Positions 1-64,000 are shown, counted from the stretch's first letter. The stretch is DNA of 64,000 nucleotides from Candidatus Pacearchaeota archaeon (GCA_038869895.1 JAWCQE010000001.1:121879-185878), one strand, 5' to 3'. Notes: generated from the sequence alone by a model not told the origin. Numbers and translations: made by a program.

Positions 1-330
1 CGAAGGGTTCTTTGGCAATTGAGTAATGGCATGAGAGCTGGAAGTGATATTAGTGTTGTTGTAAAAGAAGAGATAAAAAATCTTGGAGAGGAACAGGCAA
101 TACAGATACAAAGTTATGGAGGTAAATTAAATCCTTTGGTTATGTTTTTTATGATTATCGCAGTAATTCTTCCGACTCTGGGAACAACATTCTTAATAAT
201 AATTGCTTCAATTATTGGCATTTCCGGAAATATGGTGAAATTAATGTTTATATCAATATTCATTTTTATATTGTTTGTCCAAATAATGTTTCTTGGACTA
301 ATTAAATCTAGGAGGCCAAGCTTAATATGA
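1..330 (+). CDS. T2SS-F domain (TadB/TadC/FlaJ-like) pilus platform membrane protein, C-terminal fragment; the 5' end lies outside the window
   Basis: Frame 1 is open from nt 1 (RRVLWQLSNGMRAGSD...), so the Met at 19 is internal. A soluble loop is followed by two hydrophobic helices, as at the end of a T2SS-F repeat. The stop overlaps the next start (ATGA at 327-330). Confidence 0.55.
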   Translation, partial: RRVLWQLSNGMRAGSDISVVVKEEIKNLGEEQAIQIQSYGGKLNPLVMFFMIIAVILPTLGTTFLIIIASIIGISGNMVKLMFISIFIFILFVQIMFLGLIKSRRPSLI

Positions 331-1289
331 ATACTTTGAGATTTTATCCGGAATCTGTAAGGATAATTTACGAGAAAAATATAAAAAATTCTGGAATTAA
401 AATTTCTCCTGAAAAATTCCACAATAGGGTAATTTTAATTTCATTTTTAGCTATGGTTATTGCATCAACAATATTTTATTTTTTTAACATTAATATGTTT
501 TATTCAGTCATTATTTTTATATTACTAAATATTTTTTTCTATTTTAACATAAGTTTAAGAGCAAGCACAAGAATAAGGAAGATGGAGGAAGTTTTTCCTG
601 ACGTAATTTCTTTAACTGCAAGCAATTTGAGATCTGGGATTACTATTGATAGAGCATTTTTACTTTCCTCAAGGCCGGAATTTTCTCCTTTAGATGAAGA
701 GATTCTTAAAACTGGAAAAGATATAGCAACAGGAAAAGACATTTCATATTCTCTAAAAAAAATGAGTGAAAGAATAAATTCAGAAAAAATATCAAAAGTG
801 GTTACATTAATAACTTCTGGATTAAAATCTGGAGGGAATATTGCAGATTTGCTTGAACAGACTTCAAGTAATATGAAAGAAAAAGAATTTATAGAAAAAA
901 GAGTTGCCTCAAATATTTTAATGTACGTCATATTCATATTTTTTGCCATTGGTATTGGGGCACCAGTATTATTTGCGCTTAGTTCTGTCCTCGTTGATGT
1001 AATGCTTAATATAACTTCCAAAATTCCCGAGATACCATCCTCTCAACTTCAATTGCCTTTAACATTTAAACAAATTCCAGTTTCGCCAAATTTTGTTATG
1101 TATTTTGGTATACTTTTTATGTTAGTTACTGATTTAATATCAAGTCTTGTGATAGGATTTGTAAATAAAGGAGATGGAAAATCAGGACTTAAGTATTTTA
1201 TTCCACTTGTAACTTTTTCTTTATTAGTTTACTTTTTTGTTAAAAAAATAATCTCGAAATTTGTTATAGATTCTATCTCGGGAATCTAG
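327..1289 (+). CDS. T2SS-F domain (TadC/FlaJ-like) polytopic pilus platform membrane protein
   Basis: There are N-terminal TM helices. The cytoplasmic helical domain reads EEVFPDVISLTASNLRSGITIDRAF...ITSGLKSGGNIADLLEQTS, the typical GspF/T2SS-F signature, and is followed by C-terminal TM helices. The gene is translationally coupled to the upstream fragment. Confidence 0.65.
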   Translation: MNTLRFYPESVRIIYEKNIKNSGIKISPEKFHNRVILISFLAMVIASTIFYFFNINMFYSVIIFILLNIFFYFNISLRASTRIRKMEEVFPDVISLTASNLRSGITIDRAFLLSSRPEFSPLDEEILKTGKDIATGKDISYSLKKMSERINSEKISKVVTLITSGLKSGGNIADLLEQTSSNMKEKEFIEKRVASNILMYVIFIFFAIGIGAPVLFALSSVLVDVMLNITSKIPEIPSSQLQLPLTFKQIPVSPNFVMYFGILFMLVTDLISSLVIGFVNKGDGKSGLKYFIPLVTFSLLVYFFVKKIISKFVIDSISGI

Positions 1290-1341
1290 CTTTGTTTAAA
1301 AGGAGAGATATGTTTAAAAATGACTTTTATTTTAAATTAAT

Positions 1342-2127
1342 ATGAAATTAAGAAAAAAGAGAAGTAATTCTAAGGTAAAAATTGGTAAGAAATTAAATAA
1401 AAAAAAGCAAAGTGAAAAAAATAAAAAAATAGATGAAAAATTAAAGAGAGTGTCAAGTGGGATTAAAAAATTTGACAAAATGACTTCTGGAGGTTTTGAA
1501 GAGAATTCAACGAATCTTGTTATTGGAGGAGATGGAAGCGGGAAAACCATCTTTGCCATGAGTTTTTTAATAGAAGGGATAAAAAGAGGAGAAAATGTCC
1601 TATATATAAATTTTGAGGAATCAAAGGAAAATTTTTTTAGAAATATGTTAGGACTTGGATGGGATTTAAGCAAGTTTGAAAGTTCTGGGAGATTCACTTT
1701 TCTTGAATATTCTCCTGAAAAAATAAAAATGATGATTGATGAAGGTGGAGGGGTTGTTGAGGAGATAATATTAAAAAATAAAATAAAAAGACTCGTAATT
1801 GATAGCTTGACAAGTTTTTTGATTTTATTTCCTTCAAAGCAACTTAAAAGACAAGCTATTTCATCTTTGTTTAATCTTATAGAAAAATGGGATTGTACAA
1901 GCATTTTGACTTTGCAGGAATTTTCAGAAGAAATTAAGAACAAAAGAGATTCTGAAGCAGAAAGCCAGGCAGATAGTATAATTCTTCTCTATCTTATAAA
2001 GGTAAAAAATGAAAGAAAAAGATTTATTGAAGTCTTAAAGATGAGGGGAACAAGACATTCAACAGGAACTTATGAATTCAAAATTAAAAAAGGAATTGAA
2101 ATAGGAAATAAGAAAATAATAAAATAA
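1342..2127 (+). CDS. KaiC/RecA-superfamily single-domain ATPase (FlaH-like)
   Basis: It has a Walker A motif GGDGSGKT, then ...YINFEES..., a Walker-B-like RLVIDSL and ...LKMRGT.H.. near the C-terminus, which is the KaiC/RadA-like pattern. It also has a Lys-rich N-terminal extension. Confidence 0.65.
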   Translation: MKLRKKRSNSKVKIGKKLNKKKQSEKNKKIDEKLKRVSSGIKKFDKMTSGGFEENSTNLVIGGDGSGKTIFAMSFLIEGIKRGENVLYINFEESKENFFRNMLGLGWDLSKFESSGRFTFLEYSPEKIKMMIDEGGGVVEEIILKNKIKRLVIDSLTSFLILFPSKQLKRQAISSLFNLIEKWDCTSILTLQEFSEEIKNKRDSEAESQADSIILLYLIKVKNERKRFIEVLKMRGTRHSTGTYEFKIKKGIEIGNKKIIK

Positions 2128-2137
2128 TTAAACGTAA

Positions 2138-2569
2138 TTAAACTGCATCAACTAGGTTTCCAGTCGATGTTAAATTAAGGGCACTTCCTTGCTTTTTGTA
2201 TGTTATCTTTATGTCTCCTTGGAATTTTTGTCCTGCAGTTAGCGTGCATGGAACAGTAAATGTTGTTAAATTTCCATTATTTATGTCTTGTGGAAGAGTT
2301 GGACTTACAGTTCCTGTACATCCTGCAACAGTTATATCTGTTATAGACAATTGTTCTCCAGCTCCATGTATTAATTCTAATTGTATACCAGACGTTTCGG
2401 CAACCCCATTACATGAAAAAGGGGGGCTAAGACTACATCTATTTGGTACATAAGTTTTTGGATTGAAAACTCCAAAAAATGCAAGAGCTGCAATGACTAT
2501 AACTGCTGCTAAAATAGCCCAGCCATACGTCATCAAAAATTCCATCGCGGCCTGTCCTCTTTTTTTCAT
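2138..2569 (-). CDS. Archaeal type IV pilin-like protein (class III signal peptide)
   Basis: The N-terminus MKKRGQAAMEFLMTYGWAILAAVIVIAALAFFGVF has a basic stretch, an RG|Q processing context and about 20 hydrophobic residues. The rest is a small Thr/Gly/Cys-containing domain. Confidence 0.75.
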   Translation of the reverse strand: MKKRGQAAMEFLMTYGWAILAAVIVIAALAFFGVFNPKTYVPNRCSLSPPFSCNGVAETSGIQLELIHGAGEQLSITDITVAGCTGTVSPTLPQDINNGNLTTFTVPCTLTAGQKFQGDIKITYKKQGSALNLTSTGNLVDAV

Positions 2570-2826
2570 AAGTAACCTCCTTTGTATTAAGATAATAAAA
2601 TTATGTTAAATTCGTTTATAAACATTTCTGTTAGTTGACTCTTTTATTATTAGTTAGTAGAAGATAATAAAGAGAGAAACCTTTGTCTTTTTTATAAAAG
2701 TTAATAGTGTAAAAACTGCTAATTTTTTGAATTTTACTTTTTCAAATCTTTATTAATACTTTTATTCTTTCAAATTAATCTTTGATAGATTTTTTTAATT
2801 GACAATATCCTTTTGAAATTATTGTT

Positions 2827-3744
2827 TTAAGAGGCTGTTGCGTTGTAAATTTCTAAATGTCCTGAATCGAGCTTAAACCATGATGGCATTCCTTGTATTT
2901 GATGTGGTTGTGGATTGAGTGATGAAAAGTATATATAGTCGACGATAGATTTTTGCTTTACTTGAATCCCTTGATTTTCTAATTTTGGTAAATATACAAG
3001 AGATTCAATCCCATATTGGTTTGGAGTAATTTTTCCTTCTATTCTGTCAAGAAAACTCGGAGATAAATTCGAGGAGATATAATATGAATTTTTAGTATGT
3101 TCAATAAGTACCGAGGTATTGTTGCTTGGAAAGGCATCGTATATTGTTTTATTTATTTTATTTGAAATCTTTCCATTAGTATTTATAAAATATATTGGAT
3201 CTTCAAATCCTTCAATTGGGATTGTTGCAGTTATATTTTGGATTTTATTCCATCTTGCAAGATTAGATTTATCCTCCATAATAAAATTTGAAATGAAGGT
3301 GATTTTGACATTCCAAGGGTCACTTTGGTATACATAAATTGAAGAATTTGACATGTTAATTATAACATTAATTTTTCCAGCCTTCTCATTTATTGAGTCA
3401 ATTAAATCTCTATATCTTGCCCCAAGTAAGATGTCATTCTCTTCACCATTAACCGTTCCATTAAAAAAAGATTCATTAAAAAAATAATTTATGTCATTGA
3501 TGTAATTGCCAGATTTTATTATCTCATCTTCAGCAATGAAAATTATTCTAAATCCAGAAATAAAAATCTGTCTTTCAAGATTTAATTCAATAGAATTAAG
3601 AAAATTTTCCATTGTTGAGATTCTTGTCGCAGTTGAGTACCTTTGTTGAGATATTGAAAATACTTCAAATGTAATAAAAATAAGTATAATTAAAAATATT
3701 GCTATTAAAGTCATTACTTGTGCTTTTTTATTTTTTATTTTCAT
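2827..3744 (-). CDS. Prepilin-like (class III signal peptide) minor pilin candidate
   Basis: The N-terminus MKIKNKKAQVMTLIAIFLIILIFITFEVF has a KKA|Q context plus a hydrophobic helix. It is the last gene of a same-strand run of pilin-like genes. Confidence 0.5.
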   Translation of the reverse strand: MKIKNKKAQVMTLIAIFLIILIFITFEVFSISQQRYSTATRISTMENFLNSIELNLERQIFISGFRIIFIAEDEIIKSGNYINDINYFFNESFFNGTVNGEENDILLGARYRDLIDSINEKAGKINVIINMSNSSIYVYQSDPWNVKITFISNFIMEDKSNLARWNKIQNITATIPIEGFEDPIYFINTNGKISNKINKTIYDAFPSNNTSVLIEHTKNSYYISSNLSPSFLDRIEGKITPNQYGIESLVYLPKLENQGIQVKQKSIVDYIYFSSLNPQPHQIQGMPSWFKLDSGHLEIYNATAS

Positions 3745-3745
3745 T

Positions 3746-6208
3746 TTATCTCCAAACTCTTACTTGTACTTCTGTATCCCATGTGAAAGGTATGCCTTGT
3801 ATTTCCGAAGTGGTTAATGAAATGTCATTCTCTGTAAATTTAGTTTCAATTTTATTGTTTGAATTTAAATCAAGGTTTGTTAGAAGTCTATAAATTGCGA
3901 GATTTATTGCATCATTATTATTATATGCTATTGAATGAGAAGTATAGGAGCATTCATTTTGGCCAGAGTAGTTTGACGGAACTAATATTGTTGAATTCTC
4001 TCCATTTTCAAATTCAATATTCCATGCACATCCTTCGGCACTTGCTACTATTGGGGAGAATGATAACATTTTTTTGACTACTCTGTAAATTATTTTATTG
4101 TGTTCAGAACCCCCTGTTGAATTGTTTGGATTTAGCGCTGTTGATATTCTTATTTTATTTTCTCCGCTTAATATTTTTTCTGAAGGAATATTGACTGCAA
4201 ATGGATCTCCTAAAAATATATATGGAAGATTAAATTTTGACAAGTCGAAAATTTCTTCCCAGATACTTAAATTATAATTGTAAATTTGGACTTTATCTGT
4301 CCATTTTGAGCCAGAATATGAGATTGCAATAATTTCATATGGAGTTACATCTTCTGGAATAAATAATTCTCCTTCTGAAATTGTATTCCCGAACTCTTCA
4401 GTTTCGGCACTTATTATTAATCCATAAGGTGTTGAATCGCTATAATTTAGTTTAATGTATGAATCTGGATAGAGTGTTGATTTTATATTTTCAGAAATAA
4501 TTGTCTGCTCAAAATAAAGTGAATTTAGGATATCTTCCGCTATTTCAGAATATACAGATATTAATTCTTCAATATTTGAATGATAATAATTACCATTCCC
4601 ACATGATGCCATTGATTGAAGTGTTGTTTCATCCGCATTATCTCCAAAACCAACTGTATGTATTGTAATATTATGGTTATTGTATGCTTCACAAGCTGCT
4701 CTTATTGCATCTGCTGTAGCGCTGTTACTTCCAGGATAACATGTTCCTTGCATATTTCCGTCAGTCATTACAATCATAAATTTTTTTCTTGATTGCATTG
4801 ACTGAGCGACGAAACTTCCTGTGGCATTTATTACCCCACAACATACACAATTTCCAGCTTTTGTAGTCCATGAATTTATTGTATTATTTAATGAAATTAT
4901 GTTATTTGAAAGAGGATGATAATTGTTTGGATTTACTCCGCTGTTGTATCCAACTAAACCAACTCTATTTAAATCTAATTCTAAAACTATCTCTATAAGT
5001 CTTCTATTGGCATTTCTTGCTAAATCTATCATTTTTATTCCAAGAGAAGGAATATTACTATTCATGCTTGAGGATAAATCAGTCACTGAAAAAATATCCG
5101 CCCCTATATTTTGAGTTATTTGATAAGAAACATTTTCAAGTCCGAGCCTCAAAGGGATTGTTTTTCTGCTTAATTTTGAATAATCAAACATTTGTGTTAA
5201 ATTTGAATTTGGTATGATAATCTCAAAATCCCTCCCTCCGCTATTTCCATTATAAATTGTTATATTTCCAATTGTCATAAAAATATTTTGTGAACTATTG
5301 TAATGCAGAAAAATTTCCATTGATGTAAGATTTCCTAAAATGTAAAAGCTATCATAAATATTAATTAGTCCATCTATTCCCGGTAAATTTTTTTTTGATT
5401 CAAGTGTAGTAAGTTCTTCTTCATTATAAATTATCTTAACAAATCCCCCTCCGATGAATAAATTTCCGTTTTTCCCAACAAAAGTTAATTTATTTTTTTC
5501 GTTGTTAACTTGTGATAGATTTCCGAGTATGACGAATTTGTAAATTTCATTTGATTGAATATCGTGTTCTCCTACAAACTGGTTATTTATATATAAATAA
5601 AAGTCTTCAGAGAATATAGCTTCAACATATATACTCTCTATTTTACCATCACTTTCGAGAGTTATATTGCCATCACCAACATAACCCCCAAAATAAATAT
5701 ATTTTACTTTACTTGAAGATGATAAAAAGGCTCTTGAAGAATATCCTTTAACAGATTCTCCTTGTTTTATCCCAGATATTATTTGACGAGATGTCCAAAC
5801 ATCTTCTGCTTCTGATATTTCTTTTGATGAATTTTCTGCAATTAAAACATTACTAAAATAAATGGCTATATTATCATTTAAATTTATTTCATTTAAAATC
5901 TCTTGAGTCATAAGTGTTGCTTCAGGTTTTGACAACGCATAAAATTCTCCAATTTGTTCGAGAACTGATTGATTCAAATCTTTTATTTTTCCTTCAGAGA
6001 TTAATTGATTCACATAATCATTATCAATTTTTCCTATTTCAAGAGATGAAAGAGAATTTAATAAATCTTGTTGGACATATTTTTGTGTTATTTTTTGGTT
6101 GGTAGGAGGAGTTACACTTAGAATCACGATAATTATAATTATTAGGGCTATAAGTGCATCTAAACTAAAATAATATCCTTTCTTCCCATTTATAAGGTTA
6201 AATTTCAT
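3746..6208 (-). CDS. Large prepilin-like protein with von Willebrand factor A (vWA) domain; candidate pilus-associated adhesin
   Basis: The N-terminus KKGYYFSLDALIALIIIIIVILSV is pilin-like. Residues ~370-560 read ...IFSVTDLSSSM...VGLVGYNS...FMIVMTDGN...IHTVGFG, which gives a DxSxS...T...D MIDAS pattern and the alternating beta-strand hydrophobics of a vWA fold. Confidence 0.65.
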   Translation of the reverse strand: MKFNLINGKKGYYFSLDALIALIIIIIVILSVTPPTNQKITQKYVQQDLLNSLSSLEIGKIDNDYVNQLISEGKIKDLNQSVLEQIGEFYALSKPEATLMTQEILNEINLNDNIAIYFSNVLIAENSSKEISEAEDVWTSRQIISGIKQGESVKGYSSRAFLSSSSKVKYIYFGGYVGDGNITLESDGKIESIYVEAIFSEDFYLYINNQFVGEHDIQSNEIYKFVILGNLSQVNNEKNKLTFVGKNGNLFIGGGFVKIIYNEEELTTLESKKNLPGIDGLINIYDSFYILGNLTSMEIFLHYNSSQNIFMTIGNITIYNGNSGGRDFEIIIPNSNLTQMFDYSKLSRKTIPLRLGLENVSYQITQNIGADIFSVTDLSSSMNSNIPSLGIKMIDLARNANRRLIEIVLELDLNRVGLVGYNSGVNPNNYHPLSNNIISLNNTINSWTTKAGNCVCCGVINATGSFVAQSMQSRKKFMIVMTDGNMQGTCYPGSNSATADAIRAACEAYNNHNITIHTVGFGDNADETTLQSMASCGNGNYYHSNIEELISVYSEIAEDILNSLYFEQTIISENIKSTLYPDSYIKLNYSDSTPYGLIISAETEEFGNTISEGELFIPEDVTPYEIIAISYSGSKWTDKVQIYNYNLSIWEEIFDLSKFNLPYIFLGDPFAVNIPSEKILSGENKIRISTALNPNNSTGGSEHNKIIYRVVKKMLSFSPIVASAEGCAWNIEFENGENSTILVPSNYSGQNECSYTSHSIAYNNNDAINLAIYRLLTNLDLNSNNKIETKFTENDISLTTSEIQGIPFTWDTEVQVRVWR

Positions 6209-6672
6209 TTCCAGACATAAAGATTAAATTTAATTAGTTTATTTTTATAGACGCTGATTCTTTCTATTTTTATTAAATTCTCAATTTTGGTTGAATTTAT
6301 TCTTCCAATATATTCTTTTTGAGTTCCATTGATTTCAAGATTGTCTATTGTAAAATAGAAATCGTCTTTGACTCCAAGACGTCTCTTTAGTAATTCATAA
6401 TTTGAATTGTAGAAGTTTTCTAATTTAGTTTGATTTATTATATTATCTGATAGAATTCCGCTTTCATCATTATTTAATATCAATTCTGAAGCAGTTCTTC
6501 CTTGATTAAGTAAGTCGTCAAGTTGATTCCCTGCTTGATTTGCATAGTTGATTGTAAATATAAAAAGCATGATTATGCCAGATGTAAATATAATCATTGC
6601 AATAATTATATCCAGACTCCATGCCTGTGCTTTCTTTTTATTTCCTTTATTGATTAAGATAAACTTCACCAT
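6205..6672 (-). CDS. Prepilin-like protein
   Basis: The N-terminus ...KGNKKKAQAWSLDIIIAMIIFTSGIIMLFIF has a KKA|Q context plus a hydrophobic helix. It overlaps both neighbouring genes, giving an operon-like arrangement. Confidence 0.5.
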   Translation of the reverse strand: MVKFILINKGNKKKAQAWSLDIIIAMIIFTSGIIMLFIFTINYANQAGNQLDDLLNQGRTASELILNNDESGILSDNIINQTKLENFYNSNYELLKRRLGVKDDFYFTIDNLEINGTQKEYIGRINSTKIENLIKIERISVYKNKLIKFNLYVWK

Positions 6673-7036
6673 TTTCTTTCTTTATAATATTTTCTCCTTT
6701 TAGTATCTCTCCGTTTACAGGAACAATATTATAAAGAACTCCAGTATCTTCAGTATACACATATATGCTGTTGTTTACAATTTTTACTTCATAGTTTTTT
6801 CCAATTATAGTTTGAGGGAGATTAAATTTTCGGGAATAACCATTTGATGATTTTGATGCAAGAGCTATTTCCTCTCTGACATTAAGAGCTATATTTTGGA
6901 CAATTATGTTTTCTTTTTCTTTGTTCTTTTCATTTATATTTCCAGATATCACTCCAAGGAATAAAACAAAGAAGAAAAGTATAGCTCCAAAAATAACAAT
7001 GAATTCTATAATCCCTTGTCCTCTTTTATTTTTCAT
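6647..7036 (-). CDS. Prepilin-like protein (class III signal peptide)
   Basis: The N-terminus MKNKRGQGIIEFIVIFGAILFFFVLFLGV has an RG|Q context. It is the first gene of the minus-strand pilin run. Confidence 0.6.
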   Translation of the reverse strand: MKNKRGQGIIEFIVIFGAILFFFVLFLGVISGNINEKNKEKENIIVQNIALNVREEIALASKSSNGYSRKFNLPQTIIGKNYEVKIVNNSIYVYTEDTGVLYNIVPVNGEILKGENIIKKENGEVYLNQ

Positions 7037-7090
7037 TTAATATATTAAGATAACAGTTGATATGATTATATAAAAATTGCCTTAATAGAA

Positions 7091-8221
7091 TTACTTTAGT
7101 CCAAGATTAGCGAGAAGTTCTTCTTTTGAAAATTTTTCTAAATTTTTGTAATCTTGCCCTGTCCCTAGGAATAAGATTGGTTTTCCAGTTATATACCCTA
7201 TTGAGATTGCAGTTCCCCCTTTTTCATCTATGTCTGCTTTGGTTAAAATAGAACCATTAATTTCAAATAATTCATTGAATGATTTTGCCTGTTCAACAGC
7301 ATCATTACCTGTTATTGACTCAGCTATAAAAAGTTTTATATCAGGTTTGCAGACTCTTATTATCTTCTCCATCTCTTTCATTAGATTACTCTTAGTGTGC
7401 ATTCTTCCTGCAGTATCTATCATAACCACTTTTATCCCGTGTGATTTTGCATAAGAAATTGCGTCAAATGCAACTGCTGCTGGATCAGAACCATACTCAT
7501 GACTTATAACTTTAATCCCGAGGTTGTCACCATGCTTTTTTAGTTGTTCTATTGATGCTGCTCTGAAAGTATCTGAAGCTGCAAACACACACGAGATTTT
7601 GTGTTCATTGAGATAATATGCAAGTTTTGAAATAGTTGTTGTTTTGCCACTTCCGTTTATCCCAAAAAATAAAATAACAAAAGGGCCTTCTTTTTTCTCT
7701 CTTATTTTTTCAATAATATCAAATGGTTCTACAAGAATTCTTTTTATAGATTCTTTCAAAGAATTTTTGATTTCACTTTCAATTTCAGATTTTTTAATTT
7801 CAATATTCACAATATCCTTTTCCATATCTTCTTTTATTTTATCAACAACATTTAATGCTACATTATTCTCCAATAAAAGTGATTCCAATTCTTCAAAGAA
7901 TTCATCAAATATTTCCTTTGTTAAGCGCGATGTTGTAAATCTTCTTTTAATTCTTTCAAAAAATCCTTGTTCTTTTTCTAATTCAGGCTCTCCGATTTTT
8001 TCTTCAACTTGTTCTATTGAGTGTTCAAGTTTAATTGCGTTATCTTCTTTTAGTTTCTCTAAATCCTTTTTTTGTTTTTCAACACCTTCATATTTTTTTT
8101 CAGGTTCCTTTTCAATTTTTTCTTTTTTCTTGTCTTTTTCGTACTCTTCAGATTTTTCATCTTCTTTTTTTCCAAAGAATTTTGAAAGCTTTTCCTTTAA
8201 TGATTTGAACATTTTCTTCAA
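7091..8221 (-). CDS. ftsY: Signal recognition particle receptor FtsY
   Basis: The SRP-GTPase motifs GINGSGKTTT, DTAGR and TKAD.D.KGG are present. An acidic/Lys-rich N-terminal A-domain is also present. Confidence 0.9.
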   Translation of the reverse strand: MKKMFKSLKEKLSKFFGKKEDEKSEEYEKDKKKEKIEKEPEKKYEGVEKQKKDLEKLKEDNAIKLEHSIEQVEEKIGEPELEKEQGFFERIKRRFTTSRLTKEIFDEFFEELESLLLENNVALNVVDKIKEDMEKDIVNIEIKKSEIESEIKNSLKESIKRILVEPFDIIEKIREKKEGPFVILFFGINGSGKTTTISKLAYYLNEHKISCVFAASDTFRAASIEQLKKHGDNLGIKVISHEYGSDPAAVAFDAISYAKSHGIKVVMIDTAGRMHTKSNLMKEMEKIIRVCKPDIKLFIAESITGNDAVEQAKSFNELFEINGSILTKADIDEKGGTAISIGYITGKPILFLGTGQDYKNLEKFSKEELLANLGLK

Positions 8222-8335
8222 TATTGTATCTCCGAAAGATATATATATATTTCCATTGAATTAATATAAACGTTAGTACGAGTATAACCGGAAATATAAT
8301 CAGACAGAGTGATAATCCACAAGGAACTTATCAGA

Positions 8336-8371
8336 TTTATACTAAGTCTGAGGTTTATACTAAGTCTGAGG
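8336..8371. repeat. Perfect 18-nt tandem duplication (tttatactaagtctgagg x2)
   Basis: Read directly from the sequence at 8336-8353 and 8354-8371. In frame 1 it encodes YTKSEV twice, and each unit also contains a TTTATA box-like element. Confidence 0.9.
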
Positions 8372-8466
8372 TAGATACGATTGTTCGGAACACTAAAAAT
8401 AATCTGTCTGCTTTCAACGATAGAATAGATCAAAAGATAAATTCATTAGATTATTATATCAGAGAA

Positions 8467-8757
8467 ATGGATTCCAAAATATATTCATGTGGTGCAAATT
8501 CGCCACAAGACTTTAATTTCAGAAGTGGAGAGAGTGTTTTTACCTCAGATGGAAAAGAAATCTCTGTTATTACTAAATATAATAATGGGACCGTGGTTTT
8601 TAAAGTTTCGGCACAGGATATTAATGAGACAATAGTTTCCATGGAAAAAAAGGGAACTTCTGCTTTAATCGACGGTAGTAAAATACAGCTTCATTCAGTC
8701 CAAACAGTAACCTCTCCTTATCGAATTTCTTATTACGATAAGTCTTGTAACATATAA
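8467..8757 (+). CDS. Hypothetical protein; the frame is open upstream to 8260 without a canonical start
   Basis: This is a 96-aa ORF from the first ATG. The same frame is open for 69 more codons upstream. No family was recognised. Confidence 0.3.
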   Translation: MDSKIYSCGANSPQDFNFRSGESVFTSDGKEISVITKYNNGTVVFKVSAQDINETIVSMEKKGTSALIDGSKIQLHSVQTVTSPYRISYYDKSCNI

Positions 8758-8875
8758 TTTCCCTTTGACTAATCTATTTATTTTTTTCTTCTTTTTCTTT
8801 TTTAAATAAACCTTCCAGTTCTATTTAAATTGCAAACAAATTTAAACCCTAGAACACTTTATTTTAAAAGAGGGA

Positions 8876-9307
8876 ATGAATGATATGGCTCCAAATAATC
8901 CAGTTGATATCTCATATGATTTTGCACTAAAACTTAGAGATTTAGAAGAATCGCAGAAATTATCAAAAGAAAGACTTTTGCTTATAGGACAGAATCTAAT
9001 TGAAGCACAAGAGAAAAATATATCTGACATAACAGAGATTAAGAAGGCTATACAGAGTTTAAATGATGAATTAAAGAGAATAAAAAGTATTGTTTCAAAT
9101 TTGAGCGAGGAGATTTCAAAATCAGCGAGAAAAGAAGAACTTTCTATGGTTATAAAGCAGTGGAAAATGTTTGAACCTTTAGAGTTTGTTAGAATAAAAG
9201 ATTTGGATAGAGAAATAGATAAAAGATTAAAACACCATGGTAAGGAAACTTCGAAAGAAGAAACAAAAGAAAATGAAAAATATAAGTTTTGGTCAGGAAA
9301 ATTATAA
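8876..9307 (+). CDS. Hypothetical coiled-coil protein
   Basis: The sequence has heptad-like charged and Leu/Ile residues throughout. No family was recognised. Confidence 0.4.
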   Translation: MNDMAPNNPVDISYDFALKLRDLEESQKLSKERLLLIGQNLIEAQEKNISDITEIKKAIQSLNDELKRIKSIVSNLSEEISKSARKEELSMVIKQWKMFEPLEFVRIKDLDREIDKRLKHHGKETSKEETKENEKYKFWSGKL

Positions 9308-9332
9308 AATGGAAATTCTTAGGAATTGGTAA

Positions 9333-10091
9333 ATGGCAGTGATAGATCAAGTCCGTCAGTTGAAGAGTCAAGGGATGGGAGATTCAGAGATAATAGGAAT
9401 TTTGCAAGAACAAGGAATTTCTCCGAGGGAGATAAATGATGCACTAACACGTTCAAAAATAAAAGAGGCAGTTTATACAAATTCATTTGATGATGAATCA
9501 GAACAAGGAATGCAAGAAGGAATGGAGCCTTCAGTATTAAGTGAATATCAAGAAGCTCCTCTTGAGCCGCTTCCACAAGAAGGCCCCTATGCTCAGGAAA
9601 TTGGGTATGGTGGAAATTTAAATGCACCAATTCCCGGGCAAGCAGATTACTCACATTCTTCAGAAAAGTATCCTCAGGAATTTCAAGGTTATGGATATCC
9701 TGATGAAAATATTAGTCAATATCCTGCACAAAGTCAGGGATATTCTTCTCAAGATATGATTAGTGAGATTGCTGATCAAATGATTTCTGAAAAAACAAAA
9801 GATATTTTGAAAAAAATATCAGAACTATCTGAGATTAAAACACTTCTTTCTTCAAAAGTTGATAAAATAGACCAGAGGCTTACAAGAATAGAATCAATAA
9901 TAGACCAACTACAGGCTTCGCTTTTGAGAAATTCGACACAGCAAGAACAGACACTTTCAGACATAAAAACAGAGATGGAAATGATGCAAGAGAGTTTTTC
10001 AAAAGTACTTAATCCTTTAATTGATATTGAAAGAGAAATTGAAAGACCTAAAGTAAAGTCTAAAACTTACAAGAAACATACAAAAAAATAG
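9333..10091 (+). CDS. Hypothetical protein: small N-terminal helical domain, Q/E/P/Y-rich linker, C-terminal coiled coil
   Basis: The N-terminus is VIDQVRQLKSQGMGDSEIIGILQEQGISPREINDAL, followed by a low-complexity middle and a coiled-coil tail. The N-domain resembles that of ORF 62481-62855. Confidence 0.45.
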   Translation: MAVIDQVRQLKSQGMGDSEIIGILQEQGISPREINDALTRSKIKEAVYTNSFDDESEQGMQEGMEPSVLSEYQEAPLEPLPQEGPYAQEIGYGGNLNAPIPGQADYSHSSEKYPQEFQGYGYPDENISQYPAQSQGYSSQDMISEIADQMISEKTKDILKKISELSEIKTLLSSKVDKIDQRLTRIESIIDQLQASLLRNSTQQEQTLSDIKTEMEMMQESFSKVLNPLIDIEREIERPKVKSKTYKKHTKK

Positions 10092-10631
10092 TTATGGTTT
10101 TTTCCATGAAATCTCGTAATATGTCACATCCCCCTCGCTGTCAACAACTCCAATCAAGAGATTTTTATTTGTTGAATGCGCTACCCTATTCTTTGCTGAA
10201 AATTCATGCCATGTAAGTTCGTCACTTTCACTTACAGAATATAAAATCCATTTTGCATGTTCATTTTTAGGTTTTAAACCTTTGTCATAAACTCTGAAAT
10301 CAGCACCAAATTTTAAGGCAGTTTTCAATAAATATCCTTTATCTCTTAAGTCTTTGTAAGTAATATATTTTACAGAAATTTTCCTGTCAACTTTTTTACA
10401 TTTTTCCATTAATTGATTAAAATTGAGTTTTTTAGTATTTGTATAGACTTCCATTTTTTTCTTTTCAACTAAATATAGTGCTTCTGGTAATGAATAGTGG
10501 ATTTTTCCTGAAATATGTTCTCCAAAAAGCCTGTTTCCATAAAGTTCTTTTGCTTCTTTTGAACTTGAAACAATATATTCCTCACTGAAGAGTCCCCTTA
10601 TTAATTTTCTTTTAGTATTTTTTGCTGGCAT
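10092..10631 (-). CDS. endA: tRNA-splicing endonuclease (homotetramer-type, ~179 aa)
   Basis: The C-terminal catalytic domain reads ...KFGADFRVYDKG....HAKWILYSV...., followed by ...AHSTNKNLLIGVVD..G.VTYYEISW. This matches the EndA Y/H/K catalytic-region pattern. Confidence 0.85.
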   Translation of the reverse strand: MPAKNTKRKLIRGLFSEEYIVSSSKEAKELYGNRLFGEHISGKIHYSLPEALYLVEKKKMEVYTNTKKLNFNQLMEKCKKVDRKISVKYITYKDLRDKGYLLKTALKFGADFRVYDKGLKPKNEHAKWILYSVSESDELTWHEFSAKNRVAHSTNKNLLIGVVDSEGDVTYYEISWKKP

Positions 10632-10722
10632 AAAATTAAGAGAGAAATAAATTATTTAAATCTTAACTACATATTTACTATACTATCAAAAAATTTAAAT
10701 ACTATTAAAAGGAAACAAAATT

Positions 10723-10923
10723 ATGGGAAGGATAAAATCTATTGCAATAAAAAAAGCTGCAAAAGTCCTTATTTTGCGTGAACAGGGATTAACTCATAGT
10801 TTTGCAAAGAATAAAGAAATACTTAAAAAGTATGAATTCCCTGATAAAGGAACTAGGAATAAAATTGCCGGGTATATTTCAAGAGTAAAAAGATATGAAG
10901 AGCAGAAGAACATAAAGGGATAA
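10723..10923 (+). CDS. rps17e: 30S ribosomal protein S17e (eS17)
   Basis: MGRIKSIAIKKAAKVL.......F..NKEILKKY......TRNKIAGYISRVKR matches the eS17 pattern, and the size is typical. Confidence 0.85.
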   Translation: MGRIKSIAIKKAAKVLILREQGLTHSFAKNKEILKKYEFPDKGTRNKIAGYISRVKRYEEQKNIKG

Positions 10924-10924
10924 C

Positions 10925-11224
10925 ATGGATAAAGAGAATAACAAAAGAAGTGAAACGAATGAAATTTTCATAGGAAACAAACCTTTTATAAAATATGTTA
11001 TTGCGACAATGATGCAATTAAAGGATAATAATTCTGCTATAATTAAAGCTCGCGGGAAATTTATCTCAAGAGGAGTTGATGTTGCAGAAGTTGTAAAAAA
11101 ACGCCTTAAGGAAACAGAATCAATTGAATTGAAAAACCAGATAAAAACAGGAACAGAGGAATTTAAAAATACTGATGGCAAACAAATTAATATTTCTACA
11201 ATAGATATAATTTTAAGCAAATAA
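10925..11224 (+). CDS. albA: Alba DNA/RNA-binding chromatin protein
   Basis: IFIGNKPFIKYVIATMMQL...NSAIIKARGKFISRGVDVAEVVKKR is the canonical Alba core. The size is ~99 aa. Confidence 0.85.
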   Translation: MDKENNKRSETNEIFIGNKPFIKYVIATMMQLKDNNSAIIKARGKFISRGVDVAEVVKKRLKETESIELKNQIKTGTEEFKNTDGKQINISTIDIILSK

Positions 11225-11455
11225 TTATTTTTTGTTTAGAAGTTTATCCAATTTTTTATTTGTTATATCAATTCCATCTTTGATGTTTTTCAGAAGCTTG
11301 AATCTTTTTAACTCTATTAAAAAATTGACTATCCATAGGATTACGTAAATTGCAATAACCCCTCCTAAAATCTGGAGAATTCTTGTTAATGTTTTAATAC
11401 TCTCTTCAAGAGGAGGAACATTGTTTATTAATCCTTGAATTACATTCTCTTCCAT
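11225..11455 (-). CDS. Small single-pass membrane protein, hypothetical
   Basis: It has one central TM helix (ILGGVIAIYVILWIVNFLI) and a basic C-terminus. Confidence 0.35.
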   Translation of the reverse strand: MEENVIQGLINNVPPLEESIKTLTRILQILGGVIAIYVILWIVNFLIELKRFKLLKNIKDGIDITNKKLDKLLNKK

Positions 11456-11525
11456 GGTATATTCTAAATAGGAAAAGCAATTTAAATAACTTTTTAAATT
11501 ATCTAAACAAGTTATAATAGCTTAC

Positions 11526-11597
11526 GGCTGCTTAGCTTAGTGGTAAAGCGCCGCTCTCATGAGGCGGAGATCCTGGGTTCAATCCCCAGAGCAGCCA
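11526..11597 (+). tRNA. tRNA-Met (anticodon CAT); an Ile2-type CAU tRNA cannot be excluded
   Basis: Hand-folded cloverleaf. The acceptor is GGCTGCT/AGCAGCC, the anticodon stem is CCGCT/GGCGG with loop CTCATGA, the T arm is CTGGG-TTCAATC-CCCAG, and the discriminator is A. No CCA is encoded. Confidence 0.85.
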
Positions 11598-11652
11598 TTT
11601 TAGATAATATTTTAATGTTCTCTTTTGTTCCATAAAAATAAGTTAAAAATCA

Positions 11653-12003
11653 TTATCCAATAATTTTGATGCCATCGTTTTTCCTTCTTGGAAGAAAGTG
11701 AAAATGAGCATGCATTATTACTTGTCCTGCAATGGGAAAATTATTTTGTAAGATATTAAATCCTTCAATGTCTTTTTCTTTCAATTTTTTTTCAGCAATT
11801 ATCTTAATAGTTTCAATAATCTCGTTGCCTAAACTTGTAGGCATATCCAATGAATTTGTAAAATGTTTTTTAGAAATTATTAAAGTGTGTCCTTTTGTTT
11901 TTGGATTAGCATCAGGAAAAGCAAGGAAATTCTTATTTTCATATATAATTTCTGTTTTTATTTCCTTATTTGCAATTTTACAGAAAATACAATCTTTCTC
12001 CAT
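11653..12003 (-). CDS. HIT-family (histidine triad) nucleotide hydrolase/transferase
   Basis: It has the histidine triad HAHFHFLPR near the C-terminus and an N-terminal CIFCKI... zinc-motif region. Confidence 0.85.
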   Translation of the reverse strand: MEKDCIFCKIANKEIKTEIIYENKNFLAFPDANPKTKGHTLIISKKHFTNSLDMPTSLGNEIIETIKIIAEKKLKEKDIEGFNILQNNFPIAGQVIMHAHFHFLPRRKNDGIKIIG

Positions 12004-12057
12004 TTTTAATTAAAGAAAAGATTAAACTTTAAAAAAGTTGCTGTAATTAGTATTTAA

Positions 12058-12128
12058 GGGCACTTAGTTTAATGGTAAAACATTCGGCTGGCAGTCGAGT
12101 AATCCGCGTTCGATTCGCGGAGTGTCCA
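12058..12128 (+). tRNA. tRNA-Ala (anticodon GGC)
   Basis: Hand-folded cloverleaf. The acceptor GGGCACT/AGTGTCC contains the G3:U70 alanine identity pair. The anticodon loop is CTGGCAG and the T arm is CGCG-TTCGATT-CGCG region. Confidence 0.85.
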
Positions 12129-12256
12129 TTTTAAATTTTATAAAAGTATGAGAATAAAGATGTAAAATTATGTAAATCTATTCGCTAGGTTAGCATTTAT
12201 GACAAGTCACTTTTTTTAACAAGGATATTTTTAAACCTATTTGATATATTTATATT

Positions 12257-12487
12257 ATGAGAACTCATTCATTAAATTCTATTTTGATTGTTCTTGGAAT
12301 TTTCTTATCTATTTTTATTCTTGCTTCTCTGACTAATTTTTCTCCCCCAAACAAAAAAGATGTAAGGTTAAGTGAAGATGATAGAGGAACTACAACTTAT
12401 GAGGCAACTGCCACAGGAATGACTTTAATCTCTTCATTGCAATCTTCAGCATCATCTAGTGGTGATAGTCAAATCAACCAGTTATAG
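12257..12487 (+). CDS. Small signal-anchored protein; probably the N-terminal part of a frameshifted Cys-rich secreted protein
   Basis: It has an N-terminal hydrophobic signal/anchor (ILIVLGIFLSIFILASL) followed by a Ser/Thr-rich linker. It ends at TAG 12485-12487, while the frame-1 ORF is already open from 12469. Confidence 0.4.
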   Translation: MRTHSLNSILIVLGIFLSIFILASLTNFSPPNKKDVRLSEDDRGTTTYEATATGMTLISSLQSSASSSGDSQINQL

Positions 12488-12834
12488 ATTCTCCTAAGAG
12501 TGGTGATTTATGTTGTGGTGAAAGAAAACCTAAGGAAGTGTGGTGTGAGGACAATATATTTCACATATGTAAATCTGATTGTTTGATAGCAAAGGTAAAT
12601 TGTAGTGAATATGGAAAAATCTGCGGGATTAGTCCTCTTGATAAGGAATTATATGGTTCAGAAGAAATAAAATGCTGCTCTCCATGTCCTTATCCGGAAG
12701 GAACCAAAGTGTGTTCTTATGATAAAACTAAAATTTATGAGTGTGTTAAAGATTATCAATTAAAGCTAGCGGAAACTTGTCCTGATGGAAAAATATGTTT
12801 TGTTGATATAAATAATAATGCAGTTTGTATTTAA
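12469..12834 (+). CDS. Cys-rich secreted-type domain lacking its own ATG and signal peptide; probable 3' part of a frameshifted gene
   Basis: The open frame runs from 12469. The first candidate start is only GTG at 12538. There are about 19 Cys in ~115 residues (CCGE..WCEDN..HICKSDC...). No signal peptide is present. Confidence 0.4.
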   Translation, partial: SNQPVIDSPKSGDLCCGERKPKEVWCEDNIFHICKSDCLIAKVNCSEYGKICGISPLDKELYGSEEIKCCSPCPYPEGTKVCSYDKTKIYECVKDYQLKLAETCPDGKICFVDINNNAVCI

Positions 12835-12920
12835 AGCCTTATTTTCTTATCAATCATATCTAAATAAAAACCCTTATAAAGCAGAATTCTTTTAATTATG
12901 TGTTAACATATTATTAGGAA

Positions 12921-12968
12921 TATGTAAAATAATATGTTAAATAATATGTAAAATAATATGTTAAATAA
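12921..12968. repeat. 24-nt tandem repeat x2 with a 12-nt sub-period TATGTWAAATAA (x4) and a fifth degenerate copy
   Basis: Read directly from the sequence: tatgtaaaataatatgttaaataa at 12921-12944 and again at 12945-12968. The repeat overlaps the predicted start of the wHTH ORF. Confidence 0.85.
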
Positions 12969-13155
12969 TATGAATATTAATAATAAAGAGATATTAGATT
13001 TTGTAAAAAGTAAAAAGATAGTTACAAGTTCAGAAGTTGCGAAAAAATTTAATATTTCATGGAATACTGCAGATAAATATCTTCTTGAACTCGCATTTAA
13101 TGATAAAATCGAAAGAATTAAAAAAGAAGGGGTGAATTTATGGATTTTAAAATAA
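12958..13155 (+). CDS. Small winged-helix DNA-binding protein (65 aa)
   Basis: ...ILDFVKSKKIVTSSEVAKKFNISWNTADKYLLELAFNDKIERIKKEGVNLWIL follows the HTH-plus-wing pattern of small archaeal wHTH regulators. The start is ambiguous (ATG at 12958 or 12970). Confidence 0.5.
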   Translation: MLNNMNINNKEILDFVKSKKIVTSSEVAKKFNISWNTADKYLLELAFNDKIERIKKEGVNLWILK

Positions 13156-13970
13156 AAAGTCAGATAAGTAAAAAATCAGCTTGCAAGAAAGGACAGGTGA
13201 CAATTTTTGTTATTATCTCTCTTCTTCTTGTTGTTGCAATAATCCTATTATTTATCCTTTACAAAAATCAGCAGATTCCTGGAGTAAGAGTCGAAAAAAC
13301 TTCTGGCGAGGAACTCGAGTCTTGTATTAAATCTTATCTTGAAGAAGCAGTCGATTTAATTTTTGAAAATTCTGGGTATATTGAACTGCCGGAATTAACT
13401 TATCAAATAAGAAATATTTATGGATATTACAAACAAGAAAATGAAAAGAAAATCCCTTATTTGTGTTATACTGCAATTAATTATGTAAGATGCATTCCGC
13501 AAGAGCCTTTTTTTGTAAACCATATAGAAGATGAAATAAAAAATTTCATAATTCCAAAAGTTGAGATATGTTTTGAGAATTTAAGGAATAGATTGCAAGA
13601 AAGAAATTATGAAACAATGTTTGGTATAACAAAAAATTTAGATGTTGAATTAAATGAAAGAGGAGTCCAAATTTATATTGAAAAAGAAATTTCGCAAACA
13701 AAAGCAGAGAAAGAAGAACGTTTTAGCGAATTTAAGTCTAATTATAAGACAAGATTGTATGATGTAGCAAAAATATCTGAAAAAATTATCACAGAGGAGG
13801 TTAAATTTTGCAATTCTGATTATGTTGAAGTGATGAGAAATAATAAATTAATTGAAATAACAAAATTTCAGACAGGAGATGATGTTAAAGTTTATTCTGT
13901 TAAGGATTTACCTTCAAAGAAAGAATTTAAATTTGCTGTAAGGAACTGTGTCCTTGCAACTCCATCTTAA
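13140..13970 (+). CDS. Prepilin-like protein, module A; paralog of 17934-18734
   Basis: The N-terminus ...SACKKGQVTIFVIISLLLVVAIILLFILY has a KG|Q context plus a hydrophobic helix. It appears to align end to end with the 17934 ORF, for example at ...PYLCYT..NY..C..Q and at the C-terminal F(K/N)FAVR. Confidence 0.55.
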   Translation: MDFKIKSQISKKSACKKGQVTIFVIISLLLVVAIILLFILYKNQQIPGVRVEKTSGEELESCIKSYLEEAVDLIFENSGYIELPELTYQIRNIYGYYKQENEKKIPYLCYTAINYVRCIPQEPFFVNHIEDEIKNFIIPKVEICFENLRNRLQERNYETMFGITKNLDVELNERGVQIYIEKEISQTKAEKEERFSEFKSNYKTRLYDVAKISEKIITEEVKFCNSDYVEVMRNNKLIEITKFQTGDDVKVYSVKDLPSKKEFKFAVRNCVLATPS

Positions 13971-13971
13971 A

Positions 13972-16900
13972 ATGAATAAAAAGTTTATCGCAGGAATTGA
14001 AATTTTTCTTGTCATAAGCATGGCTGTTTCATTTTCATGGATTCTAGGAAATATTTATGGGACTTCTCCAGATATAAAAAGTTTATTAGAATTTATAACA
14101 ATAATTCCAAGTGTTTCTGCCCAAACAACTACATCATGTTGTCTTAATTTGAAAAGCGGAGCCAGTTGTACTGACATTCCATCTGATTCATGTTCTGATA
14201 TTTGTGATGGAAATTGTGTTTCAGGGACAACATGTTCTCAACTAAGGGAATGCAATCTTGGATGTGGATTTAATTCTGATGAAGGAACATGCACTCCAAA
14301 TACTCCAAGGGTACTATGTGAAGGAGATGAGGGCTGTGAATTTCTTGATGACCCTTTTTGCAACAATCAAAAATGTGAAATTGGATGTTGTGTTCTTGGA
14401 TTGAGTGCGAATTTGGAGACGAGAACTGGATGTGAAATACAATCTTTAAGAAGAGGAGTATCATTTGAATTTGACAGTTCAATAAAAGATGGCGTTCAAT
14501 GTTTGAATAAGGGTAAAACAAGTGAGGGAGCTTGTGTTGTAAATTTTGGAGAAGAAAAAAATAACTGCATTTTTACAACACAAAGTGAGTGTGTCAACAA
14601 TATAAAAGGAGTTTTTTATGAAGGCTATCTTTGTTCTCATCCAGAACTTAAAACAATATGTGTGAAGCAGTCAAGAGTAAGTTGTTTTGACAATAGGGAT
14701 GAGGTATATTGGTATGATTCATGTGGGAATAGAGAAAATATTTATTCATCAAATAGGGCAAGTTCATGGAATAATGGATTCGTCTTATCGAAAGAGAAAT
14801 CATGCAATCCTAATTCTTCAAATGAAAATTCAGGAAGCTGTGGAAATTGTAATTATAATCTTGGAAGTATATGCGGAGAGTTTAGGCCTGGAGTTGATTC
14901 TGGAAATATGGAAGGTTATACTTGTAGAAATTTAAACTGCATTGATTCAAAAGGAAAACAAAGAACAAACGGAGAATCATGGTGTGTTTATGATGGAACT
15001 ATAGGCGGAGGAAGTATACTTGAAGGGAAGAGTGGGGGATTATTATCAAAAATAGCTGGAGGATTATTGGAGGGAGAGGTTGCATTATTAAGCACTGATT
15101 TAGTAGGGAGCAGACATTTTAGGCAGGTATGTGTTAATGGAAAAGTAGAGGTAGAACCATGCGCTGATTATAGGAAGGAGATATGTGTCCAGAATGATAA
15201 ATCCCTTGATAATGGAAGAAAGATTGATAATGCAATATGTAGGATGAATTTATGGGAACAATGTATTTCATACAATCAAGGAAATGAGGGATGTGGGCCA
15301 GGATGTTTAACCAAATGTGTGAAAAATCCAGATTGTAGGATTCATCCTGTTTTTGTTGACTCTCGTTTTAAATTTAATGCTTGTGTCCCAAAATATCCTC
15401 CTGGATTTGATTTAGGAAGTACAAGCGGAGTAGATAGTTTTGTAAGAAATTATGTATCAAGTTCTATTAGTGATTTGGATGGAGGTGGGGTTCTTTCAAA
15501 ATTATCAGGAAGTTTAAGTTCTGAGAATTCTGCAGGAAGCATTTGTTCTTTAGCATCGCAAAAATGCACTAGTATATGGACTAAGACATGCGGACTATCA
15601 GGAATTCATTGGGAATGCACGAAAAACTGCAAATGCCATACTGAATCTTTTACAATTCAGATGAATAATCTTTGTGTTTCTCTTGGAGATTGTGGAGTTT
15701 ATGCAAATTATGAAGGAAAGGTTACTCCTGGTGGAGCTTATGTAACAAAGAAAGGAGGACATGGAAGGACCCCTCTACAACCATTTATTTTGATTCCAGT
15801 TTATGCTGTTTTAGTTAAAATATTAAAACCAACTCCTCCAAGTGGTGGATTTTTTCGAGATGAGAAAGACATAGTGAATTTTCCAACTGAAATTATTGAT
15901 CCATTCTTAGGAGGGTATAATAGAATAGATGTAGGGAAACTGCCAAGTCAGTTGGATAATATGCTTGGAAGCCAGTTAGGAACAACTATCGGAGCAGGAG
16001 TTGCTGGAGGACTTGTAGGAGGGGTAGTTGCAGGACTAGGAGGAGTTACAGCTGCAGGTCTTGGAGTTATTGGGGCTGCTACACAAGGAATATTATGGGC
16101 ACCAATTATTTTTCCAACAGGGGGGGTGGGTATGTTACAAATACCAGTTACTTTTTATGCTCCCACTAACAATATCCTTTCAACTGTATTTCACGGACAT
16201 TATTTAGGTAAACCATTTTTCGGATTTGATCCTTTATCAATTGCAATTGGAATCGCAGTTGGAATCGCGATTACTTATCTTATTGGATGTGGAAAAGTTA
16301 AGACAGTTGATATCAAATTTCAGTGTTTACCTTGGCAAAGGCCAAAAGGCGGGACTGATTGTGAGAAATGTGATGATGACCCTTTGAAACCATGTTCAAG
16401 GTATAGGTGTGAATCTCTTGGAGCAAGATGCACTTTGATAAATGAAGGAAAAGGAGATGTATGCGTAAGTGTTTCTGGGGAAAGTTCTATACCAGTAATT
16501 AGTCCATGGGAAGAGATACTCAATACCTCTTTTTATAGGTATGAAGACATAAGTCCTAATGGATTTAAAATAAGAACAAAAGATGGACAGTGTATACAGG
16601 CATTTACTTATTTAGTTTTTGGAGTTGAAACAGATGTTTATTCGGAGTGTTTCTGGAGTTTAGAACCATTTGCATATGAAAATAAATCAGAGGCAAATTT
16701 ATTTTTAGAAGGAAATCTTTTAACTAAAAATCATACAATGCTAACTTTATTGCCAAGTGTTGAAAGTTTATTGGCTAATGAAATTAATAACCAAGAAGAA
16801 TTGGGACAGGCATTGGAAACAACAACAGAACAGGACATCAGCGCCAGGCAATACATATTAAATCGATTAGGAGATTTAAATATCTATGTAAAATGCGCAA

Positions 16901-17898
16901 ACCTTGATGGAAAAGCCAACGACCAGGATTATAAAATAAACTTCTGTGTGTCTCCTGGGCCAGATATACAAGAACCGGTAATAATTGCGTCTTCTCCTCC
17001 GCAGAACAACTTCACAAAATTTGATGCAACAGAACAAGAAGCTTTCTTTTTTATTTCAGAACCAGCTGAATGTAGATGGGATAGTACGAGGCAAGTTATA
17101 TCAAATGAATTAGAATCATATAATTCATTGAGAAATGAAATGGAATGTAGTGTTGATTTAGATGAAAGTACAATACTTGGATGGCCGTGCAATGCAACTC
17201 TTCCAATAACAGGCGAGGAAAATAGATTTTTTATTCAATGTCGAGACCAGCCGTGGCTTGGAAATAATAACTCAAGAAACATAGGAGACATTTTTGAATA
17301 TTCGTTAAAAAGAAGTAATTCTGAATTAAAAATAACTTCTATTAAACCTAATGAAAAAGTCTTTGCAGGAAGTGAACCTATTATGATTGAATTGGAAGTT
17401 GAGACATCAGGAGGAGTTGAAAATGGAAACGCTTTCTGCAAATATAGTTTTGACAATAATCAATTTGTAAATTTCAGAATTACAGGCGAGAAAGTTCATA
17501 GCCAAATTCTAAATCAGATGAGAAAAGGAGATTATAAAGTTTATATTCAGTGTAATGATTTTGCAGGAAATGTTGCAGAAGGCATTGGGGAGTTCTCATT
17601 AGAACTTGATACTAAAGCCCCTGTTATAACAAGAGTTTTTAGTAATGCTAACACTTTATTCATTACAACAGATGAAGAGGCAAAGTGTTTTTATAAGAAT
17701 GAATCTGATGTAGGATGTAATTTTCCGTTAAATAATGTTACTGAATTTAATATTACTGAATTTACAAAGAATGGAAATATTCACTCAACTCCTTTAATAA
17801 AAGGAAAGAGTTACTATATAAAATGCGAAGATATTTGGAGCAATAGAGCTGAGAGTTGTTCTATTGTTGTAAGGAGTTTTGAAAATTTTGCAAGTTAA
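13972..17898 (+). CDS. Giant Cys-rich envelope protein (fused form): signal peptide, Cys-rich ectodomain, Gly-rich TM region, Cys-knot-like segment and four beta-sandwich-like repeats
   Basis: The ORF-track frame is 13948-17898. I prefer the ATG at 13972, directly after the upstream stop, which gives MNKKFIAGIEIFLVISMAVSF. The predicted cleavage is VSA|QTTTSCC. Its halves are homologous to the 618-aa and 694-aa ORFs downstream. No family was recognised. Confidence 0.7.
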   Translation: MNKKFIAGIEIFLVISMAVSFSWILGNIYGTSPDIKSLLEFITIIPSVSAQTTTSCCLNLKSGASCTDIPSDSCSDICDGNCVSGTTCSQLRECNLGCGFNSDEGTCTPNTPRVLCEGDEGCEFLDDPFCNNQKCEIGCCVLGLSANLETRTGCEIQSLRRGVSFEFDSSIKDGVQCLNKGKTSEGACVVNFGEEKNNCIFTTQSECVNNIKGVFYEGYLCSHPELKTICVKQSRVSCFDNRDEVYWYDSCGNRENIYSSNRASSWNNGFVLSKEKSCNPNSSNENSGSCGNCNYNLGSICGEFRPGVDSGNMEGYTCRNLNCIDSKGKQRTNGESWCVYDGTIGGGSILEGKSGGLLSKIAGGLLEGEVALLSTDLVGSRHFRQVCVNGKVEVEPCADYRKEICVQNDKSLDNGRKIDNAICRMNLWEQCISYNQGNEGCGPGCLTKCVKNPDCRIHPVFVDSRFKFNACVPKYPPGFDLGSTSGVDSFVRNYVSSSISDLDGGGVLSKLSGSLSSENSAGSICSLASQKCTSIWTKTCGLSGIHWECTKNCKCHTESFTIQMNNLCVSLGDCGVYANYEGKVTPGGAYVTKKGGHGRTPLQPFILIPVYAVLVKILKPTPPSGGFFRDEKDIVNFPTEIIDPFLGGYNRIDVGKLPSQLDNMLGSQLGTTIGAGVAGGLVGGVVAGLGGVTAAGLGVIGAATQGILWAPIIFPTGGVGMLQIPVTFYAPTNNILSTVFHGHYLGKPFFGFDPLSIAIGIAVGIAITYLIGCGKVKTVDIKFQCLPWQRPKGGTDCEKCDDDPLKPCSRYRCESLGARCTLINEGKGDVCVSVSGESSIPVISPWEEILNTSFYRYEDISPNGFKIRTKDGQCIQAFTYLVFGVETDVYSECFWSLEPFAYENKSEANLFLEGNLLTKNHTMLTLLPSVESLLANEINNQEELGQALETTTEQDISARQYILNRLGDLNIYVKCANLDGKANDQDYKINFCVSPGPDIQEPVIIASSPPQNNFTKFDATEQEAFFFISEPAECRWDSTRQVISNELESYNSLRNEMECSVDLDESTILGWPCNATLPITGEENRFFIQCRDQPWLGNNNSRNIGDIFEYSLKRSNSELKITSIKPNEKVFAGSEPIMIELEVETSGGVENGNAFCKYSFDNNQFVNFRITGEKVHSQILNQMRKGDYKVYIQCNDFAGNVAEGIGEFSLELDTKAPVITRVFSNANTLFITTDEEAKCFYKNESDVGCNFPLNNVTEFNITEFTKNGNIHSTPLIKGKSYYIKCEDIWSNRAESCSIVVRSFENFAS

Positions 17899-17933
17899 AT
17901 TTATAAAGAAATTTGTTTTTAGAAGGTAATAGA

Positions 17934-18734
17934 ATGATTAAATCAAAAAACAAAAGAGGACAGACAACAATCTTTGTTATCTTAGCAGTAGTTATTGTTG
18001 CAGTCATAGTGATTTTTTTTGCAGTTACGGATATAGGGAGAGAAACTTTTGAAAAAATCTCTAATATTGTTGGCAGTGATGAGATTAATGTTAAAGAAGA
18101 ATTGAATAAATGTTTTATTGATAACAGCGAAATCAATAAAAAAATAAATCTAATTATGTCACAGGGAGGAAGTATTGAACCTTCTTTATTTTTTCTTCAT
18201 AATGGAACGAAATTAAGTTATTTATGTTATACTAATGAATTTTATAAGACATGTGTAAATCAGCAGCCTTTAATATTACAACATACAAAGAATGAGATAA
18301 ATAGGGCAATTCTTCCAGAAATAGATAAATGTATTTCTTCATTAAAAGCCAATTTTGAAAAAAGAGGATATCAAATAAGAGGACAGAATTTCGAGAGTTC
18401 AATAGATATAATTCACAACAACATAATTATTAAAATAAATTTCCCTCTAACTATCAAAAAGGGGGATTTAACACAGACATTTGAAAATTTTGAAATAAAA
18501 AAACATAGCCAGTATTATCAATTATTAAGTGTTGCAACATCAATTGTAAATTTTGAATCCCAATATGGCGATAGTGATCCAGTTTTATATATGTCTCTTT
18601 ATCCGAATACAAGAGTTGAAAAATTAAAACAAGGAGATGGGACAACAATTTATAAGATTAGTGATAGGGAAACAATGGAAACTTTTAACTTTGCTGTAAG
18701 AAGTTTGGCTTTGCCTATAGGATATGGATTATAA
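17934..18734 (+). CDS. Prepilin-like protein, module B; paralog of 13140-13970
   Basis: The N-terminus is MIKSKNKRGQTTIFVILAVVIVAVIVIFFAV, with an RG|Q context. The ATG at 17934 is preceded by GAAGGT. The ORF-track start at 17913 is a TTG. Confidence 0.55.
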   Translation: MIKSKNKRGQTTIFVILAVVIVAVIVIFFAVTDIGRETFEKISNIVGSDEINVKEELNKCFIDNSEINKKINLIMSQGGSIEPSLFFLHNGTKLSYLCYTNEFYKTCVNQQPLILQHTKNEINRAILPEIDKCISSLKANFEKRGYQIRGQNFESSIDIIHNNIIIKINFPLTIKKGDLTQTFENFEIKKHSQYYQLLSVATSIVNFESQYGDSDPVLYMSLYPNTRVEKLKQGDGTTIYKISDRETMETFNFAVRSLALPIGYGL

Positions 18735-18750
18735 ATTCAAATAGTTAAAA

Positions 18751-20607
18751 ATGGTGATTGAAAAAAAAGAAGAAAAATTGAAGAGAAAATTTACAAGTAA
18801 TTACTTTTTAGGTTTTAGTCTGTTTATTTTTTTTATTTTATTTTTTTCATCTTATGTCACGGCGCAGACAACGACAGTATGCTGTGAAAAAACTTTAAAT
18901 GGAGCTTACTGCCAGAATTCCATTCAAAGCCAGTGTGATTCAAGATTTTTAAGTTCACAAACAAGCTGTGATGCGACTTCTTTCTGTCAATTAGGAGTTT
19001 GTTATGATAGTGATGATGGATTATGTATGAATAATGTTCCTCAAAGGGCATGTGAAGAAGCAAACGGATTGTGGACAAGTGATGCAAATCCTCCCCAATG
19101 CAATTTAGGATGTTGTATTCTTGGGCAGCAGGCTTCTTTTACAACTCTTCAAAGATGTAAGAAATTATCTGGAACTTACGGACTTCAAGTGGATTTCAGA
19201 ACAGACATCAAAGACGAAGTTTCTTGTATTGCAGTTGCAAATGCACAAGACATTGGAGCTTGTGTTTTTGAGTCAGAATTTACAAGAACCTGTAAATTTG
19301 TTACAAGAGCTGAATGTGGCACTTCAATGAACTCAACAAATTCAGGAGTAGTTCCTAATACGCAATTTTTCAAGGATTTTTTATGTACTTCAGAACAGCT
19401 TAATACAAACTGCCAGAGAACCTCAAAAACTTCTTGTTTTGAAGGAGAGGATGAAGTTTATTTTATTGATAGCTGTGGGAATAAGGCTAATATTTATGAT
19501 GCTTCAAGAATAAATGATAAAAATTATTGGGAAAAAAGAGTTCCTAAAAGTCAGAGCTGCACTGCCTCTAGGAATTCTAGAAGTTGTGGAAACTGCGATT
19601 ATCTTGAAGGAAGTATTTGTTCTAAAGCTAAAGATTCTGGTGTTAAGCCAGCTTATGGCGAATTTATCTGTAGGGATATAAATTGTTATAGTACTTCAAA
19701 TGGAAAAAATTACAAAAATGGGGAGTCATGGTGTTTTTACGACAATAATAATAAAGGGGATGATAGGGTTGGAAGTAGACATTTTAGGCATATTTGTTTT
19801 ATGGGAGAGGAAATTGTAGAACCATGCGCTGATTATAGGCAAGAAACATGCATTGAAGATTCGATAAATGTTGAGGGCGGTGGAACTTTTCTACAAGCAG
19901 GATGTGTTGTGAATAGGTGGCATGATTGTTTGTTGCAGAAAAGAATTGAAGATTGCCAAAATACTGATTTAAGAGATTGTAAATGGATTCCGGTTTCTGA
20001 AGAACCTGAAGAGATAGCAAAAGGGATAATTGATGCATCTTTAAATAAAATTACAAATGGATTTTCTGGATTATTAATGAATGTTATTGAAAAAGATGAA
20101 AGAGATAAAGGGGCTTGTGTTCCAGATATTGCTCCAGGACTTGAATTTTGGGGGGAGTCGGCGGCATCTCAGTGTGACTTAGTAAGTTCAAGTTGTGTTA
20201 TAACTTATGAAAAGACGTTAATTGGAGGAAAAAAGTGTGTTAAGAATTGCTTTTGTGATATAAAAGAAAACCCACAAACAGCAATTCAGGCATTGAATAT
20301 ATGTTCCTCTATAGGAGACTGCGGACCAGGAGCAAATTATATAGGAAAATTTGTTAATAATGGTTATGAACTAAGAATAGATGACAAAAAAATAGGTCCT
20401 GAACTTAATTTAGGAATTTTTACTGCTTCTCCTGTTCAAAGTGGAAGTCCTGCAAATCCCTCTACAAATCCCTCTTTTGAACAAAGAAGAGAATTTTCAA
20501 CAGCAACACAACAGACATTTCAAACTCAAACCTCAACTGCAACTTCAACAACAGGAAATATTATCAAAGATATAATAACTGAAACATATAAACAACTTGG
20601 AAAATAA
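18751..20607 (+). CDS. Cys-rich secreted protein, homolog of the N-terminal half of the 13972-17898 protein
   Basis: The signal peptide ends ...YVTA|QTTTVCC. It shares the motifs GCCILG, CGNCDY, NGESWCFYD and VGSRHFRHICFMGEEIVEPCADYRQETC. It has a T/Q/S-rich low-complexity C-terminus. Confidence 0.7.
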   Translation: MVIEKKEEKLKRKFTSNYFLGFSLFIFFILFFSSYVTAQTTTVCCEKTLNGAYCQNSIQSQCDSRFLSSQTSCDATSFCQLGVCYDSDDGLCMNNVPQRACEEANGLWTSDANPPQCNLGCCILGQQASFTTLQRCKKLSGTYGLQVDFRTDIKDEVSCIAVANAQDIGACVFESEFTRTCKFVTRAECGTSMNSTNSGVVPNTQFFKDFLCTSEQLNTNCQRTSKTSCFEGEDEVYFIDSCGNKANIYDASRINDKNYWEKRVPKSQSCTASRNSRSCGNCDYLEGSICSKAKDSGVKPAYGEFICRDINCYSTSNGKNYKNGESWCFYDNNNKGDDRVGSRHFRHICFMGEEIVEPCADYRQETCIEDSINVEGGGTFLQAGCVVNRWHDCLLQKRIEDCQNTDLRDCKWIPVSEEPEEIAKGIIDASLNKITNGFSGLLMNVIEKDERDKGACVPDIAPGLEFWGESAASQCDLVSSSCVITYEKTLIGGKKCVKNCFCDIKENPQTAIQALNICSSIGDCGPGANYIGKFVNNGYELRIDDKKIGPELNLGIFTASPVQSGSPANPSTNPSFEQRREFSTATQQTFQTQTSTATSTTGNIIKDIITETYKQLGK

Positions 20608-22692
20608 ATGGAGAATAAAAAGTTAAGAAGAATGAAAAAAAAGGGAATAAAAAAAAGTGAAGGATTATTTTTAATAGCGAATATTCTTTTAGGGATTTTT
20701 GCCTTTGCGTTTATTATGAACGTTGAAGTTGTTAGAGGGCAGGCGGACGGAGTAGGTTCTAATGGAGATGAGGAGGGGAAAGTTGAGGACCAGAATGGGA
20801 TTGGCAATAAGGGGGGGAAAACAGGGGAAGAAAAAGGATCTAAAAAATTTAAAATAGGTAATTTCACAAAATCAGCAAGTTATATAACAGGAGGACTTGC
20901 GTTAGGACAAATTATAAAAGAACTTGCTGGTGATGAACCATGGGGGGATGCATTAGGGAATGCGTTGGGAGTTGCTGGAGGAGTTTCAGGTTTTTCTAGT
21001 TTATTTCCTGAAAAAACCTTTTTAGGAGGTAATGCTCATTTATTAGGGGTAGGGGCAGGAATACTAACTTTTATTTTAACATACAAGAAAATTGAATATG
21101 AAACTGTTTTTTTTACATGTCAACCATGGGAAGCTCCTATTGGAGGGAATGACTGTGAGAAATGTAATGATGGAGTCCATCCATGTTCTGAATATAGGTG
21201 CAAGAGTTTAGGACAGGCTTGTGATTTAGTTAATAAAGGAACTGAAAAGGAACTCTGCGTCTGGACAAATCCAAGAGATGTAAATAGTCCTTCAATAAGG
21301 CCACTTGAAAGCGCTTTAAGTCCAGGATATAGATATGTTCCTTTAGGGGCAAGGCCTCCTAATTGGGGAACTCAAATAAAACCTTTGGGAGACGATTGTA
21401 TTCCTCCATTTACTCCAATACAATTTGGAATACAAACAGACAAACCTTCTCAATGTAAGATTGACTTTTTAATTCTTGGAGGAGCGGGAGATGTTGATGT
21501 AAAACCAAAAGGATACGATGATATGAAATTCTTTTTTGGCATGAGTAATTTATATGATTATAATCATATTCAATCTTTGAGCTTGCCAAGTCCTAATACT
21601 ATAAATAAAGTTGATGAATTAAGGCAGAATGAAACAGGAGGTTTAGAAATACAAAATGATGGCATATATAACTTATATGTGCGATGTAGAAGTGCGAATG
21701 GATTTTATAATGCAGACCCTTATAAAATAAATTTCTGTGTTCAGAAAGGGCCAGACTTAACTCCTCCAGAAATTGTTGAAACAAGCATAAGAAACGGACA
21801 GCCTATAAACTTTGAAGCGGATAATGTAACTTTAAGTGTATTTACAAACGAACCTGTAAATTGCAAATGGTCAAGAGATAATGATTTAAGTTTTGAGAGT
21901 ATGAATAATGAAATGATATGCGCTAATAACCTTCAGGATATAAGAAATAATATGCTTTATGAGTGTAGAACTAGATTGACTGGAATAAAAGATAGGCAGG
22001 ATAATTTATTTTATTTCAGATGTGAAGACCAGCCTTGGGAATCTCCAAGCAATAGAAATAAAATGTCTAGAGGATATCAATTTGTCTTAAAAGGAACACA
22101 GCCTTTGAATATTAAACAAGATTCAATAAAGCCAATATCAGGGAGCATTTTAACAGGAGCGACTTCAACAATTCCTATAACTCTGGAAGTTGAAACTCAA
22201 AATGGATTTAATGAGGGAGAATCTGTTTGTCTTTATAGTTTGAATAATGAAACTTTCATAAGATTTTTTGAAACAAATTCATTTAAGCACAAGCAGACTC
22301 AAGATTTAACTCAGGGAGAATATACTTATTATATAAGATGTGTGGATTTAGGAGGAAATCAAGATTATGGTATTACAACTTTCAGTGTTTTTGTTGACAC
22401 TCAAGCACCATTAATTACAAGAGTCCTAAATGATAATAATAAACTTAAGATAATTACAGATGAGGAAGCAGTATGTAGATATACAAATGATATAAATACA
22501 AGATGCAATTTTGACATTAACGAGGGAGAGGGAAATCCAATGCAATATCCTTCTCAAAATCAGAGAAAAGAACATCTTGCAATGTGGAATACAAAAGAGA
22601 CTTATTATATCAAATGTATGGATATTAACAATAGACAACCGAATCCGACAGAATGTTCAATAATTGTTCGTCCTGTTGAGTTAAGAGAATAA
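20608..22692 (+). CDS. Membrane-anchored Cys-rich protein, homolog of the C-terminal half of the 13972-17898 protein
   Basis: The ATG directly abuts the upstream TAA (20605-20607). It has an N-terminal anchor LFLIANILLGIFAFAFIM, a Gly-rich region, then FTCQPWEAPIGGNDCEKCNDGVHPCSEYRCKSLGQAC. These are followed by four repeats matching those of the fused protein. Confidence 0.7.
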   Translation: MENKKLRRMKKKGIKKSEGLFLIANILLGIFAFAFIMNVEVVRGQADGVGSNGDEEGKVEDQNGIGNKGGKTGEEKGSKKFKIGNFTKSASYITGGLALGQIIKELAGDEPWGDALGNALGVAGGVSGFSSLFPEKTFLGGNAHLLGVGAGILTFILTYKKIEYETVFFTCQPWEAPIGGNDCEKCNDGVHPCSEYRCKSLGQACDLVNKGTEKELCVWTNPRDVNSPSIRPLESALSPGYRYVPLGARPPNWGTQIKPLGDDCIPPFTPIQFGIQTDKPSQCKIDFLILGGAGDVDVKPKGYDDMKFFFGMSNLYDYNHIQSLSLPSPNTINKVDELRQNETGGLEIQNDGIYNLYVRCRSANGFYNADPYKINFCVQKGPDLTPPEIVETSIRNGQPINFEADNVTLSVFTNEPVNCKWSRDNDLSFESMNNEMICANNLQDIRNNMLYECRTRLTGIKDRQDNLFYFRCEDQPWESPSNRNKMSRGYQFVLKGTQPLNIKQDSIKPISGSILTGATSTIPITLEVETQNGFNEGESVCLYSLNNETFIRFFETNSFKHKQTQDLTQGEYTYYIRCVDLGGNQDYGITTFSVFVDTQAPLITRVLNDNNKLKIITDEEAVCRYTNDINTRCNFDINEGEGNPMQYPSQNQRKEHLAMWNTKETYYIKCMDINNRQPNPTECSIIVRPVELRE

Positions 22693-22848
22693 GATTAAAA
22701 GTCCATATTATAAAGAGAAATCTGATGAAGTCAAGTTTTGTTTGTTATAATTTATAATTGAACGAAGTTCCTTCTTATACGAACTAATTAAGTGGCAATA
22801 TTATAAAAAATATATAAAGGATTACAATATTTTCATTTGTGAGAATAA

Positions 22849-23541
22849 TCAAGCAAGATAATCTATAGTTAGTTTTGGTGCTATATCTAGTAAGCCAGTT
22901 CTTTGGGCAAGTTCCCTAGAAATAAATCCCACTCCGTGGTCATCGCCGCCATACCCATCATCAATGTCTCTCCCTTTAATAGTGAATCCGTAATTTGGTT
23001 CTCCAGCAACCCAACCTCGGACAGCTTGTTTAACATCCCAGTTATGGACTCTTCCATCTAAAATAATTCTTGAAGAAGAAATAAATTCCATATGATTAAA
23101 AGAAGAATTATGAGTTAAACCTCCTTCTTGCCAAGGATTTAAGGTAAGTTTATCAATATCTACTGTAGCTATTGGTTGTATACGGGACGCTGTTATTACA
23201 GAACTCATGGAAAAAATTGCACTATCAATCCTTGCATTTCTTGGGATACTTGAAACGTCAAATTTTACATACCCTCTAAAACTTGCACTACGTTGTGGAG
23301 TGTGGATTTCACCAGTTTGTATAATATCTTCTCTTCCGTAATTTGTTGCAGGATTTTCAGAACTTGTATAAGTATCTCCAATGGCATATAAAACAATGGA
23401 ATGGAACTCTCCGTTTCCACCTCCTCCTCCGCCTCCGTCTCCCCCTCCAGGGTTGCTAGAAGGACAACCTGCTATTATCCAGTAGCCTGCTAATCCTAAA
23501 GTTTTTAAAATTTCCCTTCTTGTAATTATATCCCCCTTCAT
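22849..23541 (-). CDS. Tat-signal lipoprotein with DNRLRE/CBM96-like beta-sandwich domain
   Basis: The N-terminus TRREILKTLGLAGYWIIAGC has a twin-Arg motif plus a lipobox-like Cys, followed by a poly-Gly linker. The domain reads ...GDTYTSSENPATNYG...GYVKFDVSSIP.NARIDSAIFSM...WQEGGLTHN...WDVKQAVRGWVAGEPNYGF, which fits my recollection of the DNRLRE domain. Confidence 0.55.
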   Translation of the reverse strand: MKGDIITRREILKTLGLAGYWIIAGCPSSNPGGGDGGGGGGGNGEFHSIVLYAIGDTYTSSENPATNYGREDIIQTGEIHTPQRSASFRGYVKFDVSSIPRNARIDSAIFSMSSVITASRIQPIATVDIDKLTLNPWQEGGLTHNSSFNHMEFISSSRIILDGRVHNWDVKQAVRGWVAGEPNYGFTIKGRDIDDGYGGDDHGVGFISRELAQRTGLLDIAPKLTIDYLA

Positions 23542-23838
23542 TTTTTTATTTAAAATTAAGAGTTTAAATATTTTTCCTTTTGATGTGGTTTGTAAAGTAA
23601 ATCCTTAAATCAAGTTACTTTTTTTACAAAGGGTAATTATTTTACGAAACTTATTCAGATGAATTGTAAATGAATCTTCAAATTTGATTTTATTTATAGG
23701 GCAATATCGATATCTTACAAATAGCAAGATTAGATAAGGTATTTTTATCAATATTAAATTTATTTATATATTATAGAAATTACAAATTTTACTATTTATT
23801 TTATACTTTTAAGTATAATTAATTATTATAAATAGAAT

Positions 23839-24969
23839 CTATTCTGTTCTAAAATGATGTTCTATATATTCAACCATCTCGCGAGCTGAAAGTTTAACAC
23901 TTGCTGGCCCATTTCTTATGTAAAATTCCTCTTCATTTTGAAATTTTACAAAAACAGGCTTTTTTGATTTTTGACATTCAATCTTTAGAACATGTTTATC
24001 ATCTACTGGAAAGAGTTCAAATTCAATAAAATGGAGATATTCATTTCCTATGTATTTTTTAAGAAGATTTGTGAAATGAAGATTTAGCGAATCATTATCT
24101 TTGAAATTATCCTTTTCCAATCCACATATTTTTCCATTGTCATTTACTCCTATTAATAATGTTCCTCCTTCTGTATTGAGAAAAGCAGAAATAGTTTTTA
24201 TTGTAGAATATTCGATTTTGCTATCAATCTCATTTGTATGAAGATTTGTCCTTAATGTTGATTTAAATTCGAGATTTTTTGATTCTCCAACACTTATTAT
24301 TTTTTTTATTTCATCAGAAGATTCTTCCAAAGTATTTCTAATTCTAAAAAATCGCTTATATCTCTCAATTTGTTTTGAAACAAACTTAGAGATTATTTTT
24401 ATTTCTCCATTTTGTATATATGAATATCCGATTAGTGATATTATAAACGCCCCGAATGTGTTTGTTATAATGTCTTTCATTGTGTCAATATTGGACTTTT
24501 GCATTTTGAATCCAAAGAGATTGTCAATTGAAAATTCAATTATTTCCCATAATACCCCTACAGCAATTGTAAAACAGAAAGTCAGGAATGAAATAATCAA
24601 TGGATTTGCTTTTATTTTCCTATCCCTATACAGAGCATATAATATAATAAGTCCGACAATTCCAAGAACGCTTGCTGCAATAAGATTAAGGGCAATATCC
24701 CACCACCAAAACTCAGCAAAAAATCCTCTCACTTCACTTAGAAAAAGGATTCCATAAATTGATAGTATGATTATTATTTCATAAATCGCAGGAAAATTAA
24801 CTCCAAGCGTTTTCAATACTTTTGGAACAAATGTTGCAACAAATCCTATTAACGAAAAGACCATTACAAGATTTCTTCCATAATAAATTGAACTTATGAA
24901 GGCTAAAGCAAGGAGCCCTCTTATTAAATTAATCACCAAAAATTTAACTTTCTCTCTTTCCTCTCCCAT
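23839..24969 (-). CDS. Membrane protein (about 5-6 TM) fused to a C-terminal AlbA_2/Schlafen-like putative DNA-binding domain
   Basis: The N-terminal ~200 aa are polytopic. The C-terminal part reads GESKNLEFKSTLR.N........KIEYSTIKTISAFLNTEGGTLLIGVNDNGKICGLE, the hallmark of the AlbA_2 (divergent AAA/Schlafen-type) domain. Confidence 0.6.
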   Translation of the reverse strand: MGEEREKVKFLVINLIRGLLALAFISSIYYGRNLVMVFSLIGFVATFVPKVLKTLGVNFPAIYEIIIILSIYGILFLSEVRGFFAEFWWWDIALNLIAASVLGIVGLIILYALYRDRKIKANPLIISFLTFCFTIAVGVLWEIIEFSIDNLFGFKMQKSNIDTMKDIITNTFGAFIISLIGYSYIQNGEIKIISKFVSKQIERYKRFFRIRNTLEESSDEIKKIISVGESKNLEFKSTLRTNLHTNEIDSKIEYSTIKTISAFLNTEGGTLLIGVNDNGKICGLEKDNFKDNDSLNLHFTNLLKKYIGNEYLHFIEFELFPVDDKHVLKIECQKSKKPVFVKFQNEEEFYIRNGPASVKLSAREMVEYIEHHFRTE

Positions 24970-25159
24970 CTTTTTTTAAAAATTTTTTAGTATAAATAAA
25001 TATTGGAATTGATAAAATGGTGCAATCAATAATTTTTTTAAATGCCCCTAATTTTTTTATAAATTAATCTATGAAATTTGATATGCAGGCTTAAATCTAA
25101 TATTTAATGATATATAAGATAAAAAGGTTTAATAATATGATTTTATTTTAGAATAATTA

Positions 25160-25648
25160 ATGAAAAGAGGACAATTTCAACTTGGATTTGGAATGATTTT
25201 CTCTATTATATTGATAATTGCATTTATAATTGTTGCATTTATTGCTTTCAAAGCTTTTTTTGGAGTGAGGTGTTCTACTGAACAAGGAAGATTTATTTAT
25301 GAACTTCAGAATGAAATTGACAGGATATGGAAAGGCTCGGGCGAGGATAGGATTAAGGAATTTAAAATTTTAGGATGTGATTTTGATTATGTTTGTTTTT
25401 GGGATCCAAATGTTCCTTCAAGAGGAAATTTCAGAACTTTTGAAGACGATTTCAGTATTTTTACAGGAGATGAAGGAAACCATAATTTATATTTTTATCC
25501 AAGAAAAAAAGTAGAAATTTCTTCAACCTTGATAAAGCATATTAATATGGATTTTAGAGAGAATCCTGTATGTTTTAGAAACGAGGAGAATTCTGTTAAA
25601 ATAAGACTCAGCAAAAACATTGACGAAGATTTAGTAAGAGTCTCATAA
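25160..25648 (+). CDS. Prepilin-like protein (class III signal peptide)
   Basis: The N-terminus MKRGQFQLGFGMIFSIILIIAFIIVAFIAF has an RG|Q context. It is the first gene of a tightly packed four-gene run. Confidence 0.6.
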   Translation: MKRGQFQLGFGMIFSIILIIAFIIVAFIAFKAFFGVRCSTEQGRFIYELQNEIDRIWKGSGEDRIKEFKILGCDFDYVCFWDPNVPSRGNFRTFEDDFSIFTGDEGNHNLYFYPRKKVEISSTLIKHINMDFRENPVCFRNEENSVKIRLSKNIDEDLVRVS

Positions 25649-25649
25649 A

Positions 25650-26600
25650 ATGAATAAAAATGGTTTTGAGTTCAGCTTTGCATGGCTGTTTGCGATAATT
25701 GCTGGTGCAGCTGTGCTTTTTCTTGCAATTTTTTTTGCAACAAAATATGTTTCAACAAGCGAATTTGAAATTAATACAAAAATTGCAGCCGAATTTGTAA
25801 ATGTTCTTAATCCTTTGCAAACAAGTGTTTATGATTCATCTGCAATAAATGTATTTCTCCCATCTGAAGCGAGAATTTTTACTTCATGCGATAGTGGAGG
25901 AAATTTTGGAAGAAGTATTGTAACTTTTTCCGAAAAAATAGGTTTTGGTGAAAAATTTTCAAGGGCAGGCAATCCAATCTCAACTGAAAATTCATATTTA
26001 TTTGCTGAAAATATTATTGAAGGAAAAAAGATTAATTTTCTTGTTTTCTCTTTAAAAATGCCTTACAAAATTGGGGATATTCTTATAGCTTATTCTGATT
26101 CTTACTGCTTTGTAAATGCCCCAAGAAATATTGAGAGAGAACTTGGAGATTTAACAGAAGGAAATAGTTTTGATGTCATATTCACTTCAAATAAAAATGC
26201 CTGTCCTGAAAGTAAGCCTGTGTGTTTTGGAGGTTTTGAATGTGATATAAATGTAAGATGCAACGACAATGAATGTTTAAGTGGATTTGTAAGAAAGGAT
26301 GGAATGGATAATTATTTTACTGGAAAACTTTTATACGGAGCGATATTTTCGTCAAGGGAAAATTATGAGTGTAATGTTAAGAGATTAATGAAGAGGCTTG
26401 AATCAGTTAGCACTATTTATTCTAAAAAATCCCAGTTTATAGCTTCAAGAGGATGCACTAATACAAATTTGCTTCCATTAATTGAATCTCTTAGAGAATC
26501 TTCTGGAGAATTTGAAAGGCTTGAAAACCTCCCACAAATTTCCTCTATTGCAGACGAAGTAAATGAAAAAAATAAATATCTTGAATGCCAGTTATTTTAA
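25650..26600 (+). CDS. Prepilin-like protein
   Basis: The N-terminus MNKNGFEFSFAWLFAIIAGAAVLFLAIFFA has an NG|F context. It starts 1 nt after the upstream stop. Confidence 0.55.
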   Translation: MNKNGFEFSFAWLFAIIAGAAVLFLAIFFATKYVSTSEFEINTKIAAEFVNVLNPLQTSVYDSSAINVFLPSEARIFTSCDSGGNFGRSIVTFSEKIGFGEKFSRAGNPISTENSYLFAENIIEGKKINFLVFSLKMPYKIGDILIAYSDSYCFVNAPRNIERELGDLTEGNSFDVIFTSNKNACPESKPVCFGGFECDINVRCNDNECLSGFVRKDGMDNYFTGKLLYGAIFSSRENYECNVKRLMKRLESVSTIYSKKSQFIASRGCTNTNLLPLIESLRESSGEFERLENLPQISSIADEVNEKNKYLECQLF

Positions 26601-27125
26601 ATGAAAGATAAAAAAGCCCAATTAAAGATAAAGCAGATGATTTTTATGCTTCTAGCTCTAACTATTTTTTTTGTTCTTGTTGCTTTGTTTTTTATCTCAA
26701 TAAAATCAATTAACCTTGAGAAAGAGGTTGTTGAATTAAAAAGAGATAGAGCTTCTAACTTAGTTGAAAAACTTTCTTCAACTCCGGAATTTATATTTGA
26801 AAACAAACCAAATTCAATTGATGCAGATAAACTTATTATCCTTCAAAGTGAAAGTATATATAGAACGAGAACGGATTCGACTTTTTGGGGAGTTGAGGGG
26901 ATAATAGTAAGAAGAATTTATCCGAAAGAAAGAGAGATTGAATGCACTAAATTTAACTATCCTGAATGTAATATTATCAAACTTTTTACAGAAAAAAATA
27001 CAAGTCCAACTTCAAGTTTCGTTTCATGGTGTAGAAAACAAAGTCTTGAAGGAAGGACGTATGATAAATGCGAACTTGCAGAACTTATGATAATTGAGGA
27101 AAAAATAAATGAAGCTCAAGACTAA
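26601..27125 (+). CDS. Prepilin-like protein
   Basis: The N-terminus is MKDKKAQLKIKQMIFMLLALTIFFVLVALFFI. It abuts the upstream stop. Confidence 0.5.
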   Translation: MKDKKAQLKIKQMIFMLLALTIFFVLVALFFISIKSINLEKEVVELKRDRASNLVEKLSSTPEFIFENKPNSIDADKLIILQSESIYRTRTDSTFWGVEGIIVRRIYPKEREIECTKFNYPECNIIKLFTEKNTSPTSSFVSWCRKQSLEGRTYDKCELAELMIIEEKINEAQD

Positions 27126-27609
27126 AAAATCGCAGGAAGAAATAGTCGGGTTTGTTTTAATAGTTGTCCTTATTGCTATTATCGGAGTTATATTTTTAGG
27201 GATATCCTTAAGAAAGGATTCAGGTAAGGTTAATGAAAGCCAAAAAATTGCAAGCCTTATAACTTCAATATCTCATTTGACAACTCAGTGTCAGATAAAT
27301 TCAAATTTCCAAGATGTAAGTGATTTAATAAATGGGTGTGCTAATAGAAGAATTTGCGATGATTCAAAGCCTACTTGTGAAGTCTTAAAAACCACTCTTG
27401 ATGAGGTTATGAAAGCAAGTTATGTTGTAACTGATAAAAGCTTTACAACACATTATAATTTAACAATAAATAATAAATTTGATAATACTATTTTAATAGA
27501 GCCGGTAATTTCAGGAAAAGTTGAAAGATGTCTTGGAAGAAAACTCGTAAATGAAAAAAATTTTGGCAGAGATTTATCAATGAGGATTGAAGTCTGTTTT
27601 AATGAATAA
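27109..27609 (+). CDS. Prepilin-like protein
   Basis: The N-terminus is MKLKTKKSQEEIVGFVLIVVLIAIIGVIFLGI. It overlaps the upstream gene by 17 nt. Confidence 0.5.
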   Translation: MKLKTKKSQEEIVGFVLIVVLIAIIGVIFLGISLRKDSGKVNESQKIASLITSISHLTTQCQINSNFQDVSDLINGCANRRICDDSKPTCEVLKTTLDEVMKASYVVTDKSFTTHYNLTINNKFDNTILIEPVISGKVERCLGRKLVNEKNFGRDLSMRIEVCFNE

Positions 27610-27661
27610 TTCATTAAACTTGAAATGTTGCTGGAACTCTAAGAAACCCGCTGGAGGTTTG

Positions 27662-28015
27662 TTAAATTCGCACAATAATGTTAATAGTATTGGCAGTCAA
27701 CACTGGCTTATGAGTTATCCTTCCGTTATGTTGTTCTGCTACTAAATCAATTAAGCCAAATTTTCTTAATAAAAGGACATCCTCTCTTAATGTTTTGAAA
27801 TCTCTATTTAATATTTTTGCTAAAGAGTAAAGGGATTTTGGTTGTTTCATTTTGATTGTATGTAATAATCTTGCTTTTTCATTACTTAGTAACTTCCTCA
27901 ATATTGATAAATCTTTAATGTTATAATCTTCTTTACTTCCTGTGAATTTTCTAAACACAGAGGCAAATGTCCCAGCTTTCTCGTATATATCTATTATCCT
28001 TGTTTTGTCAACCAT
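27662..28015 (-). CDS. Winged-helix transcriptional regulator
   Basis: ...ARLLHTIKMKQPKSLYSLAKILNRDFKTLREDVLLLRKFGLIDLV... follows the HTH-plus-wing pattern. The gene is divergent from the candidate S-layer gene. Confidence 0.55.
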   Translation of the reverse strand: MVDKTRIIDIYEKAGTFASVFRKFTGSKEDYNIKDLSILRKLLSNEKARLLHTIKMKQPKSLYSLAKILNRDFKTLREDVLLLRKFGLIDLVAEQHNGRITHKPVLTANTINIIVRI

Positions 28016-28084
28016 TTTTTTTGCCTTGTATTTCCATTTTTATTTTCTTTGGCTAAATTTTTTCACCAATAAATTTAATTATTT

Positions 28085-28111
28085 TATATATGGTTTTCTT
28101 TGCCATATATA
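28085..28111. promoter_or_regulatory. Palindromic operator candidate 1: TATATATGG-N9-CCATATATA
   Basis: Read directly from the sequence. The 9-bp perfect inverted arms lie at 28085-28093 and 28103-28111. The site is about 70 bp upstream of the HTH regulator start. Confidence 0.5.
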
Positions 28112-28147
28112 TTTAATTTCTTTATAAATTAAATTATTATTTTATTA

Positions 28148-28170
28148 TATATGGTTACAAAAACCATATA
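28148..28170. promoter_or_regulatory. Palindromic operator candidate 2: TATATGG-N9-CCATATA (arms extend to TATATGGTT/AACCATATA)
   Basis: Read directly from the sequence. It has the same half-sites and the same 9-nt core spacing as site 1, and lies 61 bp further on. It is followed by a TATA-like tatataaa at about 28173-28180. Confidence 0.5.
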
Positions 28171-28460
28171 CCTATATAAATGTTTCTTTTTATTTATTGA
28201 AAAATCTGTCTTCTTATATAATAGTAACATAATATTTATAAATAACTGGCTAAAAAGAGGGGACTTTAGAATATTTTAGAGAAAAACTTTATAAATGGGT
28301 TTTTCTTGTATCTTTTGTCGTGCCGATGACAAGCTTTGGCTTTTGCTTTAGCTTATAATTGCTCAAGGTAATTGAACAATGAGAAAATAAAATTGCCTTG
28401 GGGATGCCGATACCTAAATTGGTATTGACAAATGATTAAAATAATGAAAGGAGGTTTAAT

Positions 28461-31115
28461 ATGAAAATTAATTTTAGAAAAGTCGGTTCAGTTATTGCGA
28501 GTGCAGCTATGCTTGGAAGCACAATGGGAATTGCTGTTGCAGCCTCTTATCCTGGTGCGTTTACTGCAGGAGGGGCTGGAGGAGTAGCAATAGTTACAGG
28601 AAGTATTGCAGCTTCAAGTGATTTTGTTGCAGCAACAGAGATAGGTTCAAATTTAAACAGTGCGATTGCTGCAGGTATAATTACTACTGGTGGAAGTGTT
28701 ACAACTAGTGGAGAAACAAAAGCACTTTTTACAGGTTCCTCAAAAATATATATGAATGATAGTATAAGCATAAATAAAGCTACTTTAACGAAAACTGATT
28801 TGCCAACTATTCTTGCAGATGGTGAATTTAATGGAAATGTTGATTCTGAATATACACAAAGAATTATTCTTGGTTCTTATCCAAGAGTTATTTTTGGAAA
28901 AATGCCAACAACTGAGAATGATCCTTTAACAGGAATCAACCTTGGCACAACAGTTACAACACAATATTTATATAATATGACAGTTACATTTGACGAAGCA
29001 GTTAACTTTACCCACTCTGATTCAAAAACAAAAGGGACTGAAATTACTTTATTTGGACAGAAATTTACAGTGGCTGGAGCTACAGATTCTAGTAAATTGG
29101 TATTATTGAAGTCAGCTCAAAAAATTACTTTGGGTCTTGGAGGAAACAATCCTAATCCAGTTCAATCTGTAACAGTTAATGATAGGACGTATACAGTAGA
29201 ACTTACAAATGTTCAAGATGATGAGGCCATAATTAAAGTAACTGATAGTAATGGACAAAGTTCAACAGCAAGAATTAGTGAAGGGGCTTCAAGAAAAGTT
29301 CAAGGATTAGAAGTTGCAGTTAACATAGCTACAGAATCAACTGCATTGAGTAGTGCATGGGCAGATATTATTGTTGGAACCTCAAAAGTTACTCTTCAAG
29401 ATGGAGAGCCTGTGAAAGTAGGTTCTGAGGATAAGATAATTGATGGTACTCAAGTTGATTTTGTTGATACCACATATACTGGGAATATAACTAGACTTGT
29501 TGTCCAAGTTGCAGCACCTGAAAGTGATAAAGATGCGATAACTCCTGCAATGTCATTTGTTGACCCTGTTTTTGGAGGTTTCAAAGTTGATTTTCCTGGA
29601 TTAAATATTGCAAATGAAGATGAAACTGCCAGAGAAATGATTGAAGTCAAGAATTCAGGAAGTGACAAAATGACTGTAAAATTTACAGACTATAATAAAG
29701 GTGAGATAACCTTTAATTGGGTCTATAACAGATCTAATTCACAGGGAGGAATTATGAGATTAGCAGATTCAAACAACAGAAGGATAATTGTTGCTGAAAT
29801 GTCTCCTATAAATAAATCAGAATATGTTATGGTTGGAAATGAAGATGAAGGAGGATTGTACCAAGTTGTAACAATCACAAATTCTTCGGGATTTTCAGAT
29901 GATTCAGTTGAATTAAGAGATGTTATTACAGGAAAAACTGAAAAAGCTTCTATTACTGCTGAAGGTTCTGGAACTATTGTCCTTAATGGAAAGACATATG
30001 AGGTAAGTTATTTTGCACCAAACACTTTAACTGACACAGCAAGAACCATAAGATTAAATTATCCTGACAGTTCAGGCAATAGTGTAATCTTATATCCTAC
30101 AATTGAAACGTCAAAAGGAGCAAAAATTGCTTTCTATGAACCATTAACTATAGATCTGATGACTCAACATGCTGGAGGCAATTTATCTGGACATAATATA
30201 AAATTTCCAGATGGAGATGGTTATACTGACGCCGCAGTTGTTATTGTAAATACAACTACTGGAATGGTGACTATAGATGGGAACAATCTTAATACAGGTG
30301 CTTCAGATGGAGCAAGTTCTACAACTAAAACTGTCGGAAGATTAACTTACAATTTCACAAGTACAGGTGTTGGTAACAATACGAAGGTCTATCTTCAAGC
30401 AATTCCAGGAGTAAATATTGTAAGGCCTGCAATAATCCTTTTTGAAGAAAAAGATGACCAAAATAATTACGAGGCTGTAGTTATTACATTAGATTCAGGT
30501 TATGACGGAGATAGTGCAGGAATCGGAGTCCAAAATGTTATAAGAACATGGGGGCTTGATGGTTCTAATGGAGATTCAGATGCATGGAATGATGTAAGAC
30601 TTGAAAGCAATGATGACTTGTATCAAGACATGGATAGATGGGGAACAATAATCACTGCTGATAAATCTGATAGTGATCAAACAAGGGCTGTAATAAGCTA
30701 CCCAGATGAACAAGTATATGCACAAGTCTATGTATCTTCATCAAATGCAGTCGTGTCTTCAGGAAATGGAGGAGCAGGAACCGTAATGGTTGTGAGAGAT
30801 AATGAAGTTGACAACATTGCAAACAAGAATCTGATTGTTGTTGGGGGTAGCTGTGTAAATACATTAGCTGCTGAATTGCTTGGAAGTTCAAATCCTTTAT
30901 GTGGAAGGGATTTCACTGCAAGAACAAATGTCGGTGTTGGAGAATACCTAATTGAAACTTTCTCACGAACTGACGGAAAAATTGCTACCTTAGTCGCAGG
31001 ATATGAAGCTGATGATACAAGGGCTGCAGCAAGGTCTTTGGTAACAAATAATCCAGAGATTGCTTCTGGTGTCAAGTATAAAGGTTCGACTTCAGGCTCA
31101 TTCACAAGAGCGTAA
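28461..31115 (+). CDS. Candidate S-layer / major surface glycoprotein (884 aa)
   Basis: A strong SD (GGAGGT, 5 nt before the ATG) precedes a signal peptide ending ...MGIAVAAS. The protein is Thr/Ser/Asn/Gly-rich with many N-x-S/T sequons. Its only two Cys sit in the C-terminal NLIVVGGSCVNTLAAELLG...LCG segment. I recall that motif type from archaeal S-layer proteins. A long T-rich tract follows the stop. Confidence 0.6.
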   Translation: MKINFRKVGSVIASAAMLGSTMGIAVAASYPGAFTAGGAGGVAIVTGSIAASSDFVAATEIGSNLNSAIAAGIITTGGSVTTSGETKALFTGSSKIYMNDSISINKATLTKTDLPTILADGEFNGNVDSEYTQRIILGSYPRVIFGKMPTTENDPLTGINLGTTVTTQYLYNMTVTFDEAVNFTHSDSKTKGTEITLFGQKFTVAGATDSSKLVLLKSAQKITLGLGGNNPNPVQSVTVNDRTYTVELTNVQDDEAIIKVTDSNGQSSTARISEGASRKVQGLEVAVNIATESTALSSAWADIIVGTSKVTLQDGEPVKVGSEDKIIDGTQVDFVDTTYTGNITRLVVQVAAPESDKDAITPAMSFVDPVFGGFKVDFPGLNIANEDETAREMIEVKNSGSDKMTVKFTDYNKGEITFNWVYNRSNSQGGIMRLADSNNRRIIVAEMSPINKSEYVMVGNEDEGGLYQVVTITNSSGFSDDSVELRDVITGKTEKASITAEGSGTIVLNGKTYEVSYFAPNTLTDTARTIRLNYPDSSGNSVILYPTIETSKGAKIAFYEPLTIDLMTQHAGGNLSGHNIKFPDGDGYTDAAVVIVNTTTGMVTIDGNNLNTGASDGASSTTKTVGRLTYNFTSTGVGNNTKVYLQAIPGVNIVRPAIILFEEKDDQNNYEAVVITLDSGYDGDSAGIGVQNVIRTWGLDGSNGDSDAWNDVRLESNDDLYQDMDRWGTIITADKSDSDQTRAVISYPDEQVYAQVYVSSSNAVVSSGNGGAGTVMVVRDNEVDNIANKNLIVVGGSCVNTLAAELLGSSNPLCGRDFTARTNVGVGEYLIETFSRTDGKIATLVAGYEADDTRAAARSLVTNNPEIASGVKYKGSTSGSFTRA

Positions 31116-31291
31116 AAACAATTTATTTTTACTTTTTCTTTTATTTTTTATTTATAAAATAATTATATATTAATTAAATTATAAAAAGTCAATAAACTAA
31201 TGTATCGTTCATTTAAAAAATAAAACTTGTTAAGAGATTATTGAATAATTTTATTAATAAACTTTTTAAACAAGATTTGATATTTTATAAA

Positions 31292-31885
31292 ATGAGAAGA
31301 ATTGAGACAAAAGAAGATGCTGAAAAGAGGAAGAGAAGAAACCAGATAATTATTGCATTTGTTTTTATTAGTATTCTTACAAGTAGCACTATAGGATTTG
31401 TTTTTGTATTTAAAAATCCAGAATTTGATTCAAGTGAAAATAAGGAAAGTATAGATTATAATGGAATTAATTTTGTAAGAAACCAGCGAGGATATTGGCA
31501 ATTTAATTCTCACAATAGTACCTTTTTTACTTTATTTAATCCAAAAGAAACAGAAAATATTTCTTTTGAAGGAGAGGTAAATGTTAACGATTTTGTTAAT
31601 AAACCTCTTTATTATTCATCTGGAAATATGACTGCAGCACTTTCAGAACTAATGAGAAACATTGGAAGTTTCTCACTTAGGTATCAAGAAGTATGTGTTG
31701 AGAATTATGAATGTAAGAATGAAGGACTGCCTATAAAAGACTGTTCAAATGATATTATTATATTAAAATTATCAGATGAAATAAAAGCTTATAAACAGGA
31801 AAAATGTATTTTCCTTGAAGGAACTGAGGAAGAATTAATTTTGCTTGCAGATAAATTAATCTATAAATCTTTAGGTATTCAATAA
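31292..31885 (+). CDS. N-terminally membrane-anchored hypothetical protein; paralog of the next gene
   Basis: The ATG at 31292 gives MRRIETKEDAEKRKRRNQIIIAFVFISILTSS, whereas the ORF-track start at 31241 is a TTG. It shares a C-terminal pattern with ORF 31885: ...C....(I/L)(I/Y)L......K......KC.(F/V)L......EL. Confidence 0.45.
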   Translation: MRRIETKEDAEKRKRRNQIIIAFVFISILTSSTIGFVFVFKNPEFDSSENKESIDYNGINFVRNQRGYWQFNSHNSTFFTLFNPKETENISFEGEVNVNDFVNKPLYYSSGNMTAALSELMRNIGSFSLRYQEVCVENYECKNEGLPIKDCSNDIIILKLSDEIKAYKQEKCIFLEGTEEELILLADKLIYKSLGIQ

Positions 31886-32562
31886 TGAAAGAACAAAAAG
31901 AGATTAAAAAGGAATCTTTAGAAAATAGAACAAAGGAAGAAGATAAAGACTCTTATCAGGAAGTAGGAGTTAAATGGCTCTTTATAATCCTTGCGTTTTT
32001 AGTTACTTCATTGATTATTGTTGGATGGATTTTATCAGAATCAAAGAAATCTGATTATATTGGACTGACTTTTAAAAAAGAGAATTTTGGTGAAATTCCA
32101 ATTTATACAACTTCTCTTACAGGATATGGTGTTAATGGAAAACCAATTGATTTTAAATTAATATTGAGAAATAATCCTAAAGAATCAAAAATACCAGTAA
32201 TTGGAGAAGTTGATTTTGTAATTGGTAAACCCATATATCTTTCTCTTAACATGGAAGGAGAATTATACAAATGTGGTTCTACTCCTTTAGTTGCCTTTGG
32301 CCAGTTTATGGATGCAATGGGTTTTAATATACAAACTGGAATAAGCACAGAAGATAAGGCAAATGAATTTCAAAGAGAATATATAACATGCCTTAATACT
32401 CCAGATGCTACGGTTTTATATCTTACTGAAGGCAATGAAAGTAAAATAGAAAGAGTTGACGATAAGTGCTATGTTTTAAGTGTAAATAATTGCGAACTTA
32501 CAGAAGTTCTTGAGAGGTTTGAGATAGCAACACTTTCAACATTAACAGGAAAATCGCTTTAA
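31885..32562 (+). CDS. N-terminally membrane-anchored hypothetical protein
   Basis: It has an acidic/Lys-rich N-terminus, a single TM helix (WLFIILAFLVTSLIIVGWIL) and an extracytoplasmic domain. Its start overlaps the upstream stop (ATAATG). Confidence 0.45.
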   Translation: MKEQKEIKKESLENRTKEEDKDSYQEVGVKWLFIILAFLVTSLIIVGWILSESKKSDYIGLTFKKENFGEIPIYTTSLTGYGVNGKPIDFKLILRNNPKESKIPVIGEVDFVIGKPIYLSLNMEGELYKCGSTPLVAFGQFMDAMGFNIQTGISTEDKANEFQREYITCLNTPDATVLYLTEGNESKIERVDDKCYVLSVNNCELTEVLERFEIATLSTLTGKSL

Positions 32563-32679
32563 AAATTAATTACAAAAATCATTGGAGTTTTTTATTAATG
32601 AGAATTTGATTGCTGAAACAAGTGAAATAAAAATAATCTCCCAGATTATTTTTCACAAAATTAATGAGAAATTTTCTTA

Positions 32680-33219
32680 TCATTTATTTTTTATATATTT
32701 CATAAAATAATTTACATCAGAATAAATAGGAATTTCCTTTATTTCAAAAATATAAATTGCTGAAAACCATATTATGACAACAAAAATCGTGCTTAATCCA
32801 TACCAAAAAAATTTATGTGTTATATCAAAGAATTGATAATTCGATAAAAAGAGGGATGAAAGGACAATAATTCTTATAATGTTAAATCCAAGAAAAACTG
32901 CGAATAGATAAATAAGTGAGTAAAGTCTTTTTTTATTTTCCATAGGTGTTGAGAGGTTTAGAATTAAAATAAGATAATATGCAGAGCCCGCGATACATGA
33001 TTCTATTAAGTTAATTGTTACGTTGTCTACAATTATACTTATTCCAGAAATATTTGTTGAGTAAAATAATTTTAATACATAAAAAACTGGATAAATTGTA
33101 AGAGGAGTTAACACTTTGTAGATTATCCAAAGATTTCCAATCCCAATAACAGCAAGAAAAATATATCTAAAGAGAATATTATAATAATTATAATTATTTG
33201 GCACCTTTCTTTTTTTCAT
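32680..33219 (-). CDS. Miniature exosortase/archaeosortase-family protein (candidate transpeptidase)
   Basis: It is a 179-aa all-TM protein. A Cys in ...NLIESCIAGSAYY..., an Arg in ...GFNIIRIIV... 41 residues later and a His in ...DITHKFFWYG... resemble the Cys/Arg/His signature arrangement of the family. Confidence 0.5.
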   Translation of the reverse strand: MKKRKVPNNYNYYNILFRYIFLAVIGIGNLWIIYKVLTPLTIYPVFYVLKLFYSTNISGISIIVDNVTINLIESCIAGSAYYLILILNLSTPMENKKRLYSLIYLFAVFLGFNIIRIIVLSSLFLSNYQFFDITHKFFWYGLSTIFVVIIWFSAIYIFEIKEIPIYSDVNYFMKYIKNK

Positions 33220-33259
33220 TTAATACTATATTAAGATTAACTAGTTTAAAAACCTTATA

Positions 33260-34897
33260 TTATCTTTTTGCTATCCTTATGGCAACGATAATTATTAATA
33301 TTATTAATACAACATTAATAATAGCTATTAGCCAGATAATCCAATTTTCCCTTATATTGTTGGCAATTGAACTTCCTGTGAGTCCTTTTATTCCACTCCA
33401 ACCAACTTTTGGCTGAATGTTTGGAACACTTATTTTTTTTTCAGTTACTCTTCCATTGTGAGATACTTGGAGTGTAAAATCGTTATTTCCTGAGACGTCG
33501 CTATTTGGAGTTAAGGAAATTACAACCTCTCTTGAACTTCCTGCATCCAATGTTATTGTTCTTGGCTCAATTGAATTTAATGATGCCCATGTATCGTAAT
33601 TTAGGGCTGAAATTTGATATAATGTCTGTTCAGTTCCTGTGTTTGTTATTGTTGTTTTTATTATAAGATTTTGTCCTGCTACAGCACCAGACTCAAGTCT
33701 TGCTGAAATCCCCACAGAACTCTGTGAAGTTGTTGTAGTGGATCCCTGGCAATTTCCTTTGATTGTGAGAGGAATTGTAAATATTGATTCTTTTTCATCA
33801 GCATCTTCAAAATAATTTCCGTCTTCGTCATAAACCTCAAATCTCAAATTATATGTGCCTTCCCTAATATTTTTTGGAATTTCAAGAAGGAATGAAGTTC
33901 TTTTATCATCTAATGAATCTATATCCCCAAGTTCAATTATTTTCTGAAATCCAAATTCATTTACACTAACTTTTAATTCTACATCATCTTGGTTATCACT
34001 TCCAATATTCCAAAATGTTGCAGCAGTTACATCTACACTTGAACCACATTGCAAAGTTTCTGGCAGACTTAATTTATTGAAGTCCAAAATTATGAAATCT
34101 TCATCTATAAGTTCTGCTTCTTTTGTTTCATAAGCACATTGGACGTTTTCTCCAACATCATCACTAAATGCTTTTACAATGAGCATTAAGTTATCTCCTA
34201 AATCATCTTCACTGAAATCGTCAGGGTCTAGTTTAATTTTGATTGTTAGAATTTTGTTTTTTCCGTCGCTTAAATCAAATTCTTCTTCATCATTTTCATC
34301 AATTATTTTCCCTGTATTTTTATTAATAAGCATCCATTCAACAATTATGTCCCTTATTTTTTCATCATCTCTATTATCAACTTTAACTTCAAGTTCAATT
34401 TCATCTAATAAATACCATTCATCATCTTTTCCGTGTCCATTGTTATTTATGTGAAGTCTTACTCTTAAATCCCCCACATTGCCAACACTACAGAAAGTAT
34501 TTGTAAATGATACTGAAACATTTATTTTTTTTGTATTATTTGGACTTGCAACTTCCACAGCTTCAATTTCAATATTTTTTGTCTGTTGGATAAATGAAAA
34601 TCCATCCTCAATATTTAATACTGAAATTTTAAATCTTGCTGTTTTGACGTCTGTTATTGATGTTTCATTTATTATGGAAAGAGTAGCTTTTTTATCATTA
34701 TTATCTGTTATTTGCACTGATGAAGGGAAATTAAAATTTACAGACACATTATTTGTCACTGAAATTGTAAAAGTAGTAGTTGATGATTTGCTTACTATAG
34801 GTGATGGAGTTGTAGAACTTAAAACAGGTTCTACTGCGGATACAAATGAAATTATAAAAATGCTTGCCAAAAAAATTGATAGTACTTTTGATTTCAT
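33260..34897 (-). CDS. Secreted surface protein with beta-sandwich (CARDB-like) repeats and a C-terminal TM + basic sorting-type tail
   Basis: The signal peptide ends MKSKVLSIFLASIFIISFVSA|VEP. The C-terminus is ...IRENWIIWLIAIINVVLIILIIIVAIRIAKR. The segment ...TLDAGSSREVVISLTPNSDVSGNNDFTLQVSH is CARDB-like. Confidence 0.6.
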   Translation of the reverse strand: MKSKVLSIFLASIFIISFVSAVEPVLSSTTPSPIVSKSSTTTFTISVTNNVSVNFNFPSSVQITDNNDKKATLSIINETSITDVKTARFKISVLNIEDGFSFIQQTKNIEIEAVEVASPNNTKKINVSVSFTNTFCSVGNVGDLRVRLHINNNGHGKDDEWYLLDEIELEVKVDNRDDEKIRDIIVEWMLINKNTGKIIDENDEEEFDLSDGKNKILTIKIKLDPDDFSEDDLGDNLMLIVKAFSDDVGENVQCAYETKEAELIDEDFIILDFNKLSLPETLQCGSSVDVTAATFWNIGSDNQDDVELKVSVNEFGFQKIIELGDIDSLDDKRTSFLLEIPKNIREGTYNLRFEVYDEDGNYFEDADEKESIFTIPLTIKGNCQGSTTTTSQSSVGISARLESGAVAGQNLIIKTTITNTGTEQTLYQISALNYDTWASLNSIEPRTITLDAGSSREVVISLTPNSDVSGNNDFTLQVSHNGRVTEKKISVPNIQPKVGWSGIKGLTGSSIANNIRENWIIWLIAIINVVLIILIIIVAIRIAKR

Positions 34898-35137
34898 TTT
34901 GTTGTAATTTTATAATTACACCTATTTATAAATGTTTCGATTTTTATAAACTCTATTGAAATTAAACTCAAATTTATCGATGATAAATTAAGACTTGTGT
35001 TTTTTGTGAAAAATTGAAAAATTTTGAATTAAAGTTTTACAGACAGACTAAACATAACTTTAATATAGTTTTGTTTTAAAAGAAATTTAATATTTTTAGA
35101 TAGTAAGATTTATAATATTAGCAGATTTAGATATTTT

Positions 35138-35506
35138 GTGAAATCAAAAGAGAATTTATTTGGTGCTTATGTTCTCCTTTCGGGAGTTATTATAGCGCTT
35201 GTTTTAGGTTTTTTTCAGGCAAGTATTCTTTCAGGATATAAGCCATGGATATATTTGCTTCTTGCTATTTTAGGAATTATTGTTGGAGCTGCGAGCGTTC
35301 GTGCGGATTCAAGAGAAGCAACAACTTTTCTATTAGCTTCGATTTCAATAGTTATTGTAAGTTCAATAGGACAGGTTAATTTAATCTTAGTTGGGAATAT
35401 TGGTGTAAAAATAGTTGTTATCCTTAATGCATTATTAACAATGTTTATTCCTGCAACTATTGTTGTTGCATTAAAAACAGTTTTTTCTGTAGCAAGTGTA
35501 AAATGA
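35138..35506 (+). CDS. Small polytopic membrane protein, hypothetical (GTG start)
   Basis: It has four predicted hydrophobic helices. No family was recognised. Confidence 0.4.
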   Translation: MKSKENLFGAYVLLSGVIIALVLGFFQASILSGYKPWIYLLLAILGIIVGAASVRADSREATTFLLASISIVIVSSIGQVNLILVGNIGVKIVVILNALLTMFIPATIVVALKTVFSVASVK

Positions 35507-35641
35507 CAAAGATACTAAGGTTTCTTTGTTGAATCTTTCTATTTTTAACTATCATTTTTTATTTTAAAATATAAAATTTGATATTTATCTCATAATTTTA
35601 TATAATATCTCTTTTAATTTTAAGATAGAATTCTTTCTTAA

Positions 35642-36019
35642 TTAGTTATTTCGTGGAGAATCTTGGATAAATCCACTAGATGTATTAATTTCCGCGAATT
35701 GTGGGGTAGCAATTATTATATTTTCTCCAAATCCCGTAATGTTTCCTTCAAGAGCTTCTGTCGTTTTTTTTAACTTTGCAACAGCTCTTTTAAGTTCAAT
35801 TACATCTTTTTTCCTTAATGCTTGAATATCTATAACAGCGATTGTATATCCTTCTCTTAGAGAATTTAATACTTCATTAATGTCTTCAAATTTTCTAAGA
35901 ACAAAAGGCCTTACACTTACTTTAGATCTTTTCTCTTCATTTCCAATGTCAATTTCAACATAATCTTCATCTGATGAACTATCTCCTCCAACCAATTTTT
36001 TTAATTTATTTAAGACCAT
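35642..36019 (-). CDS. sepF: Cell division protein SepF (FtsZ membrane anchor)
   Basis: It has an N-terminal amphipathic MVLNKLKKLV. The core is ...VRPFVLRKFEDINEVLNSLREGYTIAVIDI..L.......ELKRAV.KLK......G.I...GENIIIATP, which matches the SepF/DUF552 pattern. Confidence 0.8.
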   Translation of the reverse strand: MVLNKLKKLVGGDSSSDEDYVEIDIGNEEKRSKVSVRPFVLRKFEDINEVLNSLREGYTIAVIDIQALRKKDVIELKRAVAKLKKTTEALEGNITGFGENIIIATPQFAEINTSSGFIQDSPRNN

Positions 36020-36063
36020 AGAAAATTTAATTTGAATGAGTTTATAAAGATTTCTGTATTATA

Positions 36064-36393
36064 TCATTTAAGTTTGTTCATAATTTCTGCTCTTAGTCTT
36101 TCTATCTCTTCCTTCATTTCAAGTTCTTGTTTCTCAACAGATTTAACCTTTAAATCAAGGATTTTCTTTTTTTCACCAAGTTCTTTATTTAATGACGCCT
36201 TATCTGATTTTACCATTATCTGTCCAATAACTCTAAATACATCAGATTTTGTTTTTCCTATTTCGTTTATGGCTGTAAGAATTTCATTTATTTCTATTTG
36301 AAATGTCTGCTTCTGAAGAATAATATTCTGAAAATTTTGTTCCAATATTTGTAGGCTTTGTATTTTTTTTCCAGTTTCTTGATCAACTTCCAT
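36064..36393 (-). CDS. pfdB: Prefoldin beta subunit
   Basis: A coiled coil, beta-hairpin and second coiled coil are arranged as ...LQILEQNFQNIILQK...VFRVIGQIMVK.... The size is ~109 aa. It sits in the conserved neighbourhood with rpl37ae and rpoP. Confidence 0.8.
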   Translation of the reverse strand: MEVDQETGKKIQSLQILEQNFQNIILQKQTFQIEINEILTAINEIGKTKSDVFRVIGQIMVKSDKASLNKELGEKKKILDLKVKSVEKQELEMKEEIERLRAEIMNKLK

Positions 36394-36421
36394 TTTATTG
36401 ATATAATCTTTTATATTTTAT

Positions 36422-36559
36422 TTAAATCGCTTTTATTTTTGTAATTGATAATCTTGGTTTATAAAAAATTCTTGAATTACAAAATGGACAAGTGAATCTT
36501 TTGTCAAGTTTTTTATATGAAATTGATTTTCCACATTTGAAACATTTATATTCTACCAT
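36422..36559 (-). CDS. rpoP: DNA-directed RNA polymerase subunit P (Rpo12/RPABC4), 45 aa; below the ORF-track size cut-off
   Basis: Hand translation gives MVEYKCFKCGKSISYKKLDKRFTCPFCNSRIFYKPRLSITKIKAI. This shows a CxxC...CxxC zinc ribbon and the R.(I/L).(Y/F)K.R tail typical of RpoP. Confidence 0.75.
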   Translation of the reverse strand: MVEYKCFKCGKSISYKKLDKRFTCPFCNSRIFYKPRLSITKIKAI

Positions 36560-36591
36560 TTGTTTTATAGAACTTATTTAGTATTTAAATT

Positions 36592-36804
36592 TTATTCTAA
36601 ATAATAAGCTCCTCCGGCGAATGTTTTTCCGCATTTTTTACATTTCCATATCCCAAACGATTTTCTCTTTGCTGTTTTTTTACAGAATGGACAAATTTGT
36701 TTTTTCCTTTGTTTTGATTCAACCAAAATAAGTCTTTCTCTAACTCTTGTTCCATACCCTATTTTATATTTTCCAGATGCCTTTACTTTTTTTGTTCTAG
36801 ACAT
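36592..36804 (-). CDS. rpl37ae: 50S ribosomal protein L37Ae (eL43)
   Basis: ...GKYKIGYGTRVRERL..VE...RKKQICPFCKK.AKRKSFGIWKCKKCGKTFAGGAY is the canonical eL43 zinc ribbon. Confidence 0.9.
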   Translation of the reverse strand: MSRTKKVKASGKYKIGYGTRVRERLILVESKQRKKQICPFCKKTAKRKSFGIWKCKKCGKTFAGGAYYLE

Positions 36805-37154
36805 TTTGTATTTATATTAAGGAAAAACCACATTTTTAAATTTATGGTTATCTCGGCTCTGAATAAATCTCATTTAAGTGTTACAAAGTAAAAAGAATAT
36901 TATAAATTATATTTAGGTATAATACTTATTTTAACAAAACTGAACAAATAAATTAAAAATATTTTAAGTAACCTGCCATTTTTTAATTAAGGATATAATT
37001 ATAGAAAAAAATTTGTAAAATTCCATAATTAAAATTAAGTGATTGTTAATTATTTATTATTTATGATGGCTGTTGTATGATTTTCTTTTTTTTAATACAA
37101 GAAAATTTACTTTGAGAGTTAACTCTTTTCTATAAATAATTTTAAAACAAAGAA

Positions 37155-37171
37155 GACGGGCACAGTAATTT
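37155..37171 (-). other. 3'-flank half of the 23S rRNA processing stem
   Basis: gacgggcacagtaattt is complementary to 40031-40047, giving 17 bp with one A.C mismatch. Confidence 0.7.
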
Positions 37172-37197
37172 TTAGTGTTTAGTTTAATCCATTGAGG

Positions 37198-40020
<2,823 letters not shown>

Positions 40021-40030
40021 ATTTAGTGGG

Positions 40031-40047
40031 AAATTACTGTGCTCGTC
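40031..40047 (-). other. 5'-flank half of the 23S rRNA processing stem
   Basis: aaattactgtgctcgtc is complementary to 37155-37171. Confidence 0.7.
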
Positions 40048-41117
40048 TCATTGCTAAATATTATCCTAGTTTTGAAACATAGGTGTTCTTTTGCTCCACT
40101 CCCCCCAATTTACATGAAAAAGAGGTTCATATAATTTTTACGATGATAAATCAGAATTAATTTTCCATAAACAAAGATTTCTCTATGTTTATAGCATTAA
40201 ATATTAATTGACTGATTACCATCTAATAATCTTGAGATAAATCAAGTTTTTAAATGTTTTTGTTAATTTTGGTTTTGTAAAATAAGATATAAATAGTTTA
40301 ATTTTTTAAATAAAATTTAGTTTAAAGAAAATTTAATCTATCTGCTTTTGGGCAATTCATTTTAACTTAAACAAAATTTATAAGTCAGCTCCTACCTTTT
40401 TTCTATATACTCTTACTAAAATATGAGATTTTTTATCTGGTTTGTAAAATAATTTGGTTCTTGGTTTTACATTCTGTGCAAGTCATCTTTTCATACTACC
40501 TTTTGTTTTCTTTCATATCCAATTTAATCAAAATGCTTTTTACAAAATTACTTAATTTACAAAGCCGTTATTTTATATCGAAAATTTTTTTAACACTAAA
40601 TAATAGATTTATCAAAGATTTAATTACGAATAAGATAAATAATATTTACTTTTCTTTAATAAATAAACTTAACTATTTTTATATTCTATAATTCATTTGG
40701 TATTTAATAAAACCTTAAAGTGAATTTTGAATATGAAAAATTTAATCATTGTTATTTTTCATTGATAAATTAAATTATTGCCTTTTTAGAAAAATAAGAG
40801 AACTTTAAAATAAAATAATCAATATATTTATGTGCATTTTGTAGATATTTTTAGTAAGAAATTTAGAAAATATATATTAGAAATTTAAATGACTAAAAGT
40901 TATTTTTACTATAATAAACAAAATTACATAGATTATTTATTATAAATATAAATATTTTTTTAAAAAAATAAAATCTGAAATTGCAAGACAAATTGGACTA
41001 TATAAAAAAATGCGAAGTAAATTTACGTTCTGGATTTTTTTTAGAAATTCTTTATTTTAATTTAATGATTTTAGTAATTTTAACTATTTCTATTTTAATT
41101 ATATTTCTTCCATTCTA

Positions 41118-41198
41118 CGCCGACGCCCGGAATCGAACCGGGGGGCCCCGTAGGGCACTGGTCTCAAGCCAGTTGCAATACCACTATGCGACGTCGGC
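41118..41198 (-). tRNA. tRNA-Ser (anticodon TGA), class II with long variable arm
   Basis: Hand-folded on the reverse strand. The acceptor is GCCGACG/CGTCGGC with discriminator G. The anticodon stem is ACTGG/CCAGT with loop CTTGAGA. The variable stem-loop is GCCC-TACG-GGGC and the T arm is CCCGG-TTCGATT-CCGGG. Confidence 0.85.
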
Positions 41199-41468
41199 TT
41201 TATTTAATTCAACGACGCATAGTAAGGATTTTTATCCGTCCTATGCGATGTCCACTTCTATTTCTTAAAAAATATTTGTTAGTTTTTAAATATTAGGTTA
41301 ATTTTAACTAATTACTTATTTTTAGATTAATAATTTTTCTTAAAAATCGCTTTCCTATTAACTATTGTCTTCAATCTATTCAAATATATTGGTGAAAAAA
41401 TTTTCTTTACTCATTCCAAGTGTAACTAAAGAGATTTGTGTCTTTACTTAGTTTAGCAAAATAAAATA

Positions 41469-41765
41469 TTATCCAAATAAAGACGACAAACCTTCTGCTG
41501 CCGCGGATGCTTCTTCTTTCTTTTCTTCTTTCTTTTGCTCTTCTTTTACAATTCCGCTACTTGCTTGTGGCGTTGGAGCAACTGCTAACATCGAAGATTT
41601 TTCAAGTTCTTCATCTATATTAATGTCTTTTAAACTGCTGACAAGGAGTTTCACTTTTCCCTCGTCAACTTTAACTTCAATTGATGAAATAACTTTTTTT
41701 AAATTCTCTTCATTTATTTCTTTTCCAAGTTTGTGCAGTAAAAGAGCTGCATATACATATTCCAT
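41469..41765 (-). CDS. rpl12: 50S ribosomal stalk protein P1 (L12e)
   Basis: It shows [25 protein letters not shown]..., an Ala/Pro hinge and the acidic-tail terminus EEKKEE....GLSSLFG. Confidence 0.85.
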
Positions 41766-42581
41766 TTATTTTTCCTCCCCGGAATTTATTTGACTATTTT
41801 TTAAAAATTTTTCTAATACTTCTTTGTGGTTTGCAGCTTTTCTTAATAAAAATGGGATAGTATCTTTTGATATATAGTTTATATTAACAGCAAGATTTTG
41901 AGCTTTAATATAATTTTCTCGTATTTCATTTAATAATTCTTCTTTGTCAATGGTTAATGTTGTATAAATTTTTCCTGATTTTACATCAAATCCTACTAAA
42001 GGGATAAATCCGACGCTAAAAGGATTAATATCCAGTTTTCCCAATACACTTGCTACATTTTCACTTATTAATTCTCCTTTTTTCACAATAGTTTTTGATT
42101 TCATTATTTCAATCTTTCCACTAGTAACTTTTACCTGCAATCCGAGATTTCCAAATTCACTTACTGCAGGGCCTGCTGGAATTTCAGTTACTCCTGCTTT
42201 AATTTCAATATCTTGATTCGATATTTGCCCTGCCTTTGCTTTTATAGGACTTTTATTTTTATTAATGATACTTGCAAGTTCAAATACATCAAGATCAGAT
42301 ATTAATATAGAACTATCTTCATTAAAATATTCTTTAATTTTTTTTATTTCATTATTATTAGATGCGTCTAATACCCTAAAAAAAGTTCTTTTTTTCAGAA
42401 TTTTTATTATTGATTTATCATTCAAAGATTTTTTTATTTTCTGAAAATTTTTTGCGGGCAACCCTTTAATAGATGCGATTAAAACAGAATTTTTTGAAGA
42501 GATAAGCTCTGCTAATTCTTTTACTTGTTTTAATTTGTAATCTGGAATTTTACGCTTTCTTTTTATCATTTTATATTTCAA
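41766..42581 (-). CDS. rplP0: 50S ribosomal protein uL10 (P0)
   Basis: IPDYKLKQVKELAELISSKNSVLIASIKGLPAKNFQKIKKSL... matches the P0 N-domain pattern. The gene lies between uL1 and P1. It appears to lack the usual acidic C-terminal tail. Confidence 0.8.
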   Translation of the reverse strand: MKYKMIKRKRKIPDYKLKQVKELAELISSKNSVLIASIKGLPAKNFQKIKKSLNDKSIIKILKKRTFFRVLDASNNNEIKKIKEYFNEDSSILISDLDVFELASIINKNKSPIKAKAGQISNQDIEIKAGVTEIPAGPAVSEFGNLGLQVKVTSGKIEIMKSKTIVKKGELISENVASVLGKLDINPFSVGFIPLVGFDVKSGKIYTTLTIDKEELLNEIRENYIKAQNLAVNINYISKDTIPFLLRKAANHKEVLEKFLKNSQINSGEEK

Positions 42582-43194
42582 TTTTTATTGGTTTTCCCAT
42601 AGTTAATTTAACCATTATATTTTTTACATTCTCTTTCCCATTTGGAAGTTCATTTAAAATTGAAATATAAGCTGATTTAATGTTATCAATTATTTTTTGC
42701 CTCTCCATAGAATACTTTCCAATAGGTATTTTTACTGATGAATCTTTTGTATTTATCTTTATTGACCTATTTATTTTATCTAATATTTTCTTTATTTCAT
42801 CATCATTTTCATTTATTATTATTCCGAGTTTAGGAGAAGGCATCTTTCCTGCAGGGCCTAGGACTCTACCAAAAGTTGTTGCAACAGAAGTCATATTCTT
42901 TTCTGAAGCAATAAAAAAATCATAGTTTTTTACAAGATTTTTTAAATCTTTCTTGTCCTTATATTTTTGAAAAGCGGCTTTAGGTATTGTATCAACAATA
43001 TTACTTTGAGAATCTATAAATGCACATATTTTTTTATCTTTTATTTTATGGGGGAGGATTATAAAGACATTTATAGAATTCTTTTTTAAATCAAATTTCT
43101 TTAAATTTACAATTAATTCAATCGTCTGATCAAATTTTCTCTTTTTTTCTTTACTGAAAAATTCAAAAGCCTGTTCTAACTTCATAACTTCCAT
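42571..43194 (-). CDS. rpl1: 50S ribosomal protein uL1
   Basis: ...FDQTIELIVNLK..DLKK........LPH..........FGRVLGPAGKMPSPKLGII is the uL1 signature. It is the first gene of the L1-P0-P1 run. Confidence 0.85.
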   Translation of the reverse strand: MEVMKLEQAFEFFSKEKKRKFDQTIELIVNLKKFDLKKNSINVFIILPHKIKDKKICAFIDSQSNIVDTIPKAAFQKYKDKKDLKNLVKNYDFFIASEKNMTSVATTFGRVLGPAGKMPSPKLGIIINENDDEIKKILDKINRSIKINTKDSSVKIPIGKYSMERQKIIDNIKSAYISILNELPNGKENVKNIMVKLTMGKPIKIEI

Positions 43195-43499
43195 TTTAAA
43201 TGTTTACCAAACTTTTATCTCCTACCTATGCATCCAACACTTACAGAATTTTTTTTAATTCAAATGTGAATGATGTAGTCCGACATTTTATTCCAATATC
43301 CTAACTTTATAAACCTTTCTTGGATTGTATTAATTAATAAAATTATGCATTTTTTGAGTTATTAACCAGTTTAAAATTTAATGTATTTCATATTATAAAA
43401 ATATTATTTTTATGAAATTTTTTTCAAATCCGAAAATATATCTAATAGAATGATTAACTATTAGTAAACACCACTTTCTTATCAAATTTTATATCGTTT

Positions 43500-43946
43500 T
43501 TATCTTTCAAGTTCTTTTAAATATTCTTTTATTCTTTCAATATTTGGTTGTATAATAAATTTCTCAATTTTATCGTTGAATATTTTGTCCAATGATTCGA
43601 ATTCATTTAAATTATAAAGGTTATTGTTTTTTTCAACTATCATTAAATCTCTTAATCTTTTTAACTGCCTCCTTATATTACTTTCTGCAAGTCCTTTAAG
43701 TTCAAGCTTATAATTTTTTCTTAATTCTTCAACTTTAACCCTTATTTCATTTGAGTCAATTTTTTTCTTTTCTTTTTTCTGTTCAATTAAAATATATAAT
43801 ATATCAACGATAGTGTCTCTTGAATCTCCTGGTTGAAGTAATCCAATTGAAAGGCAGATTTTCTTTACTAAATCTCTTTTTTCAAGATTGTATGGTTTTT
43901 CATATTTCCTCAATATGATTTCATTTATGGGAATATCTTTAAACAT
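43500..43946 (-). CDS. Hypothetical protein, possible wHTH fold
   Basis: This is a well-formed 148-aa ORF. A helix-rich segment reads ...DTIVDILYILIEQ...SNIRRQLKRLRDLMIVEK. No family was recognised. Confidence 0.35.
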   Translation of the reverse strand: MFKDIPINEIILRKYEKPYNLEKRDLVKKICLSIGLLQPGDSRDTIVDILYILIEQKKEKKKIDSNEIRVKVEELRKNYKLELKGLAESNIRRQLKRLRDLMIVEKNNNLYNLNEFESLDKIFNDKIEKFIIQPNIERIKEYLKELER

Positions 43947-43998
43947 TTTATTATTTTTAGATATAAATACTTATAAACATAGCGATATTTCATAAATT

Positions 43999-44349
43999 AT
44001 GGAATTAGTTGCTTTGTTAAGTTCAGGTAAAGGGACATGGGGACAAGTGTCTGGACTGATTAAACGTGGAGAGTGGGATAAAATAATTATCCTTGGCAAT
44101 GATTTTGCGAAGAATTTTTCATGCGAAAAGAAATTCGAATTTATTAATTTAAATCTTGATAAGAAAATAATTGAGTTGAAGAAGGAAATTTTTGATAAAT
44201 TGAGAGGAAAACTTGATGGAACAGAAGTTGCGTTGACAATTGCATCTGGAAATGGAAAAGAACATATGGCGATTATTTCTGCCTTACTTTCTTTGCCTGT
44301 GGGAGTAAGATTTGTTGTGTTAACAAAAGAAGGAATAATTTATTTGTAA
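43999..44349 (+). CDS. Hypothetical small alpha/beta protein
   Basis: This is a 116-aa ORF with a Rossmann-like alternation (LVALLSSGKGTW...IIILGN...VALTIASGNGKEHM...VVL). No family was recognised. Confidence 0.35.
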   Translation: MELVALLSSGKGTWGQVSGLIKRGEWDKIIILGNDFAKNFSCEKKFEFINLNLDKKIIELKKEIFDKLRGKLDGTEVALTIASGNGKEHMAIISALLSLPVGVRFVVLTKEGIIYL

Positions 44350-44621
44350 AAAATAAAAAAGAAATAGACCCAATATCAAAAATAAAAAATAATTTATTTT
44401 AAGAAGATTTATCTTCTTTTTTTCTTTGCTGCCTTTTTTTTTGCCATTTTCAAAAACCTCTTTTTAAATTAATTATATTTAATAACGAATTATTATTTAA
44501 ATATCTTTCTATATTAAAAGATTTTTTTCTTAAGGTAATCTTTTTCGTCGATAAAATTTAAAAATTAATTAATAAAAAATAATTTTTTCTACAATTTTTT
44601 AGTAGATTTTATTAAAAACTT

Positions 44622-46043
44622 TTAAAGTGCAATTATCCAACTTAATAAAAGTGCAAAGAGTATGAACAATAATATTATAACTATCCATTTATAAACTGCT
44701 TTTGATATTTTTTCTGATTTCGTCAAGCTTAAAATTGCAAGATAAAAAAATCTCCCTCCATCTAAAATTCCGACTGGAAGCATATTGAATAAAGCAACAA
44801 AAAAATTTATTACTACTATCCACCAAATTAGATAATATATAAAGACGAGAAAATTATTTTTTTCACTATAATATATCGCAGGTTCTTTGAAGAAAAGGGT
44901 ATTTGAAACAATTCTTCTAAATCCCTTAGAATCTACGGCATTTATATTTATTCCAAGGAAAGCTTTTTCTTTATTTATTGGATTTTCTACTAATATAATT
45001 TCATATGTATTTACTTTATTTTTTTCTATAGTTTCTATTATTATATTATCTCCTGGTTTTTTTACGGATAAAATTAAATTCAAATCTTCAATTGATTTTA
45101 TTTTATTGCCGTCGATTTTTGAAATTGCCCCACTGAGGTTATTTTTTAATGCAGGAGAATCAAAATAGAGTCTTAAAATACCTAGGTTATTTTGTTCATT
45201 GTATTTAATTTGCTCCCGCAGAATTTTTGGAGGGATTAAATAATTTTTATCATTTGAATTTATACTTACAAAATTTTCGTTGTCATCAAATATAAAGTTT
45301 CCATCAAATTCTATACCATTGATGCTTTTTATCTCATTTATTGGAACTAAAGACGAAGCGTATGAATATATTATGATACCAGAAGGTTCAAAGGCAAAAA
45401 CGAACACGCCCCATAAAAAAAGAAAAAAAATTCCAGCAGTTATTATATTTGCAAAAACTCCTGCTGAGAGTATCGACATTTGTTCAAAATTTTTTTTCTT
45501 TGCCATTTTTATTTCATCCGGTTCAACGAATGCGCCGAGAATAGGACCTAAAAATGCAAAACCTGTACTTTTTATTTTTACATTATGGTATTTAGCAAAA
45601 ATTCCGTGTGAAAATTCATGAACTACTGCCACTACTAATATTGCTATTATCCAATATGTGAAATATAATGGAGGGAAAAAACTTTGCAATCCAAATATCG
45701 ATGGAAAATATGGTATTAAGGGAAGTAGTGGAGGTGCTTTTACAATATCTGTTATTTGTGGAAATTTTACATATGTATATAAAGTCATAAGAAATAAGAA
45801 TAAAATTGAAATCATAAGTATAAATCCTGTTGCTACTGAGAGATATTTAGAAATTTTTATTGTCTTTCTATATTTTTTCCCGACGTAATTAATAAATTTT
45901 ATCCCAAGTTTTGTCCTATATAGGTAGATTATTCCTTCTCTTTTTAAATTATGCTTTCTCGTATAAAGAAACCAGATAACCCAGATTGTAAATATTATGA
46001 GAAACAAAATATCATAGAATAAAAAATTATTTAAAATACTCAT
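44622..46043 (-). CDS. Site-2 protease family (M50) intramembrane metalloprotease with PDZ-like insert
   Basis: It has an HEFSHG (HExxH) motif in a TM helix and NMLPVGILDGG (NxxPxxxLDG) in a later TM helix. A soluble insert lies between them. Confidence 0.85.
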   Translation of the reverse strand: MSILNNFLFYDILFLIIFTIWVIWFLYTRKHNLKREGIIYLYRTKLGIKFINYVGKKYRKTIKISKYLSVATGFILMISILFLFLMTLYTYVKFPQITDIVKAPPLLPLIPYFPSIFGLQSFFPPLYFTYWIIAILVVAVVHEFSHGIFAKYHNVKIKSTGFAFLGPILGAFVEPDEIKMAKKKNFEQMSILSAGVFANIITAGIFFLFLWGVFVFAFEPSGIIIYSYASSLVPINEIKSINGIEFDGNFIFDDNENFVSINSNDKNYLIPPKILREQIKYNEQNNLGILRLYFDSPALKNNLSGAISKIDGNKIKSIEDLNLILSVKKPGDNIIIETIEKNKVNTYEIILVENPINKEKAFLGININAVDSKGFRRIVSNTLFFKEPAIYYSEKNNFLVFIYYLIWWIVVINFFVALFNMLPVGILDGGRFFYLAILSLTKSEKISKAVYKWIVIILLFILFALLLSWIIAL

Positions 46044-46044
46044 T

Positions 46045-46194
46045 TTAGTGCTTTTTCATTGCTCTGAATGCTTTTCCAGAACATCTCCTGCATTTAATTT
46101 TACCACTAAGTATTTTTTTTGAATCTAATCTAACCTTTAATCCACATTTTTTACATAAAAATACATTCTTAAACAATCTTTGCTGGGCCGCCAT
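46045..46194 (-). CDS. rpl40e: 50S ribosomal protein L40e (eL40), 49 aa; below the ORF-track size cut-off
   Basis: Hand translation gives MAAQQRLFKNVFLCKKCGLKVRLDSKKILSGKIKCRRCSGKAFRAMKKH. It shows CxxC-N18-CxxC with basic flanks, as in archaeal eL40. Confidence 0.65.
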   Translation of the reverse strand: MAAQQRLFKNVFLCKKCGLKVRLDSKKILSGKIKCRRCSGKAFRAMKKH

Positions 46195-46205
46195 TAGTTT
46201 TGCCA

Positions 46206-46595
46206 TTATAATCTTCTCTTTATTATTTTTTTACCATCTATTTCCCAGTATTCGATTTCATCTCCTTCATTTATTCCTTCTTCAATTTCACTATCTAATG
46301 TTAAGTCGAAATTCTCGTAGCTCTCTATGTCCATTACATTTATATCATTGTTTTTTATCGAAAGAACTTGAGCTTTTCTTTTGTTGATTAACGGAACTTC
46401 AAACCTTTCATGTCCGGGTCTTGCAATGACTCTTTTTTTTCCATCTATAATTCCTGTGGCTTCTATTCTTGCTTTTGCATGTCCATGTTTTCCAGTCTTG
46501 CTTATATCAATACTTTTGACAATGCATGGCTCTCCGTCAATAATTATGGCGCTTCCACTTCTTACACTAGTTGCATCAATAATTTTATAAGCCAT
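46206..46595 (-). CDS. eif5a: Translation initiation/elongation factor aIF5A
   Basis: The hypusine loop ISKTGKHGHAKARIE is present. I chose the start at MAYKIIDATSVRSG (ATG complement at 46593-46595). The longer track ORF would run into the divergent FKBP gene. Confidence 0.9.
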   Translation of the reverse strand: MAYKIIDATSVRSGSAIIIDGEPCIVKSIDISKTGKHGHAKARIEATGIIDGKKRVIARPGHERFEVPLINKRKAQVLSIKNNDINVMDIESYENFDLTLDSEIEEGINEGDEIEYWEIDGKKIIKRRL

Positions 46596-46645
46596 GATAG
46601 TTTTGGGAAAAATATATTTATAAATATTGCCTTTCATAATGAAAA

Positions 46646-47290
46646 ATGGAAACAATAAAAAAAGATGATTTTGTTGAAATTAAATTCACTGGAAGAGTTA
46701 GAGATAGTGAAATATTTGACACAAATATAGAAGAAGATGCTGAAAAAATTGGACTTAAAATAGAAAAAAAACCATTTATAATATGCATAGGACAGAGAAT
46801 GGTTATTGAAGGACTTGATAAAGAACTCGATGGAAAAGAAATAGGAAAAAAATATAATGTAATATTAACTCCGAAGGAATCTTTTGGCGAAAGAAGAAGA
46901 GAATTAATTAATTTAATCCCAATGAAAGCATTTGCTGAAAAGAATGTTTTTCCAAAACCTGGAATGACACTTACTTTAGATAATCATTTAGTACGTATTG
47001 TGAGCGTTTCTGGTGGGAGGGTTTTAGTAGATTTTAATAATCCTTTAGCTGGAAAAGAAATTGTTTATGATTTTATAATTAAAAGGAAAATTGATAACTT
47101 AAATGAGAAAATAGATTCTTTGCTTAATTATTTTATATATAAAAATTTTATGAAGGAGAAGATTGATTTTAAATTAATTGATGGAAAAGTAGTTTTTGAG
47201 ACAGATAAATTTTTCACTCCATTGATAGAAATGATTGGAAAAAAATTTAGTGATATCCTTGGAGTAGAATTTTCAATTACAGAGATTTAA
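46646..47290 (+). CDS. FKBP-type peptidyl-prolyl cis-trans isomerase (SlyD-like, with IF insert)
   Basis: ...VEIKFTGRV..SEIFDTN... , ...IGQRMVIEGLDKELDGKEIGKKY... and ...VDFNNPLAGKEIVYDF match the archaeal FKBP pattern. Confidence 0.8.
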   Translation: METIKKDDFVEIKFTGRVRDSEIFDTNIEEDAEKIGLKIEKKPFIICIGQRMVIEGLDKELDGKEIGKKYNVILTPKESFGERRRELINLIPMKAFAEKNVFPKPGMTLTLDNHLVRIVSVSGGRVLVDFNNPLAGKEIVYDFIIKRKIDNLNEKIDSLLNYFIYKNFMKEKIDFKLIDGKVVFETDKFFTPLIEMIGKKFSDILGVEFSITEI

Positions 47291-47364
47291 GAAACTGAAA
47301 AACCTGTGAAAAGTCTTTGAAATTTAACCACAATAAACCTTATAAATTAATCGCTTTTAACTAA

Positions 47365-48495
47365 ATGATGGATGAAGAAAAAGAGGAATTATCCTACTCT
47401 AGCAAAGGTTTCCAGCATTATTCTTCAAGTAACGAAGAACTTGCTTCAATTGATAGGGAATTAGAAGAACTTATTAAAAAACAAAATGCAAAAATTAAAG
47501 TTGTCGGTATAGGTGGTGGCGGGAATAATACTTTGAGTAGGATATATGAGATAGGTGTAAAAGGAGGAGAGATGATAGCGATGAATACAGACGCTCAAGA
47601 TTTGCTTTATACTAACTCTGATAAAAAAATTCTTTTAGGGAGAGAGTTAACGCGGGGATTAGGGGCCGGAAGCAATCCACAAATAGGAGAAGAAGCTGCA
47701 AAAGAAACGGAACATGAAATAAAAAAGAAACTTGAAGGGGCAGATATGGTTTTTATAACCTGTGGATTGGGGGGGGGAACAGGAACTGGTGCTGCGCCGA
47801 TAGTTGCTGATATAGCTAAAAAACAAGGTTCTCTCGTTATAGGAGTTGTTACAATGCCATTTACAATTGAAGGAGAAAAGAGAATAGAAAATGCGCTAAT
47901 GGGCCTTGAAAAACTTGAGAATATTGTTGATACATTAATAGTAATTCCAAATGATAAACTTCTCGAAATAGTGCCAGATCTTCCACTTCAGACTGCATTT
48001 AAAGTTGCAGATGAGATTCTTACAAATGCGGTTAAAGGAATAGCTGAGATGGTTACAAAAGCGGGATTAGTCAATCTTGATTTTGCTGATATTAAAACAA
48101 TAATGTCAAATGGAGGAGTTTCATTAATAGGAGTCGGTGAGTCAGATTCAGAGAGGAGAGCATTTGAGGCTGTTGACAAAGCACTTAATAATCCTTTACT
48201 TGATGTTGATATTTCAAATTCAAAAGGAGCCCTTGTAAATATCGTCGGAGGGCCTGACTTGAGTTTAGAAGAATCAAAAATTGTTATGGAAGAAGTTGGA
48301 AAAAATTTGGGGGACAATGCAAGAATGATTTGGGGGGCCCAAATATCTCAGGATATGGAAAAGACTGTAAGAGTGACAGTTATAATAACAGGAGTAAAAA
48401 GTCCGCAGATTTTGGGATATAGACGCGAAACTACAAAAGAAGAACGTATGAAATCAGAACTTTCAAATGAACTCGGCATTAAATTTCTTAAGTGA
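47365..48495 (+). CDS. ftsZ: Cell division GTPase FtsZ
   Basis: It carries GIGGGGNN, the tubulin signature [10 protein letters not shown], and NTDAQ/T7-loop region NLDFAD. Confidence 0.95.
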
Positions 48496-48692
48496 TTTAA
48501 ATAGATAATTTATTCATATTTTTTATTTTATTATAGGTTAATATATTTGTAATTAATTAAGAATGCAAAAATGGGTGTAATTTACTTATTATATTAATAT
48601 TAAAATTAACAATAGTTTGTATCGTAGGTTGTTTATGATAATATCATCCAAAATTTAAAAATCTTTAAATACTCCTCATGATTTAATTTTTC

Positions 48693-48869
48693 ATGACATT
48701 TGATTTCAAATCATTTTTCAATAAATGCATCAGAGTATGGCACCTTTTGAAAAAACCCACAAGAGAAGAATTTATTTTAATAGCCAAAATTTCAGCAGTT
48801 GGCATAGTAATCATGGGGTTGGCAGGATTTTTAATTTCAACTGTAGTAAGATCAATCCTTCCAAGATAA
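48693..48869 (+). CDS. secE: Protein translocase subunit SecE/Sec61-gamma, 58 aa; below the ORF-track size cut-off
   Basis: Hand translation gives MTFDFKSFFNKCIRVWHLLKKPTREEFILIAKISAVGIVIMGLAGFLISTVVRSILPR. It has a KP.R.EF motif plus a single TM helix. Its position immediately upstream of spt5/nusG and rpl11 is the conserved one. Confidence 0.7.
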   Translation: MTFDFKSFFNKCIRVWHLLKKPTREEFILIAKISAVGIVIMGLAGFLISTVVRSILPR

Positions 48870-49037
48870 CATTAATTTATTATATTAATGAGTTGTTTTA
48901 ACCAATAATAAGTTATTGATTCTCCAAATAAATAATTTTTTTTACAATGTTCACCAAAAGTTTAATAAATACTACTAAACATTTAAAAATACTACTTCTA
49001 ATCTATTGGAAGTAGAGATAGATTTACTGGAGTTTAA

Positions 49038-49508
49038 ATGATTTTTGTTGTTAAAGTAACCACAAACAAAGAAGATAAAATAGTTGAAATGATAGCTTCG
49101 CAAGTTATGAAGAAGAGGCTTTATGTTTATGCAGTTGTTAGGCCAAAGGGACTTAGAGGATATGTATTACTTGAAGCAAGAGATAGGGATAGTGCAGAAG
49201 AAGCATGCTTTAATCTCCCTTATGTAAAGGGAATTATAGGGAAAACAGTCGAATATGATGAGATAAAAAATATGGTTGAGCCAAAAATAAGCGTAATTAA
49301 TATTGAGAAAGAAGATATTGTTGAAATTTTGTCAGACCCCTTTAAAAAAGAGAAAGCCAAAGTTGTTAGGATTGATAAACAGAAGGGAGAAGTAGTGGTA
49401 AGTCTTCTCGGAGCTGTTGTACAAATTCCTTTAACCCTCCCAATAGAGAATGTGAAAGTAATAAGAAGAAACATTGATAAAGCAGAGGAGATAAAAAATG
49501 ATAGTTAA
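49038..49508 (+). CDS. spt5: Transcription elongation factor Spt5 (NusG)
   Basis: The NGN domain reads IFVVKVTTNKE......RGYVLLEA. The C-terminal KOW region reads ...AKVVRIDKQKGEVVVSLLGAVVQIPLTL. Confidence 0.85.
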   Translation: MIFVVKVTTNKEDKIVEMIASQVMKKRLYVYAVVRPKGLRGYVLLEARDRDSAEEACFNLPYVKGIIGKTVEYDEIKNMVEPKISVINIEKEDIVEILSDPFKKEKAKVVRIDKQKGEVVVSLLGAVVQIPLTLPIENVKVIRRNIDKAEEIKNDS

Positions 49509-50169
49509 ACTTCTTATAGAAGGGGGAAATATGGCTCCCTCTCCTGTAATTGCACAGCAATTAGGTCCTATTGGAATAAATATCGGACAATTAATTTCAA
49601 AAGTTAATGAGGCTACAAAGGAGTTTAAGGGAATTAAAGTTCCAGTTGAATTAGATATTGATCCAGGAAAGAAAAATTTTACTATAAATATTAAATCCCC
49701 TCCTGTTGCAGAATTAATTAAAAAAGAGTTGGGTTTGGAAAAAGGTTCTGGAGACCATAAAAATCTTAAGGTAGGCAATATTGCTATTGAACAAATTATT
49801 AAAATAGCAAAAATGAAGCTTCCTGAAATGCTTGAAAGAGATTTGAAGGCAATGGTTAAAACAATTGTAGGGTGTTGTGTAAGTTTAGGAGTTTTAATTG
49901 ACAATAAAAATCCTATTGATGTTGAAAGAGAAATTTCAGAAGGCAGATATGATAGAGAAATAAAGAGTGAAAAGACAGAAGTGGATGATAAAAAGAAGAA
50001 AGAACTTGATAGATTCTTTTCTGATATAAAAAGAAAGCAAGATGCCAGACTAAAAGCTGAAGAAGAGGCGAAAGCGGCTAAAGAATCTAAAGAGACTACT
50101 ACAAAAGTAGAAAAAGATAATATGGATAAAACAAAAGTAAAGACAATAACAGAAACAAAGAAAAAATAG
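49498..50169 (+). CDS. rpl11: 50S ribosomal protein uL11 with a ~70-aa Lys/Glu-rich C-terminal extension
   Basis: The core carries ...GG.MAPSPVIAQQLGPIGINIGQ... and ...IKSPPVAELIKKELG.EKGSG... . The tail DDKKKKELDRFF...KAEEEAKAAKESKE...KKK is additional to the usual ~160-aa protein. Confidence 0.9.
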   Translation: MIVKLLIEGGNMAPSPVIAQQLGPIGINIGQLISKVNEATKEFKGIKVPVELDIDPGKKNFTINIKSPPVAELIKKELGLEKGSGDHKNLKVGNIAIEQIIKIAKMKLPEMLERDLKAMVKTIVGCCVSLGVLIDNKNPIDVEREISEGRYDREIKSEKTEVDDKKKKELDRFFSDIKRKQDARLKAEEEAKAAKESKETTTKVEKDNMDKTKVKTITETKKK

Positions 50170-50337
50170 ATTTTTTACAATATTTTATCTAACGGAAATA
50201 AATTTGTTAAATAAGAATTGACAGATTAATTTAAAATAATTTATGTGGGGGAATTACTTTTGATAATTTGTAATTAAATCCATTAAATCCTACAGCAAGA
50301 TTTATTAATGAAATAAAATCATAGAAATTATATATTT

Positions 50338-50411
50338 GGGGCCATGGGCTAGTCTGGTTATGCTTCGAGGTTTGGGACTTCGCGACCCCGGTTCAAATCC
50401 GGGTGGCCCCA
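50338..50411 (+). tRNA. tRNA-Pro (anticodon TGG)
   Basis: Hand-folded cloverleaf. The acceptor is GGGGCCA/TGGCCCC with discriminator A. The anticodon stem is CGAGG/CTTCG with loop TTTGGGA (G37). The T arm is CCCGG-TTCAAAT-CCGGG. Confidence 0.85.
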
Positions 50412-50440
50412 TTTTCAGAGCCAATCATTTAAAAAATTTA

Positions 50441-50989
50441 TTAGTTAATAGATTTTCTTTTTTCAAGTATTTTTTTTAACTTCAACCATTTATCTTTGCT
50501 TACAATATATCCTATACAATTTTCAGCTTTGCAATAGCATGGGTGTTTCTCAAAATCATCAATATTATATCCATAGTCATAACTTAATTCTTCGCCATTT
50601 TTTATATTCCTTAGTGATTTAATCCAGATTTTTCCGTTAATAATTTCTGCTTCGCAGTTTGGATTGCATGAATGATTTATAAATCTGGCAGAGTTATATG
50701 GAACATTGCCATCTATATCATATTTTTTATTAAGTTCAAAAATATAAACCGCCCCTTTATTTTTATCAGATTTATTTTTTTTAAAATCCCTTTTTGCGAT
50801 TTTTTCAGACGCTTTTTTTGTAATTTTTCTGCCGATATATTCTATAATTTTCGTTCCTTTTGGAATGTCTTTAACTGCAAAAACTCCAAAATTATGTATG
50901 GAAGAATTTTTTATTTCAATAAATTCATTTGTTGTTCGAATTTCTTTATTTTTAATCTCGTTATTTTTTTGTATATTTATTTGTTTCAT
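50441..50989 (-). CDS. SET-domain protein lysine methyltransferase with post-SET Cys cluster
   Basis: ...IHNFGVFA..DI.KGT.IIEYIG..I... , ...ARFINHSCNPNC... and ...GEELSYDYGY...HPCYCKAENCIGYI give the canonical SET (NHSC, ELxYDY) and post-SET CxCxxxxC motifs. Confidence 0.8.
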   Translation of the reverse strand: MKQINIQKNNEIKNKEIRTTNEFIEIKNSSIHNFGVFAVKDIPKGTKIIEYIGRKITKKASEKIAKRDFKKNKSDKNKGAVYIFELNKKYDIDGNVPYNSARFINHSCNPNCEAEIINGKIWIKSLRNIKNGEELSYDYGYNIDDFEKHPCYCKAENCIGYIVSKDKWLKLKKILEKRKSIN

Positions 50990-51070
50990 ATTTAAATTTA
51001 AAAAATTTTATTATTAATCAGAAATTTTTTATTTAAAAAGTTTTATAAATATTCTATAAATATTTAATTT

Positions 51071-51994
51071 ATGAATAAAGTTCATATTTTGCTGTTTTAT
51101 AAGTTTGTAGATATAAAATATCCCGAAACATTTAGAAAAAGACATTTAAAATTACTAAATATCCTTGGTGTTAAAGGAAGGGTTCTAATCGCTAAAGAAG
51201 GGATAAATGGAAGCATTTCTGGGAGCAGGGAACAGATTGAAAAATACAAAGAAGAATTAAAAAAGGATAAAAGATTTGAAGATATAACTTTTAAGGAAGA
51301 AGTAGGATTAGAACATCCTTTTAGAAGAACGAAAGTCTTAGTAAGGAAGGAAATTGTTGCAATAGGAAAAAAAATTGATTTGAACAATAAGGCTCCTTAT
51401 ATTTCTGCAGAGGAACTTAAACAATTATATGGTTCTGGCGCGGACTTTGTAATTTTAGATGCAAGGAATTATTATGAATATGAAGTTGGTAAATTTGAAA
51501 GTGCAATTCACCTTAATATTAAAACATTTCGCGAATTTCCACAAGCTATTAGAAAAATTGAAAATTTAAAAGATAAAAAAATAATAACTTATTGCACAGG
51601 CGGTATTAGATGCGAGAAAGCCAGTGCTGTTTTAAAATTGAATGGTTTTAAAGAGGTTTATCAATTGAAGGACGGGATAATTAACTTTGCACAAAAATTT
51701 CCAAATACCTATTGGGTAGGGAAATGTTTCGTTTTTGATAAGAGGCTCGTGAGTGATGTCAATAATACTGGGGAGACGATAAGTAATTGTCTTACTTGCA
51801 ATGTTTCAAGTGATTTATATAGAAACTGCAGAAATATTCATTGTGACAGACTATTTATTCAGTGCAAAAAATGTCAAGAAAGTTTTAGTGGTTGTTGTTC
51901 AAAAGAATGTCTTGAAGTATTTAAAATCCAATGCTTAGTTAAAAGTATTAAGAATCAAGGAAGAAAAATAAAGGAGAATGAAACATTAGAATAA
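51071..51994 (+). CDS. trhO: Rhodanese-domain protein of the UPF0176/TrhO (YceA) family with a C-terminal Cys-rich tail
   Basis: ...ILLFYKF......RVLIAKEGINGSISG... is followed by the rhodanese active-site loop YCTGGIRCEKAS. The C-terminal region is rich in CxxC motifs. Confidence 0.8.
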   Translation: MNKVHILLFYKFVDIKYPETFRKRHLKLLNILGVKGRVLIAKEGINGSISGSREQIEKYKEELKKDKRFEDITFKEEVGLEHPFRRTKVLVRKEIVAIGKKIDLNNKAPYISAEELKQLYGSGADFVILDARNYYEYEVGKFESAIHLNIKTFREFPQAIRKIENLKDKKIITYCTGGIRCEKASAVLKLNGFKEVYQLKDGIINFAQKFPNTYWVGKCFVFDKRLVSDVNNTGETISNCLTCNVSSDLYRNCRNIHCDRLFIQCKKCQESFSGCCSKECLEVFKIQCLVKSIKNQGRKIKENETLE

Positions 51995-52449
51995 ATTTTT
52001 AATTATTTGGTTATTTTTTATGTATTTTATAAGAAGAATAGTTCTTTATTTTACCTCACTCTTAGGGTTCTTATTTAAAGAACATTTCCTATTCGTAGGC
52101 AAGGCATCATTTTAAAATTTTTTATCTTCATTAACCACGATTATACTTTTGTTTCCATACTTAAAACAATTCTAATATTGCTAAATTATATATGACTTAT
52201 CTATATAAAGCAGAACAATATTTATCAATAATTCTGGCTGGTAAAAGATGAGATACTCTTTCTAATCTCCCTTAACAATTTTAGTTTTATATTATGGTAT
52301 TAGTTTTAATTATCTATTCTTCTGATGCACCTATATCAAACTTCACGAAAATTGTGTGGAATAAATGTTCACATCCACTGCAGTTGCCTCTGTCTGAGAA
52401 CTAATCTTTTTTAAGACAAATTCCTAATTCTTCTTTTGAAACTTTTATT

Positions 52450-53238
52450 TTACTTTGTATTTTTTATTGCCTTATCGAATAAGTCTGTAAAAGATTGAAC
52501 AAAAAAAGGAGATGAAAACCATACAGCCATTTGTTCATTGTTATCGTCGCTGTCATTAAGCATGAAAAGAACATTATTTCTGTCAGAAATATAGAATGAG
52601 GAATTTATACCCACTTTTTTAGCTTTTATCCCGAGTTTTTCATTTATTGATTTTATTTCGTCATCTACTCCATTGAGAGCAACAATAAGTTTTACATTTG
52701 ATTTTGAAATCTGTTTAAGGATTGGTTCAAGAAGTTTTATCCTTTTTTTTATTTCTGTAACAGGCCCGCATATAATTATTTCTTTGCTTCCAGATGTTAT
52801 CAAATCAGAAATATGTGAGTTTATATTTGTTCTTCCTTTTATTGTTCCAGACACGTCCTGTTTTTTTATAAGATTAGTCGTAGTTGAATGAAGCATTTCA
52901 AGTTCTTTGTATTCATTCGTATCTTTTATATTTGAGAGCATATCAAGTTTTTCATTCATTTCATCAAGAGCATTTTTCTTAAGTTTTTCTATGACAATAG
53001 TTGGTTTCACTGCAAAATACTTTACTGGTTTACCTATTTTTTGCATTGCAAATCCTTGCTTTTCCAATGATTCCAAAACATCATAAGTTCTGCTTCTTGG
53101 CACTCCTGAGAGTTCTGCGATTTCTCCCGCAGAGGCCATACCTTTTGAAAGCAAAGCAAGCCAAACTTTAGTTTCATAAATATTAAGATTAAAATAATTT
53201 TTCACTTTATTTACTAGTTCTTGTTTTATTATTGTCAT
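52450..53238 (-). CDS. TrmB-family transcriptional regulator
   Basis: The N-terminal wHTH reads LNIYETKVWLALLSKGMASAGEIAELSGVPRSRTYDVLESLEKQGF. The size is ~260 aa, with a C-terminal effector-type domain. Confidence 0.8.
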   Translation of the reverse strand: MTIIKQELVNKVKNYFNLNIYETKVWLALLSKGMASAGEIAELSGVPRSRTYDVLESLEKQGFAMQKIGKPVKYFAVKPTIVIEKLKKNALDEMNEKLDMLSNIKDTNEYKELEMLHSTTTNLIKKQDVSGTIKGRTNINSHISDLITSGSKEIIICGPVTEIKKRIKLLEPILKQISKSNVKLIVALNGVDDEIKSINEKLGIKAKKVGINSSFYISDRNNVLFMLNDSDDNNEQMAVWFSSPFFVQSFTDLFDKAIKNTK

Positions 53239-53681
53239 TTTATCACACCTAGTCTATTTAATCCCTCTAAATAGTTTTCTTCAATGTCCCTAGGATTCAT
53301 TAAGATTATTTTTTCATTGTCTGTTTCAATCATTCCTACATAAAAAACAGGAATTTCATGATTTCCTAATTTACCATAAAATCCAATTTCACCCATGCCA
53401 TAAAATTTAATTGGACTTTTATTTTCCAATGAAAAAACTTTTTTTAAATTAGAAAATAAATCCATTTTTCCTTGACTTATACAATAAATTGGTTTGTCTT
53501 TGTTATAAATTAACCATGAAATAATTCCATCTTCATTATAATTTAATGCTATTGGGGCCCCATCAATCATTTCTTTATATGAGTTTTTGTCAATTCCATT
53601 GCACCCCCAAATAATTCTTGCTAATCCTAGTATTCCCATTGCCTTAAGAAAATGTCTCCTATCCATAGGTTTTTTTGTCAT
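53235..53681 (-). CDS. Tat-signal putative lipoprotein, hypothetical
   Basis: I prefer the start at MTKKPMDRRHFLKAMGILGLARIIWGC, which has a twin-Arg motif plus Cys and is preceded by AAAGGT. Its stop overlaps the TrmB start by 4 nt. Confidence 0.45.
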   Translation of the reverse strand: MTKKPMDRRHFLKAMGILGLARIIWGCNGIDKNSYKEMIDGAPIALNYNEDGIISWLIYNKDKPIYCISQGKMDLFSNLKKVFSLENKSPIKFYGMGEIGFYGKLGNHEIPVFYVGMIETDNEKIILMNPRDIEENYLEGLNRLGVIK

Positions 53682-53894
53682 ACCTTTCAAGTGAAAAATA
53701 GTATTTATAAATCTTTCCATTTTGTTACTTTTTATAAGTAAAGACAAGCTTAAAAAGCTAAAAAATTATAAATGTTTAATGCAAATAAAATATATAGGAT
53801 TTTTAAATTTAAATGAACAAAAGAGAGAAAGTTATAAAATTGGGGTATTTTTAATTTGAAAATAAAAAAATCGATTTATTATTAGAATAATAAG

Positions 53895-54245
53895 ATGAAT
53901 CTGAGAGAATCTTTAAAGACTTTAATTTTAAGTGAATATAGAAATACAATTTTAGAGCTAAAGTTATTAAAATATTTAGAAGATTCAATAGAGTTTTATA
54001 ATGAAATAGTAGAAGAAAAAGTAGATAATACGCAAAATTATGGGCAGATTTATGATAATATTTATTATATGAAAGAAAAAGTAGAGTTGTATGCAAGAAA
54101 AAGTTGGAGACTGAAATATAAAAATGATGGTGAGAGAAGAAATAAAATTATATCTATACAGCAACTATATTTTATTGCCTCAAATATTTTGCAGGATATT
54201 CAAAATGAAATTAAGAGTATGAAAAATATCCAGAAAAATAGCTAG
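53895..54245 (+). CDS. Hypothetical helical protein
   Basis: This is a 116-aa ORF. No family was recognised, and its composition is close to the AT-rich background. Confidence 0.3.
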   Translation: MNLRESLKTLILSEYRNTILELKLLKYLEDSIEFYNEIVEEKVDNTQNYGQIYDNIYYMKEKVELYARKSWRLKYKNDGERRNKIISIQQLYFIASNILQDIQNEIKSMKNIQKNS

Positions 54246-54904
54246 ATACAATAAAAACTATTTGAAAATAGTTAAAAATAAAATTTATAAAATTGTGTTT
54301 AGGTATGGTAAAATGAGAAAGGCAATGTTAATTTTGTCAATATTTTTATTATCTCTTTTTTTTATTTTTTTATAATTTTAGTTTCATCCAAATTAAACAT
54401 AAATGAATAATGGATAAATGAAATTGGATGTGAAGGATTGGGATTAATAGTATAGGAGATTTAATAACGAAAATAGAACATGTAAACATATTTTTAGAAG
54501 AATGTAAAATTTTTCTGCCGAAAAAATTGCAAAATTTGTTGGATATGGAGATATAGAAATAAAAATGACTGACGACTCGACAGAATGTTATATGCAAACC
54601 TTGATGACAATCAGATTAAAAGCGTAAATCTTGAAAATATATCAAAGGAAGGATACTCAATTTTAATTGAGCAAGAAATTGCAAATTCAATTATAAAACA
54701 AGAAAACATGCCAATCACAAAATTTTGATGGTATATAAAGAGAAAAAAACTATTAATGGGAGCACTTTTATTAATAAAACGAAGATATTAATCATTAAAT
54801 TTTTTATCTGAATTATAAGTTAATAATTATTGCTAATCTTCTTCATAGAGTATCTCTAATTTATTTTGTTATTACCTAAATTAGAAAAATTAATTTATCT
54901 AAAA

Positions 54905-55873
54905 TTAAATTAGATATGCGACAATCATCCCCGCAAATAATCCGCCAGTTATAAACGGCATTGCAGGATAAAATTTACCTTTTTGTGAGTAAATAAATAA
55001 AAGCAACAATGCTATAGTAGCTCCAAGAACGACTACTAAAGCATGAAAAATTCCGAGAGAACGTAAAATAATGCCTGCAGTTATTATTGGAAAGACAACA
55101 TCTCCCCCACCAAGTATTGCGAGATTAATTCTTATTTTTTTCTCGTCTATTTTTTTACCTTTTTTCATTTCCTTTTTTGCCTCTCTAATTTTTTCCCTTT
55201 GTTTTTTGTTTAAATAAGGAATAAAAAACCCTCCAAAAATTTTTAGTTCATTAATCTGAAATTTTGCCATTTTCTGCATAAATCCAGAATGCCATACTGC
55301 CCATGCATCATATAAAGAGATTAAAATTAAAAGGATAATTATTGTCCAAACAGAAAGCAAAGGAACGAAAACCGCTGCGATTCCTGGATAAATTAAAAGT
55401 TCTGTAAAGTTATGGACTAAAATATTTCTTTTGAAAATTTTGTAAATTGCAAGGGGGAGTGCAATAACTAGGGCTAGTAAGGCCGAAATAGAATAGTTAT
55501 AGTTGCCTATTAAAAATGAATTTGGAATAATCTGTATAAGGAAAGCATTAAAAGTTATTCCTAATACTAAAGTTACGATGATAAAAAACCATGCCTTAAT
55601 GAATATTGCTGCCTTGAATTTCATAAGAATTAGAATTATAAATATTGCAATTACAAATGCTATAATAATTGAAGTTAAAGAAGTTTTTTTATTTATTTCT
55701 TCAGGCGGCTCTAAATTGTATGGTAGCGGATTTGTTGTTACATTGACAATATTTCCATCAACTTCCACTTGTTTTACATTTGGAGTATATGCATAAATAA
55801 CAGCCAACCCTATTAACTGGGTTATTAAAAACATTAAAATTAAAATAAATGTTATTTTAATATTGTGTTTCAT
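54905..55873 (-). CDS. Presenilin/signal-peptide-peptidase homolog (A22 intramembrane aspartyl protease)
   Basis: It is polytopic, with LISLYDAWAVW (YD), a Lys-rich loop, LGGGDVVFP (GxGD) and a C-terminal YPAMPFITGG (PAL-like) motif. Confidence 0.75.
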   Translation of the reverse strand: MKHNIKITFILILMFLITQLIGLAVIYAYTPNVKQVEVDGNIVNVTTNPLPYNLEPPEEINKKTSLTSIIIAFVIAIFIILILMKFKAAIFIKAWFFIIVTLVLGITFNAFLIQIIPNSFLIGNYNYSISALLALVIALPLAIYKIFKRNILVHNFTELLIYPGIAAVFVPLLSVWTIIILLILISLYDAWAVWHSGFMQKMAKFQINELKIFGGFFIPYLNKKQREKIREAKKEMKKGKKIDEKKIRINLAILGGGDVVFPIITAGIILRSLGIFHALVVVLGATIALLLLFIYSQKGKFYPAMPFITGGLFAGMIVAYLI

Positions 55874-56022
55874 TTTTTACTCACAATAAAAACAAGGAAA
55901 AGTTAGTTTTTAAAGTTTGGCGAGATTTATTTAGTATGTTAAACATTATTGTTTAAACAAAATTTAATTTTTGCATTAAATAGATTTTAATTACTTATTA
56001 AATAATTTTGGTTTTTAATCAT

Positions 56023-57897
56023 TTATTTTAATCTTAACGTTTCTAAATTTCTCGGAACATTTGTTTCAATTCTTTCTATCTTGTAGATAGAACTTGCTAA
56101 GTCTAAGCATTTTGAAGCCTCTCCATGATTTATTATGACTCTTTTTGGTTTTGGGCGACAATTTTTAATAAAGTTTAGAAGTTCTGTTCTTCCTGCATGG
56201 GCGGAAAATCCAGAAATTGTGTAAGGTTCAAGATTTATTGGAATAACTTCTCCTTCATCTGTTTTCCATTCTTTTAGCCCTTCTTGTATTTGCCTTCCTA
56301 GAGAGCCAACTCCTTGATAGCAGACAAAAACAAGAGAATTATTTTTGTTTGATGCAAAATTTTTGAGGTATTCAACACTTGCGCCTCCAACAAGCATTCC
56401 ACTTGTCGCAAGGACAATACAAGGGCCGCCTTCAATCACTTCTTTTCTTTCTTGTGAAGAGCCAACTCTCTTAAATATATCTGATACAAATGGATTTTTA
56501 TCTTGGAAAACTAAATTCTTTACGCTATTGGATAAAAAATCTGGATAAGCTGTATGAATTGCATTAATATCCCAAATCATGCCATCAATATAAACAGGAA
56601 TTTCTTGGAGTTTTCCTGAACGTATAGCGTCTTCTAAAATAAGCATTGTTTCTTGAGCCCTTCCTAATCCTAGTTCTGGAATTAAAATTTTTCCTCCGCG
56701 ATCAATTGTTTTTTTGATAATTTCAAGAAGATAGTTTTCTGATTCAATTCTTGAAGGCATCACATCATTTTTTCCGCCATAAGTCGATTCTATAATTATT
56801 GTTTCTACCCTAGGAAAATTTGTTACAGCTTGGTCTAAGAGCCTTGTTTTTTGGTATTTTATATCAGCTCCATAAATTAAATTATGTGCCCCATTACCTA
56901 TATTTATATGTGTCATTGCGCTTCCAAGAGCATGTCCTGCATTATAAAATGTTATTCTTATGTCTGGAGTTACATCTGTTACTTCATTGTAATTTAACAC
57001 TATTGAGTGTTTTACCATTTCTTTTATATCTGTTGAACTGAAAAGGGGAGTAGTGGCCTGCTTGTAAGCAACACCAATAAAATCTAATCCCAATAGGGCT
57101 GCAATATCTCTCGTTGGATGAGTCATATAAGTTGGGCCCTTATAACCCATCTTGTAAAGATATGGTATTAAAGCGCAATGATCAAGGTGGGCATGACTTA
57201 AGATTACAGCATCAATCGTTGAAATGTCAAATTCAGGAATGTCAAAATAAGGAAATTTTTCTTTCCCATATGCAGCAACATCAATTCCACAATCTAAAAG
57301 TATTTTTGACATTTGTGTCTGCAAAAGCAAACAACTTCTTCCAACCTGCCTTCCACTTCCAAGAAAAGTAAGTCTTATCCAACATTCTTTTTTTTCAGAA
57401 TTCCAATCTTTGTAGATTTTTTTACCTATTTCATCAAGAAATTTTCTTCTATAGTTATTGTTTGCATATAAAACACTCCTTATATTATCAGTAATTTTGC
57501 TTGGTATTGAAGAACTTCTTTGAACATAAGGGGACCAATAAGTTTTTTCTTTTATCTCTTGAAGGACAGTTCCCTGCTTTCCTATAACCAGTCCAGGTTT
57601 TTTTGCTTCTATGACAACAACAGCCCTTTTTGAATCAAAAAGAATATTCATTACTTCTGCTTCTTCGGGAATTGTTTTTTTGATAATTTCTTCGGTTTTT
57701 TCTTGTGATTCAAGAATTTTTTCATCTGCCCTAAGTTCTATTCTTTTTTTAAATTTGTTGACGAGTTCTTTTATTTTAGCTTCTCCAGTACGAAAAAATT
57801 CTGCATTGTCAGTATATAATACAATATTTGCAGCTTCAAATCCAGCGTCAACAATAACTTTTGGAAGTGAGTCAGTTATTTCTTTTAAAATATCCAT
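56023..57897 (-). CDS. aCPSF1: KH-domain + metallo-beta-lactamase + beta-CASP ribonuclease (archaeal transcription termination factor FttA)
   Basis: The N-terminal KH-type segments include ...LVIGKQGTVLQEIK.... The MBL motif HAHLDH is present, and the beta-CASP and C-terminal motifs include ...SGFSAHAG... . The size is ~624 aa. Confidence 0.9.
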   Translation of the reverse strand: MDILKEITDSLPKVIVDAGFEAANIVLYTDNAEFFRTGEAKIKELVNKFKKRIELRADEKILESQEKTEEIIKKTIPEEAEVMNILFDSKRAVVVIEAKKPGLVIGKQGTVLQEIKEKTYWSPYVQRSSSIPSKITDNIRSVLYANNNYRRKFLDEIGKKIYKDWNSEKKECWIRLTFLGSGRQVGRSCLLLQTQMSKILLDCGIDVAAYGKEKFPYFDIPEFDISTIDAVILSHAHLDHCALIPYLYKMGYKGPTYMTHPTRDIAALLGLDFIGVAYKQATTPLFSSTDIKEMVKHSIVLNYNEVTDVTPDIRITFYNAGHALGSAMTHINIGNGAHNLIYGADIKYQKTRLLDQAVTNFPRVETIIIESTYGGKNDVMPSRIESENYLLEIIKKTIDRGGKILIPELGLGRAQETMLILEDAIRSGKLQEIPVYIDGMIWDINAIHTAYPDFLSNSVKNLVFQDKNPFVSDIFKRVGSSQERKEVIEGGPCIVLATSGMLVGGASVEYLKNFASNKNNSLVFVCYQGVGSLGRQIQEGLKEWKTDEGEVIPINLEPYTISGFSAHAGRTELLNFIKNCRPKPKRVIINHGEASKCLDLASSIYKIERIETNVPRNLETLRLK

Positions 57898-57911
57898 TTT
57901 ATCTTAGAATA

Positions 57912-58571
57912 TTATTTCCTTTCTACAAAAGCTGACTGAATGTCTTGCGCAATAACGTGGGTTATCCCATCTTTTGTTATTGTAAATACGTCTATTCCGT
58001 TTCCAGAGCCAGTATCTCTTTCCATAGAAGATTTTATACATTCTTGGGCAAGTTCGATTCCTTCTTTTACACTCATATCTTTTTTATATCTTCTTTCCAA
58101 TAACCCAAGAATATATGGCATTCCACTTGAGAAATTTGCATCATAATCCTCAACAGGATAAACCCCTCCAGCAGGTTCAACAGTATAAAGTGCAGTAGAA
58201 CCATCTGGATTAATACCAGCAACAAGAAGTCCAACAATACTTGGCACCATTGATGGAGTCCTTATATTTCTATATATTATCATGCCCGCCAACGAAGCTG
58301 ATTCTTTTACATTAGGACGTTGTCTTGACCTTAATTCTTTTAACTTAAGTTCAGCAGCGAGAACTCTTTGATTCATGTCAATATCTGATGCTATTCCAGT
58401 TCCTGAGATGACTATATATTCATTAATTTTCACAACTTTTGGAGAACGTTTAGAGAGAACTATTCCTCCAGCAGTAGAACGCCTGTCTCCTGCCATAACT
58501 ATTCCATCTTTACATACAATTCCTACAATACTTGTTCCAGATTTTAGAACAGATTTTTTAATATCATCCAT
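57912..58571 (-). CDS. psmB: Proteasome beta subunit
   Basis: A short propeptide precedes G|TSIVGIVCKDGIVMAGDRR... (catalytic Thr context). The fold pattern is Ntn-hydrolase-like throughout. Confidence 0.9.
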   Translation of the reverse strand: MDDIKKSVLKSGTSIVGIVCKDGIVMAGDRRSTAGGIVLSKRSPKVVKINEYIVISGTGIASDIDMNQRVLAAELKLKELRSRQRPNVKESASLAGMIIYRNIRTPSMVPSIVGLLVAGINPDGSTALYTVEPAGGVYPVEDYDANFSSGMPYILGLLERRYKKDMSVKEGIELAQECIKSSMERDTGSGNGIDVFTITKDGITHVIAQDIQSAFVERK

Positions 58572-58702
58572 TTTATTATTTTGCTCAATAAAACACTGAG
58601 AATTTATATTAGTATATATAAGATATTTATAAATCTTTCGTTTATGGATTCTGAGTTTTATACGTATTTATAATTTAATCACCTTATACAATTTAAGGAA
58701 AA

Positions 58703-60745
58703 TTATGAGATAACTTTTGTTGTCAGATTGTCTTTTTTTAATTTTATAATATGGTCTACGAAGGATTCCATTTTTTGGTCATGGGAAACTATAATTAATT
58801 GATTAACGTCAAGTTGTTTAAGAACATCCCTCATTTTATCAAGTTGTTGCTGAGAAAATCCTTCTGTCGGCTCATCTAAAATTACAATTCCTTTTGTTTT
58901 TATCTCACTTAACATTGAGTTTATTGTTTGATTTAATGCAAGCCTATATGCAAGAGCAATTGCTGTTCTTTCTCCTCCAGAGAGATAGGAGTAATCAAGT
59001 TCATAATCTTGTTGTTCAATTATCGGAGTAAAAGAATCATCAAGTTTTACATTGAAAATATCCGGTACTAAAATACTAAACCAATCATTGAACAATTTTG
59101 AAAATTCGTTCTTTAATTTTATCATTACTCTTTTTTCAATAGATGAAATAAGTTCTAAGAAATCGTTTGAAAGCCAGTTTTCAAGTTCATTTAAATATAT
59201 AATTTTTTCCTTTATTTTATCTTTTTCGAAAATTTCCCTTTCAATCTTTTCAATCTCTATTTTTCCAATCTCAATCTCTTTTAATATTTTAGCCTTATTT
59301 ATTTCTAATTCCTTTTCCTTAGATAAAATCTCATTAAATTCGTTTAATTTTATTTCCATTGAAGCGTCAAATTTCTTCATTGAACTTACCATTTCTTTAA
59401 GAGTTTTAATTTGTTCTTCAAGAATTAAAATATCTTTTTTAAGCAATTCAATTTGTTTTTCAATTTCATTTTTTTTAATTTTATCCTCTTCAATTGATTG
59501 GATTTTTATTTTTATCTCATGGAGTATTAACTTTTTATTCTCGAGTTTTTTAAGTTCCTCTGATATTGCTAAAAATTCATTTTCGTATTTATTCCTTTCA
59601 TTTTCAAAATTTGCTTTTTCCAAATCAATATTTAAAATTTCATTTTCGATTTTTGATAAAATAGATTTTTTATGTTTTTCAGAAACTTCTTGAAGGCATG
59701 TCGGGCAAGTTTTAAGATGAGATATTCTTTCTTTAAGCGATGAAAGTTCTTTGATTTTTGATGATATTAATGATATTTTAAGCAATATTTCATTCAAATT
59801 TATGCTAACTTTATCTTTTGAGTTTTTGATTTTTTCAATTTCATTGTTCAGTAAATTAAATCCAATATTGTCGAAATAAGAAGCACTTTTTATTTTTTCG
59901 TTAATCGAATAACTCTCTTTTTGTAGTCTTAAAAGATTTTCTTTTTTAGTTCCAAGAAGTATAGTTGTCTTTTCTATTTCATTGTCATACTTTCTTTTTT
60001 CTTCAATTTTCTCTTTAATTTCGTTTATTTCTGATTGCTTGTCTAATTTTTTTAATAAAATATCTGCGAGACTTTTTTCAATCAAAGGAATAGATTCTTT
60101 TATTTTTTCTAGAATTTTTTTTCTTTCATCTATTTTTAATTTCATTATTTCTAAATCAGAAACCTCTGCTTGTTTAAATCTTATTTTTTCCCTCAATTTT
60201 GATATTAATATCTCGTTGTTTTCTTTTATCCTTTTATATTTATTAATTCCGAAAACATGTCTTAATGTATTAAGCCTAGATTCAGGATCTTCAAGTATTA
60301 TTTGTTTCATATTTTCTTGCGGAGTATAAACTGTAAATCTATAAAGCATATTTGTTCTTTTTGCAAATTCCAAAGGATAGTTTAATTTTTGTAATACAAA
60401 GTTTTTCATTTCTGTTATTGACTTTTCTTCAGATTTTCCATTGACAATTACAAAAGAATATTCTTGAGATACTGTTTTTTTTCTTTTTAGGGCCCTTTTT
60501 AAAATTATCTTTTCTCCTTCTATTTCGATTTCAAGTTCTACAAAACCTTCGTCAGAATCTTTCCTTAACAATGACGCTCCTTTTTGTCCTGGTTGGAGCC
60601 CAAAGAGAGCAAATTCTATGGCAAGTAAAATAGACGTCTTTCCAACACCAATATCTCCGGATAGTAAGACACTTCCCATTGGAAAAGTTATTTCTTCATT
60701 TTCATAACTTCTTATATTTCTCATTTTTATTTTTTTAAAAATCAT
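58703..60745 (-). CDS. rad50: DNA double-strand break repair ATPase Rad50 (short, 680 aa)
   Basis: Walker A is GDIGVGKTS. Long coiled coils carry a central zinc hook, LKTCPTCLQ (CxxC). The signature motif is LSGGERTAIALA and Walker B is IVILDEPTEG. Confidence 0.9.
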   Translation of the reverse strand: MIFKKIKMRNIRSYENEEITFPMGSVLLSGDIGVGKTSILLAIEFALFGLQPGQKGASLLRKDSDEGFVELEIEIEGEKIILKRALKRKKTVSQEYSFVIVNGKSEEKSITEMKNFVLQKLNYPLEFAKRTNMLYRFTVYTPQENMKQIILEDPESRLNTLRHVFGINKYKRIKENNEILISKLREKIRFKQAEVSDLEIMKLKIDERKKILEKIKESIPLIEKSLADILLKKLDKQSEINEIKEKIEEKRKYDNEIEKTTILLGTKKENLLRLQKESYSINEKIKSASYFDNIGFNLLNNEIEKIKNSKDKVSINLNEILLKISLISSKIKELSSLKERISHLKTCPTCLQEVSEKHKKSILSKIENEILNIDLEKANFENERNKYENEFLAISEELKKLENKKLILHEIKIKIQSIEEDKIKKNEIEKQIELLKKDILILEEQIKTLKEMVSSMKKFDASMEIKLNEFNEILSKEKELEINKAKILKEIEIGKIEIEKIEREIFEKDKIKEKIIYLNELENWLSNDFLELISSIEKRVMIKLKNEFSKLFNDWFSILVPDIFNVKLDDSFTPIIEQQDYELDYSYLSGGERTAIALAYRLALNQTINSMLSEIKTKGIVILDEPTEGFSQQQLDKMRDVLKQLDVNQLIIVSHDQKMESFVDHIIKLKKDNLTTKVIS

Positions 60746-60747
60746 TT

Positions 60748-61908
60748 TTAAAAATCAATTATAGTTTTAACTTCTTCTAAAAGTCTTTCCTCAAAAATCT
60801 GATTTTTTTCATCTTCATTTTTTTCAATAGCGAGGGCTTTTAATATCAATAGAGCTTTTTCAGAAAATTTAGATTTATTTTTCTCAAAATATTCTTTAAT
60901 TAAAACATTTTCAACTTTATTCATGTCTATATCAATAAATTCTATATTTGATTCTTCTGTCATAAGTTTTGATGTATTTCTCACTACAACGTAGGCTCCA
61001 TTTTCTTTTATAAACGACTCAATTTCATTAAATTTTATGTCTGAAATCCTACCATTTTGCAGATTTCCCTCGAGTCTTAATAGAATTATTTTATCTTTTA
61101 AATCATATTTTGAAATTTCTGAAATTATTTTCTCAGTGCCTTTAACCGAATTTTCAATTTTAATATTGATGGTTAAAACTTCTTTTAATTTTATAGGAAT
61201 TGTTTTCCTTTTTACAATTCCTCCCAAAACTTCAACTACCTGAAACCTTCCATACCTTAGTTCCTCAAGTTCTTCAAAATTGTTTGGAAATAATGGTCCT
61301 GAGTAAGCGATGTTTGTTTTTCCAAAGTCAACATGCAAATGGCCTAATGCATAATAATCTGCTTTTGGAAGTTCATCTAAAGATATTGAATTCATTTCAA
61401 TATCCCCAATTGCTTCTTTTAAAGCAGTATGTAACATAAATATTTTGAAGAAACCTGGAGAATCTTGAAGTTTAACTCTTTTTAATCCATTAATTTCAAG
61501 TCCAGATTTCATTCCGGGATATCCATAAAGAGAATAATTTTTGTATATTGTTGGATGAAGAATTATTTTGTTGTCTCTTTCCTCACCGGAGAATACATTT
61601 TTGCAGAATCCAGCATGTTCAAGCACATCGAGAAATGTCTTTCCTGAAACGCTGTAATCATGACTTCCAGCAATTATGAAACAAGGAATGTTTGCATCGT
61701 GTAATTTTTTGAATTCCTTAAAAACTCTTTTTAATATTTCTATTGGTGGGTAAGCTGAATCAAAAATATCTCCAGCCATTAAAACCATGTCGACTTTTTC
61801 CTTTATAGCAAAATCAAGAGCTATTGAGAAAGATTGCATATTTATTTCTTGAAGTTCTGGATAGCGCCAGCTTCCTAAGTGGCAGTCTCCTGTATGCAAG
61901 AATTTCAT
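60748..61908 (-). CDS. mre11: DNA double-strand break repair nuclease Mre11
   Basis: The phosphoesterase motifs are HTGDCHLG, AGDIFDS, GSHD and GHLH. The gene lies immediately upstream of rad50. Confidence 0.9.
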   Translation of the reverse strand: MKFLHTGDCHLGSWRYPELQEINMQSFSIALDFAIKEKVDMVLMAGDIFDSAYPPIEILKRVFKEFKKLHDANIPCFIIAGSHDYSVSGKTFLDVLEHAGFCKNVFSGEERDNKIILHPTIYKNYSLYGYPGMKSGLEINGLKRVKLQDSPGFFKIFMLHTALKEAIGDIEMNSISLDELPKADYYALGHLHVDFGKTNIAYSGPLFPNNFEELEELRYGRFQVVEVLGGIVKRKTIPIKLKEVLTINIKIENSVKGTEKIISEISKYDLKDKIILLRLEGNLQNGRISDIKFNEIESFIKENGAYVVVRNTSKLMTEESNIEFIDIDMNKVENVLIKEYFEKNKSKFSEKALLILKALAIEKNEDEKNQIFEERLLEEVKTIIDF

Positions 61909-61930
61909 ATTCGCAGAAGATAGTTAAATT

Positions 61931-62488
61931 TTATAAAGATTGTTGCATTATTTCCCAAACAAATAATTCCTCAAAAAACAATTTTTTGCTGGAAATTTTA
62001 TTAACTTTCAAGTTTTTTTGTTTTGCTATTTTAATCCACTTGTTATTTGGGGTATGGGAAGATGTGATTAATAATGAAAATCCTTTTGGAGTTAAATGTT
62101 CTTTTAAATCTTGAATGAAATTTATTATTGTTTCGTCTCCAATTTTCCCACCAGTTATATCTAATTCTTTGTCAAATTTATGTTCAGGAAGGTATGGCGG
62201 ATTAAAAATAATCAAATCATATTTTTCATAAATTTTTTCGAACAAATTTGATTTTCTTGTCTTGATTCCTAACTTTTTGACTTCATTTAATGCTTCTTGA
62301 TTTATATCGCTTGCAGTTATATTATTTTTTTTTATTCCATTCTCTAATAGGGTTTTTGACTGAATTCCAGAACCTGTCCCTAAATCTAGTATTTTAATGT
62401 TTTTATTTTTTATTTTTTTTATAACCGCATCTGCAAGAATAAATGAATCATCTGAAGGGATGTAAAAAGTATCTTGCATGTTATCCAA
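61931..62488 (-). CDS. HemK/PrmC-related (Mtq2-like) SAM-dependent methyltransferase
   Basis: The SAM-binding motif is ILDLGTGSGIQS and the substrate motif is IIFNPPYLP. The size is ~185 aa. Confidence 0.75.
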   Translation of the reverse strand: MDNMQDTFYIPSDDSFILADAVIKKIKNKNIKILDLGTGSGIQSKTLLENGIKKNNITASDINQEALNEVKKLGIKTRKSNLFEKIYEKYDLIIFNPPYLPEHKFDKELDITGGKIGDETIINFIQDLKEHLTPKGFSLLITSSHTPNNKWIKIAKQKNLKVNKISSKKLFFEELFVWEIMQQSL

Positions 62489-62855
62489 TTATATTTTTAA
62501 AAAAATCAACTAGTTGTTCTTTAAATAATATAGAAATAATTAAAAAACCAACAAGAACAAGAAGAATAAATATTAGGAAAACTAATAAAAAAGGAAATTT
62601 TTTTTCTTTATTTATTTTATGAGATTGATTTTGAGCAGGCGTTCTAATATTTTGAAGATTTTGTTGTTGCGGATTTACTTGCAGATAATTTTGAATGTTC
62701 TGCCTAATATTAGGTGTTCCAAGTAGGTAGTTTGTAGCTTCATCGATATCGTTTTGAGAATACCCCGAATTTAAGAGAGTTTGTTTTGCCTGTTGTAAAG
62801 AATATCCTCTTTCAACGGCATTTTTTAATCCAGCAATAATATCTATTCTTACCAT
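62481..62855 (-). CDS. Hypothetical protein: small N-terminal helical domain, Q/N-rich linker, C-terminal TM helix
   Basis: The ATG at 62855 gives MVRIDIIAGLKNAVERGYSLQQAKQTLLNSGYSQNDIDEATNYL; the track start is a TTG. The TM helix is FPFLLVFLIFILLVLVGFLIISI. Confidence 0.4.
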   Translation of the reverse strand: MVRIDIIAGLKNAVERGYSLQQAKQTLLNSGYSQNDIDEATNYLLGTPNIRQNIQNYLQVNPQQQNLQNIRTPAQNQSHKINKEKKFPFLLVFLIFILLVLVGFLIISILFKEQLVDFFKNIIG

Positions 62856-62942
62856 TTTATTTAATAACAAGTGTAGTTAATAAAGTTTGTTTTTATAGAA
62901 CCAAAGCGCAATGGTTAAAAATACGGCAATCTTAAAGAAAAT

Positions 62943-64000
62943 ATGACAAAAATAGGACTTGAAATTCATGGTTATTTAAATACAAAAGAGAAATTATTTT
63001 GTCAATGTAGGAATTTTCAAAGTGAAAAAGAAAATGTAGCTATTTGTCCTATTTGCACGGGCCAGCCAGGAAGCAAACCAATGTTGCCAAATTCAGAAGC
63101 GATTAAAAAATCCATTCAGATAGCTCTTATGGTAGATGCAAAAATAAATACTATAGAAAATGGAAAAAAACTTGTATGGCAAAGAAAGCATTATGACTGG
63201 CCGGATTTGCCAAAAGGATATCAGAATACTCTTTCTGGGACTTATGCATTTCCCATTGGTGAAAATGGGAGATTTTTAGGTATAAAAATTAAAGAATTAC
63301 ATTTAGAGGAAGACCCGGCTGCGTGGAATCCAGAGACAGGATTTATTGATTACAACCGGAGTGGGAGTCCTTTAATTGAAATTGTGACAGAGCCTGATTT
63401 TAAATCAAGTGATGAAGTTAAGGAATGGATAAAAAAATTGATAATAACTTTCTCTTATATAAAAGCAATAAATAAAAAAGCCGGTATAAAAGCTGATGTC
63501 AATATAAGCTTTGAGGATACTAAAATAAAAACAGAAAGAACAGAAGTAAAAAATATTAATTCAATAAAAGAAATAAGCAAAGTAATAGATTATGAGATTA
63601 GAAGGCATAAAAGAGAATTTCCAAAATTAAGAGAAACAAGAAGATGGAATGTTGAAGAAGGAAAAACAGAACTTATGAGACAGAAAGAAAGCCATGCTGA
63701 TTATCGTTTCATAAATGATCCTGATCTCCCAATTATTAAAATAACTAACATTAAAGTTGAAAAGATAAAAAGTTCACTTCCTGAAACTCCGCAGGAAAAA
63801 TTAAGTAAATTAATAAAAAAATATAAAATTTCAAGAGAACACGCAGAAACCTTATCAAAAAATCTTGATATTGTAGAATTTTTTGAAGGAGTTGCGAAAA
63901 AAATAAACCCAGAATTCGCACTTCCTTGGATAAACGTTGAACTCCTTAGAGTTTTAAATTACAATAAAAAAACTCTTGACGAAGTTTCAATAGAAATAAA
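62943..64000 (+). CDS. gatB: Asp/Glu-tRNA amidotransferase subunit B (GatB), 3' end outside the window
   Basis: The frame is open from the ATG at 62943 to the window end. It carries GLEIHGYLNT..KLFCQC, ICPICTGQPGSKPMLN-type, RKHYDWPDLPKGYQNT and SGSPLIEIVTEPD. The YxxPDLPKGYQ motif favours GatB over GatE. Confidence 0.85.
   Translation, partial: MTKIGLEIHGYLNTKEKLFCQCRNFQSEKENVAICPICTGQPGSKPMLPNSEAIKKSIQIALMVDAKINTIENGKKLVWQRKHYDWPDLPKGYQNTLSGTYAFPIGENGRFLGIKIKELHLEEDPAAWNPETGFIDYNRSGSPLIEIVTEPDFKSSDEVKEWIKKLIITFSYIKAINKKAGIKADVNISFEDTKIKTERTEVKNINSIKEISKVIDYEIRRHKREFPKLRETRRWNVEEGKTELMRQKESHADYRFINDPDLPIIKITNIKVEKIKSSLPETPQEKLSKLIKKYKISREHAETLSKNLDIVEFFEGVAKKINPEFALPWINVELLRVLNYNKKTLDEVSIEI

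Follow-up and report, generated by a model that had tools for sequence, protein, structure and literature searches.

The stretch of DNA analysed here (the window), 64,000 nt from a Candidatus Pacearchaeota archaeon with a G+C content of about 28%, carries two adjacent genes on the same strand, one for a 179-aa membrane protein and the other, larger and upstream of it, for a 545-aa secreted protein with a C-terminal sorting tail. Together they probably constitute a dedicated sorting cassette, one enzyme with one substrate, that belongs to DPANN archaea of the Pacearchaeota and Woesearchaeota type, with lipid anchoring as in ArtA. The evidence for the cassette consists of the family membership of both proteins, residues that are invariant in the enzyme, a tail motif exclusive to one protein family, and the linkage of the two genes; by analogy with ArtA, the 545-aa protein would be cleaved and anchored to lipid. 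The first-pass annotation of this DNA had described the two ORFs, separated by about 40 nt, as an enzyme-substrate cassette with an unrecognised signature motif. The ORFs are as described, with a spacer of 40 nt (Table 1), and the idea of a dedicated cassette is upheld by the gene linkage reported below. The motif and the system, however, had been recognised before, for NCBIfam already pairs the families NF033505 and NF033506, and GenBank proteins 99-100% identical to those of the window are named accordingly. The sortase-substrate pair is thus known as a curated NCBI family pair, to which both window proteins belong with scores far above the cut-offs. A full-text literature search for the family names returned no paper using them, and none of the archaeosortase and DPANN papers searched describes a pacearchaeosortase family; the status of the pacearchaeosortase is that of a curated database family rather than of a system studied by experiment.

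Table 1. Features of the sorting locus and its conserved neighbours (positions counted from the first nucleotide of the window).
Feature	Position	Strand	Basis
Pacearchaeosortase ORF, 179 aa	32680..33219	(-)	ORF listing
PACE-CTERM surface protein precursor, 545 aa	33260..34897	(-)	ORF listing, NF033506
Spacer, 40 nt, substrate gene to sortase gene	33220..33259	(-)	ORF listing and DNA
Predicted Sec signal peptide, residues 1-21 of the 545-aa protein	34835..34897	(-)	Sequence and model helix 4-17
C-terminal sorting tail, residues 505-545 of the 545-aa protein	33263..33385	(-)	Tail HMM, logo
Core signature N518-W-I-I-W522-L-I-A525-I-I-N528	33314..33346	(-)	Column counts over 101 tails
Cys75 codon (TGT), presumed catalytic nucleophile	32995..32997	(-)	Codon read; invariant in 200/200 homologs
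Arg116 codon, within the N113-x-x-R116 motif	32872..32874	(-)	Asn113 and Arg116 invariant, 200/200
His135 codon	32815..32817	(-)	Invariant in 200/200 homologs; start of last membrane helix
225-aa conserved convergent neighbour	31885..32562	(+)	Homolog at same position in 66/80 loci
214-aa conserved neighbour	31241..31885	(+)	Homolog in 70/80 loci
884-aa secreted S-layer-like protein, without sorting tail	28461..31115	(+)	PF05124 S_layer_C

In an NCBIfam search, the 179-aa protein matches NF033505 ('pacearchaeosortase') with 202 bits and an E-value of 6.7e-60, the curated cut-off being 80 bits. Residues 13-176 align with profile positions 2-166 of 167, and a GenBank protein 99% identical to it already bears the name. 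The kinship with exosortases and archaeosortases suspected in the first-pass annotation is borne out by this match, beside which there are weaker ones to exosortase H (XrtH; E 1.5e-5) and to TIGR04178 (20.8 bits, E 3.6e-4, just below the cut-off of 23). All 31 aligned homologs, which are 45-57% identical to the window protein, match NF033505, and all 31 also match TIGR04178 at E <= 0.01 (best 1.2e-9); six of them match the Pfam family Exosortase_EpsH (PF09721). Repeated weak cross-matches link these homologs to XrtX (NF046081; 25 of the 31), XrtH (TIGR04177; 19), ArtE (TIGR04124; 18) and heimdallarchaeosortase (NF045528; 16), with scores far under the cut-offs of those families (e.g. 25 bits against 86 for XrtH), and a single homolog matches the ArtA model, weakly. 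The profiles of XrtH and XrtX are comparably small (158 and 168 positions), but all four cross-matching families differ from pacearchaeosortase in the taxa in which they occur and in their cognate C-terminal motifs. Judged by these profile matches, the 179-aa protein belongs to the exosortase/archaeosortase superfamily, as a miniature member. No second sortase was found in the window.

A search of the window protein itself against Pfam gave nothing significant, Exosortase_EpsH included; a PDB sequence search with the sortase family profile returned no match, and no solved structure resembling the 179-aa protein was found. The missing Pfam match and structural counterpart are the points in favour of regarding it as an unrelated small membrane protein that resembles a sortase by chance. 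Chance resemblance of the Cys/Arg/His set and of the tail is excluded by the NF033505 match, by the TIGR04178 matches in 31 of 31 homologs and by the invariance of the residues in 200 of 200 homologs (see below); with the linkage of the two genes also against it, we consider an unrelated protein extremely improbable.

The residues expected of the superfamily occur in the order and at the positions first reported: Cys75 in ESCIAGS, Arg116 in NIIRI, 41 residues further on, and His135 in ITHKF, with all codons checked on the DNA. These three and Asn113 are invariant in all 200 distinct homologs, as are Thr41, Ala77, Trp139, Trp151, Pro164 and Asp168. An AlphaFold2 (AF2) model of the protein (pLDDT 87) is a helical bundle that also includes a three-stranded sheet (residues 55-70) and a C-terminal amphipathic helix (164-178), so that the original description of the protein as entirely transmembrane is a slight overstatement. 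Positive-inside analysis gave net charges of +3.3 for the N-terminus, +3.1 for loop 91-98 and +4.6 for the C-terminus, and of -0.9 and -1.1 for loops 39-72 and 126-134, respectively. From these loop charges we infer a four-pass topology in which the N- and the C-terminus are both cytoplasmic. As loops 39-72 and 126-134 would then lie outside, Cys75 and His135 would be placed at the outer membrane face, His135 standing where the last membrane helix begins, beside an acidic loop that is presumably external.

With 179 aa, about four membrane passes, and an invariant Cys, Asn-x-x-Arg and His, the protein would represent a stripped-down catalytic core of the exosortase/archaeosortase class. ArtA is larger, at about 300 aa. 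By analogy, Cys75 is the presumed catalytic nucleophile. The activity of ArtA of Haloferax volcanii depends critically on Cys173, Arg214 and Arg253 (PMC9263693), and by residue numbers the Cys-to-Arg spacing is 41 in both enzymes (Cys75/Arg116 and Cys173/Arg214). The third critical residue of ArtA is Arg253 and not a His (PMC9263693); no conserved Arg equivalent to Arg253 was found in the homolog alignment about 39 residues past Arg116. The proposed role of His135 is therefore read only from its invariance and its position.

The 545-aa protein in turn belongs to NF033506, 'PACE-CTERM-PROT, putative S-layer protein' (NCBIfam; 377.5 bits, E 1.3e-112, curated cut-off 110 bits). Residues 56-545 align with profile positions 139-627 of 627, C-terminal tail included, and a GenBank protein 100% identical to it is annotated as 'putative S-layer protein' of Candidatus Pacearchaeota. 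It starts with a predicted signal peptide, MKSKVLSIFLASIFIISFVSA (residues 1-21), followed by VEP, the cleavage site having been inferred by reading the sequence; an AF2 model of the protein (pLDDT 84) shows the signal-peptide helix at residues 4-17. Besides a disordered linker (499-516) and a terminal helix (511-544), the same model contains four beta-sandwich domains (approximately 25-131, 135-263, 269-380 and 395-495). These domains are of the Ig-like/CARDB type: CARDB is matched by 23 of 30 substrate homologs, and NPCBM_assoc by 11 of 30. A PDB sequence search for the substrate family gave nothing useful, and structural matches of the model were confined to generic multi-Ig chains (alpha-2-macroglobulin, complement, HYDIN) with low TM-score. 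The name 'putative S-layer protein' is NCBI's own inference, and what was examined here is the architecture of the protein, with its four Ig-like/CARDB domains.

The C-terminal end of the 545-aa protein, ...GLTGSSIANNIRENWIIWLIAIINVVLIILIIIVAIRIAKR, has the sorting-type organisation noted in the first-pass annotation. After a G-L-T-G motif and a short linker come a hydrophobic helix (W519-I540) and a basic terminus, R-I-A-K-R, and the tail is neither unique to the window protein nor without a definable motif. A logo built from 101 distinct tails starts with ...Q-P-V-S-V-x-I-E ... G-I-T-G ... and continues as G-[DG]-N-W-Y-[LI]-W-G-I-G-x-L-N-V-I-L-I-I-L-I-I-V-V-A-V-R-V-A-R-K, from which the signature G-I-T-G ... 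N-W-x-[LI]-W-x-I-[GA]-x-x-N-[VI]-[IV]-L ... R-x-x-[RK]-[KR] is taken. The conserved positions are an Asn (N518 in the window protein; 86 of 101 tails), a Trp (W522; 94 of 101), a Gly or Ala (A525; 93 of 100) and a second Asn (N528; 94 of 101), with a Leu and an Ile after the N528 column each found in 100 of 101, and a conserved G-I-T-G lies about 10 residues ahead of this core. More than simple hydrophobicity is thus conserved, since the set comprises polar and aromatic positions. The window protein carries all four of N518, W522, A525 and N528, and their location places the signature within the hydrophobic helix, in its outer half, not ahead of it.

Searched against the window, the tail HMM matched the 545-aa ORF alone, with an E-value of 2.8e-13 (next best 0.066), and detected no further tail-bearing protein in these 64 kb. 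A search of the tail profile against 1.84 billion cluster representatives gave 590 matches at E <= 0.001, 159 of them at E <= 1e-10. All 150 of the matches listed lie at or near a C-terminus, and among these each of the 129 proteins of at least 120 aa is also detected by an HMM built from the body of the substrate protein without its tail. Shorter tail-bearing database proteins were considered as a second class of substrate and rejected; as every such protein of at least 120 aa has the same body, they are probably fragments. Among the hits examined the tail therefore occurs on a single protein family, a pattern in keeping with one enzyme serving one substrate.

The tail could also be seen as a permanent C-terminal membrane anchor like that of Sulfolobus SlaB, in which case helix packing or oligomerisation would account for the conserved Asn and Trp, and the sortase would be a partner or assembly factor, or a hydrolase that sheds the protein, rather than a transpeptidase. 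A signature inside the hydrophobic helix could equally suit helix-helix contacts. Catalysis is nevertheless favoured by the invariant Cys, Arg and His at the presumed outer face and by the homology to archaeosortases with demonstrated peptidase activity, and a permanent anchor appears unlikely.

Linkage of the two genes was examined in a scan of one genome per species, which yielded 351 loci encoding a relative of the sortase; the best 80 of these 351 were analysed, all labelled Pacearchaeota, Woesearchaeota, Nanoarchaeota or Nanoarchaeia. In 71 of the 80 loci there is exactly one tail-bearing ORF, and in 70 of the 80 it lies upstream of the sortase gene on the same strand; several of the nine loci without a tail-bearing ORF have little upstream sequence, or sequence that is masked. 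The spacing between the two genes is below 300 nt in 23 of the 70 same-strand loci.

The pair also belongs to a conserved five-gene envelope locus, which is a new detail. The conserved order is substrate and sortase genes in one direction, followed in the opposite direction by genes for the 225-aa, 214-aa and 884-aa proteins, and the complete arrangement was observed in 51 of 80 loci. A homolog of the 884-aa protein was found in 46 of the 48 loci having enough downstream sequence. This protein matches Pfam PF05124 (S_layer_C) with 33.1 bits against a cut-off of 23.9, its ORF ends in ...GSTSGSFTRA without a hydrophobic tail, and a PDB sequence search with it gave nothing useful. It had been put forward in the first-pass annotation as a candidate S-layer protein lacking the tail; the absence of the tail is correct, but as a conserved partner in the same locus it is not an unrelated contrast to the 545-aa protein. 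The 225-aa protein consists of an N-terminal membrane anchor and an extracellular domain, and is a weak paralog of the 214-aa protein, which likewise has an N-terminal anchor (pairwise BLASTP E 0.001); neither has a family match in Pfam or NCBIfam.

A second new detail concerns the interval between the two genes. In 36 of the 80 loci a gene for a PAP2-superfamily membrane phosphatase, divergently oriented, lies between substrate and sortase genes, and these intervening genes match PF01569 with E-values down to 3.5e-22. It is not found in the window, where a PAP2 HMM search of the 64 kb detected none. The window pair, with its tight 40-nt spacing and without the PAP2 gene of 36 of its 80 relatives, is an ordinary member of the NF033505/NF033506 families. 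The insertion recalls the artA-pssA-pssD synteny of Methanosarcina, which prompted the discovery that ArtA processing requires enzymes of lipid synthesis (PMC7157517).

The neighbourhood bears on the nature of the acceptor. Preservation of the five genes together in 51 of the 80 loci would suit a protein-to-protein transpeptidase that joins the cleaved C-terminus to the 884-aa, 214-aa or 225-aa protein instead of to lipid. Peptide amines do serve as nucleophiles for bacterial sortases. Yet the neighbour inserted in 36 of 80 loci is a gene for a lipid phosphatase and not for a protein partner, and ArtA, the only archaeosortase studied, yields lipid-modified products (PMC6098224, PMC7157517), so that joining to a protein is very improbable.

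For the preferred reading, lipid anchoring by a dedicated sortase, the precedent is ArtA, for which substrate cleavage and lipid attachment have been reported (PMC6098224, PMC7157517). By analogy, the 545-aa precursor would be exported via Sec, lose its signal peptide and stay in the membrane temporarily through its C-terminal helix. In that half of the helix which lies in the outer leaflet, the four-pass sortase would recognise N-W-x-[LI]-W-x-I-[GA]-x-x-N, and at the outer face Cys75, with Arg116 and His135 assisting, would attack a peptide bond upstream of the helix, possibly near the conserved G-I-T-G, which is a candidate site only. Cleavage would free the helix and give a thioacyl-enzyme intermediate, to be resolved by an amine-bearing membrane lipid, leaving the four-Ig-domain protein lipid-anchored at the cell surface, where it would probably act together with the co-encoded 884-aa S-layer-like protein.

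As in the ArtA/PGF-CTERM system, whose enzyme is homologous to pacearchaeosortase, a membrane enzyme is matched with a secreted surface substrate bearing a tripartite C-terminal signal. The two systems differ in scope, as ArtA serves several substrates with a PGF motif, nine in H. volcanii and up to 52 in other genomes (PMC6098224), whereas the pacearchaeosortase would have a single substrate family with another motif. A C-terminal motif, helix and basic cluster are shared as well with the sortase A/LPXTG and rhombosortase/GlyGly-CTERM systems, in which, by the same logic, a membrane-associated enzyme transfers the new C-terminus to an amine. Sortase A, a single-pass beta-barrel enzyme, and rhombosortase, a rhomboid-type serine protease, are not homologous to pacearchaeosortase. 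The rhombosortase acceptor contains glycerophosphoethanolamine (as cited in PMC7157517).

A wider interpretation, offered tentatively and with less conviction, is that the cassette provides the anchoring half of an envelope module that has two components and is conserved in Pacearchaeota and Woesearchaeota. The four-Ig protein may be a stalk, lipid-anchored by a minimal four-helix archaeosortase that may recognise it inside the membrane via N-x3-W-x5-N, and the 884-aa S_layer_C-type protein may form the canopy, accompanied by the 214-aa and 225-aa anchored paralogs. The coupling to PAP2 in many lineages may then reflect a lipid acceptor route unlike that of haloarchaeal PssA/PssD.

The annotation of the genome is unchanged by these results, as both genes already carry their curated names. 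The pair flags the principal cell-surface locus in a large group of uncultivated archaea whose envelope is essentially unstudied (PMC5744192, PMC6098224). Because its single substrate is encoded next door, the pacearchaeosortase could also be a tractable mechanistic model for its enzyme class. A TATA-like string, TTTATAAATA, occurs at 34923-34932, 26-35 nt 5' of the ATG of the substrate gene; such strings are common at 28% G+C, and it is therefore not taken as evidence. Synteny also extends upstream of the substrate gene, where it takes in the genes for SepF, prefoldin beta and ribosomal protein L37Ae in 40-47 loci.

The cassette formed by the PACE-CTERM substrate gene and the pacearchaeosortase gene belongs to a conserved five-gene envelope locus, in which these two genes are followed by three of opposite orientation, encoding proteins of 225 aa, 214 aa and 884 aa, the last of S_layer_C type. 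All five genes are found in this arrangement in 51 of 80 related loci (the best 80 of 351 encoding a relative, one genome per species scanned), and of the 48 loci whose flank is long enough, 46 have a homolog of the 884-aa protein. The genes for the 214- and 225-aa proteins, which are weak paralogs of each other (BLASTP E 0.001) and have no family match, are kept beside the sortase gene in 66-70 of the 80 loci. Conservation extends to the genes immediately upstream of the cassette, with SepF, prefoldin beta and L37Ae in synteny with it in 40-47/80 loci. In Haloferax, midcell localisation has been reported for archaeosortase A (ArtA) and the S-layer protein (PMC7157517).

Features of the envelope locus, its surroundings and related loci (window coordinates unless a locus is named)
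Feature	Coordinates	Strand	Remarks
CBM96-domain protein (230 aa) and Schlafen AlbA_2-domain protein (376 aa)	22849-24969	-	few kb from envelope locus
Four successive small ORFs (162, 316, 174, 166 aa)	25160-27609	+	
Five-gene envelope locus	28461-34897		conserved; compared with loci L001-L080
Two adjoining genes (214 aa, 225 aa)	31241-31885, 31885-32562	+	products anchored N-terminally
G-L-T-G of PACE-CTERM protein	33374-33385		residues 505-508
SepF (PF04472), prefoldin beta, ribosomal protein L37Ae genes	35642-36804	-	immediately upstream of cassette
23S rRNA gene	37181-40015	-	archaeal, complete
PAP2 gene, example	L010:5339-5965	-	PF01569
PAP2 gene, example	L022:5333-5974	-	PF01569

Substrate and sortase genes are separated in 36/80 loci by a divergently oriented gene for a PAP2-superfamily membrane phosphatase (PF01569), and an HMM search of the whole 64-kb window detected no PAP2 homolog. 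This gene may be connected with the lipid acceptor or with recycling of a carrier lipid. The sorting tail itself contains a further conserved element, G-[IL]-T-G, some 10 residues upstream of the core; the final Gly of this element is conserved in 81 of 89 aligned tails. The element recalls the T-G of LPXTG and, speculatively, could be the site of cleavage.

Four loci contain the archaeal cassette, yet the corresponding MAGs carry bacterial labels (L042, Omnitrophota; L056, Paceibacterota; L059, 'bacterium'; L060, Collierbacteria); these are probably mis-binned contigs.

Among the other genes near the envelope locus, the four small ORFs have no Pfam match. The translations of two of them, the 174- and 166-aa ORFs, were read, and both start with a run of basic residues and then a hydrophobic helix; these products might be pilin-like. 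Their homologs were found in 17/80 and 29/80 loci, respectively, counts that are limited by flank length. The 23S rRNA gene is the sole rRNA gene in the 64 kb, with neither 16S nor 5S detected, and rRNA genes are therefore apparently unlinked; it also accounts for the local G+C content of up to 43%.
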